Positions 1 to 64,000 of a stretch of DNA of 64,000 nucleotides are shown here, piece by piece. Origin of the DNA: an uncultured Acidobacteriota bacterium. GTDB lineage: Bacteria; Acidobacteriota; Terriglobia; 20CM-2-55-15. Each line of letters starts with the position of its first letter. The stretch's first letter is position 1. A model generated the notes under the pieces. It worked only from the letters and a program-made list of their open reading frames with translations. It was not told the origin of the DNA and searched no databases. Where the stretch lies: the NCBI GenBank assembly GCA_963738025.1, contig CAVTWA010000020.1, forward strand, positions 128,520 through 192,519, read 5' to 3'. The position numbers and the translations under genes are program-made.

Positions 1-284
1 TCGAATCCCTGAAAGCTGAAGCCCCAATCGGCATTTGCTCCACGTGGTTCAAGGACACCATCGGTGTAGAAACCGTTGATATCGTAGAACTGGCGCTTCA
101 TGGGGTCGCTCAGGACGTCGTAGGCTTCCGTAATCCGTTTGAAACGCTCTTCGGCCTGGTGGTCCCCGGGATTGATATCGGGATGAAACCGCCGGGCAAG
201 CTTGCGGAAGGCTCGTTTGATTTCATTGACCGACGCAGCTCTGCCGACCTCAAGAATAATGTAGAGATCGTCTTTACTGGTCAT
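1..284 (-). CDS. dnaJ: J-domain co-chaperone (DnaJ/CbpA class), N-terminal ~94 codons; continues past window start
   Basis: Own translation of the minus strand from ATG (284-282) gives [68 protein letters not shown]... It has the HPD motif and the J-domain helix pattern, and lies directly downstream of dnaK. It is absent from the ORF track because the window edge truncates it. Confidence 0.8.
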
Positions 285-298
285 GGTTCCTCATATGC

Positions 299-393
299 AA
301 ATCGGGGGCGGTCATCAATTGCGCTACGCGCTTGCGCTTCTTTTAATTCAAGCTGCGCGCTGTCGCGCTTGCGCTTCGCCGACCGCCCCGATT
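299..393 (-). other. Structured dnaK-dnaJ intergenic element: long-range stem plus 14-nt direct repeats
   Basis: aatcgggggcggtc (299-312) is complementary to gaccgccccgatt (381-393) with one bulge. cgcgcttgcgcttc occurs twice (327-340 and 364-377) inside the enclosed loop. Confidence 0.5.
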
Positions 394-397
394 CGGC

Positions 398-2320
398 TTA
401 CTGTTTCTTCTTTTCGTCCGCGTCCACATATTCGGCGTCGATGACATCATCGGGCTTTTCTCCCGGCTTTGCCTCCGAACCGCCGCCCTGACCGTCCGTG
501 CCGCCCCCACCGCCGGCCTGCGGACCCGACTTATACATTGCTTCGGCAACTTTGTGCGACGCTTGCGTGAGCGCATCGGCCGCGCGGTTGATCGCGTCAA
601 CATCGCTGCCTTCCAAAGCCTTCTTCGTGTCGGCGATTGCAGCCTCCACGGATTTGGCATCGGAGTCGGACAGCTTGCTGCGGTGCTCGTTGAGCATCTT
701 CTCCGTCTGGTAGACCAGAGAATCCGCCCGGTTACGAGCTTCGATTTCCTCGCGCTTTCGCTTGTCTTCGTCCGCGTGCGATTCCGCCTCTCGAACCATC
801 TTATTAATGTCGTCCTTGTTCAGGCCACTGGACGAGGTGATGGTAATTTTCTGCTCTTTCCCGGTGCCCAGATCCTTGGCGGACACATTCACGATGCCAT
901 TGGCGTCGATGTCGAACGTCACCTCGATCTGCGGAACCCCGCGGGGAGCCGGCGGGATGCCGACCAGATGAAACTTTCCGAGAGTGCGATTGTCTCGCGC
1001 CATGGGACGCTCGCCTTGCAGAACATGGATTTCAACGGACGTCTGATTATCGGCAGCCGTCGAAAATGTCTCGCTCTTGCGCGTTGGAATCGTCGTGTTG
1101 CGCTCGATCAGTTTGGTGAACACGCCGCCCAAGGTTTCGATACCGAGCGACAATGGTGTCACGTCGAGCAGCAGAACGTCCTTCACTTCGCCGCCGAGGA
1201 CACCGGCCTGGACAGCAGCGCCAACCGCAACCACTTCATCCGGGTTCACGCCCTTATGAGGTTCCCTGCCAAACAGTTCACGCACAATCTGCTGAACTTT
1301 GGGAATACGCGTCGAACCGCCGACGAGTACGACTTCATCGATATCGCTCGGTTTGACGCCTGCGTCCGACAATGCCTGTTTGCAAGGCCCCATCGAGCGT
1401 TGCAGAATGTCATCAACGAGCGACTCAAACTTGGCACGCGTCAGTTTCAGATTCAGGTGTTTCGGGCCGGTCGCATCGGCGGTGACAAACGGAAGCGTTA
1501 TCTCCGTCTCCTGTACCGACGAGAGCTCCATCTTTGCTTTTTCAGCAGCTTCCTTCAGCCGCTGCAGGGCCATCTTGTCTTTAGAAAGGTCGATGCCCTG
1601 ATCCTTCCTGAACTCGTCGATGATCCAGTCGATGATCCGCTGGTCGAGGTTATCGCCCCCGAGGTGGGTATCGCCGTTGGTTGCTTTGACTTCAACCACT
1701 CCCTCTCCGACTTCCAGAATGGAAATATCGAAGGTGCCGCCACCGAAGTCGTAAACGGCAATGGTTTCGTCCTTTTTTTTATCCAGGCCGTACGCCAGCG
1801 CTGCCGCCGTCGGCTCATTGATGATACGAAGGACTTCCAGACCAGCGATCCGCCCGGCATCCTTTGTCGCCTGGCGCTGAGCGTCATTAAAATAGGCGGG
1901 GACGGTGATAACCGCCTTGTCCACCTTCTGTCCGAGATAGTCTTCTGCGGCGGATTTCAGCTTCTGAAGGATCATCGCGGAGATCTCCGGCGGCGAATAC
2001 TCCTTCCCCATGCTTTCAACGCGCGCGTCGCCGTTGGTCGAGCGAGTGACCTTGTAGGGCACCATCTTCATTTCTTCATTAACTTCGTCGTACCGGCGCC
2101 CCATAAATCGCTTGATCGAATAAATCGTATTCTCGGCATTGGTTACGGCCTGCCGCTTGGCAACCTGGCCCACCGGGCGCTCACCGCCTTTTGTGAAGGC
2201 GACCACCGACGGGGTCGTCCGGCCTCCTTCCTGATTCGCAATTACGACCGGCTCTCCACCCTCCATCACCGCCACGACGGAGTTCGTGGTCCCCAGGTCG
2301 ATTCCAATAATCTTGCTCAT
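398..2320 (-). CDS. dnaK: Molecular chaperone DnaK (Hsp70)
   Basis: 640-aa ORF with Hsp70 signatures: [40 protein letters not shown], and an acidic C-terminal tail. Confidence 0.98.
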
Positions 2321-2375
2321 TGTGCAGCCCTCCTACGGCCTACCACTGGCTGGAAATTTACGTATAACAGCCACC

Positions 2376-2404
2376 AATATAAGATCTGAGTCGATTATTG
2401 TCAA
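2376..2404 (-). promoter_or_regulatory. Sigma70-like promoter upstream of dnaK
   Basis: The minus strand reads TTGACA (2404-2399), a 17-nt spacer, then TATATT (2381-2376). This lies about 55 nt upstream of the dnaK start. Prediction from consensus only. Confidence 0.5.
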
Positions 2405-2467
2405 TATGACCTTATAGCAGGCTTATAAGATTTGGACGCACAGTCGCACGAAGCGGTGTCGGAATTA

Positions 2468-2550
2468 ATAAGCCGCGGATTAAACGGATGGGCGCATGAA
2501 TAGGATCCATGGATGCGCCCATCCGTAAAATCCGCTCAGTCCGTGGCTTA
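2468..2550. repeat. Palindromic REP-like element of the 'AAGCCRCGGAT...' family
   Basis: Perfect 14-bp stem acggatgggcgcat (2484-2497) / atgcgcccatccgt (2513-2526). Outer imperfect arms are taagccgcggatt / aatccgctcagtccgtggctta. Related to the elements at 39120-39179 and 58618-58669. Confidence 0.6.
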
Positions 2551-2609
2551 TCGAAACCGGCTCGGGCTAATAACTTCGAAGGGTTCTAAAAAGGGGTTCG
2601 ACTGGCTTG

Positions 2610-3323
2610 TTATTTGAGAAGTTCTGCGGAAACAGAGGGCTTTTCGGAGCCGTAAACGTGCTGCACCTTGGCGACGTAGTCTTCAGCAACCTGAGAGGCG
2701 TCGGGATTGTCGGGGCTCCAACCGTTATATCGCTTCACGCCTTCCCATAACCCGAACCGGTGTACGTAGTCTTTAAGGATCCGGACGCCGAAATCCACGT
2801 TGTCTTCAATCTTAAAAAGGTTGATCCCCTCCCGGTCGGCCTGCCGGCCCCAGGTAGGCAGGTGGATTTGCATGATTCCGATCGACTCGAGATTGGAAAT
2901 AGCAAACGGATTGGCCCGGCTCTCGACGATCATGATGCTGGCAATCAACCGGGCGTCGATATCGTATTTTCGCGCGGTCTCGGCGATGGCGCGTGCGACG
3001 CGTCCGCGATGGCTCTCATCAACGTCGTACTTCTTTAAAAAGTACTCGAGAGACGTCACTGCTGGATTTTCGGGGCTCGATGGAAGCGTCGCCGGCATCT
3101 GCAATCCGGCTTCTTCGACGGCCTGCACGGAACCAGATCTGGAGAACACGTACGCGCTCGGGGTTGGGAATCCAAGCACCATGACGGACAGCAGTATTGT
3201 TAATATCAATAACTTAGAAGACTTCGACAGCCACTCTTTACAGGTCAGATAATGCAGGATGTAACGACCATTCCAGCCCACCCTCATACCGCGACATCGA
3301 CTACAGAATGCAATAGGTTGCAC
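2610..3323 (-). CDS. Lytic transglycosylase (SLT domain), membrane-anchored
   Basis: 237-aa ORF with the SLT catalytic region IMIVESRANPFAISNLESIGIMQI and an N-terminal hydrophobic segment LLILTILLSVMVLGF. The exact start is uncertain. Confidence 0.85.
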   Translation of the reverse strand: MQPIAFCSRCRGMRVGWNGRYILHYLTCKEWLSKSSKLLILTILLSVMVLGFPTPSAYVFSRSGSVQAVEEAGLQMPATLPSSPENPAVTSLEYFLKKYDVDESHRGRVARAIAETARKYDIDARLIASIMIVESRANPFAISNLESIGIMQIHLPTWGRQADREGINLFKIEDNVDFGVRILKDYVHRFGLWEGVKRYNGWSPDNPDASQVAEDYVAKVQHVYGSEKPSVSAELLK

Positions 3324-3586
3324 TTTTCCTCCTTCCGGGGGAGTAACGAGCCTTTGCTATTTAAGATGACGTTCAGACGGGAAACAGAAATTCCAGAACC
3401 CGGGGCTCTTTTATGTCCGGCCCCTGCGAAAATGATCGCCGTCCTACGCATTCTTTGCAAGGAAAGACTGCCACCCCCGCTTGGCGGCCGAAAATGTTGT
3501 TGAGAGCAGCATGTCCTTCAAGTAAAATGGCTAGTTTACCTACCAGTGCTTTTAATGTTGTTTCAATAAGTTAGAGGGTCCGCGCC

Positions 3587-3916
3587 GTGACTGATCTCCT
3601 CCGGACTGGAATATTTTTTTTCAACGCCGGACGCTATTTCGAGGCCCATGAAGCGTGGGAAGATCTGTGGCGGCCAACCCGGGGACCGCTGCGGCTGTAC
3701 TACCAGGGTCTGGTTCAGGCTGCCGTCGGGATGCACCATCTGGGCCGCGGAAACCGCAATGGGGGTCAGGCACAGATCAACAAATCGATCGCCAAGCTCG
3801 AACAGTATCCTGCATCCTTTTGCCAGATCGACAATGCGAGGCTGGTCAAGGACCTGCGGCGGGTTCTGGAGGCGCCAGTACCGGCAGGGATCGAAATTCG
3901 ATGCATGGAGGGATGA
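3587..3916 (+). CDS. DUF309 domain protein
   Basis: 109 aa with a GTG start. FFFNAGRYFEAHEAWEDLWR...YQGLVQAAVGMHHLGRGN is the typical DUF309 pattern. Confidence 0.8.
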   Translation: MTDLLRTGIFFFNAGRYFEAHEAWEDLWRPTRGPLRLYYQGLVQAAVGMHHLGRGNRNGGQAQINKSIAKLEQYPASFCQIDNARLVKDLRRVLEAPVPAGIEIRCMEG

Positions 3917-4007
3917 CAATGATCCCTGGGTTATTGTCCTTGGGCTCTGCCCGGTTTGTTAACGCCTCCCGATAGGAAATAGGTGTGATACAGTCGGAGG
4001 GTTTTTT

Positions 4008-4094
4008 GGAGAGATGTCCGAGTGGTTTAAGGAGCACGCTTGGAAAGCGTGTGTGGGGGTAACTCCACCGTGGGTTCGAATCCCACTCTCTCCG
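4008..4094 (+). tRNA. tRNA-Ser (anticodon GGA)
   Basis: Hand-folded cloverleaf. Acceptor ggagaga/tctctcc plus discriminator g; anticodon stem cacgc/gcgtg with loop ttGGAaa; long variable arm; T-arm tgggttcgaatccca. CCA is not encoded. Confidence 0.95.
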
Positions 4095-4127
4095 TTTAAG
4101 CGGCTGTTGCCGCTTATCGAGCAGGCT

Positions 4128-4222
4128 TTGGGGGGCTGTGCAATTGGAGCTCGAAAACCCCGCCAGGTCCGGAAGGAAGCAACGGTATCGGGTAAACCAA
4201 TGTGACACAGTATCCCCCTTGG
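4128..4222 (+). ncRNA. ffs: Signal recognition particle RNA (small bacterial 4.5S type)
   Basis: Contains the conserved helix-8 core ccaggtccGGAAggaagcaacgg (E. coli 4.5S has CAGGUCCGGAAGGAAGCAGC). The terminal pairing ggggggctgtg / cacagtatccccc closes the hairpin. It lies immediately upstream of dnaX, as in Bacillus (scr-dnaX-yaaK-recR). Ends are approximate, +/-5 nt. Confidence 0.8.
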
Positions 4223-4279
4223 CCTGTCCGTAAGATTGTCCAGTTTCAGATTTCCCAATTTTGAATCTCCAATAAGAAT

Positions 4280-5908
4280 TTGAAGTATCAAGTTATCGCC
4301 AGGAAATTTCGTCCTCAGGTATTCGAGGACGTCGTCGGTCAGAAGCCAATCGTCCAGACATTGCAGAACGCCATCCAGATGGAGCGGATTGGCCATGCCT
4401 ATCTTTTCTCAGGCCCGCGAGGCGTCGGGAAAACAACTACGGCCCGCATCCTGGCGAAGGGCCTCAATTGCGAAAAAGGACCGACGATAACCCCTTGCAA
4501 CACGTGTCCGTCCTGCCAGGAGATTGCCTCCGGAAGGTCGATCGACGTATTTGAAATCGATGCTGCATCAAACACCGGTGTGGACAACATCCGGGAACTG
4601 CGCGAGAGTGCCAAATATGCTGCGGCACGGAGCCGCTACAAGATCTTCATCATCGATGAAGTTCACATGTTGTCGACCTCGGCATTCAACGCGCTCCTGA
4701 AGATTCTGGAAGAGCCACCTCCGCACGTCGTTTTCATTATGGCGACGACGGAGCGGCACAAAGTTCCCGCAACGATCCTTTCAAGATGCCAGCAGTTCAT
4801 TTTCAGAACAATTTCACCAGCTGAAATTCAGGCACACCTGCGCCAGATTGCGGACCGGGAAGGTATAAAAATCGACGATCGAGCGCTGAGTTATATCGTC
4901 AAAGCTTCCGAGGGGAGCATGCGCGACGCCCAGTCGCTCCTGGACCAGATCATTTCCTTCAGCGGACAGGACGTCGTCGACGAAGATGTCCGTGATGTCC
5001 TTGGATTCATCCCCAGCGAAATTCTGGATCGAACGAGCGAAGGTCTCGCCAATCGCGATTCCAGGGCTCTGCTGGAAAACATCGCTATCGTCGTTGACCA
5101 GGGTTTAAATCTGCAGCAGTTTGTCCGTGAGTTCATAGGCCGCGTCAGGGATTTGTTGATGATCAAGCTGGGGCTCGAAGACAAGGTCATCGGCGGAGCT
5201 GACGAGAGGCGGGCACTGAGCGAGCAGGCCAAAGCGTTTTCCGAACAGGACTTGATCCGTTTTTTTGACCTGTTGCTGCGCATCGAGAGTGAGCTTCGCT
5301 GGACCTCGCAGGCACGATTTCATCTGGAAGTCGGTTTTGTGAAACTGGCCAAGATCGGATATGTACGGGATATTGAAGATGTCCTGCGTGAAGTAAAAGG
5401 CGGGCAGCCCGCGACACCAATCGTCTCAGCCCCGCTGCCGCCGAGAAAGGCTGCACCGGCGCCGATTTCCAGGTCGGCCCAGCCGGAACCGCCGCCGATC
5501 CCGCATCCGATCTCCGAAAAGAAAATCCTCGCACCGCCTCCATCCGAAATAAATTCCGAAGCGTCGTCCTTTTCCGACACGTTTACCGGCAGCGTGGAGG
5601 ACAAATCCGGCATCACTGCTGTACATCTGCAAAAAGCCGAACGAATTGAACGGAACGGCGATGCGATCCGCGTGGTTATGTCGAACCAAACGGCGCTGGC
5701 GATGTTGCAATCGAAAGAACACAAAACGGTTCTCGACTCGGTCGCAAGTGATCTCGTTGGTAAAGCCGTTTCCGTGTCTCTTATAATGAAAGAGGATCAG
5801 CAAAAAGCACCTGCCGCGGAGCGTGCCAAAGAAGAACCCTTGGTCCAACAATTTTTGCGGGTCTTCAAGGGCGATCTTGCGCAAGTGAAACCGTCGAAAG
5901 AGGAATAA
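4280..5908 (+). CDS. dnaX: DNA polymerase III subunit gamma/tau
   Basis: 542 aa with a TTG start. Motifs: [13 protein letters not shown], Walker [10 protein letters not shown], zinc module [10 protein letters not shown], box [10 protein letters not shown], followed by a Pro-rich linker. Confidence 0.95.
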
Positions 5909-5910
5909 TC

Positions 5911-6210
5911 ATGAATTTGCAGCAGATGATGAAGCAAGCTCAACAAATGCAGGAGAAGCTGCAGAAACAAATGGAAACCACCGTCGTTGATGCAACGGCA
6001 GGGGGCGGCATGGTGTCTGTCAAAATGAACGGGCAAAAACAACTGCTGTCGATACAAATCGAACCGGAAGTTTTCAGCAGCGGCGACAAAGACATGCTGC
6101 AGGATTTGATCGTCGCAGCCGTCAACGAAGGTATCCGTAAAGTGGACGACATTATGCAGAATCAACTTGGAGGCCTCACAGGCGGCCTCAAGATTCCCGG
6201 TCTGTTCTGA
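5911..6210 (+). CDS. ybaB: Nucleoid-associated protein YbaB/EbfC
   Basis: 99 aa, [19 protein letters not shown]...[11 protein letters not shown]...IPGLF. Conserved position between dnaX and recR. Confidence 0.93.
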
Positions 6211-6213
6211 GAA

Positions 6214-6810
6214 ATGGACGTCGCAGAACCCGTCCATCGGCTAGTCGAACAGTTCAAGAAGCTTCCCGGCATCGGGACGAAATCGGCCCAGCGTCTGGCA
6301 TTTTTTATTTTGAAAATGGATCAAACCGATGCAACAGAGCTTGCAGAGTCTATTCTGGAAGTAAAGCGATCCATCCGGCGCTGTTCGGTCTGTAATAACC
6401 TCACCGATGTTGATCCCTGCCAATTCTGTACGCACCCGTCGCGTTCCGACCAGATGCTCTGTGTGGTTGAAGAATCGAACAACATTCTACCCGTCGAAAA
6501 GACGCATGAGTTCAAGGGGCGTTATCACGTCTTGATGGGTTCTATATCTCCCCTCAAAGGGGTCAGCCCGGATCAGCTTGCGATCGCATCATTGCTCAAA
6601 AGGCTGCAGGCGGGAAAGATTGAAGAAGTAATTGTGGCCACGAACCCGAATGTGGAAGGTGAGACAACCGCCATGTATCTCTCCCGTTTAATTAAACCCC
6701 TCGGAATTCGCGTCACACGACTCGCACTCGGCCTGCCTGTTGGTGGTGATCTAGAGTACGCGGACGAAGTAACGATGGCGAAAGCGCTTCAGGGCCGCCG
6801 GGAACTGTAG
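6214..6810 (+). CDS. recR: Recombination protein RecR
   Basis: 198 aa. HhH motif LPGIGTKSAQRLAF, C4 zinc finger CSVCNNLTDVDPCQFC, and a Toprim region. Confidence 0.95.
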   Translation: MDVAEPVHRLVEQFKKLPGIGTKSAQRLAFFILKMDQTDATELAESILEVKRSIRRCSVCNNLTDVDPCQFCTHPSRSDQMLCVVEESNNILPVEKTHEFKGRYHVLMGSISPLKGVSPDQLAIASLLKRLQAGKIEEVIVATNPNVEGETTAMYLSRLIKPLGIRVTRLALGLPVGGDLEYADEVTMAKALQGRREL

Positions 6811-6814
6811 TTGC

Positions 6815-6838
6815 AGGCGCGGTCTATAGACCGCGCCT
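6815..6838. repeat. Perfect 24-bp palindrome (REP family TTGTAGGCGCGGTCTATrACCGCGCCTACAA); likely bidirectional terminator
   Basis: aggcgcggtcta|tagaccgcgcct lies between convergent recR (stop 6810) and the MFS gene. The MFS stop codon (6837-6839) lies inside the palindrome. Confidence 0.7.
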
Positions 6839-8186
6839 ACAAACCGTGCACACCGCGAGCTTCGGCCTCGGCTGCCGGCTCTCGCCGCTCCGTGGCTTCG
6901 CCCATGTTCTCGATATCCTGATGCATCGTCTCGCTTGCAACGAATACGGCAACAATAGTGACGATTGCCATTCCCATCAAGTACAGCGACAAGGCTCCGC
7001 GTCCATAGCCATGCTGCAGAAACGATATCGCAATCAAGGGCGATAGACCGCCCGCCAGCACCGACGAAAGTTGCACGCCCAGCGACGCACCGCTATAGCG
7101 GACGCGTGCGCCGAAGAGTTCCGAAAAGAAGGCACCTTGTGGCGCATACATCGCAGCATGCGACAGCGCGAGACTGAGCAAGAGCGCGAGCCGGACCAGC
7201 ACAGCCGAGCCCGTATCCAGCATCCAGAATGTCGGGTACGCCAAAACCGCGGTCATGATCGCACCAAATAGATAGATCGGCCGGCGGCCGATGCGGTCGC
7301 TCAGTGCGCCATAGATAGGGATCGCGACCACCTCGACCGCCGCTGCCAGAATCAGCCCGCTCAAGACGATGCTCGAGTTCATGTGGACGTGCTGGGCGGC
7401 ATATACCAGCACGAAAACGGTGTACAGGTAAAAGGCGCCATTTTCCGCGAGCCGGGCCCCCATCGCAAGCAACACTTCTCGAGGATAACGCGCAACTACT
7501 TCCAGGATCGGCTGACGCGCTTCCTGCCTCGTTTCCTTGACGCGCATGAATGCCGGCGTTTCGAGAATACGAACACGGATCACCAGCCCTACGGCAACCA
7601 GCACAATGCTGAGGATGAACGGTACGCGCCACCCCCATGACAGAAACGCTTCTTCGGGCAGGCGCGAAAACGGGCGGTACACCAGATTCGCCAGCAACAG
7701 TCCGGCGGGAACTCCGATCTGCGGCCAACTGCCGTAAAAGCCTCGCTTTCCCTTCGGCGCATGCTCGACCGCCATCAGAACGGCGCCACCCCACTCGCCG
7801 CCCACACCGAATCCCTGTACGCTGCGCAACAGGACCAGGAGTACAGGTGCGAATGGTCCGATGATGGCGTAGGTAGGCAGCAATCCAATCAGGAACGTAG
7901 CGGTGCCCATCAAGACCAGCGTCAATACCAGCATGGATTTCCGGCCGATCTTGTCGCCATAATGGCCGATCACAATGCCCCCGATGGGCCGGGCAATGAA
8001 TCCCACCGAGTACGTCGCAAGCGAGGCAAGTGTTCCGCTTAACGGATCAAATGTGGGGAAAAACAGTTTGTTGAGGACGAGGGCTGCCGCCGTTCCGTAA
8101 AGGAAAAAGTCATACCACTCGATCGTGGTACCGATTAAACTCGCCAGCGCGACAACTTGAATGGAAGGTTGTTTTCTACCGATCAC
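6837..8186 (-). CDS. MFS transporter, metabolite:H+ symporter (MHS/ProP-like) family
   Basis: 449 aa with about 12 predicted TM segments. N-terminal WYDFFLYGTAAALVLNKLFFP and GHYGDKIGRK are typical of the MHS family. Confidence 0.9.
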   Translation of the reverse strand: MIGRKQPSIQVVALASLIGTTIEWYDFFLYGTAAALVLNKLFFPTFDPLSGTLASLATYSVGFIARPIGGIVIGHYGDKIGRKSMLVLTLVLMGTATFLIGLLPTYAIIGPFAPVLLVLLRSVQGFGVGGEWGGAVLMAVEHAPKGKRGFYGSWPQIGVPAGLLLANLVYRPFSRLPEEAFLSWGWRVPFILSIVLVAVGLVIRVRILETPAFMRVKETRQEARQPILEVVARYPREVLLAMGARLAENGAFYLYTVFVLVYAAQHVHMNSSIVLSGLILAAAVEVVAIPIYGALSDRIGRRPIYLFGAIMTAVLAYPTFWMLDTGSAVLVRLALLLSLALSHAAMYAPQGAFFSELFGARVRYSGASLGVQLSSVLAGGLSPLIAISFLQHGYGRGALSLYLMGMAIVTIVAVFVASETMHQDIENMGEATERREPAAEAEARGVHGL

Positions 8187-8962
8187 TTGGCTTGATTGTT
8201 GTGGACGTCTTTCTCATTCTCCAGACAAATGAACTCGAGTAGCTCGCTTGTCGGGGCCAGACGTGCTCCAACATTGACAGTCCATGGTTTGCTGTACGCT
8301 TTAGGATCATCAATGGTGATTCCGATTTCCATGTGACCGAAGTCCTTGCGATGGAACTTTTCGATCACGTGCAGTGCCTCGGTCGATGGCTTACCCAACT
8401 GGTCCAACCAGACTTTTCCGTTGAAGCCAATCGTGTCTACCACAAGCGTGTCACCATCCCATTTGCCGATGGAATAACCAAACCATGTCGGAGTCAGTTC
8501 TTCAAGAGGCCACCGTTCCCGCCCATCCAGAAAGACCTGACGCCACAGATTGAATGCCTCATGGACAAAAACCAGAAACGTCGGGGTTTGCACAATCTTC
8601 CACGGCGCCGGAGCAACCAGGATTTTCGGCGTTCCTTGCGGCAGGCAATTGGCGTCCGGTTCCTCTCTCCAGTGCAAACCAGCAGCGCGTTCATCATACA
8701 GAGCCTTGGCCCAAGGCTGGAAAGGCACGTCTTCCGGTTTCAGATCTGCCGCAAGATTGCGCAGCCATTTGGTTTCCGACGGTTCCCAGACGCCCGACAA
8801 ATCCGGTTTGCCGTCAGGCAGACGTGGTGCAGGAGCGGACAGATTCGGCTTGCCGTCCGCCGTACGCGGAATAGCTGGCGGCGGCACTTTCGTCCACTGG
8901 GCTTGAGCAGTCGCGCACATGAGCACAACGATCGCCAGCGACGTCAGGATTGTTGTTTTCAT
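8183..8962 (-). CDS. Secreted protein of unknown function
   Basis: 259 aa with signal peptide MKTTILTSLAIVVLMCATAQA. Its stop overlaps the MFS start (ATGA at 8183-8186), which implies co-transcription. I recognise no domain. Confidence 0.7.
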   Translation of the reverse strand: MKTTILTSLAIVVLMCATAQAQWTKVPPPAIPRTADGKPNLSAPAPRLPDGKPDLSGVWEPSETKWLRNLAADLKPEDVPFQPWAKALYDERAAGLHWREEPDANCLPQGTPKILVAPAPWKIVQTPTFLVFVHEAFNLWRQVFLDGRERWPLEELTPTWFGYSIGKWDGDTLVVDTIGFNGKVWLDQLGKPSTEALHVIEKFHRKDFGHMEIGITIDDPKAYSKPWTVNVGARLAPTSELLEFICLENEKDVHNNQAK

Positions 8963-9098
8963 TGCAGCCCCTTGTGCTGCGGAGCATATCAGGAATCGAA
9001 TTTCGACTGACTAATTTTTAACAAGGGGCGGCCTTGCGGATGAGCGCAGCCGGCGCTCATCCGCGGGTCTACAGTGATGTCACGATCATCGTCCCGGC

Positions 9099-9596
9099 TC
9101 ATGCGGCCACCCGCTGCACACCGGACTGATGCGGCTGTGCAAAGTGAACCATCTCCGGATCGGCGAGCCGCTGGTAGTCATTAAAGCTCATCCGGACCGT
9201 CTCGTCGTGCGACCCGGCATTGAATTCGATCTCATGGTTACGAGAAAGCCTCGCCTCGCAATAGGTGGGCATATCAAACATGTTGCCAAAGGGCGGCATT
9301 GCGCCTGCCTCGCACGTTGGAAACGCATCGCTAAATTCCGTCTCAGATGCAAGACGCAGGCTCGTGACCCCGATTTCTTCCCTCAAAACGTCCAGATTAG
9401 CCGTGTCATTCGCCGACAGCACCGCCATGATGAGCTGCCCCCCGCCTGTTTTCAGAATCACAGACTTCACCAGTTCCCGACCCGATACGTGCAGGGATTG
9501 CGCAATTTCCTGCGACGTATACGCCGGACGATGCGGGTGCCCCGTGTACGTGATCGCGGCATTGTCCAGATATTCTTTTAGTCTCCTGGAGATCAT
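9099..9596 (-). CDS. YbaK/EbsC-type aminoacyl-tRNA editing (deacylase) domain protein
   Basis: The ORF runs 9099-9659. The homologous region begins at the internal ATG (9596): MISRRLKEYLD...VKSVILKTGGGQLIMAVLSANDTANLDVL...GAMPPFGN. Confidence 0.8.
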   Translation of the reverse strand: MISRRLKEYLDNAAITYTGHPHRPAYTSQEIAQSLHVSGRELVKSVILKTGGGQLIMAVLSANDTANLDVLREEIGVTSLRLASETEFSDAFPTCEAGAMPPFGNMFDMPTYCEARLSRNHEIEFNAGSHDETVRMSFNDYQRLADPEMVHFAQPHQSGVQRVAA

Positions 9597-9703
9597 AAAT
9601 GCTCCTCGACCGAAATTCTCCTTTCTCACATTATCCGCCTGCCAAAGGCGTAAATGCATAAGGGGACATACCGGCCTGGATAATGTTGGCTTTGTAAGTT
9701 GAT

Positions 9704-11182
9704 TTATCGGCTCACAAACGGGTTGGGCGCTTTACCCGTTGTGTCGATCCAGACGCTCTTTGTTTGCAGATAGTCGTGGATGGCTTCGATACCGCTTTCG
9801 CGGCCGAGGCCGGAACGTTTGTATCCGCCGAACGGTGACATATAGCTGATCGTCCGGTACATATTGATCCATACCGTTCCCGCTTCCAGTCTCTCCGACA
9901 TGGACAGGGCTCTGCGGATACTCGAGGTCCACACTCCTGCAGCCAGGCCATACACCGTGCTGTTCGCGATACGCACAGCTTCGTCCTCATCGTCAAACGG
10001 GATTATGGAAAGCACTGGACCAAAAATCTCTTCATTGGCGATGCGCATATCCGGACGAACATTCGTGAAAACGGTTGGCTCAACAAACCAGCCCGAGCCG
10101 CATTCCGGGCGTGTGGCGGGTCCGCCCCCAAGACGACAGACTGCGCCCTCGTCCTTGCCGACTCGCAAGTATTCAAGAACTTTTTCGTATTGCGGGCGAG
10201 TGGTAATTGGTCCTACTTGCGTGGACAGGTCCAGCGGATTTCCCATACGTGCCGTTTTAGCAAGATCCAGCAAGCGCTCGACAAATTGATCATGGACCGG
10301 ACGATGAATCAGTGCGCGCGAACCGGCGACGCAGGTTTGTCCGGTCGCAGCAAATATTCCGGACACAACGCCGTTGACCGCCTGGTCCAGATCCGCGTCG
10401 TCGAAAACGATGTTGGCGGACTTCCCGCCGAGCTCCAGCGTGACATGTTTGATGCCGCGCGCCGCCAACTGGTATACATATTCACCCGTGCGGTCACCGC
10501 CGGTGAAAGCAACTTTCGCCACGTCAGGGTGCGTAATCAGGGGTTCGCCCGCTTCGTTGCCGTACCCGGTGACGATATTCACAACGCCCGGAGGAAAACC
10601 CGCCTTCTCGAACAAAGCGGCGAACTCGAATGCCGATACGGAAGAAAATTCCGAGGGCTTCCATACAACGGTGTTGCCCGCAGCCAAGGCCGGCGCAAGC
10701 TTCCATGTCGCGAGCATCAACGGTGAATTCCACGGCGTAATCGCCGCGATCACACCCAGCGGTTCTTCGCGAGTGAAGTTGAACACCCCAGGCCGATCGA
10801 TTGGGATGACGCGGCCCTCGATTTTATCGGCCAGACCTCCGAAATAATGGAACCATTGCGGAAGATAATTGAGTTGTCCGCGCATTTCCGCCAGGAGCTT
10901 GCCGTTATCGAGAGTCTCGATTTCGGCGAGCCGGTTCGCCTCTGCGGCAACGATATCTGCGAATCGCCGTAACAGCGCCCCGCGGGCCGTCGCTGTCAGT
11001 CCCCGCCATTCGCTGCTGTAGAATGCATTCTTCGCCGCCTTGACGGCGCGATTCACATCCTCTTGCCTGCCCCGTGGGACTAGCGCCCAAGGGACGGCCG
11101 TAAACGGGTTCACGCTTTCCAGCCATTCGCCGTTAGATGGGTCGATCCATTCACCCCCAATCAAGAGTTGATGTTTTTTCAT
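9704..11182 (-). CDS. NAD(P)-dependent aldehyde dehydrogenase
   Basis: 492 aa. Contains the catalytic Glu motif LELGGKSANIVFDDADL and the catalytic Cys motif FAATGQTCVAGSR. Confidence 0.93.
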   Translation of the reverse strand: MKKHQLLIGGEWIDPSNGEWLESVNPFTAVPWALVPRGRQEDVNRAVKAAKNAFYSSEWRGLTATARGALLRRFADIVAAEANRLAEIETLDNGKLLAEMRGQLNYLPQWFHYFGGLADKIEGRVIPIDRPGVFNFTREEPLGVIAAITPWNSPLMLATWKLAPALAAGNTVVWKPSEFSSVSAFEFAALFEKAGFPPGVVNIVTGYGNEAGEPLITHPDVAKVAFTGGDRTGEYVYQLAARGIKHVTLELGGKSANIVFDDADLDQAVNGVVSGIFAATGQTCVAGSRALIHRPVHDQFVERLLDLAKTARMGNPLDLSTQVGPITTRPQYEKVLEYLRVGKDEGAVCRLGGGPATRPECGSGWFVEPTVFTNVRPDMRIANEEIFGPVLSIIPFDDEDEAVRIANSTVYGLAAGVWTSSIRRALSMSERLEAGTVWINMYRTISYMSPFGGYKRSGLGRESGIEAIHDYLQTKSVWIDTTGKAPNPFVSR

Positions 11183-11188
11183 AAGCGG

Positions 11189-12055
11189 CTAGTGGCGCGA
11201 CATCATCTGGTCGAAGACGTCTTCGGCATGGTAAGAACTGCGGACGAGAGGACCTGAGAACACCCAGCGCAGGCCAATGCTGCGGCCGATCTCTCCGAAC
11301 TCGCGGAATTCATCCGGATGGTAGTACTTCTTGATTTCAGCGTGCTTCATCGAAGGGCGCAGGTATTGACCGACAGTGAAGATATCCACCCCTGCCTCAA
11401 CGGCATGGTGCATGAGTTCGACAATCTCATCTTTTTCCTCACCGAGACCAACCATGATTCCAGTCTTGATGAAAATGCCGGAATTCATCTCCTTCGCGGC
11501 CTTCAATAACCCAAAGGATCTCGTGTAATCCGATTTGAAGCGAATCGCCGGATAGAGGCGCCTCACCGTTTCTATGTTGTGAGAAAAGATGTCGGGAAGT
11601 GCGTCGATAATCGTACGGACAGACTGCAGCGATCCTTGAAAATCCGGTGTCAACAACTCGACCTTCACGTTCGGGTCACGCGACCGGATTTGCCGAACCG
11701 TGTCTGCGAAGATCTCCGCACCGCCGTCCTGCAGATCATCCCGATCCACAGAAGTGATGACGGCATGCTTCAGTTTCAGGTCGGCGATCGCGGCTGCGAC
11801 GCGGGCCGGCTCCAACAAATCGTATTCTGCAGGACGGCCGCTGGTAACGGCGCAGAACGCGCATGCCCGCGTACAGATGTCGCCAAGAATCATGAAGGTC
11901 GCCGTCCGATGCTTGCCCCAACATTCGGCGATATTAGGACACAATGCGTCCTCGCAAATTGTGTTGAGGTTGTGCGATCGAAGAATGCGGCGAACCTCCA
12001 GGAAGTTTTCGCCCCCTGGAATTCGGACCTTCAGCCAATCCGGACGATTACTCAT
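11189..12055 (-). CDS. lipA: Lipoyl synthase
   Basis: Radical-SAM CAFCAV plus the N-terminal cluster CEDALCPNIAECW. The ORF track extends to 12229, but the extra 58 codons translate the inverted repeat. MSNRPDWLKVRIPGG (ATG at 12055) matches LipA N-termini. Confidence 0.9.
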   Translation of the reverse strand: MSNRPDWLKVRIPGGENFLEVRRILRSHNLNTICEDALCPNIAECWGKHRTATFMILGDICTRACAFCAVTSGRPAEYDLLEPARVAAAIADLKLKHAVITSVDRDDLQDGGAEIFADTVRQIRSRDPNVKVELLTPDFQGSLQSVRTIIDALPDIFSHNIETVRRLYPAIRFKSDYTRSFGLLKAAKEMNSGIFIKTGIMVGLGEEKDEIVELMHHAVEAGVDIFTVGQYLRPSMKHAEIKKYYHPDEFREFGEIGRSIGLRWVFSGPLVRSSYHAEDVFDQMMSRH

Positions 12056-12123
12056 TTCCTTGAAGTATACAAGGACGGAACACATGAAGCACAAGAGGCG
12101 CAAGAAATTGGGTAGTGGGTCAG

Positions 12124-12230
12124 TTTGAACTTGGGGCCGAGGGGTCAGACCCCTCTCGCGACGATAATGGCTTTGCAACCAACGATCCCGTTGCCACCGG
12201 GGGGTCTGACCCCTCGGCCCCAAATTCAAA
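12124..12230. repeat. Inverted-repeat element: 30-bp arms with 1 mismatch and a 47-bp spacer
   Basis: tttgaacttggggccgaggggtcagacccc (12124-12153) pairs with ggggtctgacccctcggccccaaattcaaa (12201-12230). Each arm carries the near-palindrome GGGTCnGACCC. It lies between the lipA start and the lpdA stop. Confidence 0.8.
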
Positions 12231-12244
12231 TTGTGTTTCGTTCC

Positions 12245-13651
12245 CTAGATATGAATGGCGGCTCCGAAAACGTTCTCCATCGCCTCGTGTGTCGCTTCCG
12301 TAAGTGTGGGATGGGCATGGATCATATTCACGATATCCGCCACGGTCCCTTCGAGCGCAATAGCGGCGACAGCTTCCGCAATAATTTCTGTCACAGTGTT
12401 TCCGATCATGTGGACGCCGAGAATTTCTCCGTACTCTGCATCCGCGACGACTTTCACGAATCCATCACTTGCGTCTTCGATCTTCGCTTTTCCTATTGCA
12501 GTAAAGGGGAACTTACCCACCTTGACATTGTGTCCGGCTTCCTTCGCCTTCATTTCGGTCAGACCAACGCTCGCAACCTGCGGATCGCAATACGTACAGG
12601 CGGGGACCTGGTTGTATTTGATCGGAACCGGATGTTTCCCGGCAATCTTCTCTACGGCAACGATGCCTTCCTGCTGCGCAACATGGGCGAGGAGCGGCGA
12701 CGGGGTCACATCGCCGATGGCGTACATGCCTTTGACGCTCGTCTCCATGTAGGGCCCGACTTTCACGAACCCACGATCGAGCGCGACACCCAACTTGTCG
12801 AGGCCGATGTTTGAAGTGTTGGGACCTCTGCCTGTGGCCATCAGCATCTTCTCAACGGTGTACTTTTTGACTTCGCCCTTCTCTGTTTGAAAGGTGACCT
12901 CGACCCCACCGTCTTTGACTTGAGCGCTTTCGAGCTTCGCCTTCGTGTGAACTTCGATTCCCTTTTTGGTGAAAACGCGTTTCAGTTCCTTCGAGACTTC
13001 TTCGTCTTCGAGAGGAAGGATGCCTGGCAACACTTCGATGAGCGTGACTTTCGTGCCGAAACTGCTGTAAATGGAGGCGAACTCCACACCGACGGCACCG
13101 CTACCGACGATCAGCATCGATTTCGGAATGTCTTTCAGGTCAAGCACGCCAATGTTACTCAGGATGTTCTTTTCATCGAAGCTGTAACCGGGCAGGGATT
13201 TTGCTTCCGAACCGGTTGCGACAATGATGTTCTTCGCGTTAACCTCGGTCTTTCCACCATCGGTCTTCACCGCGATTTTCGTGGGGCTAACCACGGTGCC
13301 GGAGCCCTTGACGACGGTAACCTTGTTCTTTCGAAACAGAAAGTCAACGCCTTTTGCCATCTTGTCAACAACGTCGCTTTTGCGTTCCTGAATTTTCGTG
13401 AAATCGATTCCGATGTCGCCTGTTTTGAACAGGCCCTGCTGCGAGGCCCGCTTGATTTCCTGATAGAGATGCGCATCGCGCAACAGGGCTTTTGTGGGAA
13501 TGCAGCCGCGCAAAAGACAGGTGCCGCCGTATCGATTGTCCCTCTCGATAACTACCGTCTTGAGACCAAGCTGTCCGGCGCGGATCGCTGCGACGTAACC
13601 GCCGGGACCGCTTCCGATGATCGCAACATCGTAGGGGGTTTCTTGCGTCAT
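12245..13651 (-). CDS. lpdA: Dihydrolipoyl dehydrogenase (E3)
   Basis: 468 aa. FAD motif GSGPGGYVAA, redox-active disulfide GGTCLLRGCIPTK, and C-terminal HAHPTLTEA. Confidence 0.95.
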   Translation of the reverse strand: MTQETPYDVAIIGSGPGGYVAAIRAGQLGLKTVVIERDNRYGGTCLLRGCIPTKALLRDAHLYQEIKRASQQGLFKTGDIGIDFTKIQERKSDVVDKMAKGVDFLFRKNKVTVVKGSGTVVSPTKIAVKTDGGKTEVNAKNIIVATGSEAKSLPGYSFDEKNILSNIGVLDLKDIPKSMLIVGSGAVGVEFASIYSSFGTKVTLIEVLPGILPLEDEEVSKELKRVFTKKGIEVHTKAKLESAQVKDGGVEVTFQTEKGEVKKYTVEKMLMATGRGPNTSNIGLDKLGVALDRGFVKVGPYMETSVKGMYAIGDVTPSPLLAHVAQQEGIVAVEKIAGKHPVPIKYNQVPACTYCDPQVASVGLTEMKAKEAGHNVKVGKFPFTAIGKAKIEDASDGFVKVVADAEYGEILGVHMIGNTVTEIIAEAVAAIALEGTVADIVNMIHAHPTLTEATHEAMENVFGAAIHI

Positions 13652-13686
13652 TTTTTCCTTTCAGCAGGCGGTCCGGACACTCCGAG

Positions 13687-15905
13687 TCAAAAAATGTCGA
13701 AATGCTCCTCGTGAAGCAGCGGATCGGATTTGACGATGATGTCCTTTTTCGTCCAGTCTTCGATATCGTTCAGAGAAACGAATTCACCGCTCTTCAAGGC
13801 CTTGGCGATCTCTGGATTGACGCGGATGGTGACTTCCTTGCTCTCGAACAGGTGCGCCATCTTTTTGATTTCCTGTTGGATTTCGTAGCAAATCGTCTCC
13901 GGAGTCTTTGACCAGCCCGAGCCACTGCAATAGGAACAAGGACGGCAGATCGTCCTTTCAAGAGATGGCTGGGTTCGCTTGCGCGTAATCGCAACAAGCC
14001 CGAAATCATTGAACTGGAGAATTTTGGAAGGAACGCGATCGGCCCGCACGGCTTCTTCGAGAGCGGCCATTACGCGTTGCCGATTCTTCTTCTCCTCCAT
14101 ATCGATGAAATCGACGACGATGATGCCGCCGAGATTCCGCAAACGTATCTGGCGCACGATCTCGTGGACGGCATCGACATTGGTGCGGACAATAGTGTCT
14201 TCGAGCCGGTTGGATTTTCCAACGAACTTGCCGGTATTCACATCGATCGCGACAAGTGCTTCTGTCTGGTTGATGACGATATACCCGCCCGATTTCAACC
14301 ACACCTTCGGACGCAAGGCTTTATCGATTTCGGTGTTCAGACCGTACTCTTCGAAAATCGGAGTGTCCTTCAGATGGAGTTTCACGCGATTAACGAGCGC
14401 CGGCTGAAACTTACTGACAAAGTCTAGAACCGTTGCGAATTCCGCCTCATTGTCCAGTCGAATGGCCCGGTAGTCCTGGGAAAGCTGATCGCGAAGCAAT
14501 TTCTCCACCAGATTCAAGTCGCTGTGAATTAATACCGGAGCGGATTTCTTATCGCTCTTGGCGCGGATGTCCGACCAGAGATTGCCAAGGAACCGGATGT
14601 CTTGCACGAATTCGTCTTCGCCGCGGCCTTCTGCAGCCGTTCGCACGATAAACCCACCGGGCAGGCCATTGCGGTGTTCGTTAATTATGCGTTTCAGGCG
14701 CGAACGTTCCTCATCGGAAGCAATTTTTCGGGAGACGCCGACGTGGTCGACGGTCGGCATGTAGACGAGATATCGACCAGGAAGCGCGATATGGGACGTT
14801 ATTCGGGCGCCTTTCTTACCCAGCGGCTCTTTTGAAATCTGTACCAGGATTTCCTGGCCCTCGCGCAGTAGTTCTGAAATTGTCGGACTCGTTCTCGGTG
14901 CGGGTCCACTTGGCCGATGTTCCTCAGCCTTTGCTGGCGGCGGACCGCCACGACCGCGGCGGGCGCGGCGGTTCGAAGAACGGTGAGCGAATTCATGATT
15001 GCCGGAACGGTCCGTGATGCGCGCGCTTGCATCGGAGGGTGCAGCGGTATCTTCTTCGGGTCCGGAATGAGCCGGTGCGGGTGGCTCTTCTGCGACAGCG
15101 CCAAGTGGTGCGTTCTTATCTTCAGCTTCCGGTTCTATTTCCGGTGTCGCTTCCGACGGTGTCTGAGACCCCGCGTCCGGGTCCGAACGGCGAGAAAGTC
15201 TCGCGAGCGATTCACCGGGTAACGCCTCGATGCTGCTGCTGTAGCTGCGCTCGTCCTGCCGCGGTTCGAATGATTTGCTTTCGAAAGACGGAATCTTTGG
15301 CTTTTTTCCCCCGCGACGGTCCCGGTCTCGGTCCGATCCCGGTCGCGGTCACGACGGCCTCGGCCCTCTCGAGGACGGCGGTCAAAATCGTCAGGAGCCG
15401 GCGGCCCAGCGGGCCCCGGACTGCCGGCGGTCGCGGCTTGTTGCCGGTCACCTTCTCCCAGTGTCTCTCCCGGAAGAGGTTGGATTCCTGAAACAACCTG
15501 GGGCTCGGGTGTCGCCTCGGGTTCGGCTACAGGTGCAGGGATAATAACGGGAGGTGGCAAAGGCGCGGCGACGGGAACCGGAGTGACCGCCGCTGCAGCG
15601 GGTTTTCCACGCCCGGTTTCCTGCAGCTGAGCGACCTCGTCTTCTACGGTCGAGACTATTTTGTCGTATTCCTCGGTATCTTCAAAAAAGTCCGAGACAT
15701 AGAGAAACGCGTCACGTTCGAGCCCAATATCGACAAAAGCGGATTGCATGCCGGGAAGGACTTTTGTGACCTTACCTTTATATATGTTACCGACAATGCC
15801 TTGGGATCGATGCCGCTCGATGTAGTACTCAACGAGTTCGTCGTCCTCCAGGATGGCGATCTTTGTCTCCTGAGGTGTCGTGGAAATGATCAATTCTTTC
15901 TGCAT
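13687..15905 (-). pseudogene. Rne/Rng-family ribonuclease E/G, reading frame broken once as sequenced
   Basis: The N-terminal ORF (15135-15905) carries the S1 domain GNIYKGKVTKVLPGMQSAFVDIGL. The catalytic part ...ISELLREGQEILVQISKEPLGKKGARITSHIALPGRYLVYMPTVDH... is in another frame, which is open from 15348 to 13687. The two frames overlap at 15135-15348. A 1-nt change in the run T6C5 (15302-15312) would join them. Confidence 0.85.
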
Positions 15906-16205
15906 CGAAACTCCTGAGCCCGTTTTCGGCAGCGCACAGGAACACGTCGATACACGTCGCCTCTAGGCAGATATCGCGTATTGTCATGGAAAGCTCCTGT
16001 ACCCGGAGGAGCGGGGAACTCTGGGCGCTCCCCGAATTCTCGCACTTCGGAATTCGGAGGTACGTCCCTGGAATTCCCCTCGCTCAACTCTGAAACGGGC
16101 AAAAAAACGTGTAAAACTTTGACGCGTTAATAGCGAACGCCCACGTCCGCTGCATAGTTAAAATTTGTCAAACCGCGCCTGCACTGCAATATAGCATGCT
16201 CTTTA

Positions 16206-17309
16206 TCAATTCACGTAACGGCAGCGGCGGACGCTCATGACAAGTCCGAGGGCAATGAAGGCCGTCAATACAGACGACCCCCCGTAGCTCAAAAACGGGA
16301 GGGGGATGCCGGTAGTCGGCATGAACCCGATGACCATTCCCACGTTGACGATAAGGTGGAAAAAGTAAATCCCGACGACGCCCATCACAATGAACAGCCC
16401 AAGGTTATCCCGCGCCGTTTGCGCGTTGTATATCGATCGGAAAATGATAAACGACAACAGCCCAAGCGTAAGAACGACACCAATAAAACCCAGCTCCTCA
16501 CCGACGACTGAAAAAATGAAGTCGGTGTGCCGCGTGGGTAAGAACCCCAAAATGTTCTGCGAGCCGTGAAACACACCTTTCCCGACAAGGCCACCTGAGC
16601 CGATTGCAATCTTCGATTGGGTGACCTGGTATCCCTTTCCGAGCGGATCTCTTTCGGGATCCAGGAAAGTCAAAATCCGCTCCTTCTGATACGGCTTGAG
16701 AATCAGCCATGAAACGGGGAGCACGAGCACGAAACCAAGAATCAAAGAAACCAGCACGACCGGCCGGATACCCCGGATGAAGAGCCCAACCGCTATCGCC
16801 GGCAGGTACGTCAGTGCCGTTCCCAGATCCGGCTGCAATAGAACCAGACCCATCGGCACGAAAACGATCACGCATGCCTTCACGATCTGAACCAGAGTCA
16901 TGTACTTGATATTCCGCAGTTCCGAAAGGTACCGCGCCAGCGCGACCACAACGACCATCTTGATGAATTCCGAGGGCTGAAATCCCAGCGATCCGATCCC
17001 GACCCAGCTCCTGGAACCGGATACCCGGTGACCGAGGAGGAGGGTGTACAACAGCGCGCCGAGCGACAGGACATACAACAAGGGGATGTGTTCTGATATA
17101 AGGTGATAGTCGAGCGCGGCGACGACAAAAAGAAAGAGGATGCCCACGCCGACCCATGCCAATTGACGCACGAAATATGTCTCGGCGCCCTGGGCCATCG
17201 TGGCGCTGTAAATCTCCGTCACGCTGATAATTGATAAGAGCACGGCTGCTGCAAGCAGCAGCCAGTCGAAGTCCTGCCAGAAGCGTTTGGATTTAAACGG
17301 AATGATCAC
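16206..17309 (-). CDS. rodA: Peptidoglycan glycosyltransferase RodA (SEDS family)
   Basis: 367 aa, polytopic, with FtsW/RodA/SpoVE signature regions. It is the last gene of the mreBCD-mrdA cluster. Confidence 0.9.
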   Translation of the reverse strand: MIIPFKSKRFWQDFDWLLLAAAVLLSIISVTEIYSATMAQGAETYFVRQLAWVGVGILFLFVVAALDYHLISEHIPLLYVLSLGALLYTLLLGHRVSGSRSWVGIGSLGFQPSEFIKMVVVVALARYLSELRNIKYMTLVQIVKACVIVFVPMGLVLLQPDLGTALTYLPAIAVGLFIRGIRPVVLVSLILGFVLVLPVSWLILKPYQKERILTFLDPERDPLGKGYQVTQSKIAIGSGGLVGKGVFHGSQNILGFLPTRHTDFIFSVVGEELGFIGVVLTLGLLSFIIFRSIYNAQTARDNLGLFIVMGVVGIYFFHLIVNVGMVIGFMPTTGIPLPFLSYGGSSVLTAFIALGLVMSVRRCRYVN

Positions 17310-17314
17310 GCGTC

Positions 17315-19141
17315 CTACTTCGCTGCAATTGTGCTGAGCTTCCCGTCGAACTGACCGGTCTTCTTTTTGTAATAGATATCGAGCACGGCGTGCGCAATCG
17401 GGGCCGCGGCCTCACTTCCCCAGCCGCCATTCTGAATTAAGGCAGCAACCACGATTTCCGGATTACGGTAGGGCGCAAATCCAACGAACCAGGCATTTTC
17501 CTTGAATTCTTTCTTGGTTTTACCGGCATCCCGCCCGCCAACGACCTGAGCGGTACCGGTTTTTCCGGCGACATCGAAGCCATCGATTTTTGCGTTAACA
17601 CCGGTGCCGTTTTCATTCACGACGCCCCACATCCCCTTGACAACGATGTCAACAGTGGATTCCTGAATTCCGTAATCTTCTTCAACGACCTCGTTGGCTT
17701 GTAATCCCAGTTTCTTCAATTCTGCTGGACTCACGAGGTGCGGCTGCTTCAGCCTGCCGCCTGTCGTCAATCCACCCATCGCCCAAGCAGCCTGAATCGG
17801 CGTGACACTGACGGCACCCTGGCCAATGGCAACCGAGATGGTCTCGCCGTCGTACCATTTCGTCTTGTAAACTCGTTGTTTCCATTCCCGCGAAGGAACC
17901 AGCCCGCCGTCTTCGTTCGGCAGATCGACACCGGTCTTTCGTCCTAATCCCATCATCTTGGCGTAGGTGGCGATGCGGTCGATGCCGAGTTCATTCCCGA
18001 CGTTATAAAAGTAGACATCGCACGATTGCACGATCGCATCGTGCAAGCTCAGCAGGCCGTGATGCTTGTCACAATGGAACGTGTGGTTCCCGAACGTTGC
18101 TTCACCCGGGCAGAAGATGCTGCGCAGCGGGTTTAGAGTTCCGGCCTCGAGGGCGGCAGCGGCCATGAAGACTTTGAAAACGGATCCCGGAGCAAAATGA
18201 CTTTGAATCGCGCGGTTCTGAAACGGCTTGCGCGGATCGTCCATCAGATTTCGATAATCGGCGGAGGAAATTCGGGTGGCAAAGAGATTTGGATCGTATG
18301 CGGGCTTGCTGACGAGAGCGAGAATTTCACCCGTCCTGGGATCCAGAGCAACGACTGCGCCCATCTGGTCTCCGACGGCATCTTCTGCTGCGCGCTGAAG
18401 ATCGAGGTCGATTGTCGTGACCAGGTCGTTTCCGGGGACGTAGGGCTCTTCTCCCAGTTTGTCCATTTCCCGCCCGAACCTGTTAACCAGAACGCGTTTA
18501 TATCCGTCCTTACCGACGAGCACATTGTTGTACTGGCGTTCCAACCCCGTCTTACCAACCTGATCCCCGGACTTGAAATCCACAAACTCCGGCGTCGCAA
18601 GCTCGGTTTCCGTAACTTCACCGACATAACCCATCGCATGCGCTGCCATTTGTTCCTGGAGATACCGCCTTCTGGGTTGAAGTTCGATGCTGATCTCCGG
18701 CAATTCGCGTTCGTGTGCCTTCACATACGCAATGTCACCGACGGATACGTCTTCCTTCAAGATAATCGGCCGGAACTTTGGCTCGCGGCGTTTGCGGTTG
18801 ATCCGATCCAGCAACTCTTCTTTGGACATGTTGACGCCCATACTCAGCATGTCTATGGTCTGCTCAACGGTATGGGGACTTTTCTCTCGAATTAAAATAA
18901 TGTCGTAAGAAGGGCGATTGTCGGCGAGTATCCGATGATAGCGGTCATAAATGCGGCCGCGGGGAGCTCGAAGCGGAATTTCCTTGATCGCATTCTGATC
19001 AGCTCGTTCCTGGTAGTATCCGGATTGAACGACTTGAGCGTTCCAGAAACCGAACGCCAAAACCAGCAGCGCGGCAACGAAGCCGTATCCAATGAAGCTG
19101 ATGCGCCAGCGTAACAGTTCTACTTCTTCACGTTGTACCAT
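17315..19141 (-). CDS. mrdA: Penicillin-binding protein 2 (elongasome transpeptidase)
   Basis: 608 aa with an N-terminal TM segment. The SxxK motif is in APGSVFKVF, and the KTG motif is in AGKTGTAQV. Confidence 0.93.
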   Translation of the reverse strand: MVQREEVELLRWRISFIGYGFVAALLVLAFGFWNAQVVQSGYYQERADQNAIKEIPLRAPRGRIYDRYHRILADNRPSYDIILIREKSPHTVEQTIDMLSMGVNMSKEELLDRINRKRREPKFRPIILKEDVSVGDIAYVKAHERELPEISIELQPRRRYLQEQMAAHAMGYVGEVTETELATPEFVDFKSGDQVGKTGLERQYNNVLVGKDGYKRVLVNRFGREMDKLGEEPYVPGNDLVTTIDLDLQRAAEDAVGDQMGAVVALDPRTGEILALVSKPAYDPNLFATRISSADYRNLMDDPRKPFQNRAIQSHFAPGSVFKVFMAAAALEAGTLNPLRSIFCPGEATFGNHTFHCDKHHGLLSLHDAIVQSCDVYFYNVGNELGIDRIATYAKMMGLGRKTGVDLPNEDGGLVPSREWKQRVYKTKWYDGETISVAIGQGAVSVTPIQAAWAMGGLTTGGRLKQPHLVSPAELKKLGLQANEVVEEDYGIQESTVDIVVKGMWGVVNENGTGVNAKIDGFDVAGKTGTAQVVGGRDAGKTKKEFKENAWFVGFAPYRNPEIVVAALIQNGGWGSEAAAPIAHAVLDIYYKKKTGQFDGKLSTIAAK

Positions 19142-19655
19142 GGCTCAACCGATCGCGATATCCGAACAGGACCAGTCCAAGCAGCGTGTTGAACGTCGCC
19201 GTTAGTAGCCATTTGCTCAAGGCGCCACTATAGGTGGCGCTGGATGCTGCCGGACCAACCATGAGCCCCAGAATAGTAACCAGAATGCCATCACCCAGGC
19301 TAAACAAAAATAAAGCGAAAATGCGGGTGATGGGTTGGTCGACGGCGAACTTCGCGCCGGCTGAAGCAGCGAAGAACCCGATCAGCGTCTTGCTCAGTCC
19401 GTTAGCGCCGAGAACGGCGCCGGAAAGGCTGTCCTGCATGAGCCCAAGCGAGCTGCCTATCAGTATGGAGGCGACTGGATTCCCGATGGTAAATCCGTAG
19501 TAAACCGAACAAATCAAGGGTAAGTCTACGTATCCAAAGACTTTAAACTTGAACGACAAAATTCCCTGCATCACCACCACCGCAATCAGGGCGATCGCAA
19601 ACTTGCCCATGATCGCGAAGGTGCTGATTCGACGCATGGAATATCCAGTCATCAA
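19128..19655 (-). CDS. mreD: Rod shape-determining protein MreD
   Basis: 175-aa polytopic membrane protein. Called by its position between mreC and mrdA, with start and stop overlaps on both sides. Confidence 0.75.
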   Translation of the reverse strand: MMTGYSMRRISTFAIMGKFAIALIAVVVMQGILSFKFKVFGYVDLPLICSVYYGFTIGNPVASILIGSSLGLMQDSLSGAVLGANGLSKTLIGFFAASAGAKFAVDQPITRIFALFLFSLGDGILVTILGLMVGPAASSATYSGALSKWLLTATFNTLLGLVLFGYRDRLSHGTT

Positions 19656-20519
19656 TTTGCAGGTCCTTGCGCCGCATCGGCAACATCCACGTTTGGCGGT
19701 CGCTCAATAATGCATAGCACGTTTTCGAGACGTCCCAGGTCCGCCGTCGGCCCGATCAATACACTCTTGATCAAGCCACCGCGCCTTGTACTGCTGATCC
19801 AGGTGATGACGCCAACCGGAAGCCCCTTCGGGTAAATGCGGTCTTGCCCGGAAGTCAGAAATTTGTCGCCGACTTTAATGTCGTTATCGTCGTCGATGTA
19901 GTCGAGGTCTAAATCGCGGTTTCCAGTGCCCTTCACGATACCCTGCCGGCGGGTGGATTCCAGCATCACTCCTACAGCACTCTGGGAGTCGGTGATCAAT
20001 TGCACGATTGAGAAGAAATTGCTGATTTGAATGACGCGTCCGACAACCCCGTCGGCGGTTATGATCGCCGAATCTAATTTCACTCCGTGTGTCCGGCCCT
20101 TGTCGATTGTCACGGTCTGGCTCCGGCCCGTATCACGACCGATCACCCGGGCAACAATACTTTTGCCGATTCCGGCTTCCTGCAACCCGGCCAAAGCCAG
20201 TACACGCTGCGCCTCGAGGACCGCTTCATGGTCTGTCAGCGATCTGCATACGGAGGTCGTCGACTTCTTGTTTCAAACGCTGATTCTCATCGTGAAGCCC
20301 GATGAGAGCGATATAGCGGTCCCAGACCGACCGGATGCCCAGGGACGACCGGTCAACCAACTTCTCCATTGGAGCGAGCGAATCAAGAATCGATGCCCGG
20401 ATGAAGTTGGTATTTATCCGATGGCGTCCCTGTAGAGAGATCAGTCCGATATGAATGACGAGCGCGATCGCAAGCACAATCCAGACAGGCTTTTTGGATT
20501 CGACAACGATTCGGCTCAT
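19652..20519 (-). pseudogene. mreC: Rod shape-determining protein MreC, one frameshift as sequenced
   Basis: The N-terminal ORF (20226-20519) holds the TM segment and coiled coil ...ENQRLKQEVDDLRMQIADRP*. The C-terminal frame is open from 20272 and reads ...TDHEAVLEAQRVLALAGLQEAGIGKSIVARVIG... (track ORF 19652-20194). The frame change is at about 20230-20250. Confidence 0.85.
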
Positions 20520-20527
20520 TCGAATTA

Positions 20528-21602
<1,075 letters not shown>

Positions 21603-21660
21603 TCAGCACCTACTAGGAAGGGGTTGAGACCGAGACGTCGGTACATAATAGCAGAATTAA

Positions 21661-21760
21661 ACACAGAGACACAAAGCCGCAAAGCTACAAAGAAGAGCGC
21701 AATTCAGATTTTTTTTAGATCTCTGCTCTCTTTGAGCTTTGCGCCTTTGTGCCTCTGTGT
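21661..21760. repeat. Imperfect inverted repeat (about 36-38-bp arms) in the mreB / ppiD-like divergent region
   Basis: acacagagacacaaagccgcaaagctacaaagaagagc (21661-21698) pairs with gctctctttgagctttgcgcctttgtgcctctgtgt (21725-21760). The loop contains a T8 run. Confidence 0.65.
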
Positions 21761-21805
21761 CTGGGGAATCTCTGATACCATGGATCGTTTGGAGGAGACC
21801 TGCTT

Positions 21806-23735
21806 ATGTTGGATTTAATGAGGCGCCAGCAATCGAATCTGAAATGGATCTGGGTGATCCTCATCTTTATATTCAGCGTGAGCCTTATCGCCCTGTACAT
21901 CCCCCTGGGAGATCTGCCGACCGTAAGCATAACCAGCGATGTCGCTTCCGTCGGTCATGACAGCGTCAGCGCACGCGAATTCCAGGTTGCGTATCGCAAT
22001 TACGTCGACCGCATGCGAGGCCAGATCAACCCTGAAATGCTGAAAGCATTCCGCTTTGACCGGCAGATCATGGATGCCCTGGTAACCCGTCATGTCATCA
22101 CCGAAGAAGCGAAACGACTGGGTCTGAACGTTACGCCGGCGGAAGTGGAACAGAAGATTCTCGAAAATCCTGTTTTTCGCGAAAACGGCAGCTTCATTGG
22201 AAGAGAGCGATACCAGGCGATTCTCTCTCAGAACAATCTGACGATGGAAGAATTCGAATCCAACGTCGCGAACGAAATCCTGAACGATAAGTTGAAAAGC
22301 CTTATTACCGCTGCGGTGAATGTCAGCGACAAAGACGTTGAAGAGGAATACAAACGGCGGAATGAGAAGGCGAAACTGGACTATTTCGTTGTCGACGCCG
22401 CAAAACTTGAAGGCAAAGCCACAGTTACCGATCAGGAACAACACGAGTACTACGAAAAGAACAAAGCCAAATACAGCGTTCCCGAAAAGCGAAAAGCCAA
22501 ATACATTTTCCTCGAATCACTGAAGCTGCGGCCGGAAGTCAAAGTGACTGACGACGAACTCCGCCAGTATTACGAACAGCATAAGAACGAGTACACCCTT
22601 CCGGAACGTGTGAAGGCGCAGCACATTCTTTTTAAAACTCAGGGAAAAACTCCTGAGGAGATTGAGAAAATCAAGGAGAAGGCGCGCGGCGTACTGGAAC
22701 GTGCAAAGAAGGGTGAAGATTTTGGCGCTCTCGCCAAACAGTATTCCGAAGACGCCACCGCTTCCAGCGGCGGCGATCTCGGGCGATTTCGGACGTGGCC
22801 AGATGGTCCCGGAATTCGAAAAGGTCGCATTCAGCCTTGGAGTGGGCGCCATCAGCGATCTGGTCCAGTCACAATTCGGTATTCACATTATCAAGGTGAA
22901 CTGAAAGCAGGAAGCCCGGGAACGCCCTTTCGAGGAAATGAAAGAGGCGATCCGGCCGATCGTTGAAACTCGCAAAGCGGAGCAAAAGGCAAGCGATCTT
23001 GCCCAACAAATCGCCGTTGACCTCGTCAGCAACAAGGATCTTGACGCGGTGGCGGCGAAATACCCCAACGCTCAGATCAAGGAAACGCCGCTCGTCGAAC
23101 AAGGCACAGCCATTCCGGAACTCGGCAACGCCACCGAACTCGAGCGCAAACTATTCACGATGGCGAAAGGTGAAATCGGAACCGCCGTTCAGGTCGATAG
23201 AGGATATGTTGTGCCGCAGCTCACCGACATCGCTCCGGCGCATCCGGCTTCATTCGAGGAAGCGCAACCCAAGGTTGCCGCCGATGTGAAAACTGAGAAA
23301 GCCAAGCAGCTCGCCGCCGATAAAACCAAGCAGATCGAAGACATGCTCAAGGGCGGAAAGGATCTAGCTGCTGCAGCCAAAGCCGTTGGAGCAGACGTCA
23401 AGACGAGTGAGCTGTTGACCCGTGGAGCATCGATTCAGGAGTTTGGTTCGATCGCCGAACTCGATAAGGAGATGTTCGCACTTCCTATAGGCAAGCCGGG
23501 GACCCCGATCACAGTGGCGGGCAAGACGCTGGCGTTCGATGTTAAAGAACGTCAGGAGATCAAGCCTGACGAGATGAAGAAGGCGATGGAGATGATCCGC
23601 AATGAAATAGTTCCACAACGCCGTGAAGAATACTTCAACGCCTACATTCAGGAAGTGAAGAAAAAAATGGAAACCAGCAAGCAGATCAAGATCAACGAAT
23701 CCGTCGTCAATCAGATCGCTCAACAGGTTTCATAG
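21806..23735 (+). pseudogene. PpiD/SurA-like periplasmic peptidyl-prolyl isomerase (parvulin domain), with a frameshift and an in-frame TGA as sequenced
   Basis: Frame of 21806 reads ...AQHILFKT...[14 protein letters not shown]. The parvulin core then continues in another frame ([39 protein letters not shown]), with the shift at about 22784. A TGA at 22902-22904 is followed in the same frame by KQEARERPFEEMKEAIRPIV... through to 23735. Confidence 0.85.
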
Positions 23736-23855
23736 CGCCCGAGCGAACCGACAAGCAACACAAAAGACATAGCGCGGCGACGCCGCAACCAAACAGCGGA
23801 AGTAACTTGAGACTCGAACGTAGCCGAAGTTCGTCATGTGATGTGAGGAGCGAAA

Positions 23856-24061
23856 TCCCCGCCTAAGTCAGGCGGGGGTCGCGCAGCGGCGGGGCGGTCT
23901 GTTCAACGTCTGCGCGAAGTGCGCTCCTTATAAACATTGAGCGCACCGATTAAAAAAAGGAGCGCTTCGCGGAAATCCATAAGGGGCGCGCTGTGCGCGA
24001 ACTTTGAACAGACCGCCCCGCCTTCGCTGCGCGAAGGATCCCAGCCTAATTTAGGCGGGGA
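23856..24061. mobile_element. MITE-like palindromic element, copy A (206 bp, non-coding)
   Basis: Terminal inverted repeats tccccgcctaagtcaggcgggg ... ccagcctaatttaggcgggga. Internal inverted copies of ggggcggtctgttcaa. The reverse complement aligns over about 115 nt with the element at 47790-47944. Confidence 0.7.
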
Positions 24062-24137
24062 CTGCCTTGTTACACAAGAAAACTTGCAAGTTCTTGTGCC
24101 TTTTGTGGTTTCTTGTCGTTCCTTCCTTCGCGTCCGG

Positions 24138-25064
<927 letters not shown>

Positions 25065-25206
25065 TTACATGTTCTCCACAATTGCTTTAACAAAGTTAAG
25101 AGTCTGAGGTCCGTTATGATTTCCGTCTAAGAAGAAACTGGAAATCTTACCATAATGCGTAAACCGCGCCCCATGCGGGTTATGCTATGGGGCGGCAAAA
25201 TTCCCT

Positions 25207-27459
25207 ATGGAGGGTGGAACGGACTGGATGACCAATACGAAATCGAAAATCATTTATACGCATACTGATGAGGCGCCGGCGCTGGCGACCTATTCTTTTC
25301 TTCCTATTATTCAAACCTTCGCCAAAGCATGCGACGTCGACGTCGAACTACGGGATATCTCGCTGGCAGGCCGCATCATTGCTGTATTTCCGGAAGGACT
25401 GAGAACGGAACAACAGATTCCGGATGCTTTGACGGAACTGAGTGAACTGGCAAAACGGCCGGAAGCCAATATCATCAAGCTGCCAAATATCAGCGCTTCA
25501 ATCCCTCAATTGAAAGCGGCGATCGCGGAGCTTCAGAAAAAAGGTTATGCGCTGCAAAACTATCCGGACTCTCCCGGCAACGACGCAGAGAAGGACGTTC
25601 GCGCCCGTTACGACAGAGTCAAGGGAAGCGCCGTCAATCCCGTGCTGCGCGAGGGGAACTCCGACCGGCGCGCTCCCAACTCCGTCAAGCAGTATGCCCG
25701 AAAGAATCCGCATTCCATGGGAGCATGGTCTCCCGACTCGAAGTCTCACGTCGCAAGCATGACCGGCGGAGACTTTCGCTCCAATGAGCGATCCAGGACG
25801 ATCCCACAGGAAGGAGTTTTGCGAATCGAGCTTACCGGCCAGGACGGAAAAGTCATAGTGCTGAAAGAAAAGCTGGCCGTCCTGGCTGGTGAAGTTATCG
25901 ATGCGACGGTCATGAGTGTGCGGGCCCTCACCGCATTTCTTGAAAAGGAAGTGGAGGACGCCAAACGGCAGGGCGTCCTCTTCTCGATTCATTTGAAAGC
26001 CACCATGATGAAAGTTTCGGATCCGATCATCTTCGGCCATGCCGTAAAAGTGTTCTTCAAGGATCTGTTCCGGAAGCATGGTGCGGCGCTCACAAGTGTG
26101 GGCGCCAACGCAAATAACGGAATCGCAAGCCTGATCGATGCTATCCAGGCTCTGCCGGAGACAAAACGCAAAGAGATCGAGGCCGACATTCACGCGGAAT
26201 ACGCCCGCCGCCCCGATCTTGCGATGGTGAATTCCAGTAAAGGAATTACGAACCTGCACGTTCCAAGCGATGTCATCGTCGACGCATCCATGCCCGCCAT
26301 GATTCGCATGTCCGGGCAGATGTGGAACAAGGACAACAAAGGCCAGGACGCCAAGGCCGTCATTCCGGACAGCAGTTATGCCGGTGTTTACCGCGAAACG
26401 ATCAATTTTTGTAAAGAGAATGGCGCCTTCGATCCGCGGACCATGGGCACAGTCCCCAATGTCGGACTGATGGCTCAAGCCGCTGAGGAATACGGCTCGC
26501 ACGACAAAACATTCGAAATTCCAGAAGCCGGCACCGTTCGTGTAAAGGACGGGTCAGGAATGGTTCTGCTTGAGCATCAGGTGGAAAAAGGTGACATCTG
26601 GCGGATGTGCCAGACCAAAGATGCGGCGATTCGCGACTGGGTGAAGCTTGCTGTCACCCGGGCACGCGCGACGGGAGCCCCCGCCATCTTCTGGCTTGAT
26701 GAAACACGAGCCCACGATGCGGAGTTGATAAAAAAAGTTCGGCAATATCTGCCAAGCCACGATACCAGCGGACTGCAAATCGAAATCATGGCGCCGGATA
26801 ATGCGACCCTTTTCACGCTGAAACGACTGAAGGCCGGCCAGGATACGATTTCGGTAACGGGCAACGTGCTGCGCGATTATCTGACGGATCTCTTTCCTAT
26901 CCTCGAGGTGGGGACCAGCGCGAAAATGCTTTCGATCGTTCCACTCATGAACGGTGGCGGCATGTTTGAAACAGGAGCCGGCGGCTCGGCGCCAAAGCAT
27001 GTTCAGCAGTTCGTTGCTGAAGGCCATTTGCGATGGGACTCGCTGGGCGAGTTTCTTGCACTTGCCGTGTCGCTGGAGCATTTCAGCGAAACCACAGGAA
27101 ACCGTCGCGCGAAGATTCTCGCGGACGCGCTCGATAGAGCCACCGAAAAGCTCCTGGAGACGAATAAATCACCGTCGCCGAAGACCGGAGAAACCGACAA
27201 CCGCGGAAGTCAGTTCTACCTCGCCTTGTACTGGGCGCAGGCCATGGCCGCGCAGACGCAGGATTCGGAACTGCAGTCGCGTTTCGCGCCACTCGCCCGG
27301 ACGTTGAAGGAAAACGAGGCAAAGATCATGCAAGAGATGAACGCGGTCCAGGGACGGCCCGTGGACATCGGAGGCTATTATGCGCCGATCCCGGAACTCG
27401 CATCCAAAGCGATGCGCCCGAGTGAAACATTCAATGCGGCGCTGGCGGGATTCCGCTAG
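25207..27459 (+). CDS. icd: Isocitrate dehydrogenase (NADP), monomeric type
   Basis: About 745 aa. [22 protein letters not shown] is the typical monomeric IDH N-terminus. The start may instead be the ATG at 25228. Confidence 0.95.
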
Positions 27460-27603
27460 GCCGACTGTTCACTGAACGGGAAATGGGGAAACACCGCAAG
27501 ACGCACAAGGAATTTTCGGCTCTGTGTAACAAGGCTGTAAGTTTTAGTTTTTGAACCAGTTTTTTTGGACCGAGTTGATTTTGCGTTTTCGGTGAGCTAT
27601 GCG

Positions 27604-28149
27604 CTATGGACGTTTACGGCGGTCGGCGTCAATTCTCTTCAGCCTCTCGAGTTCAGATCTTAATTGCTGAATCGCATCGTCTCGGGTCTTGGTGTCTTTG
27701 GCAAGATGATCGACCCGGGACCGAAGCGAGAGGATCAACCCCGCAGTCGGCGTAAGCGAGCTTTCGGGATACTCCTCTGCCAGTCGCTCCAGATTCGCCT
27801 TTGCACGCCCCCAGTTCACCGTTCCTTTGTCATTTAAAATGTAAGCAATACCGAGATGAAACAACGCCTGGTCGCTCTGCTCCGAGGCCGAAAGAGCCTC
27901 ATAAGTCTGTATCGCTTCGGGATAATTGCCTGAGGCGAACGCGAGTTCTGCTTGCTCGAAAAGGCTGGGGGGACTAGGTGGTATAGGCGGAAGAGAATCT
28001 GGAATGCTAAACGGTACGGCCACAGGAGTCGCAACAGGAACGACAAAAACCATGGCCGGAGGCGCCGAAACCACCACCGGTCGTATGCCTCTGTGGCAAC
28101 CGGCCAGAATAAGCACGGTGGCGAAAATTACCAGGCAGTTCAACCGCAT
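27604..28149 (-). CDS. TPR-like lipoprotein
   Basis: 181 aa with lipobox LILAGC, a TPR-like helix pair (AFASGNYPEAIQTYEAL...ALFHLGIAYIL) and a C-terminal coiled coil. Confidence 0.7.
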   Translation of the reverse strand: MRLNCLVIFATVLILAGCHRGIRPVVVSAPPAMVFVVPVATPVAVPFSIPDSLPPIPPSPPSLFEQAELAFASGNYPEAIQTYEALSASEQSDQALFHLGIAYILNDKGTVNWGRAKANLERLAEEYPESSLTPTAGLILSLRSRVDHLAKDTKTRDDAIQQLRSELERLKRIDADRRKRP

Positions 28150-28303
28150 TCGAGAAATCCCTCTTGGTCAGTCCAAATAAAGAGCCTCGCAAAAATTTTA
28201 GCCAATAGTTGCCGAATTGTGGCTATTTTTTGCGGGACGATCCGCAATTAATGGGAATGGGGAACAACTATATAGGAGAAAGCCGCGAAAATCTCCGTGT
28301 TTC

Positions 28304-30262
28304 TCAAATCCCCTCGGAATTGAGGTATGTGTATTCGTGGAAGGCTTTGCTGTACTGGTCTAAAAGCTGGACGCCGACTTTCGGCCGGATTAGCCCCTCC
28401 TTTACTTTTTGTTGGATGAGTTGCTCCATCCGACGCTGCAGATCGTTCGGGAAATACTGAACGACCGCCAGAATCTCCTGAACCGTTGTTCCCTTGATCA
28501 CTTTCTCCACGAAGTAGTTGTCCGGCTCTTCGGCATCGGCATAAACGTGAACTTCCGTTACACGCCCGAAGAGATTGTGAATGTCGCCGAGGATGTCCTG
28601 GTAGGCACCAACCAGAAAAATTCCGAGATAATAGGTATCTCCGTCGTTGATCTGGTGCACCTCGAGGGCGTTCTTCGTTCCCGCAGGAGCAATGAAACGG
28701 TCTACTTTTCCGTCGGAATCGCAGGTGAGATCGACAAGCGTTGCCAGACGCGACGGCTGTTCGTTCAGACGGTGGAGAGGCATGATCGGGAAAACCTGCC
28801 CGATCGCCCAGTAGTCCTGAATCGACTGAAAAACCGAAAAATCACAGAGATACTGGTCTGTCAGTTGTTCTCGCATCGCTACAAGATCCTTCGGCAGCTG
28901 TTCCTGATTCTTGCGCTGCATCAGCATCCGGTTGATTTCGATGCAGATCGACCAGTAGAGCTTTTCTGCAATCGATTTCTGGTCCAGGGTCAGGTATCCC
29001 AATTCGAACAACAAACCCACTTCTTGCCGCTTCTCAGCAGCATCGTGAAACGTCTCCAGTAACACCGGCAAAGATTTTCGGCGCTTATCGCCGACGGAGG
29101 CCAGCAATTTTGCGAGATCATTGACAACAGGATTATCGACGTGCTGGGGCGAAGTCACCTGATCGGCTGTTTCTCGCCGATGCGCCGCAAGGACCTCGAC
29201 AATAAGGACGGAGTGATGAGCTGTCACGGCGCGACCGCTCTCTGAAACGAGCTTGGGATGCGGAACGCCTTCCGCGTCGCAGACTTCCTTCACAGTATAG
29301 ACGATGGCGTTTGCATATTCCTGCAGTGTGTAATTGATGCCGTGCGGCGACGTCACTTCACCCGCTTCGTAATTCACGCCCAGCCCGCCACCTACATTGA
29401 GGTATTCGATTTCCAAGCCGCGTTTTCGCAAGGTCGCGTAGATGCGGCCGATTTCCTTCACCGCCTGTTTCAGATTTTGAATGTCGAGAATCTGGCTGCC
29501 GAGATGGAAGTGCAGGAGCTTCAGGCCCTGCGGAACGCCGGTGGTTGTTTTTTCATCGAGCATCCTCACGAGTTCCGAAATGGTTATTCCGAACTTGGAG
29601 GCGTCGCCGCCGGAGGCCGCCCATTTTCCCGACCCCGTAACGGAAATCTTTACGCGTACGCCAAATCTCGGCCGGACTCCCAGCTCGCCGGCCAGCGGCA
29701 ACATCAGGCGAAGTTCTGAATACTTTTCGAGAATGGGAATGATATTTTTTCCAAGCAATTGCCCGATAAGCAACAGCCTCATCATCGTCCAGTCTTTGTA
29801 GCCGTTACAAATCAGCAAAGTGTGATCGTCTTCAAGATGAGGAAGCGCCGCCACGAGTTCGGCCTTGGATCCGCATTCGAGCCCGAAATCAAACGGCCGC
29901 CCGGCCTCCAGAATTTCCTGAACCACCTCGTGCAGCTGATTCACCTTGATTGGATAGACGCCGGTGTACGCGTTCTTGTATTCGGCTTCTTCGATTGCCC
30001 TGCGGAAGGCCATGTTGAGTTCGGTGACGCGCGACCGAAGAAGGTCCTGGAAGCGTATGAGCAGGGGGAATTGAATTCTCTGCTGCTTCAAATCCTGAAC
30101 AATGCGGAAAACATCAATGCCAATCGGATCGCCGAGGATCGGCCGAACGGATAAGTGCCCGTCTTCGTTGACGTAAAAATAGGATTCGCCCCATAGCTTG
30201 ACGCGATACAGGTTTTCCGAATCCTCGACTGTCCAGACTTCTTCTTTTACTTCTTTTGTCAT
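28304..30262 (-). CDS. speA: Biosynthetic arginine decarboxylase
   Basis: SpeA-like throughout (YRVKLWGESYFYVNEDGHLSV, YPIKVNQ, HFHLGSQI, GGGLGVNY). I use the internal ATG at 30262 (MTKEVKEE...). The track ORF extends to 30331. Confidence 0.93.
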   Translation of the reverse strand: MTKEVKEEVWTVEDSENLYRVKLWGESYFYVNEDGHLSVRPILGDPIGIDVFRIVQDLKQQRIQFPLLIRFQDLLRSRVTELNMAFRRAIEEAEYKNAYTGVYPIKVNQLHEVVQEILEAGRPFDFGLECGSKAELVAALPHLEDDHTLLICNGYKDWTMMRLLLIGQLLGKNIIPILEKYSELRLMLPLAGELGVRPRFGVRVKISVTGSGKWAASGGDASKFGITISELVRMLDEKTTTGVPQGLKLLHFHLGSQILDIQNLKQAVKEIGRIYATLRKRGLEIEYLNVGGGLGVNYEAGEVTSPHGINYTLQEYANAIVYTVKEVCDAEGVPHPKLVSESGRAVTAHHSVLIVEVLAAHRRETADQVTSPQHVDNPVVNDLAKLLASVGDKRRKSLPVLLETFHDAAEKRQEVGLLFELGYLTLDQKSIAEKLYWSICIEINRMLMQRKNQEQLPKDLVAMREQLTDQYLCDFSVFQSIQDYWAIGQVFPIMPLHRLNEQPSRLATLVDLTCDSDGKVDRFIAPAGTKNALEVHQINDGDTYYLGIFLVGAYQDILGDIHNLFGRVTEVHVYADAEEPDNYFVEKVIKGTTVQEILAVVQYFPNDLQRRMEQLIQQKVKEGLIRPKVGVQLLDQYSKAFHEYTYLNSEGI

Positions 30263-30376
30263 CAGCCCAATTTTGGAGACTAGAGGAAAAGAGACGGCGT
30301 CGCAATAGCAATTCGAGAAGAGCGCCCGCAAGAAAACATGAAAATAATGTGAACGTTAATTCTTCTCTGTGTCTGG

Positions 30377-31726
30377 TCAATCTGCGAGCACTCTGTCTCG
30401 AGTTTCGACGACCCACGGCATCAGCAAAAGTCCGGCCAGCGGAACGGCACCGACCCAGAAAAGAACTCGCAATGAAGCGGCCAGAGGATCTGCAGCGCTG
30501 GAGGCAAGCCGACCGACGAGGAATGGCCCGATTGCAGCAACAATGCGCCCGGTGTTGTAACAGAAGCCTGAACCGGTAGCGCGCAGGCGCGTGGGGAAAA
30601 GCTCCGGCAGATAATAAGTGAACGAGCCGAAGACGCCGAACACGGTCAGACCTATAAAGAAGTATCCGTAGAGCCGGTCGTGCGGCGGCAGATTCAGCCC
30701 GAACGTACCCATCACGGCGAGACCCGACAACAAAAAATAGATCATGTACATCGGCTTGCGTCCGATGTGCTTGGCAAAGGGAATGGTCAGCAATGTCCCG
30801 ATCAGTCCGCCAAGATTGAAAAGATTCGTGGCGAGTTTGTTCCAGTCGAGAATCAGCTGTTGGGTAGCTAATGCCGTCAAGCCACGCAAGCCGGCTTCAG
30901 CATTCGCGAGCCCGCGTGACACGATCACGATGAACGTGTTGCTGCTCCACCAGGTGACCAGTGCTACCAGAGCCATGCCCAGACCACTCAGCGTAATCGT
31001 GCGGAACTGGGGCGAAAAAAGTTCAGCGATCGTCGGACGGGCGCTGCCGCTTGCCCTTTTCCATCGCTCCGGTTCTTTGACAAAGATGCGCACGATAAAC
31101 GCCGCTGCGGCCGGCACCAGCCCAAACAGGAAGACATACCGCCAGGCAACTTCCGGTCTGCCGGGGAAAGCCACACGCTGGATCCAGTCGGTCACATATG
31201 TGGCAAGGAAGAGCCCCATCGGTGCAGAGGTATATAGAAGCGCGCCAGCTTCGATCCGCCGACGCTCCGGTACGACTTCAGCGACCATTGATGCTCCCGC
31301 CGCCCACTCGCCGCCGATGCCCAGACTTGCGATAGCCCGGAACGCGATTAGAAATCCGATGTTCGGGGCGATGGCGCAGAGCGCGGTTCCGATCGCGTAC
31401 ATCAGCATGGTCAGCAGAAGAGTTCGCGTGCGGCCGATGCGGTCGCAAACGCGGCCGAACAATATGCCGCCCAGCGCCCAGCCAACCAAAAGCACCGAAC
31501 TGACGATACCGTTGTATTCGGTGTAAGCCGCCGTGGCCTCGCGCGAGCCAATCCTGAGGCCGAGCAATGTCGGTACGCACGTCGGCGCCACGTAATTGAA
31601 GAGCAGCCCATCGAAAATATCGAAACCCCAGCCCAGCCATGCCGCGAACAGCACGAGCCACTGGTATCCGTTCATGTCCAGGAAGGTGCGAGCTGGCGCG
31701 GAGCGTTCAAATCCCTTTGTCTGCAT
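30377..31726 (-). CDS. MFS transporter
   Basis: 449 aa, 12-TM pattern, with the motif GRVCDRIGRTRT between TM2 and TM3. Adjacent to the tannase-family esterase. Confidence 0.9.
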   Translation of the reverse strand: MQTKGFERSAPARTFLDMNGYQWLVLFAAWLGWGFDIFDGLLFNYVAPTCVPTLLGLRIGSREATAAYTEYNGIVSSVLLVGWALGGILFGRVCDRIGRTRTLLLTMLMYAIGTALCAIAPNIGFLIAFRAIASLGIGGEWAAGASMVAEVVPERRRIEAGALLYTSAPMGLFLATYVTDWIQRVAFPGRPEVAWRYVFLFGLVPAAAAFIVRIFVKEPERWKRASGSARPTIAELFSPQFRTITLSGLGMALVALVTWWSSNTFIVIVSRGLANAEAGLRGLTALATQQLILDWNKLATNLFNLGGLIGTLLTIPFAKHIGRKPMYMIYFLLSGLAVMGTFGLNLPPHDRLYGYFFIGLTVFGVFGSFTYYLPELFPTRLRATGSGFCYNTGRIVAAIGPFLVGRLASSAADPLAASLRVLFWVGAVPLAGLLLMPWVVETRDRVLAD

Positions 31727-31833
31727 GTGTAGCTTCTACACTTCGGCGCGGCGGGAAGTCAATCGGTGGGTTTGAAAACCGTGGTCTACGGTTGGTCGGC
31801 AGGGACATAAATCCCGCGCCGGCCACAAATGCG

Positions 31834-33360
31834 TCATTCCGCTCCGCAGACGAAATTCGCCGCATCGCTCGTGCTGCCGTTGCCTTTATATTTTGCAACT
31901 TGCGGATACGGGCATAGCGGACGTGTCTTATCGACCTGTCCACTCGTCGAATGCGAGGCGACAATCTGCGCCGGCTTTTTGCCTTGTTCGACCCACTGTT
32001 CGAGGACCTTGACCTTATCAAAGGTGTCCGTGCCGGGACCGCCGGCGCAATGATTCATTCCGGGAATCATGAAGAGCGCGATGGAAGCCGCCGCTTTGTC
32101 CTTACCTGCGGCGTCCAGCACATTCTGGTAGTAAATCACGCTATTCAGTGGATTCACTTGCGGGTCCGACCATCCGTGATACATCAGCAGCTTTCCGCCC
32201 CGATCAAAGAATGGCTTCAAATTCGGATCACCCGAATACATCACCCCGCCATCGGACTTCTCGGCACGCGCGATGTCGGTCGCAGGGTTCAGCTGGTGGT
32301 AGTCCCAGTTGCGATCCTGAAACACAACATTGCGCAAACCGCTCGTCGCCAGACCAATCGGTTGCGGACCACCCAGCGTCGCCCAGCCAAGTTCGGATCC
32401 CGGCATCAGATGACCTTCATACAGGACTTTCCCTGTCTTTGGATCTTTGATCGGCGAAGTCATCGCCTTCGCCGATTCCACCTGTCCCTGCGTCAGGCAA
32501 TCCGCTGCGTCGCCGGCTTTGCACAACAGCTTTGAATAGTCGAAAGTGCATTTCCCGGGATTTTCAATCACACCGTCTTTCACTCCATCCAATGCATCGC
32601 AGGCATTGAGGACGGCTTCATGAATCATCCCGTACTTACCGGGCGGAATCACATTCCCGGCATCCTTATTGACGCTAAGATTCAGCGCGGTGCGCGCCAC
32701 GTGCATGCCCATGGAATCCCAGGCCGCCGCTCCGGCGATGATGCCGTTGAAATCATCGGGGTACTTCTGCGCTGCGGCTAAACCTTGACGTCCTCCCTGA
32801 GAACATCCGTTGTAGTACGAATATTTGGCAGGCGAGCCGTAATGCGCATCGATGATGGTTTTCGACTGGACCGTCATTTCGTGAATGGAGCGGTATGCCA
32901 GATCGACCAGTTTCTCGGGATGACCAAGCGCAAAATCCGCGGTGTTGCCCACGTGGCCGGTATCGGTTCCTGCTCCCGCATATCCATCACGAAGCGCTGC
33001 AGCTAACGCCGGATACGGAATGCTGCCCGCCCAGCCGCCATTTCCAACGGCCTCGAATTTCCCGTTCCAGCCGGCCGCGGGCAGCCAGATTTCCGTTTTG
33101 ATATCGGAATCGCTGCTTGGCTCAAGCGTCGCGGTTACACGGCAGAATGCAGGCAGGTTTGCGAACGGACTTGCAGTCCCGCCACGACCTTGCGCGCCGG
33201 TCGGTGGAACGAAAGCCCCAGCCGCAACCATTTGCGCCGAATCGATCTTCGCTTTCGGCAAAGCGAGGCTGATCAGTTTCTCGCATGAAGTCGCTGCATT
33301 TGCCGGCAGCGCGTGAAAGCACATAAGAGCGATCAGAGAAAGCCACAGCTGCCGATTCAT
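31834..33360 (-). CDS. Tannase / feruloyl esterase family hydrolase, secreted
   Basis: Signal peptide MNRQLWLSLIALMCFHALPANA follows GGAGG. The nucleophile region YYNGCSQGGRQGLAAAQKYPDDFNGIIAGAAA is typical of the family. The track ORF extends to 33384. Confidence 0.9.
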   Translation of the reverse strand: MNRQLWLSLIALMCFHALPANAATSCEKLISLALPKAKIDSAQMVAAGAFVPPTGAQGRGGTASPFANLPAFCRVTATLEPSSDSDIKTEIWLPAAGWNGKFEAVGNGGWAGSIPYPALAAALRDGYAGAGTDTGHVGNTADFALGHPEKLVDLAYRSIHEMTVQSKTIIDAHYGSPAKYSYYNGCSQGGRQGLAAAQKYPDDFNGIIAGAAAWDSMGMHVARTALNLSVNKDAGNVIPPGKYGMIHEAVLNACDALDGVKDGVIENPGKCTFDYSKLLCKAGDAADCLTQGQVESAKAMTSPIKDPKTGKVLYEGHLMPGSELGWATLGGPQPIGLATSGLRNVVFQDRNWDYHQLNPATDIARAEKSDGGVMYSGDPNLKPFFDRGGKLLMYHGWSDPQVNPLNSVIYYQNVLDAAGKDKAAASIALFMIPGMNHCAGGPGTDTFDKVKVLEQWVEQGKKPAQIVASHSTSGQVDKTRPLCPYPQVAKYKGNGSTSDAANFVCGAE

Positions 33361-33425
33361 AAATCCTCCGGTGAATGGATTCAACTGCGGAGATTATAAG
33401 CCAGCCTGCGAGCCGCGCTCACTTA

Positions 33426-34817
33426 TCAGGAGCTTTTGGAGCCGGAGCAGGGGCCGGAGACGGCGCGGGCGCGGGGCGAAGACGATGCGGCCGGCGGCGC
33501 TGGTGGCGAACTCTGACCGGGAACCGGGCTAATCGCCGGCAGACGCGGCTCCTGAGGTACCCGTATGGCATTTGCAGGAACGATCGGAGGCCCCGGCATC
33601 ATCGGGTAAGATGGGACGAAACTATCACCGTAATACGACTCACGTCTCAACTGCGGAATAAATGTAATCCCATTGATGGAAGGGCTATAGATCCACGCCG
33701 CATTGAAAGACCTGTCGGCAAGAAAGAGATAAAAATTCGGCTGTGAGTCGCTGTAATCCGCCGTGAAGTTTGCTTTGGCGAGCAACTGCGAACGTTGCTG
33801 GCTCCAGACATCGAAGGCCGTCGGACCATCTTCGTCCTTGAAGTCTTTCGTCTCGTACATCTTGTCGACGATCCTCAGTTGCATGCCGTCGAATACGGCT
33901 TCGCCATTTTTTCCGATGCGTAACACACCATCGATCACAGTCGCCGTATCGCTGGTGAACCGATAAAGGCCTGGCATCGCAATAAGCGACTTAATGCCAC
34001 CCAGATTCACACGAATCGGCAAACGGTCCTCTGGAACCACATTTTCAACCAATGCGCTGCCGGACGTAACTCTCACCACAACGTCGTTCGGAGTGGTTGA
34101 CTCGATGACCACACTCGAATTCTCGTCAAGGCGCATGAAGGCTCCGGGGCGCAGCAGCAATTCGACATAACTTGCGGGACCGGTCTGGACAGGCTGGTCT
34201 GATTTGACGGTATCCAGTAAATGCACATTGGCTTCGCCCTGCACTGCATTCACAAAGCCGGCTTTCGGGGAGTTCAAGAAACTCTTGAATACCGGTGGCG
34301 TCGTCAACGTGAGCTTACTTTGTTTGAAGTCGGCGCCCGCACGGGTGAACTGCCAGCCCTTCTGCAGCGTGACATTCGTTCCGACGATGCTCAGCTTGCC
34401 GTCAATGACTGAGACGGAGTCCTGCGAGAATCGAAACACCCCTTTCGAATCGATTGCCGTTTTCAAATCGCCGAACGAGATACGAATTCGATCTGATTTG
34501 TCGACCTTCTCGACCTCGACTAAGGCAGTCCCCGACTCGATGCGTACAGACACGTCGGCCTTGTCAATCGACTCCAGAACGGCGGCTGAGTTCTCATCGA
34601 GCCGGAGAAGCGAATCCGGCCCGAGCCCGATTTCGACTCGGCTGTTTGGGCCGGTCCGAATCGCTTTCCCCTGTTCCACTTGTTGAAACTTCCGGACGTT
34701 GGCCTCGCCATCCGCAAAATGCACAAATCCCGGCTTGATCGAGATCACGCTCTGCAGCAACAGAAATACGCAAATCGTTGGGATGTTCATGGTTCGCTGC
34801 CGTAGTTTACAGTCCAA
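33426..34817 (-). CDS. Secreted protein with two FecR-like domains and a Pro-rich C-terminus
   Basis: Internal duplication: FVHFADGEANVRK...GPNSRVEIGLGPDSLLRLDENSAAVLES...ESGTALVEV is repeated as FVNAVQGEANVHL...GPASYVELLLRPGAFMRLDENSSVVIES...TSGSALVENV. The start may instead be 34790. Confidence 0.75.
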   Translation of the reverse strand: MDCKLRQRTMNIPTICVFLLLQSVISIKPGFVHFADGEANVRKFQQVEQGKAIRTGPNSRVEIGLGPDSLLRLDENSAAVLESIDKADVSVRIESGTALVEVEKVDKSDRIRISFGDLKTAIDSKGVFRFSQDSVSVIDGKLSIVGTNVTLQKGWQFTRAGADFKQSKLTLTTPPVFKSFLNSPKAGFVNAVQGEANVHLLDTVKSDQPVQTGPASYVELLLRPGAFMRLDENSSVVIESTTPNDVVVRVTSGSALVENVVPEDRLPIRVNLGGIKSLIAMPGLYRFTSDTATVIDGVLRIGKNGEAVFDGMQLRIVDKMYETKDFKDEDGPTAFDVWSQQRSQLLAKANFTADYSDSQPNFYLFLADRSFNAAWIYSPSINGITFIPQLRRESYYGDSFVPSYPMMPGPPIVPANAIRVPQEPRLPAISPVPGQSSPPAPPAASSSPRARAVSGPCSGSKSS

Positions 34818-35871
34818 CCATCTTTGAATACAAAGATCGAGCAGCTGCTGCCTCTTCGGTGCCTTTAACTATGGCACGGCCATCTTTGAACAACGTGAGT
34901 TCGTAGGGTGGCGAGGAACACTTCAGCAGGAAATCGTTGAACTGCACGGGACCGAACGCGGATATCGACTTGGACAGTTGTTCGAAATTGATGTCCCCCG
35001 TGACGCCCGGAATCAACTGCACCGAGTTCCGGCCGCATAACGTGATCGTGCGCAGCGGAGTGCCATCCAGATATTCAAATTCGCCCTTTGCGCAAACCGG
35101 ACAACCGGTCATGGAGTCGATGCCAACATCGATCCGCTGGAACCGGTGCGACCACACGTCATAAGCCGTAAGCCGGACGTCGTCCGCATTGAGATTGCCG
35201 GTCAGGAACTTCAATGCTTCGGCGACCTGCATCGAAGCGATGATGTGCGTGATAGGAGCAATAACCCCGGCAGTTTCGCACGTCGGCGACGTTCCAGGCG
35301 CAGGCATGCTGCCCAACAAGCAACGCAGGCACGGTGTTTTGCCGGGGAGAACCGGCATGACAAGACCGTAGCTGCCTACCGCGGCTGTATATATCCAGGG
35401 TTTGCCTTTCTTTGCGCACGCATCGTTTACCACGAAACGCGTTTCAAAGTTGTCGAGCGCGTCGAGGACAAGATCCACATCATCCAGATAGTCTTCGATG
35501 TTCGACGGATTGACATCGTCGACGCGTGGTTCAATCTGCACGGATGAATTGACGCGGCGAAGCTTCGCCGCGGCCGCTACAGCCTTCGGCAGATTGCTGC
35601 CGACATCTTCCTCATCAAACAGCGATTGCCGCTGCAGGTTTGAGAGCTCGACAAAATCCCGATCGACCATCCGCACAAAACCAACGCCAGCCCGAACAAT
35701 CTGATCCGCGGCGACAGTGCCCAGCGCACCCAGGCCAATCAGAAGAACACGTGCCTCCGCGAGCCGCTGCTGGCCGACTTCGCCGATTGGCGCGAATCGA
35801 ATCTGGCGCGAGTACCTTTCATCGAGGGGCAAGTGCTTCCATCTCCCGTTTGATGCAGTTGTAAATTGCAT
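34807..35871 (-). CDS. ThiF/MoeB-family adenylyltransferase (E1-like)
   Basis: 354 aa. Contains RYSRQIRF, the nucleotide loop LLIGLGALGTVAADQIVRAGVG, LSNLQRQ, and zinc pairs CLRC / CPVC. The C-terminal tail LFKDGRAIVKGTEE..ARSLYSKMVG resembles Firmicute MoeB/ThiF. Confidence 0.85.
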   Translation of the reverse strand: MQFTTASNGRWKHLPLDERYSRQIRFAPIGEVGQQRLAEARVLLIGLGALGTVAADQIVRAGVGFVRMVDRDFVELSNLQRQSLFDEEDVGSNLPKAVAAAAKLRRVNSSVQIEPRVDDVNPSNIEDYLDDVDLVLDALDNFETRFVVNDACAKKGKPWIYTAAVGSYGLVMPVLPGKTPCLRCLLGSMPAPGTSPTCETAGVIAPITHIIASMQVAEALKFLTGNLNADDVRLTAYDVWSHRFQRIDVGIDSMTGCPVCAKGEFEYLDGTPLRTITLCGRNSVQLIPGVTGDINFEQLSKSISAFGPVQFNDFLLKCSSPPYELTLFKDGRAIVKGTEEAAAARSLYSKMVGL

Positions 35872-36424
35872 TTACCAAGGGCTGCATTTCGATCGCCATA
35901 GCTTGAGCCACCGTCGTAGTGAATTCCTTTTTATGCTCCGGAAGAACAAAGAATGGCGCTAAACCCACCTGCCGCAATCCGATATTGGCGAGCATGATCG
36001 CGGCAGTAAGATTCCCGGTATCGAAGGGCCAGATGTCCGCGAGTCGCGTCAGGACTAGTGCTGCGCGTTCGATGGGATGAATCTCGGATACACTTTCCGC
36101 CGTAAGCCAGCTGAAGAAATTATCGAGAGAACGGTCAATGAACTGTGGATCGGGACAATCCTGGCCACGGAACAGGGGAGCCAAAGAATTCTGCCGCAAC
36201 ACGCCGGTAAAAGTCAGCGCATGCATCTTCAGCAGACCGGACTTTGTGACTTCCTGAACTTCTTCACGTGCCTGCCGCACGTTGCGCGCTCCTTCAAGCT
36301 GGGCAATGAACTCGTCGGACTTTTCCCACGCAGGCTGTGTATCGACTCCCCGGAGCCGTTCCAGGGCGGAAAATTGCAGGCGGGTTCGAAGTGATGCATC
36401 GGGATAGATCGGAAGATCGCTCAT
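35819..36424 (-). CDS. Fic-fold protein with a degenerate active-site motif
   Basis: 201 aa. IHPIERAALVLTRLADIWPFDTGNLTAAIMLANIGLRQVGLAP aligns to the Fic core hP..aa..H..f..IHPFxDGNGRxxRll.n..L...G.P, but with H->W and GNGR->GNLT. Confidence 0.7.
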   Translation of the reverse strand: MSDLPIYPDASLRTRLQFSALERLRGVDTQPAWEKSDEFIAQLEGARNVRQAREEVQEVTKSGLLKMHALTFTGVLRQNSLAPLFRGQDCPDPQFIDRSLDNFFSWLTAESVSEIHPIERAALVLTRLADIWPFDTGNLTAAIMLANIGLRQVGLAPFFVLPEHKKEFTTTVAQAMAIEMQPLVNAIYNCIKREMEALAPR

Positions 36425-36435
36425 TCGTTGTCATC

Positions 36436-37827
36436 TCACGCTATCGGTTTTAATCCGAACTCCACCAGGCTGCGCAGAGCCACTCCAGTCGGGCCCTTGG
36501 GCAAATACGGCTTGTCCTCGTCGTTCCAGGCAGTGCTCGCGATATCCAGATGGACCCATGGTGTGTTGCCGACGAACTCTTGAAGAAACTTCCCGGCCGT
36601 AATCATCCCGGCGAAACGCCCTCCGGAATTCGCCACATCGGCAACGGTACTCTTGATGAGATCGCGGTACTCATCATCCATCGGCATTTGCCACATCTTC
36701 TCGCCGGCGCGGTTTGCGGCTGACAGAAACGCATCGATGAATTGTTGATCGTTGCCCATCACACCGACTCGGAAAGGTCCCAGGGCAATGCGTGCCGCGC
36801 CCGTCAGTGTTGCGATGTCGATGAGGTGCGTTGCTCCGAGCCGTCGCGCGTATGCCAGCGCATCGGCCAGGATGAGCCGTCCCTCGGCATCGGTATTGAT
36901 GATCTCGATCGTCTTGCCCGACAAAGATTCAACGACGTCGCCCGGTCGCTGCGCTCCTCCGCCGGGCATGTTCTCGGCAAGCGGAACCACGGCCATACAA
37001 TTGACCGGCGCGCCAAATAAAGCAAGCGTGCGCAGAGCGGCCATGGCTGTAACGCCGCCGGCCATGTCGTACTTCATTTTTTCCATACCGTCGGCCTGCT
37101 TCAGGCTGATCCCGCCTGTGTCGAAGGTCACACCTTTTCCGACAAAGGCAAGCATCGCCGACGAAGCGGGATTTCCGAGATATTTCAACACGACCAGACG
37201 GACAGGCTCGTCACTGCCTTGTCCGACACCGAGCAAGGCGCCCATCTTCAAAGCGCGAATCGCCTGCTCGTCGAGCACTTCACAGGACAGGCCGGCAGCG
37301 GCGGCCATTTCCCGCGCATGTTCGGCAATGACCCGCGGTGGTTTTCGGTTCGAAGGTTCATTAATGAGGCGCCGCGCCCAGTTGATAGACTCCCCGACGA
37401 TTGTGCCGTCTGCGGCAGCTTTCGGGTCGCCTCCAGATAAGAAAACGGTCTCGACAGAAGCCGGCTTGTTCGTGGACTTATATGCCTCGACGGAAAAACT
37501 ACCGACGAGCGCACCTTCGACAATCGGGCGCGTTTCACCGCCGGCGAACGCCAGCTTTCGAACTCTTTTAGCGCGGCGGATCGCCGTAGCCGCCGTGCGG
37601 CGCCACGCTTCGACGTCCAGAGTCTTCGAGATGCCAATGAACAAAATCTTCGGTGTTGCGGGAATCAGCAACGTCTCGAGTGGCTTCAGGGGCAGGTCAC
37701 CACTGGCAAACAACGGCTTTGCGACAGCCGCAAACCGGGCATCGCACGTTGATGCGTCTTCAGGAACAGGCACGACGATGGCGTCGACCTCGATTCCATC
37801 AACGGATTCGACTAGATGAAATTCCAC
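36436..37827 (-). CDS. pepA: Leucyl aminopeptidase (M17)
   Basis: 463 aa with the signature NTDAEGRLILADAL and VGKGVTFDTGGISLK. Confidence 0.95.
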   Translation of the reverse strand: MEFHLVESVDGIEVDAIVVPVPEDASTCDARFAAVAKPLFASGDLPLKPLETLLIPATPKILFIGISKTLDVEAWRRTAATAIRRAKRVRKLAFAGGETRPIVEGALVGSFSVEAYKSTNKPASVETVFLSGGDPKAAADGTIVGESINWARRLINEPSNRKPPRVIAEHAREMAAAAGLSCEVLDEQAIRALKMGALLGVGQGSDEPVRLVVLKYLGNPASSAMLAFVGKGVTFDTGGISLKQADGMEKMKYDMAGGVTAMAALRTLALFGAPVNCMAVVPLAENMPGGGAQRPGDVVESLSGKTIEIINTDAEGRLILADALAYARRLGATHLIDIATLTGAARIALGPFRVGVMGNDQQFIDAFLSAANRAGEKMWQMPMDDEYRDLIKSTVADVANSGGRFAGMITAGKFLQEFVGNTPWVHLDIASTAWNDEDKPYLPKGPTGVALRSLVEFGLKPIA

Positions 37828-38273
37828 TACTTCCTCTCGCTGAGAGCCTGTCTGGTCTCTTTATCAATCGTCTTCTTGCGCGCTACTTCACGTTTGTCGT
37901 GCACTTTTCGCCCTTTTGCGAGGGCTAATTCGCATTTTAACCGGCCATCCTTAAGATACATGCGGAGCGGCACGAGGGTCAGCCCCCGTTCCGTAGTCCG
38001 GCCAATCAACCGGTTGATTTCCGAGCGCTTCAGCAACAGCTTTCGCGTGCGCAGCGGATCATGATTCGCATAATTGCCATGGGAATAAGGGCTGATATGC
38101 GCGTTCAGAAGCCAGACTTCGCCGGCTTTGACAAGGCCGTACGCATCCTTCAAATTGGCCTTTCCGTCGCGCGCGGATTTGATTTCCGTACCCGTCAAGA
38201 CAACCCCGGCTTCGAACTTCTCGAGAATCTCGTAGTTATGAAAAGCCTGGCGATTGACGGCGAGGTCCTTCAC
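37827..38273 (-). CDS. smpB: SsrA-binding protein SmpB
   Basis: 148 aa. Contains NRQAFHNYEILEKFEAGVVLTGTEIKS, PLRTRKLLLKRSEI and the basic tail. Confidence 0.95.
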   Translation of the reverse strand: MKDLAVNRQAFHNYEILEKFEAGVVLTGTEIKSARDGKANLKDAYGLVKAGEVWLLNAHISPYSHGNYANHDPLRTRKLLLKRSEINRLIGRTTERGLTLVPLRMYLKDGRLKCELALAKGRKVHDKREVARKKTIDKETRQALSERK

Positions 38274-39046
38274 GGATTCCGCTGTTGCGTACCGGGCGTA
38301 CTGAACGGATTTCCGAACAATGTATTTGGGGTTGTATTCGGGTTATTGTTCTGCGGCTGAGCCGGCGTACCGAACGGATTGACGTTCCCGAACGGAGTCT
38401 GGACGCCAGTTTGACCCGGTGTAGCCGGTACGACGGGCTGTCCCTGATTGTTCTGCGGCGCAGTCGAATTCGGGAACAGCGGGTTCTGTTGTGCAGGAAC
38501 CGAAGGCGGCGCGTTTGGTTGCGGCTGCGCAGCTCGCGGATTGGCAACAGGTCCAAAAGGCGTCTGTATGGTTGCCGGCTGCTGGCCCGGTTGACCTGCT
38601 ATTCCCGGTTGACCTGCTATTGGAGGTTGAAACTGCTGCTGAAAATCTTGAACGAAGGGCTGCTCCGGCTGGGGTGGCGGAGAGTTATACGCAGGAACAC
38701 TTTCAGCGGCCCCGAGGGTCTGCGATTGAGCGGTAACCACTACTCCCTGCCCTTGAATGAGAATGTAGTCCAGGGGTTGCCCTTGAAAAATCTTGCGGAC
38801 ACCCTCATTGAAAGTCAGCCCGGAGAATTGCACGCTGATGTTCCGGTTTGCAAGCTCGGGCGGCACCTTGGATTTCATGCCGGTCGCCATATCCAGAAGC
38901 CTCATCAACCTGCCTAGTGGAACTGTATCCGCGTTGATAGACAGCTTATTATCAACGAGATCCACTTCGGGCCCCTTGCCGTTGCCGCCAATACACGGCG
39001 TCGCGAGCACAGCGCAGATAACGGCAGATTTGAACCAATTCTTCAT
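38270..39046 (-). CDS. Secreted Pro/Gln-rich protein with an N-terminal STN-like domain
   Basis: Start MKNWFKSAVICAVLATPC (ATG at 39046, preceded by GAGGA). LSINADTVPLGRLMRLLDMATG...NISVQFSGLTFNEGVRKIF resembles a secretin/TonB short N-terminal (STN) fold. The C-terminal half is low-complexity P/Q/N. Confidence 0.65.
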   Translation of the reverse strand: MKNWFKSAVICAVLATPCIGGNGKGPEVDLVDNKLSINADTVPLGRLMRLLDMATGMKSKVPPELANRNISVQFSGLTFNEGVRKIFQGQPLDYILIQGQGVVVTAQSQTLGAAESVPAYNSPPPQPEQPFVQDFQQQFQPPIAGQPGIAGQPGQQPATIQTPFGPVANPRAAQPQPNAPPSVPAQQNPLFPNSTAPQNNQGQPVVPATPGQTGVQTPFGNVNPFGTPAQPQNNNPNTTPNTLFGNPFSTPGTQQRNP

Positions 39047-39119
39047 TCGGATTTTCCTCAGGTCATTTAAGACACCCCTGATTATACCCCGGTTCAAATC
39101 CCTCAAAGCGGATTAGCGC

Positions 39120-39179
39120 GGATTAGCCACGAATTGAACGAATTTAACGAACCTAATTCGTTCAATTCGTGGCTAATCC
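39120..39179. repeat. Perfect 25-bp inverted repeat with a 10-nt loop (REP-like, 'GCCACG..TTGAACG' family)
   Basis: ggattagccacgaattgaacgaatt (39120-39144) pairs with aattcgttcaattcgtggctaatcc (39155-39179). It is preceded by a tandem gcggattagc x2. It lies just downstream of the sugar transferase stop. Confidence 0.8.
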
Positions 39180-39190
39180 CCTGTTTTGCG

Positions 39191-40544
39191 TTATTTTGCG
39201 CCGCGGCCCAGTAAAACCACTGGAACCGTCTTCAGTAAAATTTTTAAATCCAATAGCAGAGACCAGTTGTCAATGTAGGTGAGGTCGAGTTTCATCCAGT
39301 CGTCGAAGCTGACTTCATTGCGGCCGCTGATTTGCCAGAGGCAGGTCATGCCGGGTTTCATGCTGAGGCGCCGTCGTTGCCAGCGTTCATACCGGGCGAC
39401 TTCGGAAGGAAGGGGCGGGCGGGGCCCGACAAGGCTCATATCACCGCGCAAGACGTTAAAGACCTGTGGGAGTTCGTCGATACTGAAGCGTCGGATGATT
39501 TTGCCAATGGTTGTGATTCGCGGATCGCGGGACGACTTGAAAACCGGCCCGTCCATTTCGTTCAATCCCTCCAATTCGACGCGAAACTGCTCGGCGTTGT
39601 TCACCATCGACCGGAATTTATACATGATGAACTGGCGTCCGTTCAGTCCGCAGCGTCTCTGTCTGAACAAAACCGGACCGCTTGACGTCAACTTGATTAG
39701 AATCGCGACCGGGAGCATTACGAGAGGACCGAAGACAACAAGGATGAAACCGGCAAGGATGACATCGAGAATTCGACGCACGAACATCAACGCTTCGTTT
39801 GTCGGAGTCGTGCTGAAGGACAGTAGGGGAAAGCCGTCGAATTCGTGAAGTTCCATCCGTGCTATCGAATGAGGAAAGAAGTTCAAAACAACCCGGGCGG
39901 TCACACCCAGCTCCTCGCAGAGGAGGAAGGTATCCGTAAACTCCGTGAGGCTCTCCCGGTCTACCACCAGGATGAGCTCGTCCACTCCCCCACCCTCCAA
40001 CAGACCACGTACCTCGTCACGGGCAAAAACCCCGACGAGCTTCAAACCCCAGAAATGATGAGTTTCAATCGTCCGTGCGAAGTCGTATCCGGCCGGACCG
40101 TTGCCGATGACGGCCACATGTCGGATGTCGAGGCCTCCGTGCTTGGTTACGTTCATCAAAACGACACGATAGGAAACAAGAAGGATGTAATTGATGGCCA
40201 GCGTGAACATCAGAATGAACCGGTTCGAAGATTCCGGATTCACAAACGAAATCGACGCGCCCAGAACAATCCATGCGATAAACGATCCCTTTCGACAAAC
40301 GCGCAATCTGACTGAGGGGAGCCACGGTGGGTTCCGAGTACACACCAAACAGCGGCAGCACCAGCGCCCATGTTGGCAGAATGATTGCAAGCAGCCACAG
40401 GTACACGTGGATGGACATTACTGTATGATTCTCCACGTTGAACAAGGACCGTATCCAATAAGCCAGAAAGAAGCTCGCCGTCGTCAGAATGAGGTCCACC
40501 GCCCACCGGTTGACGGCAAAAATTCTTTTTCTCTGATCAATCAT
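39191..40544 (-). pseudogene. Exopolysaccharide polyprenyl glycosylphosphotransferase (WcaJ/EpsB-like sugar transferase), one frameshift as sequenced
   Basis: The C-terminal catalytic domain (...RFSIDELPQVFNVLRGDMSLVGPRPPLPSEV...CLWQISGRNE) is in ORF 39191-40390. The N-terminal TM region MIDQRKRIFAVNRWAVDLILTTASFFLAYWI... is in ORF 40065-40544. The frames join at about 40285-40295 (...SQIARLSKG | SFIAWIVLG...). Confidence 0.85.
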
Positions 40545-40555
40545 GCGAGTTCACG

Positions 40556-42874
40556 ATGAATGCGGATTATAGACTCAAATCAATTAAATACTTCATTGCT
40601 GCTCTGATAGCAATCAGCGTTGCCGGCTGCACCGGCAGCAAGGCCTACAACCGCGGCGCCCATGCCGATGTCACCAAAGACTTTGACACGGCCCTCGCGG
40701 AATACAAAGTTGCGCTCGATAAAGACCCCAAAAACATCGAGTACCAGCTCAGATATGAGCAAGCCCGGTACAACGCAGCTTTCCAGCATTTCGAGGCCGG
40801 TCGACGCGCCGTCGATAAACAGGATTATCAGACTGCGAAGATGGAATTCACCCGGGTGCTCGAAATCGACCCGTCGCACGCTCTCGCGGAACAACAGCTC
40901 CAGAAAGTGAACGACATTCTGGCGGCAAAGAGCCGCAATGGGGTTGAACCCGAGATTCAGTTCGATCAACTGCGCGAACTCACCCGGACCGACCCCACCG
41001 TACAGTCGCAGCTGGATGCAAAAATCAGTGCTCCTATCGACCTGCACATGACGCAAGACAGCAAGGTTGCGTTTGAGACGCTTGGCGAACTGGCTGGGTT
41101 AAATGTCATTTTTGATCCGGATTTCCGCGGCACGCGAATCCCGATCGATTTGAACCGGGTAAACATCTTCGACGCATTGGACGTGCTCGCACTGGAAACG
41201 CGGTCGTTCTGGAAGCCCGTCAACCGGACGACGATCCTGGTTGCCGCCGATAATCAACAGAAACGGCGCGATTACGAAGATCTCATTCTGAAGACTATCT
41301 ACTTGCAGAATAGCGTCACCTCGACAGAAATTACCGAAGCGATCACCGCGCTGCGAACGCTGCTGAACATGCGGTACCTTGCTCAAAGCACGTCGATCAA
41401 CGCGATCATCGTCCGCGATACCGCGGATCGCATCGCCATTGCGGAAAAAATAATTGACGACCTGGACAAGGCCAAACCCGAGGTCCTGGTGGACGCCACG
41501 GTTCTGGAAGTCGATCGCAATACGTTGCGGCAACTGGGAATCCTGCCGCCGCAGGGAACCGCCGTCAGCGCGATCGGGGGAAGCAGCGCAACCGGTGCGT
41601 CCGTTACAGGCAATGCATTCCCTTTGAACCAGTTACCAACGACTACCGCCAGTTACTCTCTGGTCATCCCGCCCACCACTGCACAATTCCTGGCGACCAG
41701 CGGTAACACGAAGCTGGTCCAGAATCCGAAGGTCCGTGCGACAGATGGCAAACTGGCGTCGATCCGAATCGGCTCCCAGGTTCCGATTGCGTCCGGAAGC
41801 TTCCAGCCGGCATTTGTCGGCGCAACAGGCACGCCAGTTGTCAATTTCCAATTCGTGGATGTTGGCGTAAATCTCGATATCACTCCGCACGTTTTATTGA
41901 ATCGGGATGTCGCGATGACGGTTCAGGTGCAGATTCGCGCACTTGCGGGTGATCGCAATGTCGGTGGTGTCACACAGCCGGTCCTCACCAATCGCCAGGT
42001 GCAACACGACATCCGGCTGGCCGAAGGCGAAACCAACATTCTGGGTGGCATCATCACAGACAGTGAAGCCGTTTCATTGAATGGAATCCCCGGACTGAAG
42101 GATATTCCGATTTTGAAATACTTCTTTTCGCAGGAACAGAAGTCACGCGACTCAACAGAAATCATCATCATGCTGACCCCGCATATCCTCCGCATGCCAA
42201 ACATCCGGGAGGCCAATATGCGCGGGCTGAATACAGGTTCTGAAACGATCCCGCGGCTTCGTAATCCATCGGTGGCGGTTCCATCGCCTTCTTCGGCCGT
42301 GCCTGTCCCTCCTCCAGCAGGACCAGCAGGACCAGCAGGAGCTGGTGGAGCAGCAGCACCGCCGGCACCAGCAGCGCCCGGAACGCCCGTCACTCCCGCA
42401 AACCCGCCCGGCGGGGCCGCTGCGCCGCCGAATGCGCAGCCACCGGCTTTGCGGCAAACGAACTCGACAGTGGCGTTTTCGCCCTCGCCGATAACGTTGC
42501 CCCAAACCGGCACCGCAACTGTTAATATTGTTGGAAACGGCAGCGATTTTTACGGTGTCGATCTCACCCTGTCCTTTGAACCGGGAGCCTTCAATATTCG
42601 CGAGATTCGGGAAGGCGGATTCCTGAGCCGTGATGGCCAGATTGTGGCATTCGTCCAAAGGCAGGAAACGGAAAACGGTACCGTCCGCATCTCCCTCGAA
42701 CGCCCGCCTGGTGCAGCGCCTGTTTCAGGCACCGGCAATCTCGTCACAGTTGTGCTGGAGCGCGGGCCTCGCCGTGGAGATTCGACCATGCGTCTTAGCG
42801 ATTTCCACATCCGTGACGCACAACAAAACGTCTCGGTCGGCAGAGGTACGGAGGTCACAGTTTCGGCGCCATGA
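40556..42874 (+). CDS. Secretin (GspD/PilQ family) with an N-terminal TPR lipoprotein module and a C-terminal cohesin-like domain
   Basis: 772 aa with lipobox SVAGC and TPR-like helices. The secretin core is VGVNLDITPHV...GETNILGGIITDSEAVSLNGIPGLKDIPILKYFF...IIIMLTPHIL. A Pro/Ala linker follows, then a beta-rich about 140-aa module (GVDLTLSFEPGAFNIREIREGGFL...GTGNLVTVVLE...). Confidence 0.88.
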   Translation: MNADYRLKSIKYFIAALIAISVAGCTGSKAYNRGAHADVTKDFDTALAEYKVALDKDPKNIEYQLRYEQARYNAAFQHFEAGRRAVDKQDYQTAKMEFTRVLEIDPSHALAEQQLQKVNDILAAKSRNGVEPEIQFDQLRELTRTDPTVQSQLDAKISAPIDLHMTQDSKVAFETLGELAGLNVIFDPDFRGTRIPIDLNRVNIFDALDVLALETRSFWKPVNRTTILVAADNQQKRRDYEDLILKTIYLQNSVTSTEITEAITALRTLLNMRYLAQSTSINAIIVRDTADRIAIAEKIIDDLDKAKPEVLVDATVLEVDRNTLRQLGILPPQGTAVSAIGGSSATGASVTGNAFPLNQLPTTTASYSLVIPPTTAQFLATSGNTKLVQNPKVRATDGKLASIRIGSQVPIASGSFQPAFVGATGTPVVNFQFVDVGVNLDITPHVLLNRDVAMTVQVQIRALAGDRNVGGVTQPVLTNRQVQHDIRLAEGETNILGGIITDSEAVSLNGIPGLKDIPILKYFFSQEQKSRDSTEIIIMLTPHILRMPNIREANMRGLNTGSETIPRLRNPSVAVPSPSSAVPVPPPAGPAGPAGAGGAAAPPAPAAPGTPVTPANPPGGAAAPPNAQPPALRQTNSTVAFSPSPITLPQTGTATVNIVGNGSDFYGVDLTLSFEPGAFNIREIREGGFLSRDGQIVAFVQRQETENGTVRISLERPPGAAPVSGTGNLVTVVLERGPRRGDSTMRLSDFHIRDAQQNVSVGRGTEVTVSAP

Positions 42875-43332
42875 AGAGATCCCGACAGCGCGGGTTCACT
42901 CTTATCGAACTGATCGTAACGGTATTCATCATTTCGATATTGGTGGGCCTCGCGCTACCCCTCGCGAGGAATTCAATCAAACGCGAAAAAGAGTTCGAAT
43001 TGAGATCCGCCTTGAGGGAGATCCGTCTCGCAATCGACAAATATAAGGATGCGTCGGACCGCGGCTTCATCATGGTGAAGGTGGACACCGACGGCTATCC
43101 CGAAACGCTGCAAGTCCTTGTCGATGGTGTCCAGATGACCGGTCAGGTGGACAAGAAATTGAAGCTCCTCCGCCGCATTCCCAAAGACCCGATGACGAAT
43201 TCAACCGAGTGGGGGCTCCGCTCAGTTCAGGATGATCCCAAGATGAACTCCTGGGGTGGCCAGGATGTCTTTGACGTATATACAAAATCGGAAGGGACCG
43301 GGTTCGATGGCACGAAGTATAAAGATTGGTAA
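42871..43332 (+). CDS. GspG-like pseudopilin (prepilin-type N-terminal methylation motif)
   Basis: 153 aa with QRGFTLIELIVTVFIISILVGLALP. Its start overlaps the secretin stop (ATGA). Confidence 0.85.
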   Translation: MKRSRQRGFTLIELIVTVFIISILVGLALPLARNSIKREKEFELRSALREIRLAIDKYKDASDRGFIMVKVDTDGYPETLQVLVDGVQMTGQVDKKLKLLRRIPKDPMTNSTEWGLRSVQDDPKMNSWGGQDVFDVYTKSEGTGFDGTKYKDW

Positions 43333-43714
43333 GATCCGGGGATTTTCCCTGCTGGAGTTGATGATCGTCATTACGATCATCGCCATCCTGTCGGCGATCG
43401 CGGTGCCGATGTACCGGGCGACTGTCAGGAATGCAAGAGAGACGATCCTGAAGGACAATCTTCATACGCTCCGCCGCGTTATCGATCAGTACACCGCGGA
43501 CAAGAAAAAGGCGCCGCAGTCCCTGCAAGACCTCGTCGACGCCGGCTATTTCAAGGATCTGCCCCTCGACCCGATCACCAATTCGAATTCAACCTGGCAA
43601 CCAGTCAACGATACCGCGGTCTCGGCACCCGATCAGACTGATAGCGGCATCATGGACGTCCATAGCGGAGCCCCCGGCGTTTCGTCCGAAGGGACGGCCT
43701 ACAATACCTGGTAA
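43307..43714 (+). CDS. GspG-like pseudopilin, second copy
   Basis: MARSIKIGKIRGFSLLELMIVITIIAILSAIAVPMY from the ATG at 43307. The track ORF starts at 43256, inside the previous gene. Confidence 0.8.
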   Translation: MARSIKIGKIRGFSLLELMIVITIIAILSAIAVPMYRATVRNARETILKDNLHTLRRVIDQYTADKKKAPQSLQDLVDAGYFKDLPLDPITNSNSTWQPVNDTAVSAPDQTDSGIMDVHSGAPGVSSEGTAYNTW

Positions 43715-43786
43715 TTCGGGGACGGTCGCCTAAATTACCTGAATTTGAACTGCAATTCAGGTAATTTAGGCAACCGTCCCCGAATT
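43713..43786. repeat. 33-bp inverted repeat (1 mismatch, 8-nt loop); likely bidirectional terminator
   Basis: aattcggggacggtcgcctaaattacctgaatt pairs with aattcaggtaatttaggcaaccgtccccgaatt. It lies between the convergent pseudopilin gene and era. Confidence 0.75.
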
Positions 43787-43796
43787 TTCCCCGTTG

Positions 43797-44678
43797 TTAT
43801 TCGCCGAGCCCCAGGTTCTTCAGCATAGTCTCGTCGTCACGCCACCCCTTCTTCACCTTCACATGCAGCTCGAGAAAGACTTTCCTGCCGAAGAACGACT
43901 CTAATTCCTTCCTTGCTTCGGTGCCGATCTCTTTGAGCTTCTGGCCTCCTTTGCCGATCACAATCGCTTTCTGCGATTCGCGCTCGACGAAGATCGTGGC
44001 CAGGATCCGGTTCAGTTTCTCGTCTTCTTCAAACCGCTCGACAACGACGGCAGTCGAGTAGGGCATCTCCTGCTCAGTCAGCAGAATCAGTTTCTCGCGG
44101 ACCATCTCTCCCGCGATCGTCCTCTCCTGCTGGTCGCTGATTTGATCCGCCGGATAGAACATCGGTCCTTCGGACAGATGTTTGAATATCTGGGCGATCA
44201 AGCTTTCGACGTTTTCGCCCTTGAGCGCGGAAATCGGAATGATCTCCTCAAATTCAGCCGCCTTCGAATACCGCTCGATAATCGGAAGCAATGCCTTCTT
44301 TTGAATCCGATCGAGTTTGTTCAGAAGCAGGAATTTCTTCGTTGAAAGCGGCTTTACAAGTTCGAGGGCGAACTCTTCTCCCCGACCGAACGAAGCGCTG
44401 GCGTCAACGATCAGTAAGACGAGATCCACGTCGCTCATCGAAGCGCGAACGGACTTCATCATCCGCTCATTCATCCGATGGACCGGTTTGTGAATGCCGG
44501 GTGTGTCGAGGAATGTGATCTGTCCCTCGGGTCTGGTCACGATACCGCGGACGACGTGACGGGTCGTTTGTGGTTTATCGGTGACGATCGAAACTTTTTC
44601 GCCGACAAGCCGGTTCAAGAGAGTCGACTTGCCGGAGTTCGGCCGGCCGATGATCGAGACAAAGCCCGATTTACTCAT
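43797..44678 (-). CDS. era: GTPase Era
   Basis: 293 aa. Contains GRPNSGKSTLLN, DTPG, NKLD and a C-terminal KH domain. Confidence 0.95.
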   Translation of the reverse strand: MSKSGFVSIIGRPNSGKSTLLNRLVGEKVSIVTDKPQTTRHVVRGIVTRPEGQITFLDTPGIHKPVHRMNERMMKSVRASMSDVDLVLLIVDASASFGRGEEFALELVKPLSTKKFLLLNKLDRIQKKALLPIIERYSKAAEFEEIIPISALKGENVESLIAQIFKHLSEGPMFYPADQISDQQERTIAGEMVREKLILLTEQEMPYSTAVVVERFEEDEKLNRILATIFVERESQKAIVIGKGGQKLKEIGTEARKELESFFGRKVFLELHVKVKKGWRDDETMLKNLGLGE

Positions 44679-45945
44679 TCGTCTTGGGTACCAATGTTTT
44701 CAAACGTAAGCGTTGAATGCGGCGGCGATCCGCATCGAGGACTTCGATCTCGACCCCGCCATGCTCGATCTTCTCTCCAGCAGAAGGCAACCGGCCGAAC
44801 AACTCCACTACAGCGCCCGCAACTGTCGTGCAGTCCGTATTGGCAACCAGCGGAACGCCAAGCTTCTCTTCGAGGGCACTGAGTTCAATGCTGCCGGGAA
44901 CGATGAACACGCCTTTACGTTCTTCGACTATTTTATCGGTATCTTTTTCCAGTTCGTCGTGGATCTCGCCGACGATTTCTTCGACCAGGTCTTCCATCGT
45001 AATCAGCCCTGAGATGCCGCCGTACTCATCCACCACCAGCACCATGTGGTCACCTTTTTCCTTCATCTCCTGCAGAAGGTCATCCACCGGTTTCGTTTCA
45101 GGCACGAAGTGGACGGACTTGATGAGGGACCGCAAATTATCCAGTTTGTCGCCGCGCTGCCAGACACGGAGCAGATCCCTTTCGTGCACGACTCCTTCAA
45201 TGTTATCGAGGTCGTCGCGATAGACCGGAATGCGGGCATGGCGTGTCGAGACTACAACCTGCAGCAGTTTATCCACGGTCGAATTGAAATCGACCGCCAC
45301 AATCTGGGTGCGCGGCGTCATCACCTCTCTGGCAACCTTGTCGCGGAAGTGCACGATCGATTGGATCATCTCGCCTGCGTCCTGCTCGAGAATCCCTTCT
45401 TCCTGCCCTGCGTCGATGAAGGCCTGGATCTCCTCCTCCGAGGTCTCCTCTTCCTTGGCGGGTTCGATGTCTTCTTCCCAGCGCTGAAAGTACTTCAGGG
45501 CTGAGCTCAAGGGCAAAGACACCGGACGTATCACGACGTGGACAATCTCGAAAATCGGAAAAAGGCGCAGCAGAATCATCTCGGGGCTTCTCATCGTCAG
45601 AATGCGCGGCAGCAAGTGGCGGAAAACAACGAGAACGAACATCATCACGACGACGGTGCCGATCAGCGGCACGGCACTCCCGATGGTCCTGACCCGGAAG
45701 AAATTGAACACGAAAATGGAACCCAGCACGAGGACGAGTTGAATGACGAGATGAAGCGATGTCATCACCTCTGCCCGGTTTTCCAGCATCGCAGCGAGAA
45801 GCGGCGCCGCTTTGGCCCGTGGGTGATCGAACAGCCGGCGGATCGAGACTTTATTTACGGTGGTAAATGCCGCATCGATGGTGGATGTGACCAGCAACCC
45901 AAGAACAAAGAGGAAGCCAATGAGAAACTCGGTTCCAGTTAGCAT
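44671..45945 (-). CDS. Hemolysin/CorC-family protein (DUF21 + CBS pair + CorC_HlyC)
   Basis: 424 aa. Four N-terminal TM segments, CBS region (AREVMTPRTQIVAV...), and a C-terminal transporter-associated domain. Confidence 0.9.
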   Translation of the reverse strand: MLTGTEFLIGFLFVLGLLVTSTIDAAFTTVNKVSIRRLFDHPRAKAAPLLAAMLENRAEVMTSLHLVIQLVLVLGSIFVFNFFRVRTIGSAVPLIGTVVVMMFVLVVFRHLLPRILTMRSPEMILLRLFPIFEIVHVVIRPVSLPLSSALKYFQRWEEDIEPAKEEETSEEEIQAFIDAGQEEGILEQDAGEMIQSIVHFRDKVAREVMTPRTQIVAVDFNSTVDKLLQVVVSTRHARIPVYRDDLDNIEGVVHERDLLRVWQRGDKLDNLRSLIKSVHFVPETKPVDDLLQEMKEKGDHMVLVVDEYGGISGLITMEDLVEEIVGEIHDELEKDTDKIVEERKGVFIVPGSIELSALEEKLGVPLVANTDCTTVAGAVVELFGRLPSAGEKIEHGGVEIEVLDADRRRIQRLRLKTLVPKTNE

Positions 45946-46361
45946 TGAAATCTTCGCCGCAAGCGGCGTTCGATTGCTCTCATTTCCCCGTTGTCGGTTT
46001 CGTGATCGTATCCCATCAAGTGCAGCAGTCCGTGAACGATCAGACGATGAATATTGGCCTGAAAAGTAAGCTTTCGTGCTTTACGAACCTGATTATATGC
46101 GGTCTCCGATGAGATAAGAATATCGCCCAGGTAACCTGCTTCGCCCTCAAATGAAAGGACATCTGTAGATTTGTCGTAGCCTCGATACGTCCGGTTAAAC
46201 CGCCGCATTGCCGGATCCGTTATGAACACGATCGCGAATGGCCGATGCTCGATCTCGATCTCTTGAACCAGCCGCGAAACAAATTGGCGTAATTCTCGTC
46301 CATCGATCGCATGCTGCCGCTGCTTGTTCAGAATGACGAAGGCTTCAGCCCGTCTGGCCAT
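45939..46361 (-). CDS. ybeY: rRNA maturation endoribonuclease YbeY
   Basis: Zinc motif [12 protein letters not shown] use the start [13 protein letters not shown] (ATG at 46361), which overlaps the phoH end. The track ORF extends to 46463. Confidence 0.9.
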
Positions 46362-47358
46362 CCGGCTGCCCGAACTGGAGTGGCTGCTGGCGCGCAGCGT
46401 TCTGCGCGCTGTAAGACTCATAGGCACGAACGATGCGTTGCACCAGTGGATGACGAACCACATCCCTCTCGTTGAAATGAATAAAAGAAATCCCTTCCAC
46501 GCCCGAGATGACGTTTCGCGCCTCGATCAGACCCGACATCTTACCGATTGGAAGATCCACCTGCGTGACGTCTCCGGTAATCACGGCTTTGCTGCCATAA
46601 CCAATCCGGGTCAGAAACATTTTCATCTGTTCCGGCGTCGTATTCTGCGCCTCATCGAGAATGACAAACGAATCATTGAGCGTTCTGCCCCTCATGAACG
46701 CGATCGGCGCGATTTCGATAACGCCCCGTTCGAGATGGCGGTCGACCCGTTCCACATCCAGCATGTCGTAAAGCGCGTCGTAAAGAGGCTTCAGATACGG
46801 ATCGATCTTCTCCTGCAGCGTGCCCGGCAAAAAACCCAGCCGCTCGCCTGCCTCAACGGCGGGTCGCGTCAAGACAATCCGGCTGATTTTTTTATCGATC
46901 AATGCGCGAACGGCCATACTGACGGCAAGGTAGGTCTTTCCGGTACCGGCGGGACCGATCCCAAAGACCATGTCGTGTTTTTCGATCGCCTCGATGTAAA
47001 GCTTCTGGTTGAGCGTCTTGGGCGTGACGTTACGTTTTCCGACCTGCAGATTCTTGACGCTTGAAACGACACCGCGCAGGCTCTGCGAAGCATCCTCCGA
47101 AATGATCCGGATGATCGACTTCAAATCGCCGTTAGCGAACTTCACCCCTTCCGAACGGAGCTGCGCATAATCCTGCACAAGCCGTTCGACGAGCTCGACA
47201 TTGCTATCTTCGCCGTCAATGGTCAGATTGCTCTCACCGTCGATGTGAACCTGGACTTTAAGGAGGGATTCGAGATACTTGATATTACCGTCGTGCGTTC
47301 CAAAAAATTCGGCGACCCCGTCGCCGATCCGAATACTTTTCTTCATCCTGCCTTTCAA
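46345..47358 (-). CDS. phoH: PhoH-family ATPase
   Basis: 337 aa with Walker [13 protein letters not shown] and the conserved phoH-ybeY-corC-era gene order. Confidence 0.93.
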
Positions 47359-47420
47359 AACCTGAGGTCATTATAACATGTGTTATCATTGAGGTTTTTG
47401 AAGGCGTAAGAGGAGAGTAC

Positions 47421-47693
47421 ATGGCAAACCACCCATCCGCGTTGAAGCGGTATCGACAGAGCCAGCGACGGCGCCTCATCAATCAGATGAATCGGCATCG
47501 GCTGAAAACACAATTAAAGAAGCTTCGCGCAGCGATCACGTCCGGCAAAGCCGCGGACGCGAAGACGCTTTTGCCCGAAACATTCGGCGCCATCGATCGA
47601 TCGGTCCAGAAGGGCGTGATCAAAAGGAATACCGCAAAGCGCTACAAGTCCCGGCTCGCAAAGCGCATCAGCGCGATTCCCGCGGCCGCGTAA
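47421..47693 (+). CDS. rpsT: 30S ribosomal protein S20
   Basis: 90 aa. MANHPSALKRYRQSQRRRLINQMNRHRLKT... is the typical S20 N-terminus. Confidence 0.95.
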   Translation: MANHPSALKRYRQSQRRRLINQMNRHRLKTQLKKLRAAITSGKAADAKTLLPETFGAIDRSVQKGVIKRNTAKRYKSRLAKRISAIPAAA

Positions 47694-47702
47694 AAGGGTA
47701 TT

Positions 47703-48007
47703 GTAGGCGCGGTCTATGACCAGCTTGTCCAAGACAGAATGGACGCGGAGCCGCAAAGTAAGTGGATGCGATGTACACCTGGTTTGGCATTCCCCGCCTA
47801 AGTTAGGCGGGGTGCCTTCGCGCAGCGAAGGCGGGGCGGTCTGTTCAAAGATCGCGCGGAGCGCGCACCTTATAAATGGCCGCGAAGCGCTCCTTATCAA
47901 TCGGTGCGCTTCGCGAGGGCATCCCCGCCTTACTAAGGCGGGGACTGGCAGACACCAACCGCGGCATCCATTCTTGCTTTGGACAGCTCTGGTCTATGAC
48001 CGCGCGC
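47703..48007. mobile_element. Composite palindromic element: REP half-sites plus about 27-bp inverted flanks, enclosing a second MITE-like element
   Basis: Left end: gtaggcgcggtctatgacc-agcttgtccaagacagaatggacgcgg (47703-47748). Right end: ccgcggcatccattcttgctttggacagct-ctggtctatgaccgcgcgc (47959-48007). These are inverted copies of each other. Element B (47790-47944) lies between them. Confidence 0.6.
47790..47944. mobile_element. MITE-like palindromic element, copy B (155 bp), opposite orientation to copy A
   Basis: tccccgcctaagttaggcggggtgccttcgcgcagcgaaggcggggcggtctgttcaaag...tccccgccttactaaggcgggga. It is near-identical over its first ~115 nt to the reverse complement of 23856-24061. 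Confidence 0.7.
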
Positions 48008-48027
48008 TTTATCTGGAATCAACGAAA

Positions 48028-48052
48028 TAGGCGCAGTCATAGACCGCGTCTA
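48028..48052. repeat. Imperfect copy of the GGCGCGGTCTAT palindrome family
   Basis: taggcgcagtcatagaccgcgtcta. The holA stop codon (48050-48052) lies inside it. Confidence 0.5.
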
Positions 48053-49006
48053 CAATCCGATTAATTTCCACAGCATCACGTCGAAATAACCCTCGGGATT
48101 CGGTGTCGACGTTTTAAAAGCGCGATCCGCGCTCAGCAGCAGGCGAAATCCGGCGGCAAGCTGCTTCCATTCGAATTTCTTGCAGGAGGCGGTGAACTCC
48201 GCCGCCTTCCAGAACGGAGCCCCCGCCGCTGCTGCGACGTCTTTGGCGCTTGTCTTTCCCACCAGGGATTTCCCAACAAACAACTGCCGCCAGATCCGGA
48301 CGATCCGGGAAAGCACCATAAGCGGTTCCCCACCCCCGTCCAGCATGGTCCCGATCACCAGAACCGCTTTCTTGTAGTCGCGCGCCAATAAGGCATCGTC
48401 CAGCTCATAGGGACCAAACTGCTCTGAACGCAGAATCAGAATATCCACATCGCGGACATCGACCGGACGCGTTCCCCCGGTGTAGGTCTGCAGTTTTTGC
48501 ATTTCGCTGTGGAGCTGGTAAAGATCCGTTCCGACACTGTCGACAATGTGCCGCGCCACCTCCGGCGCAAGCTTGTATCTTTCGATGAGCCAGCGTGCGA
48601 CGTCTGCAGCTTTCAGCGGATCGATTTCGATGATCGGGAAGAGCTTCGCCCATGCATCGACCGATTTCCTGGACGCGGCAGCAAGCACGATCTTCAGTGA
48701 GGCGTTCGGTATGGCCTGCAGTGCCGCAAGATGCTCGAGACGGCTCTTCGTAACCTTTTCCGCATTCGCAACGATCAAAACCCTGTTCTGAGTAAATAAG
48801 GACGGGGTCAGTGCATCATCCATCAAACGCTCTGCGGGAATCTCTTCAAATTCTTTGGCCACGTATTTTTCGAAGACCCAGTCGCCGGTGAAAATTCGAC
48901 TCCACACCGGCCTGGACTCTTCGAGCAGGAAGTCGTCCTCGCAGATGAAGCCGAAAACATTCGCTGCCTGCTTCGGCTGATATTGCGTGAATTCAGAAAA
49001 CCTCAT
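48050..49006 (-). CDS. holA: DNA polymerase III subunit delta
   Basis: 318 aa with length and helix pattern consistent with HolA. It is coupled to the upstream lipoprotein (overlap 49003-49006), matching the conserved lptE-holA arrangement. Confidence 0.85.
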   Translation of the reverse strand: MRFSEFTQYQPKQAANVFGFICEDDFLLEESRPVWSRIFTGDWVFEKYVAKEFEEIPAERLMDDALTPSLFTQNRVLIVANAEKVTKSRLEHLAALQAIPNASLKIVLAAASRKSVDAWAKLFPIIEIDPLKAADVARWLIERYKLAPEVARHIVDSVGTDLYQLHSEMQKLQTYTGGTRPVDVRDVDILILRSEQFGPYELDDALLARDYKKAVLVIGTMLDGGGEPLMVLSRIVRIWRQLFVGKSLVGKTSAKDVAAAAGAPFWKAAEFTASCKKFEWKQLAAGFRLLLSADRAFKTSTPNPEGYFDVMLWKLIGL

Positions 49007-49599
49007 GGCGTTGTTTTGGCGTGCATCAACGATGCGACAAGCGATGATGAAAAACGGCGAGCCAGGCGCTCCTGCGCAAAGACATCTTCAGGTACGAACT
49101 CACTGGAAGTCTGTGCAAGTTCGAATACGTCCCGGAAAGTAAATCGATCATTTCGAAAGAGTTCCTTACCTGATTTTTTGTCGGTTACCACCACTTTCAT
49201 ATCCACCAGGATGCTGTAGGCGGAACCGCGTCCCTGCTGATCAAAGATGACCGGAACCGCAACAACGCTCAATACTTCACCGGTCATGAGAACGTCTCCG
49301 GTTTCCCCGGCAGTGACGGTATATCGTGTACGCCGGATCAACTCCTGGCGAACAGCCTCGGAAAGCCGCTGTTCGATGCGATAAGTCGTCGTCTTGTTCG
49401 CGAAAGTCGGAACTGCGATAGTCTGTCCTTGCCCCGCGTTGAAGTTCTTGTTGGCGAGCCGGTAGCCGCAGCCGGAAAGAAGAGACAGGAACAGGATCGT
49501 GTAAGCGCGGGCTTTACGCCCGCGTTCAAATACCGACAGAAGAATTTGTTGATGGTGCTTGAACGCGGGTGTAAAGCCCGCGCCTACATTCCTTCCCAC
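49003..49599 (-). CDS. lptE: LPS-assembly lipoprotein LptE-like
   Basis: Lipobox LLSGCGY, then ...QTIAVPTFANKTTTYRIEQRLSEAVRQELI..., typical of LptE. The only canonical ATG (49599) adds about 30 codons that translate the palindromic repeat, so the true start is uncertain. Confidence 0.7.
   Translation of the reverse strand: MGRNVGAGFTPAFKHHQQILLSVFERGRKARAYTILFLSLLSGCGYRLANKNFNAGQGQTIAVPTFANKTTTYRIEQRLSEAVRQELIRRTRYTVTAGETGDVLMTGEVLSVVAVPVIFDQQGRGSAYSILVDMKVVVTDKKSGKELFRNDRFTFRDVFELAQTSSEFVPEDVFAQERLARRFSSSLVASLMHAKTTP
49501..49587. repeat. Inverted pair of 29-bp REP-like units (2 mismatches, 29-bp spacer)
   Basis: gtaagcgcgggctttacgcccgcgttcaa (49501-49529) pairs with ttgaacgcgggtgtaaagcccgcgcctac (49559-49587). 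Each unit contains its own small hairpin, gcgggc-ttta-cgcccgc. Confidence 0.75.
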
Positions 49600-49606
49600 G
49601 CCCCGT

Positions 49607-52688
<3,082 letters not shown>

Positions 52689-52710
52689 ACCACTTCAGGT
52701 TGTGGGAAGC

Positions 52711-53454
52711 ATGAAAAACCGAACACGAGCAGCAGAGCAGACGCGAGAGTTGCGAGTTCTTGTGCCTATGGTGCTTCTCGTGTTCCTGTTCCCGGCTTCC
52801 TCTCAGGCCGAGAACAAGATTCAAGCCTTCGTCAGCCCTGCCGGAAAAGTGGTCTTCACGAATTTAGTGGATAACACGCCGCAGCCTCCACTCCCCGTTC
52901 TTGCTCCGACGACGGATCGTCTTGCCGATGAGGTGCCCGTCTCTCTACGAAATCTGGTGGACACGATTTCAACGAATCACGGCGTGGATCCGGCGTTGGT
53001 TCGGGCTGTAATTAAAACCGAATCGAACTTCAACCGGTTCGCTGTTTCGAATAAAGGCGCGCTGGGTTTGATGCAGTTGATTCCGGATACCGGTAGACGA
53101 TATGGCGTACGTGACTTCTTTGATCCTGAGCAGAACGTCGACGGCGGGGTCCGCTATCTGAGGTTCCTGCTCGAAAAGTTCAACGGAAACCTGGATCTCT
53201 CACTGGCTGCGTACAACGCGGGAGAAAACCTCGTCGAAAGACTGGGGCGAATTCCGCCGATTCCTGAAACGACGAGTTACGTCCGCCGGGTCCGATCCAT
53301 GTACAAACAGAAGGCCGCCCCTCTTCTTGCTCCGCCGGCGCAGGCGATTGCGGCGAAAAGTGCGAGCGAACCTGAACCGCCACAACGAATTTTCAAGGTG
53401 GTAGACGAACGCGGAGTGGTGCACTTCTCAAATGTCGAACCAAACAATCATTGA
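52711..53454 (+). CDS. Lytic transglycosylase (SLT domain) flanked by DUF4124-like segments
   Basis: Start MKNRTR... with a signal sequence. SLT core VIKTESNFNRFAVSNKGALGLMQLIPDT...AAYNAGENLV. The VVFTN and VVHFSN motifs lie near the two ends. Confidence 0.85.
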   Translation: MKNRTRAAEQTRELRVLVPMVLLVFLFPASSQAENKIQAFVSPAGKVVFTNLVDNTPQPPLPVLAPTTDRLADEVPVSLRNLVDTISTNHGVDPALVRAVIKTESNFNRFAVSNKGALGLMQLIPDTGRRYGVRDFFDPEQNVDGGVRYLRFLLEKFNGNLDLSLAAYNAGENLVERLGRIPPIPETTSYVRRVRSMYKQKAAPLLAPPAQAIAAKSASEPEPPQRIFKVVDERGVVHFSNVEPNNH

Positions 53455-53536
53455 TGAGCGGAGCGAGCGAAAGCGCAAGGCCGCTAGGCCGCAGCCGTGA
53501 ACAATCCCAAGCCCGCTGGGGCAAAACCGGTAACTG

Positions 53537-55261
53537 ATGCGAATTAACGCAGTTCTACTCACTGCGCTCCTGTCTGTTTCCACCTTCGCCGCACCACAAG
53601 CGCAAAACTCTCCCCTGCTGCAAAAAGCTCGCCAGGCTTACACTGCCGCGCAAGCCATGGAAGCCACCCTCAATGAAAAACCCGAAGGTCAACGAACAAG
53701 AGCGGAATACCTGAAGGTCATCAACGCGTATCAACGAACCTACATCATCACCCCTCACACGGGCTTTGCCGACGACGCATTGATGAGCATTGCGCGGCTC
53801 TACGAGCAGATAAAAGCGAATGCCGACGCGGTCAAAACGCTGAAATACATGATTCGTGAATACCCGGCGACGCCGTTCAAAGATGCGGCCGAAAAGGATA
53901 TTGCACGCCTCAACGGCGTTACCACGATTTCCAGGACGGCATCCGTCGATAACATCCGGTACTGGGAAGCGCAGAATGCCGTCCGGGTCGTCGTCGATGT
54001 CGGCGCGGAAGTCGGTTTTACGCAGGGTGATGCGAAAGGTCCCGATCGCGTTTTCATCGATATTGCACCTGCCCGCTTGAACTCGATGCTCGTTGGAAAG
54101 CAGTGGCCGGTCAAGTCAGGATTGCTGCAACAGATTCGTGTCGGCCAGTACGACGCGTCTACCGTTCGGGTCGTTCTGGATGTCGGCGCCATCGCGCGGG
54201 TGACAAGTCTCTTGCTGCGCGATCCGGATCGCCTGATCATCGACGTTATCGGTAAAGACGTTCCCGGCGTTCCGGCAGTGGCCAGTCCGGACGCAGATAC
54301 CGGGGTCACGGGTGTTGCCGCAACTTCTGCGGCGCCTGCAAACGACTCGGCAACACTATCCGCACCGCCGCAGCCTTCGGTACCTGCTCCGGCGAAGGCC
54401 GCTGCCAAAACCACGACGACGCCCCCGGCAGCAGCAGCGAAGAAGACTGCCGACGCCAAGCCGGCACCCAGTGCTCCATCTGCCGACAAACTGGCCGGTA
54501 AAGTGATTGTTCCGGCAAAAGCAACGAACACGGGAGCCCGATCGCTGGTGCGAAGCCTCGGTTTGAAGCTGTCCCGCGTTGTGATCGACGCCGGACATGG
54601 CGGCCACGATACCGGCACCATTGGACCAGGCGGATATACTGAAAAGGAACTGGTCCTCGATGTCGCCAACAGGTTGAAAGCCCTGATTGAGAATGAACTC
54701 GGCGCCGAGGTCGTGATGACCAGGAGTGACGACAGCTTTGTGGCGCTCGAGAACCGGACCGCTATCGCCAATCAGCAGCAGGCCGACCTCTTTATATCGA
54801 TTCACGCCAATTCGAGCCGCGTCCGCTCCGTGCATGGCGTCGAAACGTACTATTTGAACTTCACCTCTTCGCGGGAGGCCCTGGAAACGGCTTCGCGGGA
54901 AAACGCTTCATCCGAGCGTTCGATCCATGAACTGCAGGATCTGGTAAAAAAGATCATGCTTCGCGACAAAGTGGACGAATCGCGCGAACTGGCGCAACAC
55001 ATCGAACACTCTCTTGCGGTCCGTAAGGGGTCCGGGCTCGACCGTGGCGTCAAGCAAGCGCCGTTTGTGGTGCTCATCGGCGCCAACATGCCGTCGATCC
55101 TTTCCGAAATCTGCTTTATCAGCAATCCTCAAGATGAAAAAAATGTCAAGAACCCGGAAACCCGGCAGGCGATTGCCGAGTCTCTGTTCGACGGTGTAAG
55201 ATCTTACGCAGAGTCTTTAAGCGGAACCAAGACCGCGAAAGCCCAAGACAAAGAAAATTAA
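53537..55261 (+). CDS. N-acetylmuramoyl-L-alanine amidase (TPR-like N-terminus + AMIN domains + Amidase_3)
   Basis: 574 aa. AMIN-like segments IRYWEAQNAVRVVVDV and IRVGQYDASTVRVVLDV, an Ala/Pro linker, and catalytic VVIDAGHGGHDTG...SIHANS. Confidence 0.9.
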   Translation: MRINAVLLTALLSVSTFAAPQAQNSPLLQKARQAYTAAQAMEATLNEKPEGQRTRAEYLKVINAYQRTYIITPHTGFADDALMSIARLYEQIKANADAVKTLKYMIREYPATPFKDAAEKDIARLNGVTTISRTASVDNIRYWEAQNAVRVVVDVGAEVGFTQGDAKGPDRVFIDIAPARLNSMLVGKQWPVKSGLLQQIRVGQYDASTVRVVLDVGAIARVTSLLLRDPDRLIIDVIGKDVPGVPAVASPDADTGVTGVAATSAAPANDSATLSAPPQPSVPAPAKAAAKTTTTPPAAAAKKTADAKPAPSAPSADKLAGKVIVPAKATNTGARSLVRSLGLKLSRVVIDAGHGGHDTGTIGPGGYTEKELVLDVANRLKALIENELGAEVVMTRSDDSFVALENRTAIANQQQADLFISIHANSSRVRSVHGVETYYLNFTSSREALETASRENASSERSIHELQDLVKKIMLRDKVDESRELAQHIEHSLAVRKGSGLDRGVKQAPFVVLIGANMPSILSEICFISNPQDEKNVKNPETRQAIAESLFDGVRSYAESLSGTKTAKAQDKEN

Positions 55262-55281
55262 GGAATTATTGGAGATCGCAG

Positions 55282-55318
55282 CCCGCAGCCTCAGCATTTG
55301 AAATGCTGAGGCTGCGGG
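55282..55318 (+). terminator. Strong hairpin downstream of the amidase gene
   Basis: cccgcagcctcagcattt / aaatgctgaggctgcggg, 15-18 bp. Only a short TT tail follows, so intrinsic-terminator status is tentative. Confidence 0.5.
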
Positions 55319-55343
55319 TTGCAATCACCAATGACTGAAACGC

Positions 55344-56417
55344 ATGCATAAACTGGGGTTCTGGAGCCTGTTGCTGACCATTATCGTCAGCCCGGTTCTG
55401 CAGGGCCAGTCGCGGGAATCTGTTCTCAAGGCGATTCAACAAACCTCGAAGTGGTCTCCTGCCGATCAACCCATTCAGTACGACGAAAAGAACATTGAGG
55501 CCTTTGCCGGTAAACGCGCCGCAACCCTCCTTCATTACGGCCTGTTGGGTGTAACCACCCAGAACTTGAGCAGTCCCGAGGGTAACGTGCATCTGACGTT
55601 GTATCAGATGTCGGATGCGAGCGCGGCGTATGGTTTGTACACGCTGGATCGTAACGTCGATCAGCCAGGCTTTGCAGCACTGCCGCTCGGTACGGAAGGC
55701 TTCCGCCTCGGCAATCGCTCGGAGTTCTGGCAGGCAAAATACGTCGTCAAGTTAGAAGGCAGTCCTGGGGCAATGGAGAGCCTGGCTCGAACCGTTTCTC
55801 AAAATATCTTTGGCAGTTCCCGAAAGCCTCCGGTTTCGACGCACCTGCCTCCGGAGAATATGGTGCAGGGCTCGGAACGCTATGCCGTGGATGCAGCGGG
55901 GATTGCCCGTAATCTCGACGTCGACCCGCAGAAGCTGGGCTTCGACGACAGTGTTGAAGTGGCGACAGCCGATTACCGGGTTAACGGCAAGACCGCCCAT
56001 CTGATGCTCCTGATGTATCCGGATCAACAGCTCGCGAAAAAATACGAAGAGCAGTGGTCGGCAGATGACGCAGCCGGCACCCAGACCCGCAAGCGCACTG
56101 GAGCGATCCTCGCCATGGTTCGAGGCTCGCACGATCCGGCGGTGTTAAAAGCGATCCTGGATGGCGTGAGCTATGAAACACAAGTAACCTGGGACCAGCC
56201 CCGGCCCGATATTTCCATCCGCGATGTCATTCTGACCATCTTCAGTTTCATCGGGATTGCGTTACTTTTTACGGTCGTTGTCGGCCTGAGTTTCGGCGGC
56301 GTGCGCATTTTTGTCAAAGCACGCTATCCGGACAAGATCTTTGATCGGGCGGAGGACATGGAAATCATCCAACTCAAGTTGATTCAAGGAGTTGCAACGA
56401 AGGAGCTGCACGAATAA
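55344..56417 (+). CDS. Secreted or C-terminally anchored protein of unknown function
   Basis: 357 aa with signal peptide MHKLGFWSLLLTIIVSPVLQG and a C-terminal TM segment ILTIFSFIGIALLFTVVVGLSF. I recognise no domain. Confidence 0.7.
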   Translation: MHKLGFWSLLLTIIVSPVLQGQSRESVLKAIQQTSKWSPADQPIQYDEKNIEAFAGKRAATLLHYGLLGVTTQNLSSPEGNVHLTLYQMSDASAAYGLYTLDRNVDQPGFAALPLGTEGFRLGNRSEFWQAKYVVKLEGSPGAMESLARTVSQNIFGSSRKPPVSTHLPPENMVQGSERYAVDAAGIARNLDVDPQKLGFDDSVEVATADYRVNGKTAHLMLLMYPDQQLAKKYEEQWSADDAAGTQTRKRTGAILAMVRGSHDPAVLKAILDGVSYETQVTWDQPRPDISIRDVILTIFSFIGIALLFTVVVGLSFGGVRIFVKARYPDKIFDRAEDMEIIQLKLIQGVATKELHE

Positions 56418-56489
56418 TTTGCCCCGGTTTCGCGCGGGCGAATTAACCCTAATGCCGTGAATATTTTGAAAACACTCGAAAATAATTCG

Positions 56490-56518
56490 TTGACAAGGTA
56501 TACCCCCCTATCTAAATT
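56490..56518 (+). promoter_or_regulatory. Near-consensus sigma70-type promoter
   Basis: TTGACA (56490-56495), a 17-nt spacer, then TAAATT (56513-56518). Predicted TSS is about 56525. Confidence 0.5.
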
Positions 56519-56524
56519 TACTGC

Positions 56525-56613
56525 ATTGGAGCGTGACCTCGTTTGCTGGACGAGGTTTTCGATCCTTTTTCTCTTTACAACTATTGCTCACCCGGCAGGG
56601 TGAGCATTTTTTT
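56525..56613 (+). ncRNA. Candidate ~90-nt small RNA or structured tRNA-Thr leader
   Basis: Bounded by the promoter above and an intrinsic terminator. It contains a first hairpin acctcgt-ttgctgg-acgaggt (56536-56556) followed by TTTT, then the terminator hairpin. No plausible ORF. Confidence 0.35.
56586..56613 (+). terminator. Canonical rho-independent terminator abutting tRNA-Thr
   Basis: gctcaccc-ggca-gggtgagc followed by aTTTTTTT (T7 at 56607-56613). The tRNA 5' end is the next base. Confidence 0.75.
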
Positions 56614-56686
56614 GCCGGCGTAGCTCAGTTGGTAGAGCAGCTGATTCGTAATCAGCAGGTCAGCGGTTCAAGTCCGCTCGCCGGCT
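56614..56686 (+). tRNA. tRNA-Thr (anticodon CGT)
   Basis: Hand-folded cloverleaf. Acceptor gccggcg/cgccggc plus t; D-arm gctcagttggtagagc; anticodon stem gctga/tcagc with loop ttCGTaa; T-arm agcggttcaagtccgct. Confidence 0.95.
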
Positions 56687-56895
56687 CTTTCATAATAAAC
56701 GACTTAGCCCCAGTGATAAGCCGGGGCTAAGTTCACACTGTGCCGGATTCTGTACCGGGTCGGCCACGTTGACCGATCCCCTATCCCACCAGTTGCAGCG
56801 CCTCGGGTGCCTCGAGGATTGCGGCCACCTCGTCCTCTTTCGCTGCACGCGCGGCTTCCTCCGCCTGGTTGCCGCGAAGACTGTGGATTTCGGCC

Positions 56896-56937
56896 AAAAA
56901 AACGGAGAACAATTTCTTGAATTAGAAATTGTTCTCC
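56896..56937 (-). terminator. Rho-independent terminator of the FN3-protein operon
   Basis: On the minus strand: ggagaacaatttc-taattcaa-gaaattgttctcc followed by gTTTTTTT. It starts 11 nt after the stop at 56948. Confidence 0.8.
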
Positions 56938-56947
56938 CCGTGTCCCG

Positions 56948-57589
56948 CTAGATCGCCATTCGTGTTGCGGAGGCGCTCCAGTCGGTCCAGCCCGCCTTGC
57001 CGAAGGCACGAACCTGAAATGCATAAGTTGTGCCCGGCGTGAGGCCGGTGACGGTTAGCGGTTTCCTGGCGATGGCCAGCGTTGCCGTGGTCCATGTGCC
57101 AGGGAGTCCGTTGATCACCGGGGCCCAGTGCACTTCATAATTGTGTGCACCTTGAATCGGTGAAACGGACACGTTGAATTGGCCGGTAACCCCCTGCTCG
57201 ATCTCCGGCGCTCCCGGCGTGGGCAGCGGTTGCGGTTCCGAGCGGACACGTGGCGGCAGCGGGATGAATCCGCTGGACGTCAGTACCGCCGGATCGCCGT
57301 TCGCTACCTTGAGAGCGTAGGAGCCGAGCAGATCGAGGTCGTGCTCGAGCGTCAGACGGTCCTTTTCGCGCTGGGCAATCTCCTTCGGGCCGCCCTCTTT
57401 CGAGGCGGCGTTGGAGCTTGCCAGGTTGTCGGCATCTTGCTTGAGCGTGGCGAGTGGAATGGGCGGCGTCGTGAATATGTTAACGTTGGCACCCATGTCC
57501 GTGAATACCGTGTGTGAGCGCGACAAAAGATCGTCGAGCTTTGCACGCCGGAAGTTGCGTCGAATGTTCAATTTTTGGGTCGTAGTCAT
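56948..57589 (-). CDS. Protein with a C-terminal fibronectin type III domain; N-terminal half unknown
   Basis: 213 aa. The FN3 pattern is FNVSVSPIQGAHNYEVHWAP...LTVTGLTPGTTYAFQVRAFGKAGWTDWS. Confidence 0.75.
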   Translation of the reverse strand: MTTTQKLNIRRNFRRAKLDDLLSRSHTVFTDMGANVNIFTTPPIPLATLKQDADNLASSNAASKEGGPKEIAQREKDRLTLEHDLDLLGSYALKVANGDPAVLTSSGFIPLPPRVRSEPQPLPTPGAPEIEQGVTGQFNVSVSPIQGAHNYEVHWAPVINGLPGTWTTATLAIARKPLTVTGLTPGTTYAFQVRAFGKAGWTDWSASATRMAI

Positions 57590-57771
57590 TTGGTTTTCCT
57601 TCGATTATTGGTTAACGGTGAGTGGCTCAAAGTTTCGACAATGCTGGAGATCCGGACCTGAGCCTTCCCCGAATCCTCCAAACTTGCCAGGCGTCGTATA
57701 AATGTGAGCGGTGCGCCGAGCGTTGTCTCAAATACCGAACTTGATTTTTCCATCAACATGCTCATGATCAT
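57586..57771 (-). CDS. Small hypothetical protein (61 aa), translationally coupled to the FN3 gene
   Basis: Its stop overlaps the downstream start (ATGA at 57586-57589). No recognisable motif, so coding status is uncertain. Confidence 0.4.
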   Translation of the reverse strand: MIMSMLMEKSSSVFETTLGAPLTFIRRLASLEDSGKAQVRISSIVETLSHSPLTNNRRKTK

Positions 57772-57940
57772 TTCCTTTCAACTCCATCGTTGGCCTCTTT
57801 TTTTGGCCCATACTTATATAAATCCCCGCAAAACGGAAAGTGACTGAAACATTTTTTAAGTTGCTGAATGCGAGCGACTTAGTGCGACGCAAAAACTATC
57901 GTGTTGCGGCCCAAACCAGTTTTTTGCAAATCGGCAGGTG

Positions 57941-58420
57941 GTCGATCGTGACGAACACGTGTCGATCGCGACGAACACGTGTCGATCGCGACGAACACGT
58001 GTCGATCGCGACGAACACGTGTCGATCGCGACGAACACGTGTCGATTGCGACGAACACGTGTCGATCGTGACGAACACGTGTCGATCGTGACGAACACGT
58101 GTCGATCGTGACGAACAGGTGTCGATCGCGACGAACACGTGTCGATCGCGACGAACACGTGTCGATCGCGACGAACACGTGTCGATCGCGACGAACACGT
58201 GTCGATCGCGACGAACACGTGTCGATCGCGACGAACACGTGTCGATCGTGACGAACACGTGTCGATCGCGACGAACACGTGTCGATCGTGACGAACACGT
58301 GTCGATCGTGACGAACACGTGTCGATCGTGACGAACACGTGTCGATCGCGACGAACACGTGTCGATCGTGACGAACGCGTGTCGATCGTGACGAACGCGT
58401 GTCGATCGCGACGAACAGGT
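57941..58420. repeat. Tandem array of 24 head-to-tail copies of a 20-bp unit (consensus GTCGATCGCGACGAACACGT)
   Basis: Read directly from the sequence: exactly phased, no spacers. Position 9 is C in 14 units and T in 10. There are only five other substitutions: unit 6 c7t; units 9 and 24 c18g; units 22 and 23 a17g. Confidence 0.97.
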
Positions 58421-58421
58421 T

Positions 58422-58604
58422 AGCGTGACTGCCCTCAGCCAGACATTGCAACTCGGTATTCCCAGGGTCCTTCTCGCCAGAGTCGCGAGCGACTCTTACG
58501 ACGTCACTTCAGATGGCCAACGGTTCGTTGTGTTGTCAAACGTGGACAATGAGCCCTTAATGCCGATTCATATCGTCGTCAATTGGGCCAGCGAAAGATA
58601 CTGA
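58422..58604 (+). pseudogene. C-terminal remnant of a TolB-like beta-propeller repeat protein
   Basis: Own translation gives ...LARVASDSYDVTSDGQRFVVLSNVDNEPLMPIHIVVNWASERY*. The frame runs straight out of the tandem array with no start codon or upstream body. Confidence 0.6.
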
Positions 58605-58617
58605 AGAAGGATGGATA

Positions 58618-58669
58618 AGCCACGGATTTGAACGGATTGAAATCCGCTGAATCCGTTCAATCCGTGGCT
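58618..58669. repeat. REP-like hairpin of the 'AGCCACGGATTTGAACGGATT' family
   Basis: agccacggatttgaacggatt pairs with aatccgttcaatccgtggct (1-nt bulge, 11-nt loop). Related to 2468-2550 and 39120-39179. Confidence 0.65.
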
Positions 58670-58721
58670 CATTACGTCGATCGCGAGTGTAGTCCAAGAA
58701 TTAAATGGACATTCCGTCACT

Positions 58722-58748
58722 GTAGGCGCGCTCTATGAGCGCGGATAG
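58722..58748. repeat. Divergent copy of the GTAGGCGCGGTCTATGACCGCGC family
   Basis: gtaggcgcgctctatgagcgcggatag, with the small hairpin gcgcgctc-tat-gagcgcgg. Confidence 0.4.
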
Positions 58749-59228
58749 TCGGAATAAGCGGCCGTGGCGAGTTGCTCCCGGACGCGGGAGGGCGCCGAGG
58801 TCTCATAACCGTGCATTATGTGACTCACGATGGGGCGAAATGGAGCCCTTTGGGCTGTCGGGCGGCAGAAATGAGCCGGGGCGCGGTGGAAATTAGCCGA
58901 GGGCAAATCAGAGCAAAAGCAACAACAACTGCGAGTCTGTTTCTAAACATAACGCCCTTCGCGCTAGCAGATCGTTAGCTCAACAGGGGCCGGTACTGCG
59001 GCTTGCCGGGTTGTTCGTGCCGTCCCGTAGAAAAAGACGCAATTGCCCCGAAACAACCCGCTTGAATGGGAGATCATGTCGACAATTCGCAAGCCCTGCG
59101 CCCTTCACTGGAAAGCTATTGCTTTTCTCTTCCACCCCGCGCACTTCGGCGTCAGAATCTCAAGGCGAAGAGCCGGTGTGCGTGCCTGCCAAAGTGGCGC
59201 TGCGCGGCAAACCGCAGCAGCAGGGACA

Positions 59229-59597
59229 ATGGCGAAGACGACCGTACCGTATTGGAATGCACTCAATCCGAGCAGCAAGCACAGGTGGAAACCGATCCAG
59301 GGTTTGGAAGGTATCGCCGAGGAACTTACGTTGAGCATCGACGTGGGTACAGGCGAATACACGCGCTTAACGAGATTCAATCCCGGTGCGGATACTAGCG
59401 CGTTCGGCAGTAAGAGTCACGACTACCCCGAAGAAGTCTTTATAGTGACCGGGCGACTTTATGACCAGGCGTTTAACATGTGGCTGGAGACCGGACACTA
59501 TTGCAGCAGGCCACCCGGAGAGGTTCATGGCCCTTTCCGAACCGATATCGGTTGTGTGGTTCTCGAAGTGTCGTTCCCAAATAGACATCGCTTATGA
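59229..59597 (+). CDS. Cupin-domain protein (ChrR-like cupin)
   Basis: Start MAKTTVPYWN... after AGGGA. The beta-barrel pattern is ...YTRLTRFNPGADTSAFGSKSHDYPEEVFIVTGRLYD...GHYCSRPPGEVHGPF. The track ORF begins at 59043. Its stop overlaps the next gene's start. Confidence 0.75.
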   Translation: MAKTTVPYWNALNPSSKHRWKPIQGLEGIAEELTLSIDVGTGEYTRLTRFNPGADTSAFGSKSHDYPEEVFIVTGRLYDQAFNMWLETGHYCSRPPGEVHGPFRTDIGCVVLEVSFPNRHRL

Positions 59598-60763
59598 AAG
59601 GTCAGAGATCCCAGGGCATTTTGACAACGCATGTCGGCAGTCTTCCCCGCCCCAAGGATCTTCTCGATCTCATGAAAGCCAAAGTGACGGGCACTCCTCC
59701 CGACGCACAGCTGTACGAAGGTAAGCTTCGGAGCGCAGTCGTCGAATGTGTTTCCAGGCAGGCCGAAACCGGAATCGATGTCCTGAACGATGGCGAGCAA
59801 TCGAAGCCTGGCTTCTTTACCTATATTCGCGAGCGATTGGAAGGCTTCGAACCCCGGCCGCAGCGGCCGACGCAAGCTTGGCCACTCGAAGTGAACGCAT
59901 TCCCGGAATACTACGAACAGTATTTCAAGGAGGCCATGGGCGGCGGCGCCGTCGCGCCGATCGTTCCGATGGTCTGTACGGGACCAATCCGGTATTGTGG
60001 CGCCGAACCGCTCAACCGTGACATCGAAAACCTCAAAGCGGCCGCTTCCCCGGTTAAAGCTCATGCCGCATTCATGTCGTCGATAGCGCCCAGCGGCACG
60101 GGAGCCAACGACTACTACCGTACCGAAGAAGAGTTCTTTCATGCTGCCGGCGCGGCGCTTCGCACGGAATATCATGCAATCATTGAAGCAGGCTTCCTGC
60201 TCCAGATTGACGATCCTTTCCTCACGGACATCTTTGCAGATCCTGCGTGTGATGCTTCCGGCCGGCATAGACGTGCCTCCATGTTCGTCGAAGCAATCAA
60301 TGAAAGTCTGCGCGGGATTCCAGAAGAAAAGATTCGCTTTCATACCTGTTACGGTATTAACGAGGGACCGCGGATCTACGACGCGCCTCTCGATCAGATT
60401 GTGCCCTACATGCTGAAGATTCATGCCGGCGCATACAGCTTCGAGGCAGCAAACCCGCGGACGAACACGAATATCATCTGTGGGAACGCGTGAAGCTTCC
60501 GGAGGGCAAAATCCTCATTCCCGGTGTGATTACGCACGCCAGCAACATCGTTGAGCATCCGGAACTGATTGCCGAACGCCTTGTCCGGTTTGCGAAACTC
60601 GTTGGCCGTGAAAATGTGATCGCCGGAGCAGACTGCGGGTTTTCGTCACAGGCAACATACCGTCCGGAAGTTCATCCGACTGTCGTCTGGGCAAAGTTCG
60701 GCCTTACGGGACGGAGCCCGGCTGGCAAGCAAGCACCTGTGGTCTTCGGGTACGGCGTTCTAA
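59594..60763 (+). pseudogene. Cobalamin-independent methionine synthase-like (MetE C-terminal domain / UROD-like family) protein, two frameshifts as sequenced
   Basis: Begins GILTTHVGSLPRPKDLL...DVLNDGEQSKPGFFTYIRERL...HTCYGINEGP...FEAANPR. The frame changes at about 60460. It continues (H)EHEYHLWERVKLPEGKILIPGVITHASNIVEHPELIAERLVRFAKLVGRENVIAGADCGF...VVWAKF. The frame changes again at about 60700, then ALRDGARLASKHLWSSGTAF* (stop at 60761-60763). Confidence 0.8.
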
Positions 60764-60765
60764 GA

Positions 60766-61032
60766 TATTCCGACTGGAACGGTTGTTCATCCGGAGGCAA
60801 GCAGGGATTGAAGGAGGCGCAGGGCTTCCCAAATGACTTCGACGGCATTGTCGCCGGCGCTCCCGCAGCATACGGGACGCATCTGACCGCGTCTGCGGCG
60901 TGGATTGGACAGGCGGTAAACCGCACCGAGTCCAGTTATATTCCTTCCACAGAGTTTTCGCTGATTCCGGGTGTGTATCAGGTCGTTCAATCGTTCGCGG
61001 ATCCTACCGGAGGAAAATGGCAGATCACTTAA
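60766..61032 (+). pseudogene. Internal fragment of a tannase/feruloyl esterase family gene
   Basis: YSDWNGCSSGGKQGLKEAQGFPNDFDGIVAGAPAAYGTHL...YIPSTEF is paralogous to [32 protein letters not shown]... of the intact gene at 31834-33360. There is no N-terminal or C-terminal body. Similarity fades after about 60970. Confidence 0.65.
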
Positions 61033-61052
61033 CAAGGCTGCATTGAACCGAA

Positions 61053-61287
61053 ATGCCGTCGGATGGGCGCGAGCTATATCACCTGGCCCTCGATGGGAAA
61101 TTGATGGCTGTCTCGCGCCAGTGGCTCTATTCGACACTCCACTCACCTTTCAGCGAGGGCAACTCCCAAGAACGCATCGTTACGATGTCGCACCGGTTGG
61201 GCGATTTCTGCTCGCGGTCCCGAAAGCAACTCTGCAGCTCCTCCGATCGTCGCCGTGATGAATTGGACAGCCGGCCTCGAAAAGAAA
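61053..61287 (+). pseudogene. C-terminal remnant of a second TolB-like repeat protein, spread over three frames
   Basis: First frame: SDGRELYHLALDGKLMAV. Second frame: ALFDTPLTFQRGQLPRTHRYDVAPVGRFLLAVP. Third frame: PIVAVMNWTAGLEKK. This is the same C-terminal architecture as the fragment at 58422-58604. Confidence 0.55.
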
Positions 61288-61413
61288 CATGAAGGTAGCC
61301 GTAGGCATTTTCGTGCCTTGTTCTCCCCAGGAGACGCATCCTGTCCGCCCCAGCTCCTTTTTTTCCAGCGAGTTAGGTGGTATTGTACGCGACCACGGTT
61401 GTTTGGAGGGCAA

Positions 61414-62133
61414 GTGCGTAAGCCATCACGACTTCTATACACTCTGGCGGTCTTCCTAACGAGCTTTTATGCGATATGGTGCGGGCGTGGCGTGGAACCA
61501 ACAGCCGCCTTGTTTGCGGCGACTACACAGCAACAGCAACAGGCGCAGACCAGGCCCGTTATTTCAGATCCGCAAGAAGCGTTGGAGGCGTTGCTCGCCG
61601 GCATTCGGAGGTTCGACAAGTTGCCAGCTTATCGGGAACGAGTCAAAAGTATCCGGGAGGATGCAGAGTGGCTGCGAAAATCCCGCCGGAATTGGCCATC
61701 AGCAAATTACAGCGGGTTTACATTAGATATTCAATTGGACCTGGATCTCCTCAATGCACTCACAACACGAGACAGCTCCGATCTGGAACAGATGCGGATC
61801 GTTGCGCAAGATCTCAACATCAAGCGGCGCCAGTGCCGCCAACTCGGTGGACCGCACACGGTGAGCGTCAGTGTGAGCACCAAGGACAAATCAGACCATG
61901 AAGTTGGTGGATTCGAGGTGTGGTTCGTTAAAAAGGGATTCGAGAAGCAACAACAATATTATCGATCGTTTCCAACATACAGCAGCCCTGCTCGTCGGGA
62001 TTTTCCCGATGCAGGTTACTATGTGCTCTGGGCAGCCCACCCCGGCGAACCCTCTAAAACTGGGTTCAAGAAAGATGTCGAAGTTGGCCCGGGAGCCCAG
62101 GTATTGATCGATCTCACCCCACCTTTGTTCTAG
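61414..62133 (+). CDS. Hypothetical secreted or anchored protein
   Basis: Proposed GTG start (61414) follows GGAGGG, giving VRKPSRLLYTLAVFLTSFYAIWCG. A Gln run, a helical region and a beta-rich C-terminus follow. The track ORF (from 61255) begins inside the upstream gene remnant. Confidence 0.55.
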   Translation: MRKPSRLLYTLAVFLTSFYAIWCGRGVEPTAALFAATTQQQQQAQTRPVISDPQEALEALLAGIRRFDKLPAYRERVKSIREDAEWLRKSRRNWPSANYSGFTLDIQLDLDLLNALTTRDSSDLEQMRIVAQDLNIKRRQCRQLGGPHTVSVSVSTKDKSDHEVGGFEVWFVKKGFEKQQQYYRSFPTYSSPARRDFPDAGYYVLWAAHPGEPSKTGFKKDVEVGPGAQVLIDLTPPLF

Positions 62134-62135
62134 TT

Positions 62136-62690
62136 ATGTTGTGGTTCCGCAAACTACAAACTGAAGTTGGCCAGATCTCGGCAGCACTAATGACGACCAT
62201 TGGTGGCTTTCTGATACCTCCCCCGATAGGCTTTCTCAGCACCGACGTTCAGATGTGGCCGAAAGTCGGAGGGTACGTCATTGGCATTATCACAACTTTG
62301 CTCATCGTCATTGGCCAGAACACAAAGCAGCGCCGGTTCACAAAGACATGGTTTGCAACGACTGTGATTGCACTCCTGCTCGCAATCATGGCATTTTTTG
62401 GCTACCGATACGTCACGAGTACCCGCACATGCGCCTATTATGACCAATGGAAGATCATAGGATCCGAGTTGTCCGCCGACGCAATCGATTATGAACGCGA
62501 TCACCCGCGTGCCAGTTGTGAAGAATTGCTGAAAGCGTTTACGGGCGACGTCAAGGAGATTTGGAGCGAAACCTCGCTTCGAGGCTCAGAATTTCTATTG
62601 AGTATCACCTATCTTTCCGTTCTTCCACTGCTAACCGTCGCATCAATCGCAAGCTTGCAGGCCTATCGATGCAGCCGGAACCGACGATAG
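62136..62690 (+). CDS. Hypothetical membrane protein (3-4 TM segments)
   Basis: 184 aa, starting 3 nt after the previous stop. Hydrophobic segments: IGGFLIPPPIGFL, VGGYVIGIITTLLIVIG, FATTVIALLLAIMAFFGY and LLSITYLSVLPLLTVASIASL. Confidence 0.6.
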   Translation: MLWFRKLQTEVGQISAALMTTIGGFLIPPPIGFLSTDVQMWPKVGGYVIGIITTLLIVIGQNTKQRRFTKTWFATTVIALLLAIMAFFGYRYVTSTRTCAYYDQWKIIGSELSADAIDYERDHPRASCEELLKAFTGDVKEIWSETSLRGSEFLLSITYLSVLPLLTVASIASLQAYRCSRNRR

Positions 62691-62844
62691 CAAATATTTA
62701 CCGGTGGACAAAGTGGTTGCATACGTTACCGGTGCTGCACTAGCTGCTTTGTATCAAGTAATGCCAGTGTGGGCGCCATTTTGAGAGGAGACAAAGTCCT
62801 CGGTGGCCTCTTCCCCTGCTTGTATAGTGACCTGGGGAGGGACT

Positions 62845-63906
62845 ATGCGGCGAGTACTATTGTTCCTGAGCACCGTCGCCATCGGCCTTGGCGTGGCGGC
62901 ATTCCAATCGCAGCAGAAACCGGCGGGAACCGGTCACAATGGAAAGGCTTATCGCTTCAATAAAGTAAGAGAAGGCGTCTATCACGTCATCGGAACCGGC
63001 GCGCTGACGGTGGTGGGTAATTCGTCCGTCATCGTCAACGACGACGATGTGATTCTCGTAGATGACCACGTATCGCCCGCCGCGGCATGGGTGTTGCTCG
63101 ACGAATTGAAAGACATCACCACCAAGCCCGTTCGATATGTCATCAATACCCATTTTCACTACGACCACGCGCACGGCAACCAAGTTTTCGCAAAAGATGT
63201 CAACATCATTGGCCACGAATTCACTCGGGAAATGCTGCTGGGAGGAAAGTCGAAAGAGATGCCTCTCTATCAGAATTACGTCAACGGCCTTCCAGCACAG
63301 ATCGAGAACTTGAAGAAGGCCGTAGCGGCGGAATCCGACGTGGGGAAAAAAGCCGCTGCACAAACGCGCCTCGACATCGCGCAGAATAATGCGGCTTCGC
63401 AGGCCGAACTCAAGCCCACGCCGCCGAATGTGACGCTGCGCACGGAAATGACGTTGCATCGCTCGTTTCAGGGCAGCGATCGCGAAATTCAGATCCGCTT
63501 TATCGGACGCGCACACACGGGTGGCGATGTCATTGTGTACTTGCCCAGGGAAAAAGTCGTCATGACCGGCGACATGCTTGTTGGAGCAGGCATTTCGAAT
63601 ATGAGCGACGCTTACGTCAACGAGTGGGTGTCGACGCTCGACAATCTGAAGAAGATCGATTTCGAAACCGTGCTTCCCGGCCACGGCGAAGCGTTCACAG
63701 ACAAAGCGAAGATTGAGTACTGGCAGGCGTACCTGCGGGACGTTTGGACCGAGGTCGGCAAGTTAAAACAGCAAGGCGTGTCTGCCGAAGATGCAGCGAA
63801 ACGAGCGGATTTGACGAAGCATAAAGACCATTTTCCAACGATCAATGGTCCGGGACTCCCGCTGATCGCCGTCAATCGGATCTACCAGTTGCTCGACCAG
63901 AAATAG
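62845..63906 (+). CDS. Metallo-beta-lactamase-fold hydrolase, secreted
   Basis: Start MRRVLLFLSTVAIGLGVAAF after GGGAGGGA. HxHxDH motif HFHYDHAHGN. The track ORF begins at 62803. Confidence 0.88.
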   Translation: MRRVLLFLSTVAIGLGVAAFQSQQKPAGTGHNGKAYRFNKVREGVYHVIGTGALTVVGNSSVIVNDDDVILVDDHVSPAAAWVLLDELKDITTKPVRYVINTHFHYDHAHGNQVFAKDVNIIGHEFTREMLLGGKSKEMPLYQNYVNGLPAQIENLKKAVAAESDVGKKAAAQTRLDIAQNNAASQAELKPTPPNVTLRTEMTLHRSFQGSDREIQIRFIGRAHTGGDVIVYLPREKVVMTGDMLVGAGISNMSDAYVNEWVSTLDNLKKIDFETVLPGHGEAFTDKAKIEYWQAYLRDVWTEVGKLKQQGVSAEDAAKRADLTKHKDHFPTINGPGLPLIAVNRIYQLLDQK

Positions 63907-64000
63907 CGTTCCCAACGTTCCAACTGGCTGGAAGGCATTTCGGTAAAAAGAGGTCATCGACGGATCGACGATCGACAAACTGCAACAACACGTTTTTCCC

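Follow-up and report, generated by a model that had tools for sequence, protein, structure and literature searches.

The locus described here raises the question of what a long, uninterrupted tandem array is doing beside a gene for a small FN3 protein. The window, by which we mean the whole 64,000-nucleotide stretch of DNA that was analysed, contains 24 head-to-tail 20-bp units at 57941–58420, with no strand assigned; the unit is GTCGATCGCGACGAACACGT, or ACGTGTTCGTCGCGATCGAC when read along the direction of the FN3 gene (minus strand). TRF detects a single array (57941–58417, period 20, 23.9 copies, 96% matches, 0 indels, score 856), and a pattern search for GTCGATCGCGACGAACACGT with up to 2 mismatches gave 24 in-register matches spanning 57941–58420 and 0 matches in shuffled sequences. 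An earlier, sequence-only reading had described such a phased 24 × 20-bp array, with C at unit position 9 in 14 of the 24 units and T in 10, and with GATC in 23 of the 24; these counts are borne out, GATC lying inside CGATCG. Rarer variants are 7T (one unit), 17G (two units) and 18G (two units). The symmetry had been claimed too broadly: the palindrome expected at every unit junction, ACACGTGT, is intact at 20 of the 23 junctions inside the array, and the dyad ascribed to every unit, GTCGATCGCGAC, is exact in 13 of 24, the T variant breaking the GTCG/CGAC dyad. The periodic dyad match of the array is 0.70, at a period of 20 bp. The position-9 C/T variation falls in CGATCG/TCGCGA-type motifs; part of it could be base-calling error if the assemblies are long-read, as we presume from their contig names. 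GATC is not avoided in the window, with 448 sites observed against 243 expected.

The array is real, and it is neither an assembly artefact, a CRISPR nor coding sequence. Like CRISPR arrays, it is a long run of short, partly palindromic direct repeats with a conserved leader adjoining; unlike them, the arrays described here have a period of 20–41 bp, there are zero spacers (24 contiguous units fill exactly 480 bp, as had been recognized from the sequence), and no cas genes were seen among the flanking ORFs, the recurrent neighbours or the PADLOC results, so that a CRISPR was rejected. The earlier argument against coding was correct in its conclusion but insufficient in its reasoning. T-variant units do create TGA on the plus strand, as direct reading confirms, but plus-strand stops alone do not exclude coding because a 190-aa ORF (57879–58451) on the minus strand reads through the entire array. 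The conclusion holds on other grounds, and a minus-strand coding repeat was rejected: a search of 5.8 billion proteins found no homologue of the array ORF, its Pfam hits are sub-threshold and arise through repetitive composition, and related arrays can be partly inverted and have periods of 20 or 41 bp, which are not multiples of 3. Long perfect arrays are prone to mis-assembly, but this one was found in five other independent assemblies (L045, L079, L080, L081 and L172), so that six now carry it with 22–31 units or interrupted by an IS, and arrays of relatives are also present in short-read assemblies. The credence left for an artefact or a coding repeat is close to nil.

Comparison with the other copies places the array at the distal end of a 1.58-kb cassette (56870–58448) whose order on the minus strand is a 28-bp flank, the array, a promoter-like leader, a conserved 5′UTR, the gene for a 213-aa protein and a terminator. 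The distal flank (58421–58448, minus strand, reverse complement CAATGTCTGGCTGAGGGCAGTCACGCTA) forms the outer boundary, since homology with L079/L080 runs 28 bp past the array and ends there. The leader (57772–57940, minus strand), situated between array and transcribed region, is ~94% identical in an orphan copy (L045 3808–4000 vs window 57747–57940). It contains a promoter-like element, motif B (CACTTTCC-N16-TATATAAGTATGGGCC, 57805–57842, minus strand), that an alignment of leaders shows to be common to distant homologues and that a strict regular expression finds at 11 further loci; it fits neither the sigma70 nor the sigma54 consensus. The promoter is located between array and gene, and arrays lie just distal to promoters. 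On the proximal side, a terminator scan places a hairpin followed by a T run, resembling a terminator, 3′ of the FN3 gene (56904–56937, minus strand; kept in L079/L080), and the cassette ends with 56870–56903 (minus strand), homology with the second locus ceasing at ~56870 by alignment and blastn. A tRNA-Thr(CGU) gene identified by ARAGORN and Rfam (56614–56687, plus strand) lies 182 bp from this end. It is an integration hot spot in the population, L172 having a 1.49-kb insertion there whose far side repeats window 56644–56688. Inspection of the cassette-end alignments by eye revealed no target-site duplication or terminal inverted repeats. Pfam assigns DUF6599, Cupin_7 and Meth_synt_2 to flanking ORFs, and the cassette itself encodes the FN3 protein only.

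The stretch between leader and gene had been interpreted as a small ORF forming an operon with the FN3 gene, but it is probably a single gene with a conserved 5′UTR. The putative 5′UTR (57590–57804, minus strand, with a start of transcription predicted near 57800–57808) has a conserved core at 57610–57685, including CCGTTAACC, in an alignment of the window with L082. The two cores are ~92% identical but differ by a 1-nt indel and a 13-nt insertion, and no counterpart of the 61-aa ORF (57586–57771, minus strand), which is probably no gene, exists in L082; the FN3 coding sequences are 89.7% identical, with 84.6% identity at third codon positions. The distance of 170 bp given for the array was correct as measured to the ATG of the 61-aa ORF (57771), although that ORF is itself probably not a gene. 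On the other side, the array had been said to abut the remnant of a TolB-like gene. The junction is instead the cassette boundary, 28 bp beyond the array edge. Across it lies a 59-aa ORF (58425–58604, plus strand) that is probably the C-terminal remnant of an older gene; its sole homologue is a 70-aa ORF, it is frameshifted in L081, and it has no match in Pfam, NCBIfam or PDB even at E ≤10, PD40/TolB profiles included. Neither these collections nor a homology search upheld the TolB-like label.

The gene itself (56948–57589, minus strand) encodes a 213-aa protein with an N-terminal helical bundle (residues 18–105) and a C-terminal FN3 domain. Assignment of the latter is secure: Pfam fn3 (PF00041) scores 35.8 bits against a cut-off of 25 (E 9.8e-9), and the AlphaFold2 model (mean pLDDT 91) has a seven-strand sandwich of FN3 fold at residues 125–213. 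Foldseek matched only the FN3 domain (E ~1e-6); for the N-terminal domain its best E was 0.37, and NCBIfam and a PDB profile search gave no match. Pfam, NCBIfam, PDB profiles and Foldseek yielded no recognized function for the protein, which is basic, with a pI of 9.3 (family median 9.5). A search for the protein family gave 56 hits. Relatives of the N-terminal domain were found neither in phages and plasmids (tblastn) nor in IMG/VR, PHROGs matches were limited to the FN3 domain, and PADLOC on two cassette proteins gave nothing meaningful, with no Cas protein and no defence family; a phage, plasmid or defence origin was rejected.

The other copies show that the cassette moves and that the array changes much faster than its flanks, in both copy number and variant order. 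An identical FN3 protein is encoded on 3 further contigs. L079/L080 have window 56870–58448 at 97.8–98.1% identity, with 30 units, at a second locus that is unrelated and has unrelated genes on either side, so that the cassette has been copied to at least two loci; L045 is a third locus, an orphan consisting of leader and array only, with 31 units. At the orthologous locus, where the window has 24 units, L081 (98.5% identity) has 21.9 and L172 has 4.4 and then IS3 genes; orthologous arrays also differ in their patterns of unit variants. The array is therefore polymorphic in copy number at one locus and behaves as a VNTR, as had been anticipated. The remainder of the IS-interrupted array was not recovered in L172, whose contig ends 2.3 kb on among mobile-element genes. 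Searching 185,579 genomes for a single unit returned 77 isolated, scattered hits and just one genuine array, that of L045; searches of JGI metagenomes and IMG/VR with two units found no match. The statement that no described element has this unit holds, with L045 the only other array in genome, metagenome and viral collections; full-text literature searches on tandem arrays, Acidobacteria, sigma54 and FN3 turned up nothing relevant. A ParA-like CbiA gene lies 6 kb from the L079/L080 copies and is not recurrent. The context of L173 consists of chromosomal housekeeping genes (alanyl-tRNA synthetase, ribosomal protein S20 and DNA polymerase III delta).

We compared 92 loci encoding homologues of the FN3 protein (32–93% protein identity), a set whose members are not independent and often lie on short contigs. 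A tandem array is present within 1.6 kb upstream of the gene in 42 of the 92, 12 of these arrays beginning at a contig end; among loci with 800 bp or more of upstream sequence, only about 10–11 lack one, and in L086/L087 only a decayed 82-bp periodicity is left. Array periods are 20, 40, 41 (23 loci), 42, 60, 82, 120 and 123/124 bp, nearly all multiples of ~20.5 bp. Control sequence contains ~12 arrays per 590 kb, none with a period of 40–42 bp or more than 7 copies, and the difference in period class between family and control arrays is significant (Fisher p = 2e-8). A 41-bp period corresponds to ~10.25 bp per turn, a value like that of DNA wound around a protein core. The unit sequences fall into 26–28 families that are unrelated to one another, and we found no k-mer common to them beyond chance and no conserved site distal to the arrays. 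Dyad symmetry exceeds z = 2 in 17 of 28 unit families. Part of the L156 array runs in the opposite orientation to that of L140, a close relative; orientation is thus not fixed, which fits a function at the DNA level.

Among the neighbours recurring at 47 loci, the FN3-family gene is the sole gene that always adjoins arrays, and the association of the array with this gene, proposed earlier, is borne out by the comparison. L107 is a decayed orphan array without the gene. No second family gene was found inside the fetched loci. Promoters differ within the family. A sigma54-like -24/-12 element on the gene strand occurs in 24 of 84 relatives scanned (0 on the opposite strand), preceded by paired palindromes that the array units do not resemble. 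In L141, a truncated gene copy is followed by an array, palindromes, a -24/-12 element, a Shine-Dalgarno site and an ATG at the contig end. The window leader (57590–57940) has no match to TGGCAC-N5-TTGC at up to 2 mismatches, and a sigma54 promoter was rejected for the window gene. FHA-domain sigma54 activator genes adjoin the family gene at 5 loci and ECF sigma genes at 4.

On this comparative evidence, we would put at about evens the proposition that the array is a cis-acting, helically phased protein-loading control region that tunes the FN3 gene. It would be a cis element that is conserved yet evolves fast, making up the distal portion of the control region upstream of genes for ~213-aa proteins with a helical bundle and an FN3 domain in Terriglobia. 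Its units, about two helical turns in length (20 bp here, usually 40–41 bp as two half-units in relatives), are predicted to be phased sites at which many copies of a candidate dimeric DNA-binding protein load along a single face of the helix; alternatively, the DNA may wrap around the bound protein. The nucleoprotein block would raise or silence transcription of the FN3 gene, and slippage or unequal exchange, by altering the number of sites, would shift the set-point. Of the protein-loading, iteron or centromere role envisaged from the sequence, phased loading survives as the best reading, given the period class, the dyad symmetry and the recurrence in 26–28 unrelated families. Its other part does not: no replication or partition gene lies nearby, and the array is therefore not an iteron origin or a classical centromere. 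Points that weigh against the preferred reading are the lack of a shared k-mer and of a distal conserved site, the IS3 insertion tolerated in L172, the orphan arrays L045 and L107, and the loci without arrays.

Some of these same points favour a neutral minisatellite, in which a slippage-prone palindromic operator or other sequence beside this gene family expands and is homogenized by unequal exchange with no function of its own. Fast turnover of copy number and variants, the tolerated IS insertion, decayed (L086, L107) and orphan (L045) arrays, ~10 loci without any array and the lack of a sequence motif common to the units would all be expected. Yet neutral expansion offers no reason for a whole-helical-turn period or for specificity to one gene family, and it must contend with 26–28 unrelated unit families at the same position, periods limited to multiples of ~20.5 bp where control arrays differ, and excess dyad symmetry. 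Pure slippage, one of the roles originally suggested, is unlikely to be a full explanation, since homologous genes whose units are unrelated have this architecture upstream, and we regard the neutral account as unlikely, if still worth taking seriously. A more doubtful proposal is that the FN3 protein binds the array next to its own gene, much as SopB binds sopC or ParR binds parC, polymerizing on or wrapping 20–30 phased dyad sites into a locus-specific chromatin- or centromere-like body, or serving autoregulation. Such a two-part module of sites and binder, of a kind not recognized before, might respond to sigma54/FHA or ECF signalling; unit sequence and protein would evolve in step, and the module would spread through the genome as a 1.6-kb cassette. 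The FN3-family gene is indeed the only constant neighbour of the arrays and travels with its array as one cassette, the family is basic, the units are locus-specific as co-evolution would predict, and the 20/41-bp periods recall pSK41 parC (4 × 20 bp) and F sopC (12 × 43 bp, with an inverted repeat per unit bound by SopB). Against it, the protein shows no recognized DNA-binding fold (best Foldseek E 0.37; empty PDB profile search), the cassette holds no partner NTPase, some arrays are orphans without the gene, and co-variation of unit and protein is equally expected from co-inheritance.

Two further proposals carry much less weight. An array acting as RNA, whether as a hairpin train, a decoy, a scaffold or a source of processed small RNAs, would make use of dyad units that could form a hairpin every 20–41 nt and of an array able to self-fold, and in L082 the array lies only ~50 bp from the conserved 5′UTR. 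We consider this improbable: recognizable promoters lie downstream of the arrays, the L156 array is partly inverted, a helical-turn period would be meaningless for RNA, the single-strand fold is no better than that of shuffled sequences (z -0.86), and no Rfam family reaches its gathering threshold in or near the array. E-value mode in Rfam yields only miRNA models far below threshold, owing to hairpin potential, and a known RNA family was rejected. A lineage-specific epigenetic switch based on Dam or CGATCG methylation, in the manner of pap or agn43 phase variation, had also been suggested and is highly improbable. GATC within CGATCG is nearly universal in the window units and GATC is not avoided, but GATC is present in only 9 of 26 unit families, so that methylation is not a family property and cannot explain the conserved architecture; nor was a methyltransferase or an Lrp/OxyR-type partner seen near the cassette.

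Known systems resemble the array in part. Plasmid centromeres, which also include R1 parC (10 × 11 bp around the parMR promoter), share head-to-tail units of ~2 or 4 helical turns with a dyad site in each, and a position adjoining the gene served (upstream in parC); many dimers load cooperatively on the centromeres to build a single superstructure, as might happen here. Unlike them, the present arrays are chromosomal, reach 31 units and are tied to FN3 genes with sigma54-type or other promoters, and no ParA, ParM or TubZ NTPase or recognized centromere-binding protein, and hence no partition operon, is encoded in the cassette or by the neighbours that recur at 47 loci. Plasmid iterons (7 × 22 bp in R6K, 19 bp in P1 and F) are likewise direct repeats of ~20–22 bp with two-helical-turn phasing and multi-site loading, and serve also as regulatory "handcuffing" sites; here, in contrast, units are contiguous without spacing, no rep gene is adjacent, the N-terminal domain has no plasmid or phage relative, and the context is chromosomal rather than that of an extrachromosomal or integrated replicon. 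Promoter VNTRs, for example the TTTTGAT heptads that ToxR binds ahead of ctxAB or the TAAA tract ahead of nadA, also vary in unit number between strains upstream of a promoter, and thereby alter regulator binding and expression. Theirs are few units of 4–7 bp at one gene in one species, whereas here units of 20–41 bp, up to ~30 in number, keep their architecture across a divergent family while their sequence is not kept. Sigma54 promoters have upstream activating sequences bound by enhancer-binding proteins such as NtrC, known enhancers comprising 2–5 sites. The arrays of the 24 sigma54-type relatives lie directly distal to the paired palindromes and -24/-12 element, with FHA activators at the 5 loci noted above, but their units differ from those palindromes, and the window leader has no -24/-12 element. 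Mycobacterium MIRU-VNTRs, finally, are intergenic tandem units of tens of bp with strain-variable copy number; MIRUs scatter copies of a few sequence families over many unrelated loci, whereas in the present case every locus has a unit of its own, and what the loci have in common is the gene family beside the array and the period.

The pattern in soil Terriglobia, phased dyad arrays upstream of the promoters of one small FN3-gene family, is apparently undescribed. The usual picture of a bacterial promoter has a handful of operator sites controlling it; here there are 10 to 30 phased dyad sites, which change completely in sequence but keep their period and symmetry. If functional, the arrays would represent a satellite-like, copy-number-tunable control element in bacteria. 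The comparison also draws attention to the conserved 5′UTR and to motif B, a promoter motif of no assigned class. The arrays explain the very short contigs on which these genes are found in short-read assemblies, and long-read metagenomes resolve such elements, on which short reads break. The family is abundant in soil Acidobacteriota, one metagenome scan having confirmed at least 408 relatives in its first 600 candidate stretches.

The array at 57941-58420 consists of 24 head-to-tail copies of GTCGATCGCGACGAACACGT with zero indels and zero spacers. TRF reported a period of 20, 23.9 copies, 96% matches and a score of 856, and in a pattern search all 24 units matched the consensus at ≤2 mismatches, with no matches in shuffles. 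The 24 × 20-bp array described in the sequence-only reading is thus real, with minor corrections. At unit position 9, 14 units have C and 10 have T, as had been counted; other variants are 7T (one unit), 17G (two) and 18G (two). Position 9 lies within CGATCG/TCGCGA-type motifs, and since the contig names suggest long-read assemblies, some C/T calls there could be base-calling errors. Dyad symmetry is less uniform than claimed: the 8-bp palindrome ACACGTGT, said to form at each junction, is perfect at 20 of 23, and the 12-mer GTCGATCGCGAC, assigned to every unit, is exact in 13 of 24. Neither spacers nor cas genes are present, in agreement with the earlier rejection of a CRISPR. The conclusion that the array is non-coding holds, but the argument from TGA stops on the plus strand was incomplete, since the minus strand is open from end to end. 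A search of 5.8 billion proteins found no homologue of the resulting 190-aa ORF; this, together with the 20- and 41-bp periods of related arrays, rules out a coding repeat. An assembly artefact is excluded by six independent assemblies. We therefore give artefact and coding repeat together next to no weight.

The product of the adjoining FN3 gene (56948-57589, minus strand) is basic (pI 9.3) and combines an N-terminal helical bundle (residues 18–105) with a C-terminal FN3 domain (AlphaFold2 mean pLDDT 91). Foldseek matched only the FN3 domain of the whole model and found nothing better than E 0.37 for the N-terminal domain alone. No functional match was found in PHROGs, NCBIfam or PADLOC, and no relatives in phage, plasmid or IMG/VR collections. 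A 61-aa ORF (57586-57771, minus strand), which shares an ATGA overlap with the FN3 start codon, had been read as part of a small-ORF/FN3 operon. Comparison with L082, the closest relative carrying a different array (FN3 proteins 85% identical), speaks against that operon: the ORF has no counterpart there and is not conserved as a protein. The 57610-57685 core aligns to L082 at ~92% DNA identity, interrupted by a 1-nt indel and by an insertion of 13 nt, whereas the CDS reaches 89.7% and third codon positions 84.6%. From this alignment we read the region as a conserved 5′UTR. Its conservation equals or exceeds that of the coding sequence in this comparison. The putative 5′UTR contains a CCGTTAACC motif in the window (57610-57685, minus strand) and in the leaders of L082, L124, L140, L143 and L167; many relatives have a CCGCGGG...CCCGCAAA hairpin directly before a strong Shine-Dalgarno site, and no Rfam family matched. 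On the far side of the array, a 59-aa ORF (58425-58604) is frameshifted in L081 and looks like a gene remnant; no tool supports its earlier identification as TolB-like.

Contigs encoding exactly the 213-aa FN3 protein were looked up, yielding three from ENA (L079, L080 and L081). L081 carries the orthologue of the window's locus, 98.5% identical over window 56684-62706, but with 21.9 units. L079 and L080 represent a different locus, flanked on one side by PEMT/beta-lactamase-fold genes and on the other by a PAS-histidine kinase, and contain window 56870-58448 at 97.8–98.1% identity with 30 units. These alignments place the distal boundary of the cassette at 58448, 28 bp past the array, and the proximal boundary at 56870, ~78 bp downstream of the FN3 stop and just beyond the terminator hairpin; inspected by eye, they showed no target-site duplication or terminal inverted repeat at the ends. 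The window's locus recurs in L172/L173 (99.1–99.5% identity), from a sample shared with L080. In L172 the array ends after 4.4 units, where IS3-family transposase genes start, and the contig stops 2.3 kb further on. The suggested copy-number variability is therefore confirmed (24, 21.9 and 4.4 units, the last interrupted by IS3), and since orthologous arrays differ in both the number and the order of unit variants, the array evolves far faster than its flanks. The IS3 genes (HTH_Tnp_1, HTH_21; L172 8221-9016, L173 14271-16469) start within the array and are followed by a reverse-transcriptase gene (RVT_N/RVT_1), after which the 100.8-kb contig ends. Scanning one genome per species with a single unit returned 77 isolated, scattered matches and one true array, in the Terriglobia MAG contig L045: 31 units behind a 194-bp leader ~94% identical to window 57747-57940, with otherwise unrelated flanks. 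This orphan leader and array copy (L045 3808-4618) lacks the FN3 gene; its homology to the window extends 25 nt into the "61-aa ORF" and no further, G occupies position 9 in the first units, and several units contain indels.

Very probably the window array is not a one-off but a member of a conserved, copy-number-variable architecture tied to the FN3 gene family and placed at the distal edge of the promoter region. Family members are ~210–216 aa long, and their hosts are Terriglobia wherever the source names an organism. A first homologue search gave 56 matches (32–93% identity), a profile search many full-length 50%-identity clusters, and examining the first 600 candidate stretches from JGI metagenomes confirmed 408 relatives. 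When 92 family loci were fetched and run through TRF (score ≥100, period ≥18, ≤1.6 kb upstream of the gene), 42 had an upstream tandem array, 12 of which start at a contig end, as fits assemblies breaking on repeats. Only 11 array-less loci have ≥800 bp of upstream sequence; one locus, represented by two contigs (L086/L087), retains an 82-bp periodicity. Identical criteria applied to 590 kb of unrelated loci gave ~12 arrays, none with a 40–42-bp period or >7 copies (binomial p ~1e-37 for the enrichment, the loci not being independent). Best-scoring periods in the 42 loci are strongly restricted: 41 bp in 23 loci, 20 bp in six, 82 bp, 120 bp and 123 or 124 bp in three each, 40 bp in two, and 42 and 60 bp in one each. 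These are multiples of ~20.5 bp (Fisher p = 2e-8 versus control arrays), and in many 40/41-mers a pair of half-units that have diverged can be seen. By sequence, the units sort into 28 families unrelated to one another, with significant periodic dyad symmetry (z > 2) in 17 (mean 2.25). Two families, with periods of 24 and 45 bp, look unrelated to this pattern and were left out of motif counts; among the remaining 26, no k-mer recurs more often than chance would give. Units resemble one another where the loci are related, as in the window (ACGTGTTCGTCGCGATCGAC) and L082 (GAGTTCGTTGCGATGGACTC, embedded in a 60-bp higher-order repeat). Compared with L140, its 86%-identical relative, L156 has part of the array inverted, and array orientation is therefore not constrained.

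Comparison of printed leaders revealed two types. Type 1 (sigma54) has the order array, two copies of a ~21-bp palindrome (for example TTTCAGAAAAATCTGAAA), ~100-bp spacer, -24/-12 element (TGGCACAGCAGTTGC in L083), 5′UTR, strong Shine-Dalgarno site and ATG. Searched with a relaxed -24/-12 pattern, 24 of 84 loci matched on the gene strand and none on the other, and FHA-domain sigma54 activator genes neighbour five loci. In L141 the series of array, palindromes, -24/-12 element, Shine-Dalgarno site and ATG follows straight after a truncated family gene. Type 2, which includes the window, has the conserved motif C(A/G)CTTT(T/C)C-N15-17-T(T/G)TA.A.AGT(A/G)TGGGGC and then a short GGCC...GGCC hairpin; ECF sigma genes neighbour four loci (for example L086, L148 and L165). 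In the window this promoter-like motif, CACTTTTC-N15-17-TTTACACAGTATGGGGC, lies at 57805-57842 (minus strand), and no -24/-12 element was found in the leader. The motif fits the consensus of neither sigma70 nor sigma54 and marks one leader subgroup (the window, L121, L124, L140, L149, L156, L159 and L160). No conserved element was found distal to the arrays. Besides L045, L107 contains an orphan array, degenerate and ~700 bp long: a 20-bp-period repeat (..TTGTCTCGC-N4-GAWTCC.., ~1150-1840) between the 3′ ends of two convergent genes, one of the FN3 family and one for a Crp/Fnr-like regulator, which looks like a decaying or orphan array.

The interpretation given in the sequence-only reading is supported in part. 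What distinguishes the element is that it is family-wide, with a constrained period and free sequence. We put at about even the chance that the array acts at the DNA level as phased binding sites for a dimeric protein, which would load on one DNA face or wrap the DNA, the loaded array modulating the adjacent promoter. This reading fits because the period is a whole number of turns, the units are dyad-symmetric, orientation is free and the arrays lie upstream of promoters, features to which coding, RNA-level function and purely neutral slippage are a poor fit. At 41 bp, the commonest period corresponds to four turns of 10.25 bp, nearer to protein-wrapped DNA than to free B-DNA, though this is suggestive only. 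A neutral satellite hitch-hiking on a slippage-prone operator is the foremost competitor, though unlikely, followed at slightly lower weight by a centromere- or chromatin-like module in which the FN3 protein binds its own array. A transcribed hairpin RNA is improbable, and a GATC-methylation switch more so, GATC occurring in just 9 of 26 unit families. How unit number relates to expression, and which protein binds, are both open to direct testing.

Among known systems, those nearest in function are centromere arrays, plasmid iterons, promoter VNTRs (such as the ToxR heptads) and sigma54 enhancers. F sopC has 12 × 43 bp with inverted repeats, pSK41 parC has 4 × 20 bp, and R1 parC surrounds a promoter. 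Unlike centromere arrays, the element comes with no NTPase or centromere-binding gene; it also differs from iterons (no rep gene), CRISPRs (no spacers or cas genes) and sigma54 enhancers (no -24/-12 element in the window). Generic VNTR or minisatellite is the only label under which it falls outright, and we file it as a variant of multi-site regulatory or loading arrays. Full-text searching of one literature library turned up no description of this architecture.

Several further features were seen near the array and in other loci. Five near-matches to the unit 12-mer lie outside the array in the whole window (1.4 expected), including isolated copies at 58482-58493 (minus strand, GTCGCTCGCGAC) and 58676-58687 (plus strand, GTCGATCGCGAG), <270 bp to its right. 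Directly after the gene remnant is a long, nearly perfect inverted repeat (58618-58669, AGCCACGGATTTGAACGGATT ... AATCCGTTCAATCCGTGGCT), inside which the short-read contig L171 starts. L082, a 29.6-kb soil contig, alone among the loci carries a phage-type single-subunit RNA polymerase gene (1901-4294, minus strand; Pfam RPOL_N + RNA_pol), divergent from the FN3 gene across the array. At the position of window 56688, L172 has a 1.49-kb insertion (5347-6838) adjoining tRNA-Thr at its 3′ end; beyond the insertion, alignment to the window picks up again at 56644, so that 56644-56688 appears repeated at the far side. The insertion, which includes a 130-aa ORF and a 15-bp × 12.5 tandem repeat (TGCCGCCGCTCACAC), resembles a small integrative element. 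Finally, window 47990-48052 and L045 3334-3396 share 63 bp at 89% identity in otherwise unrelated loci, a stretch that is possibly a small repeat dispersed through these genomes.
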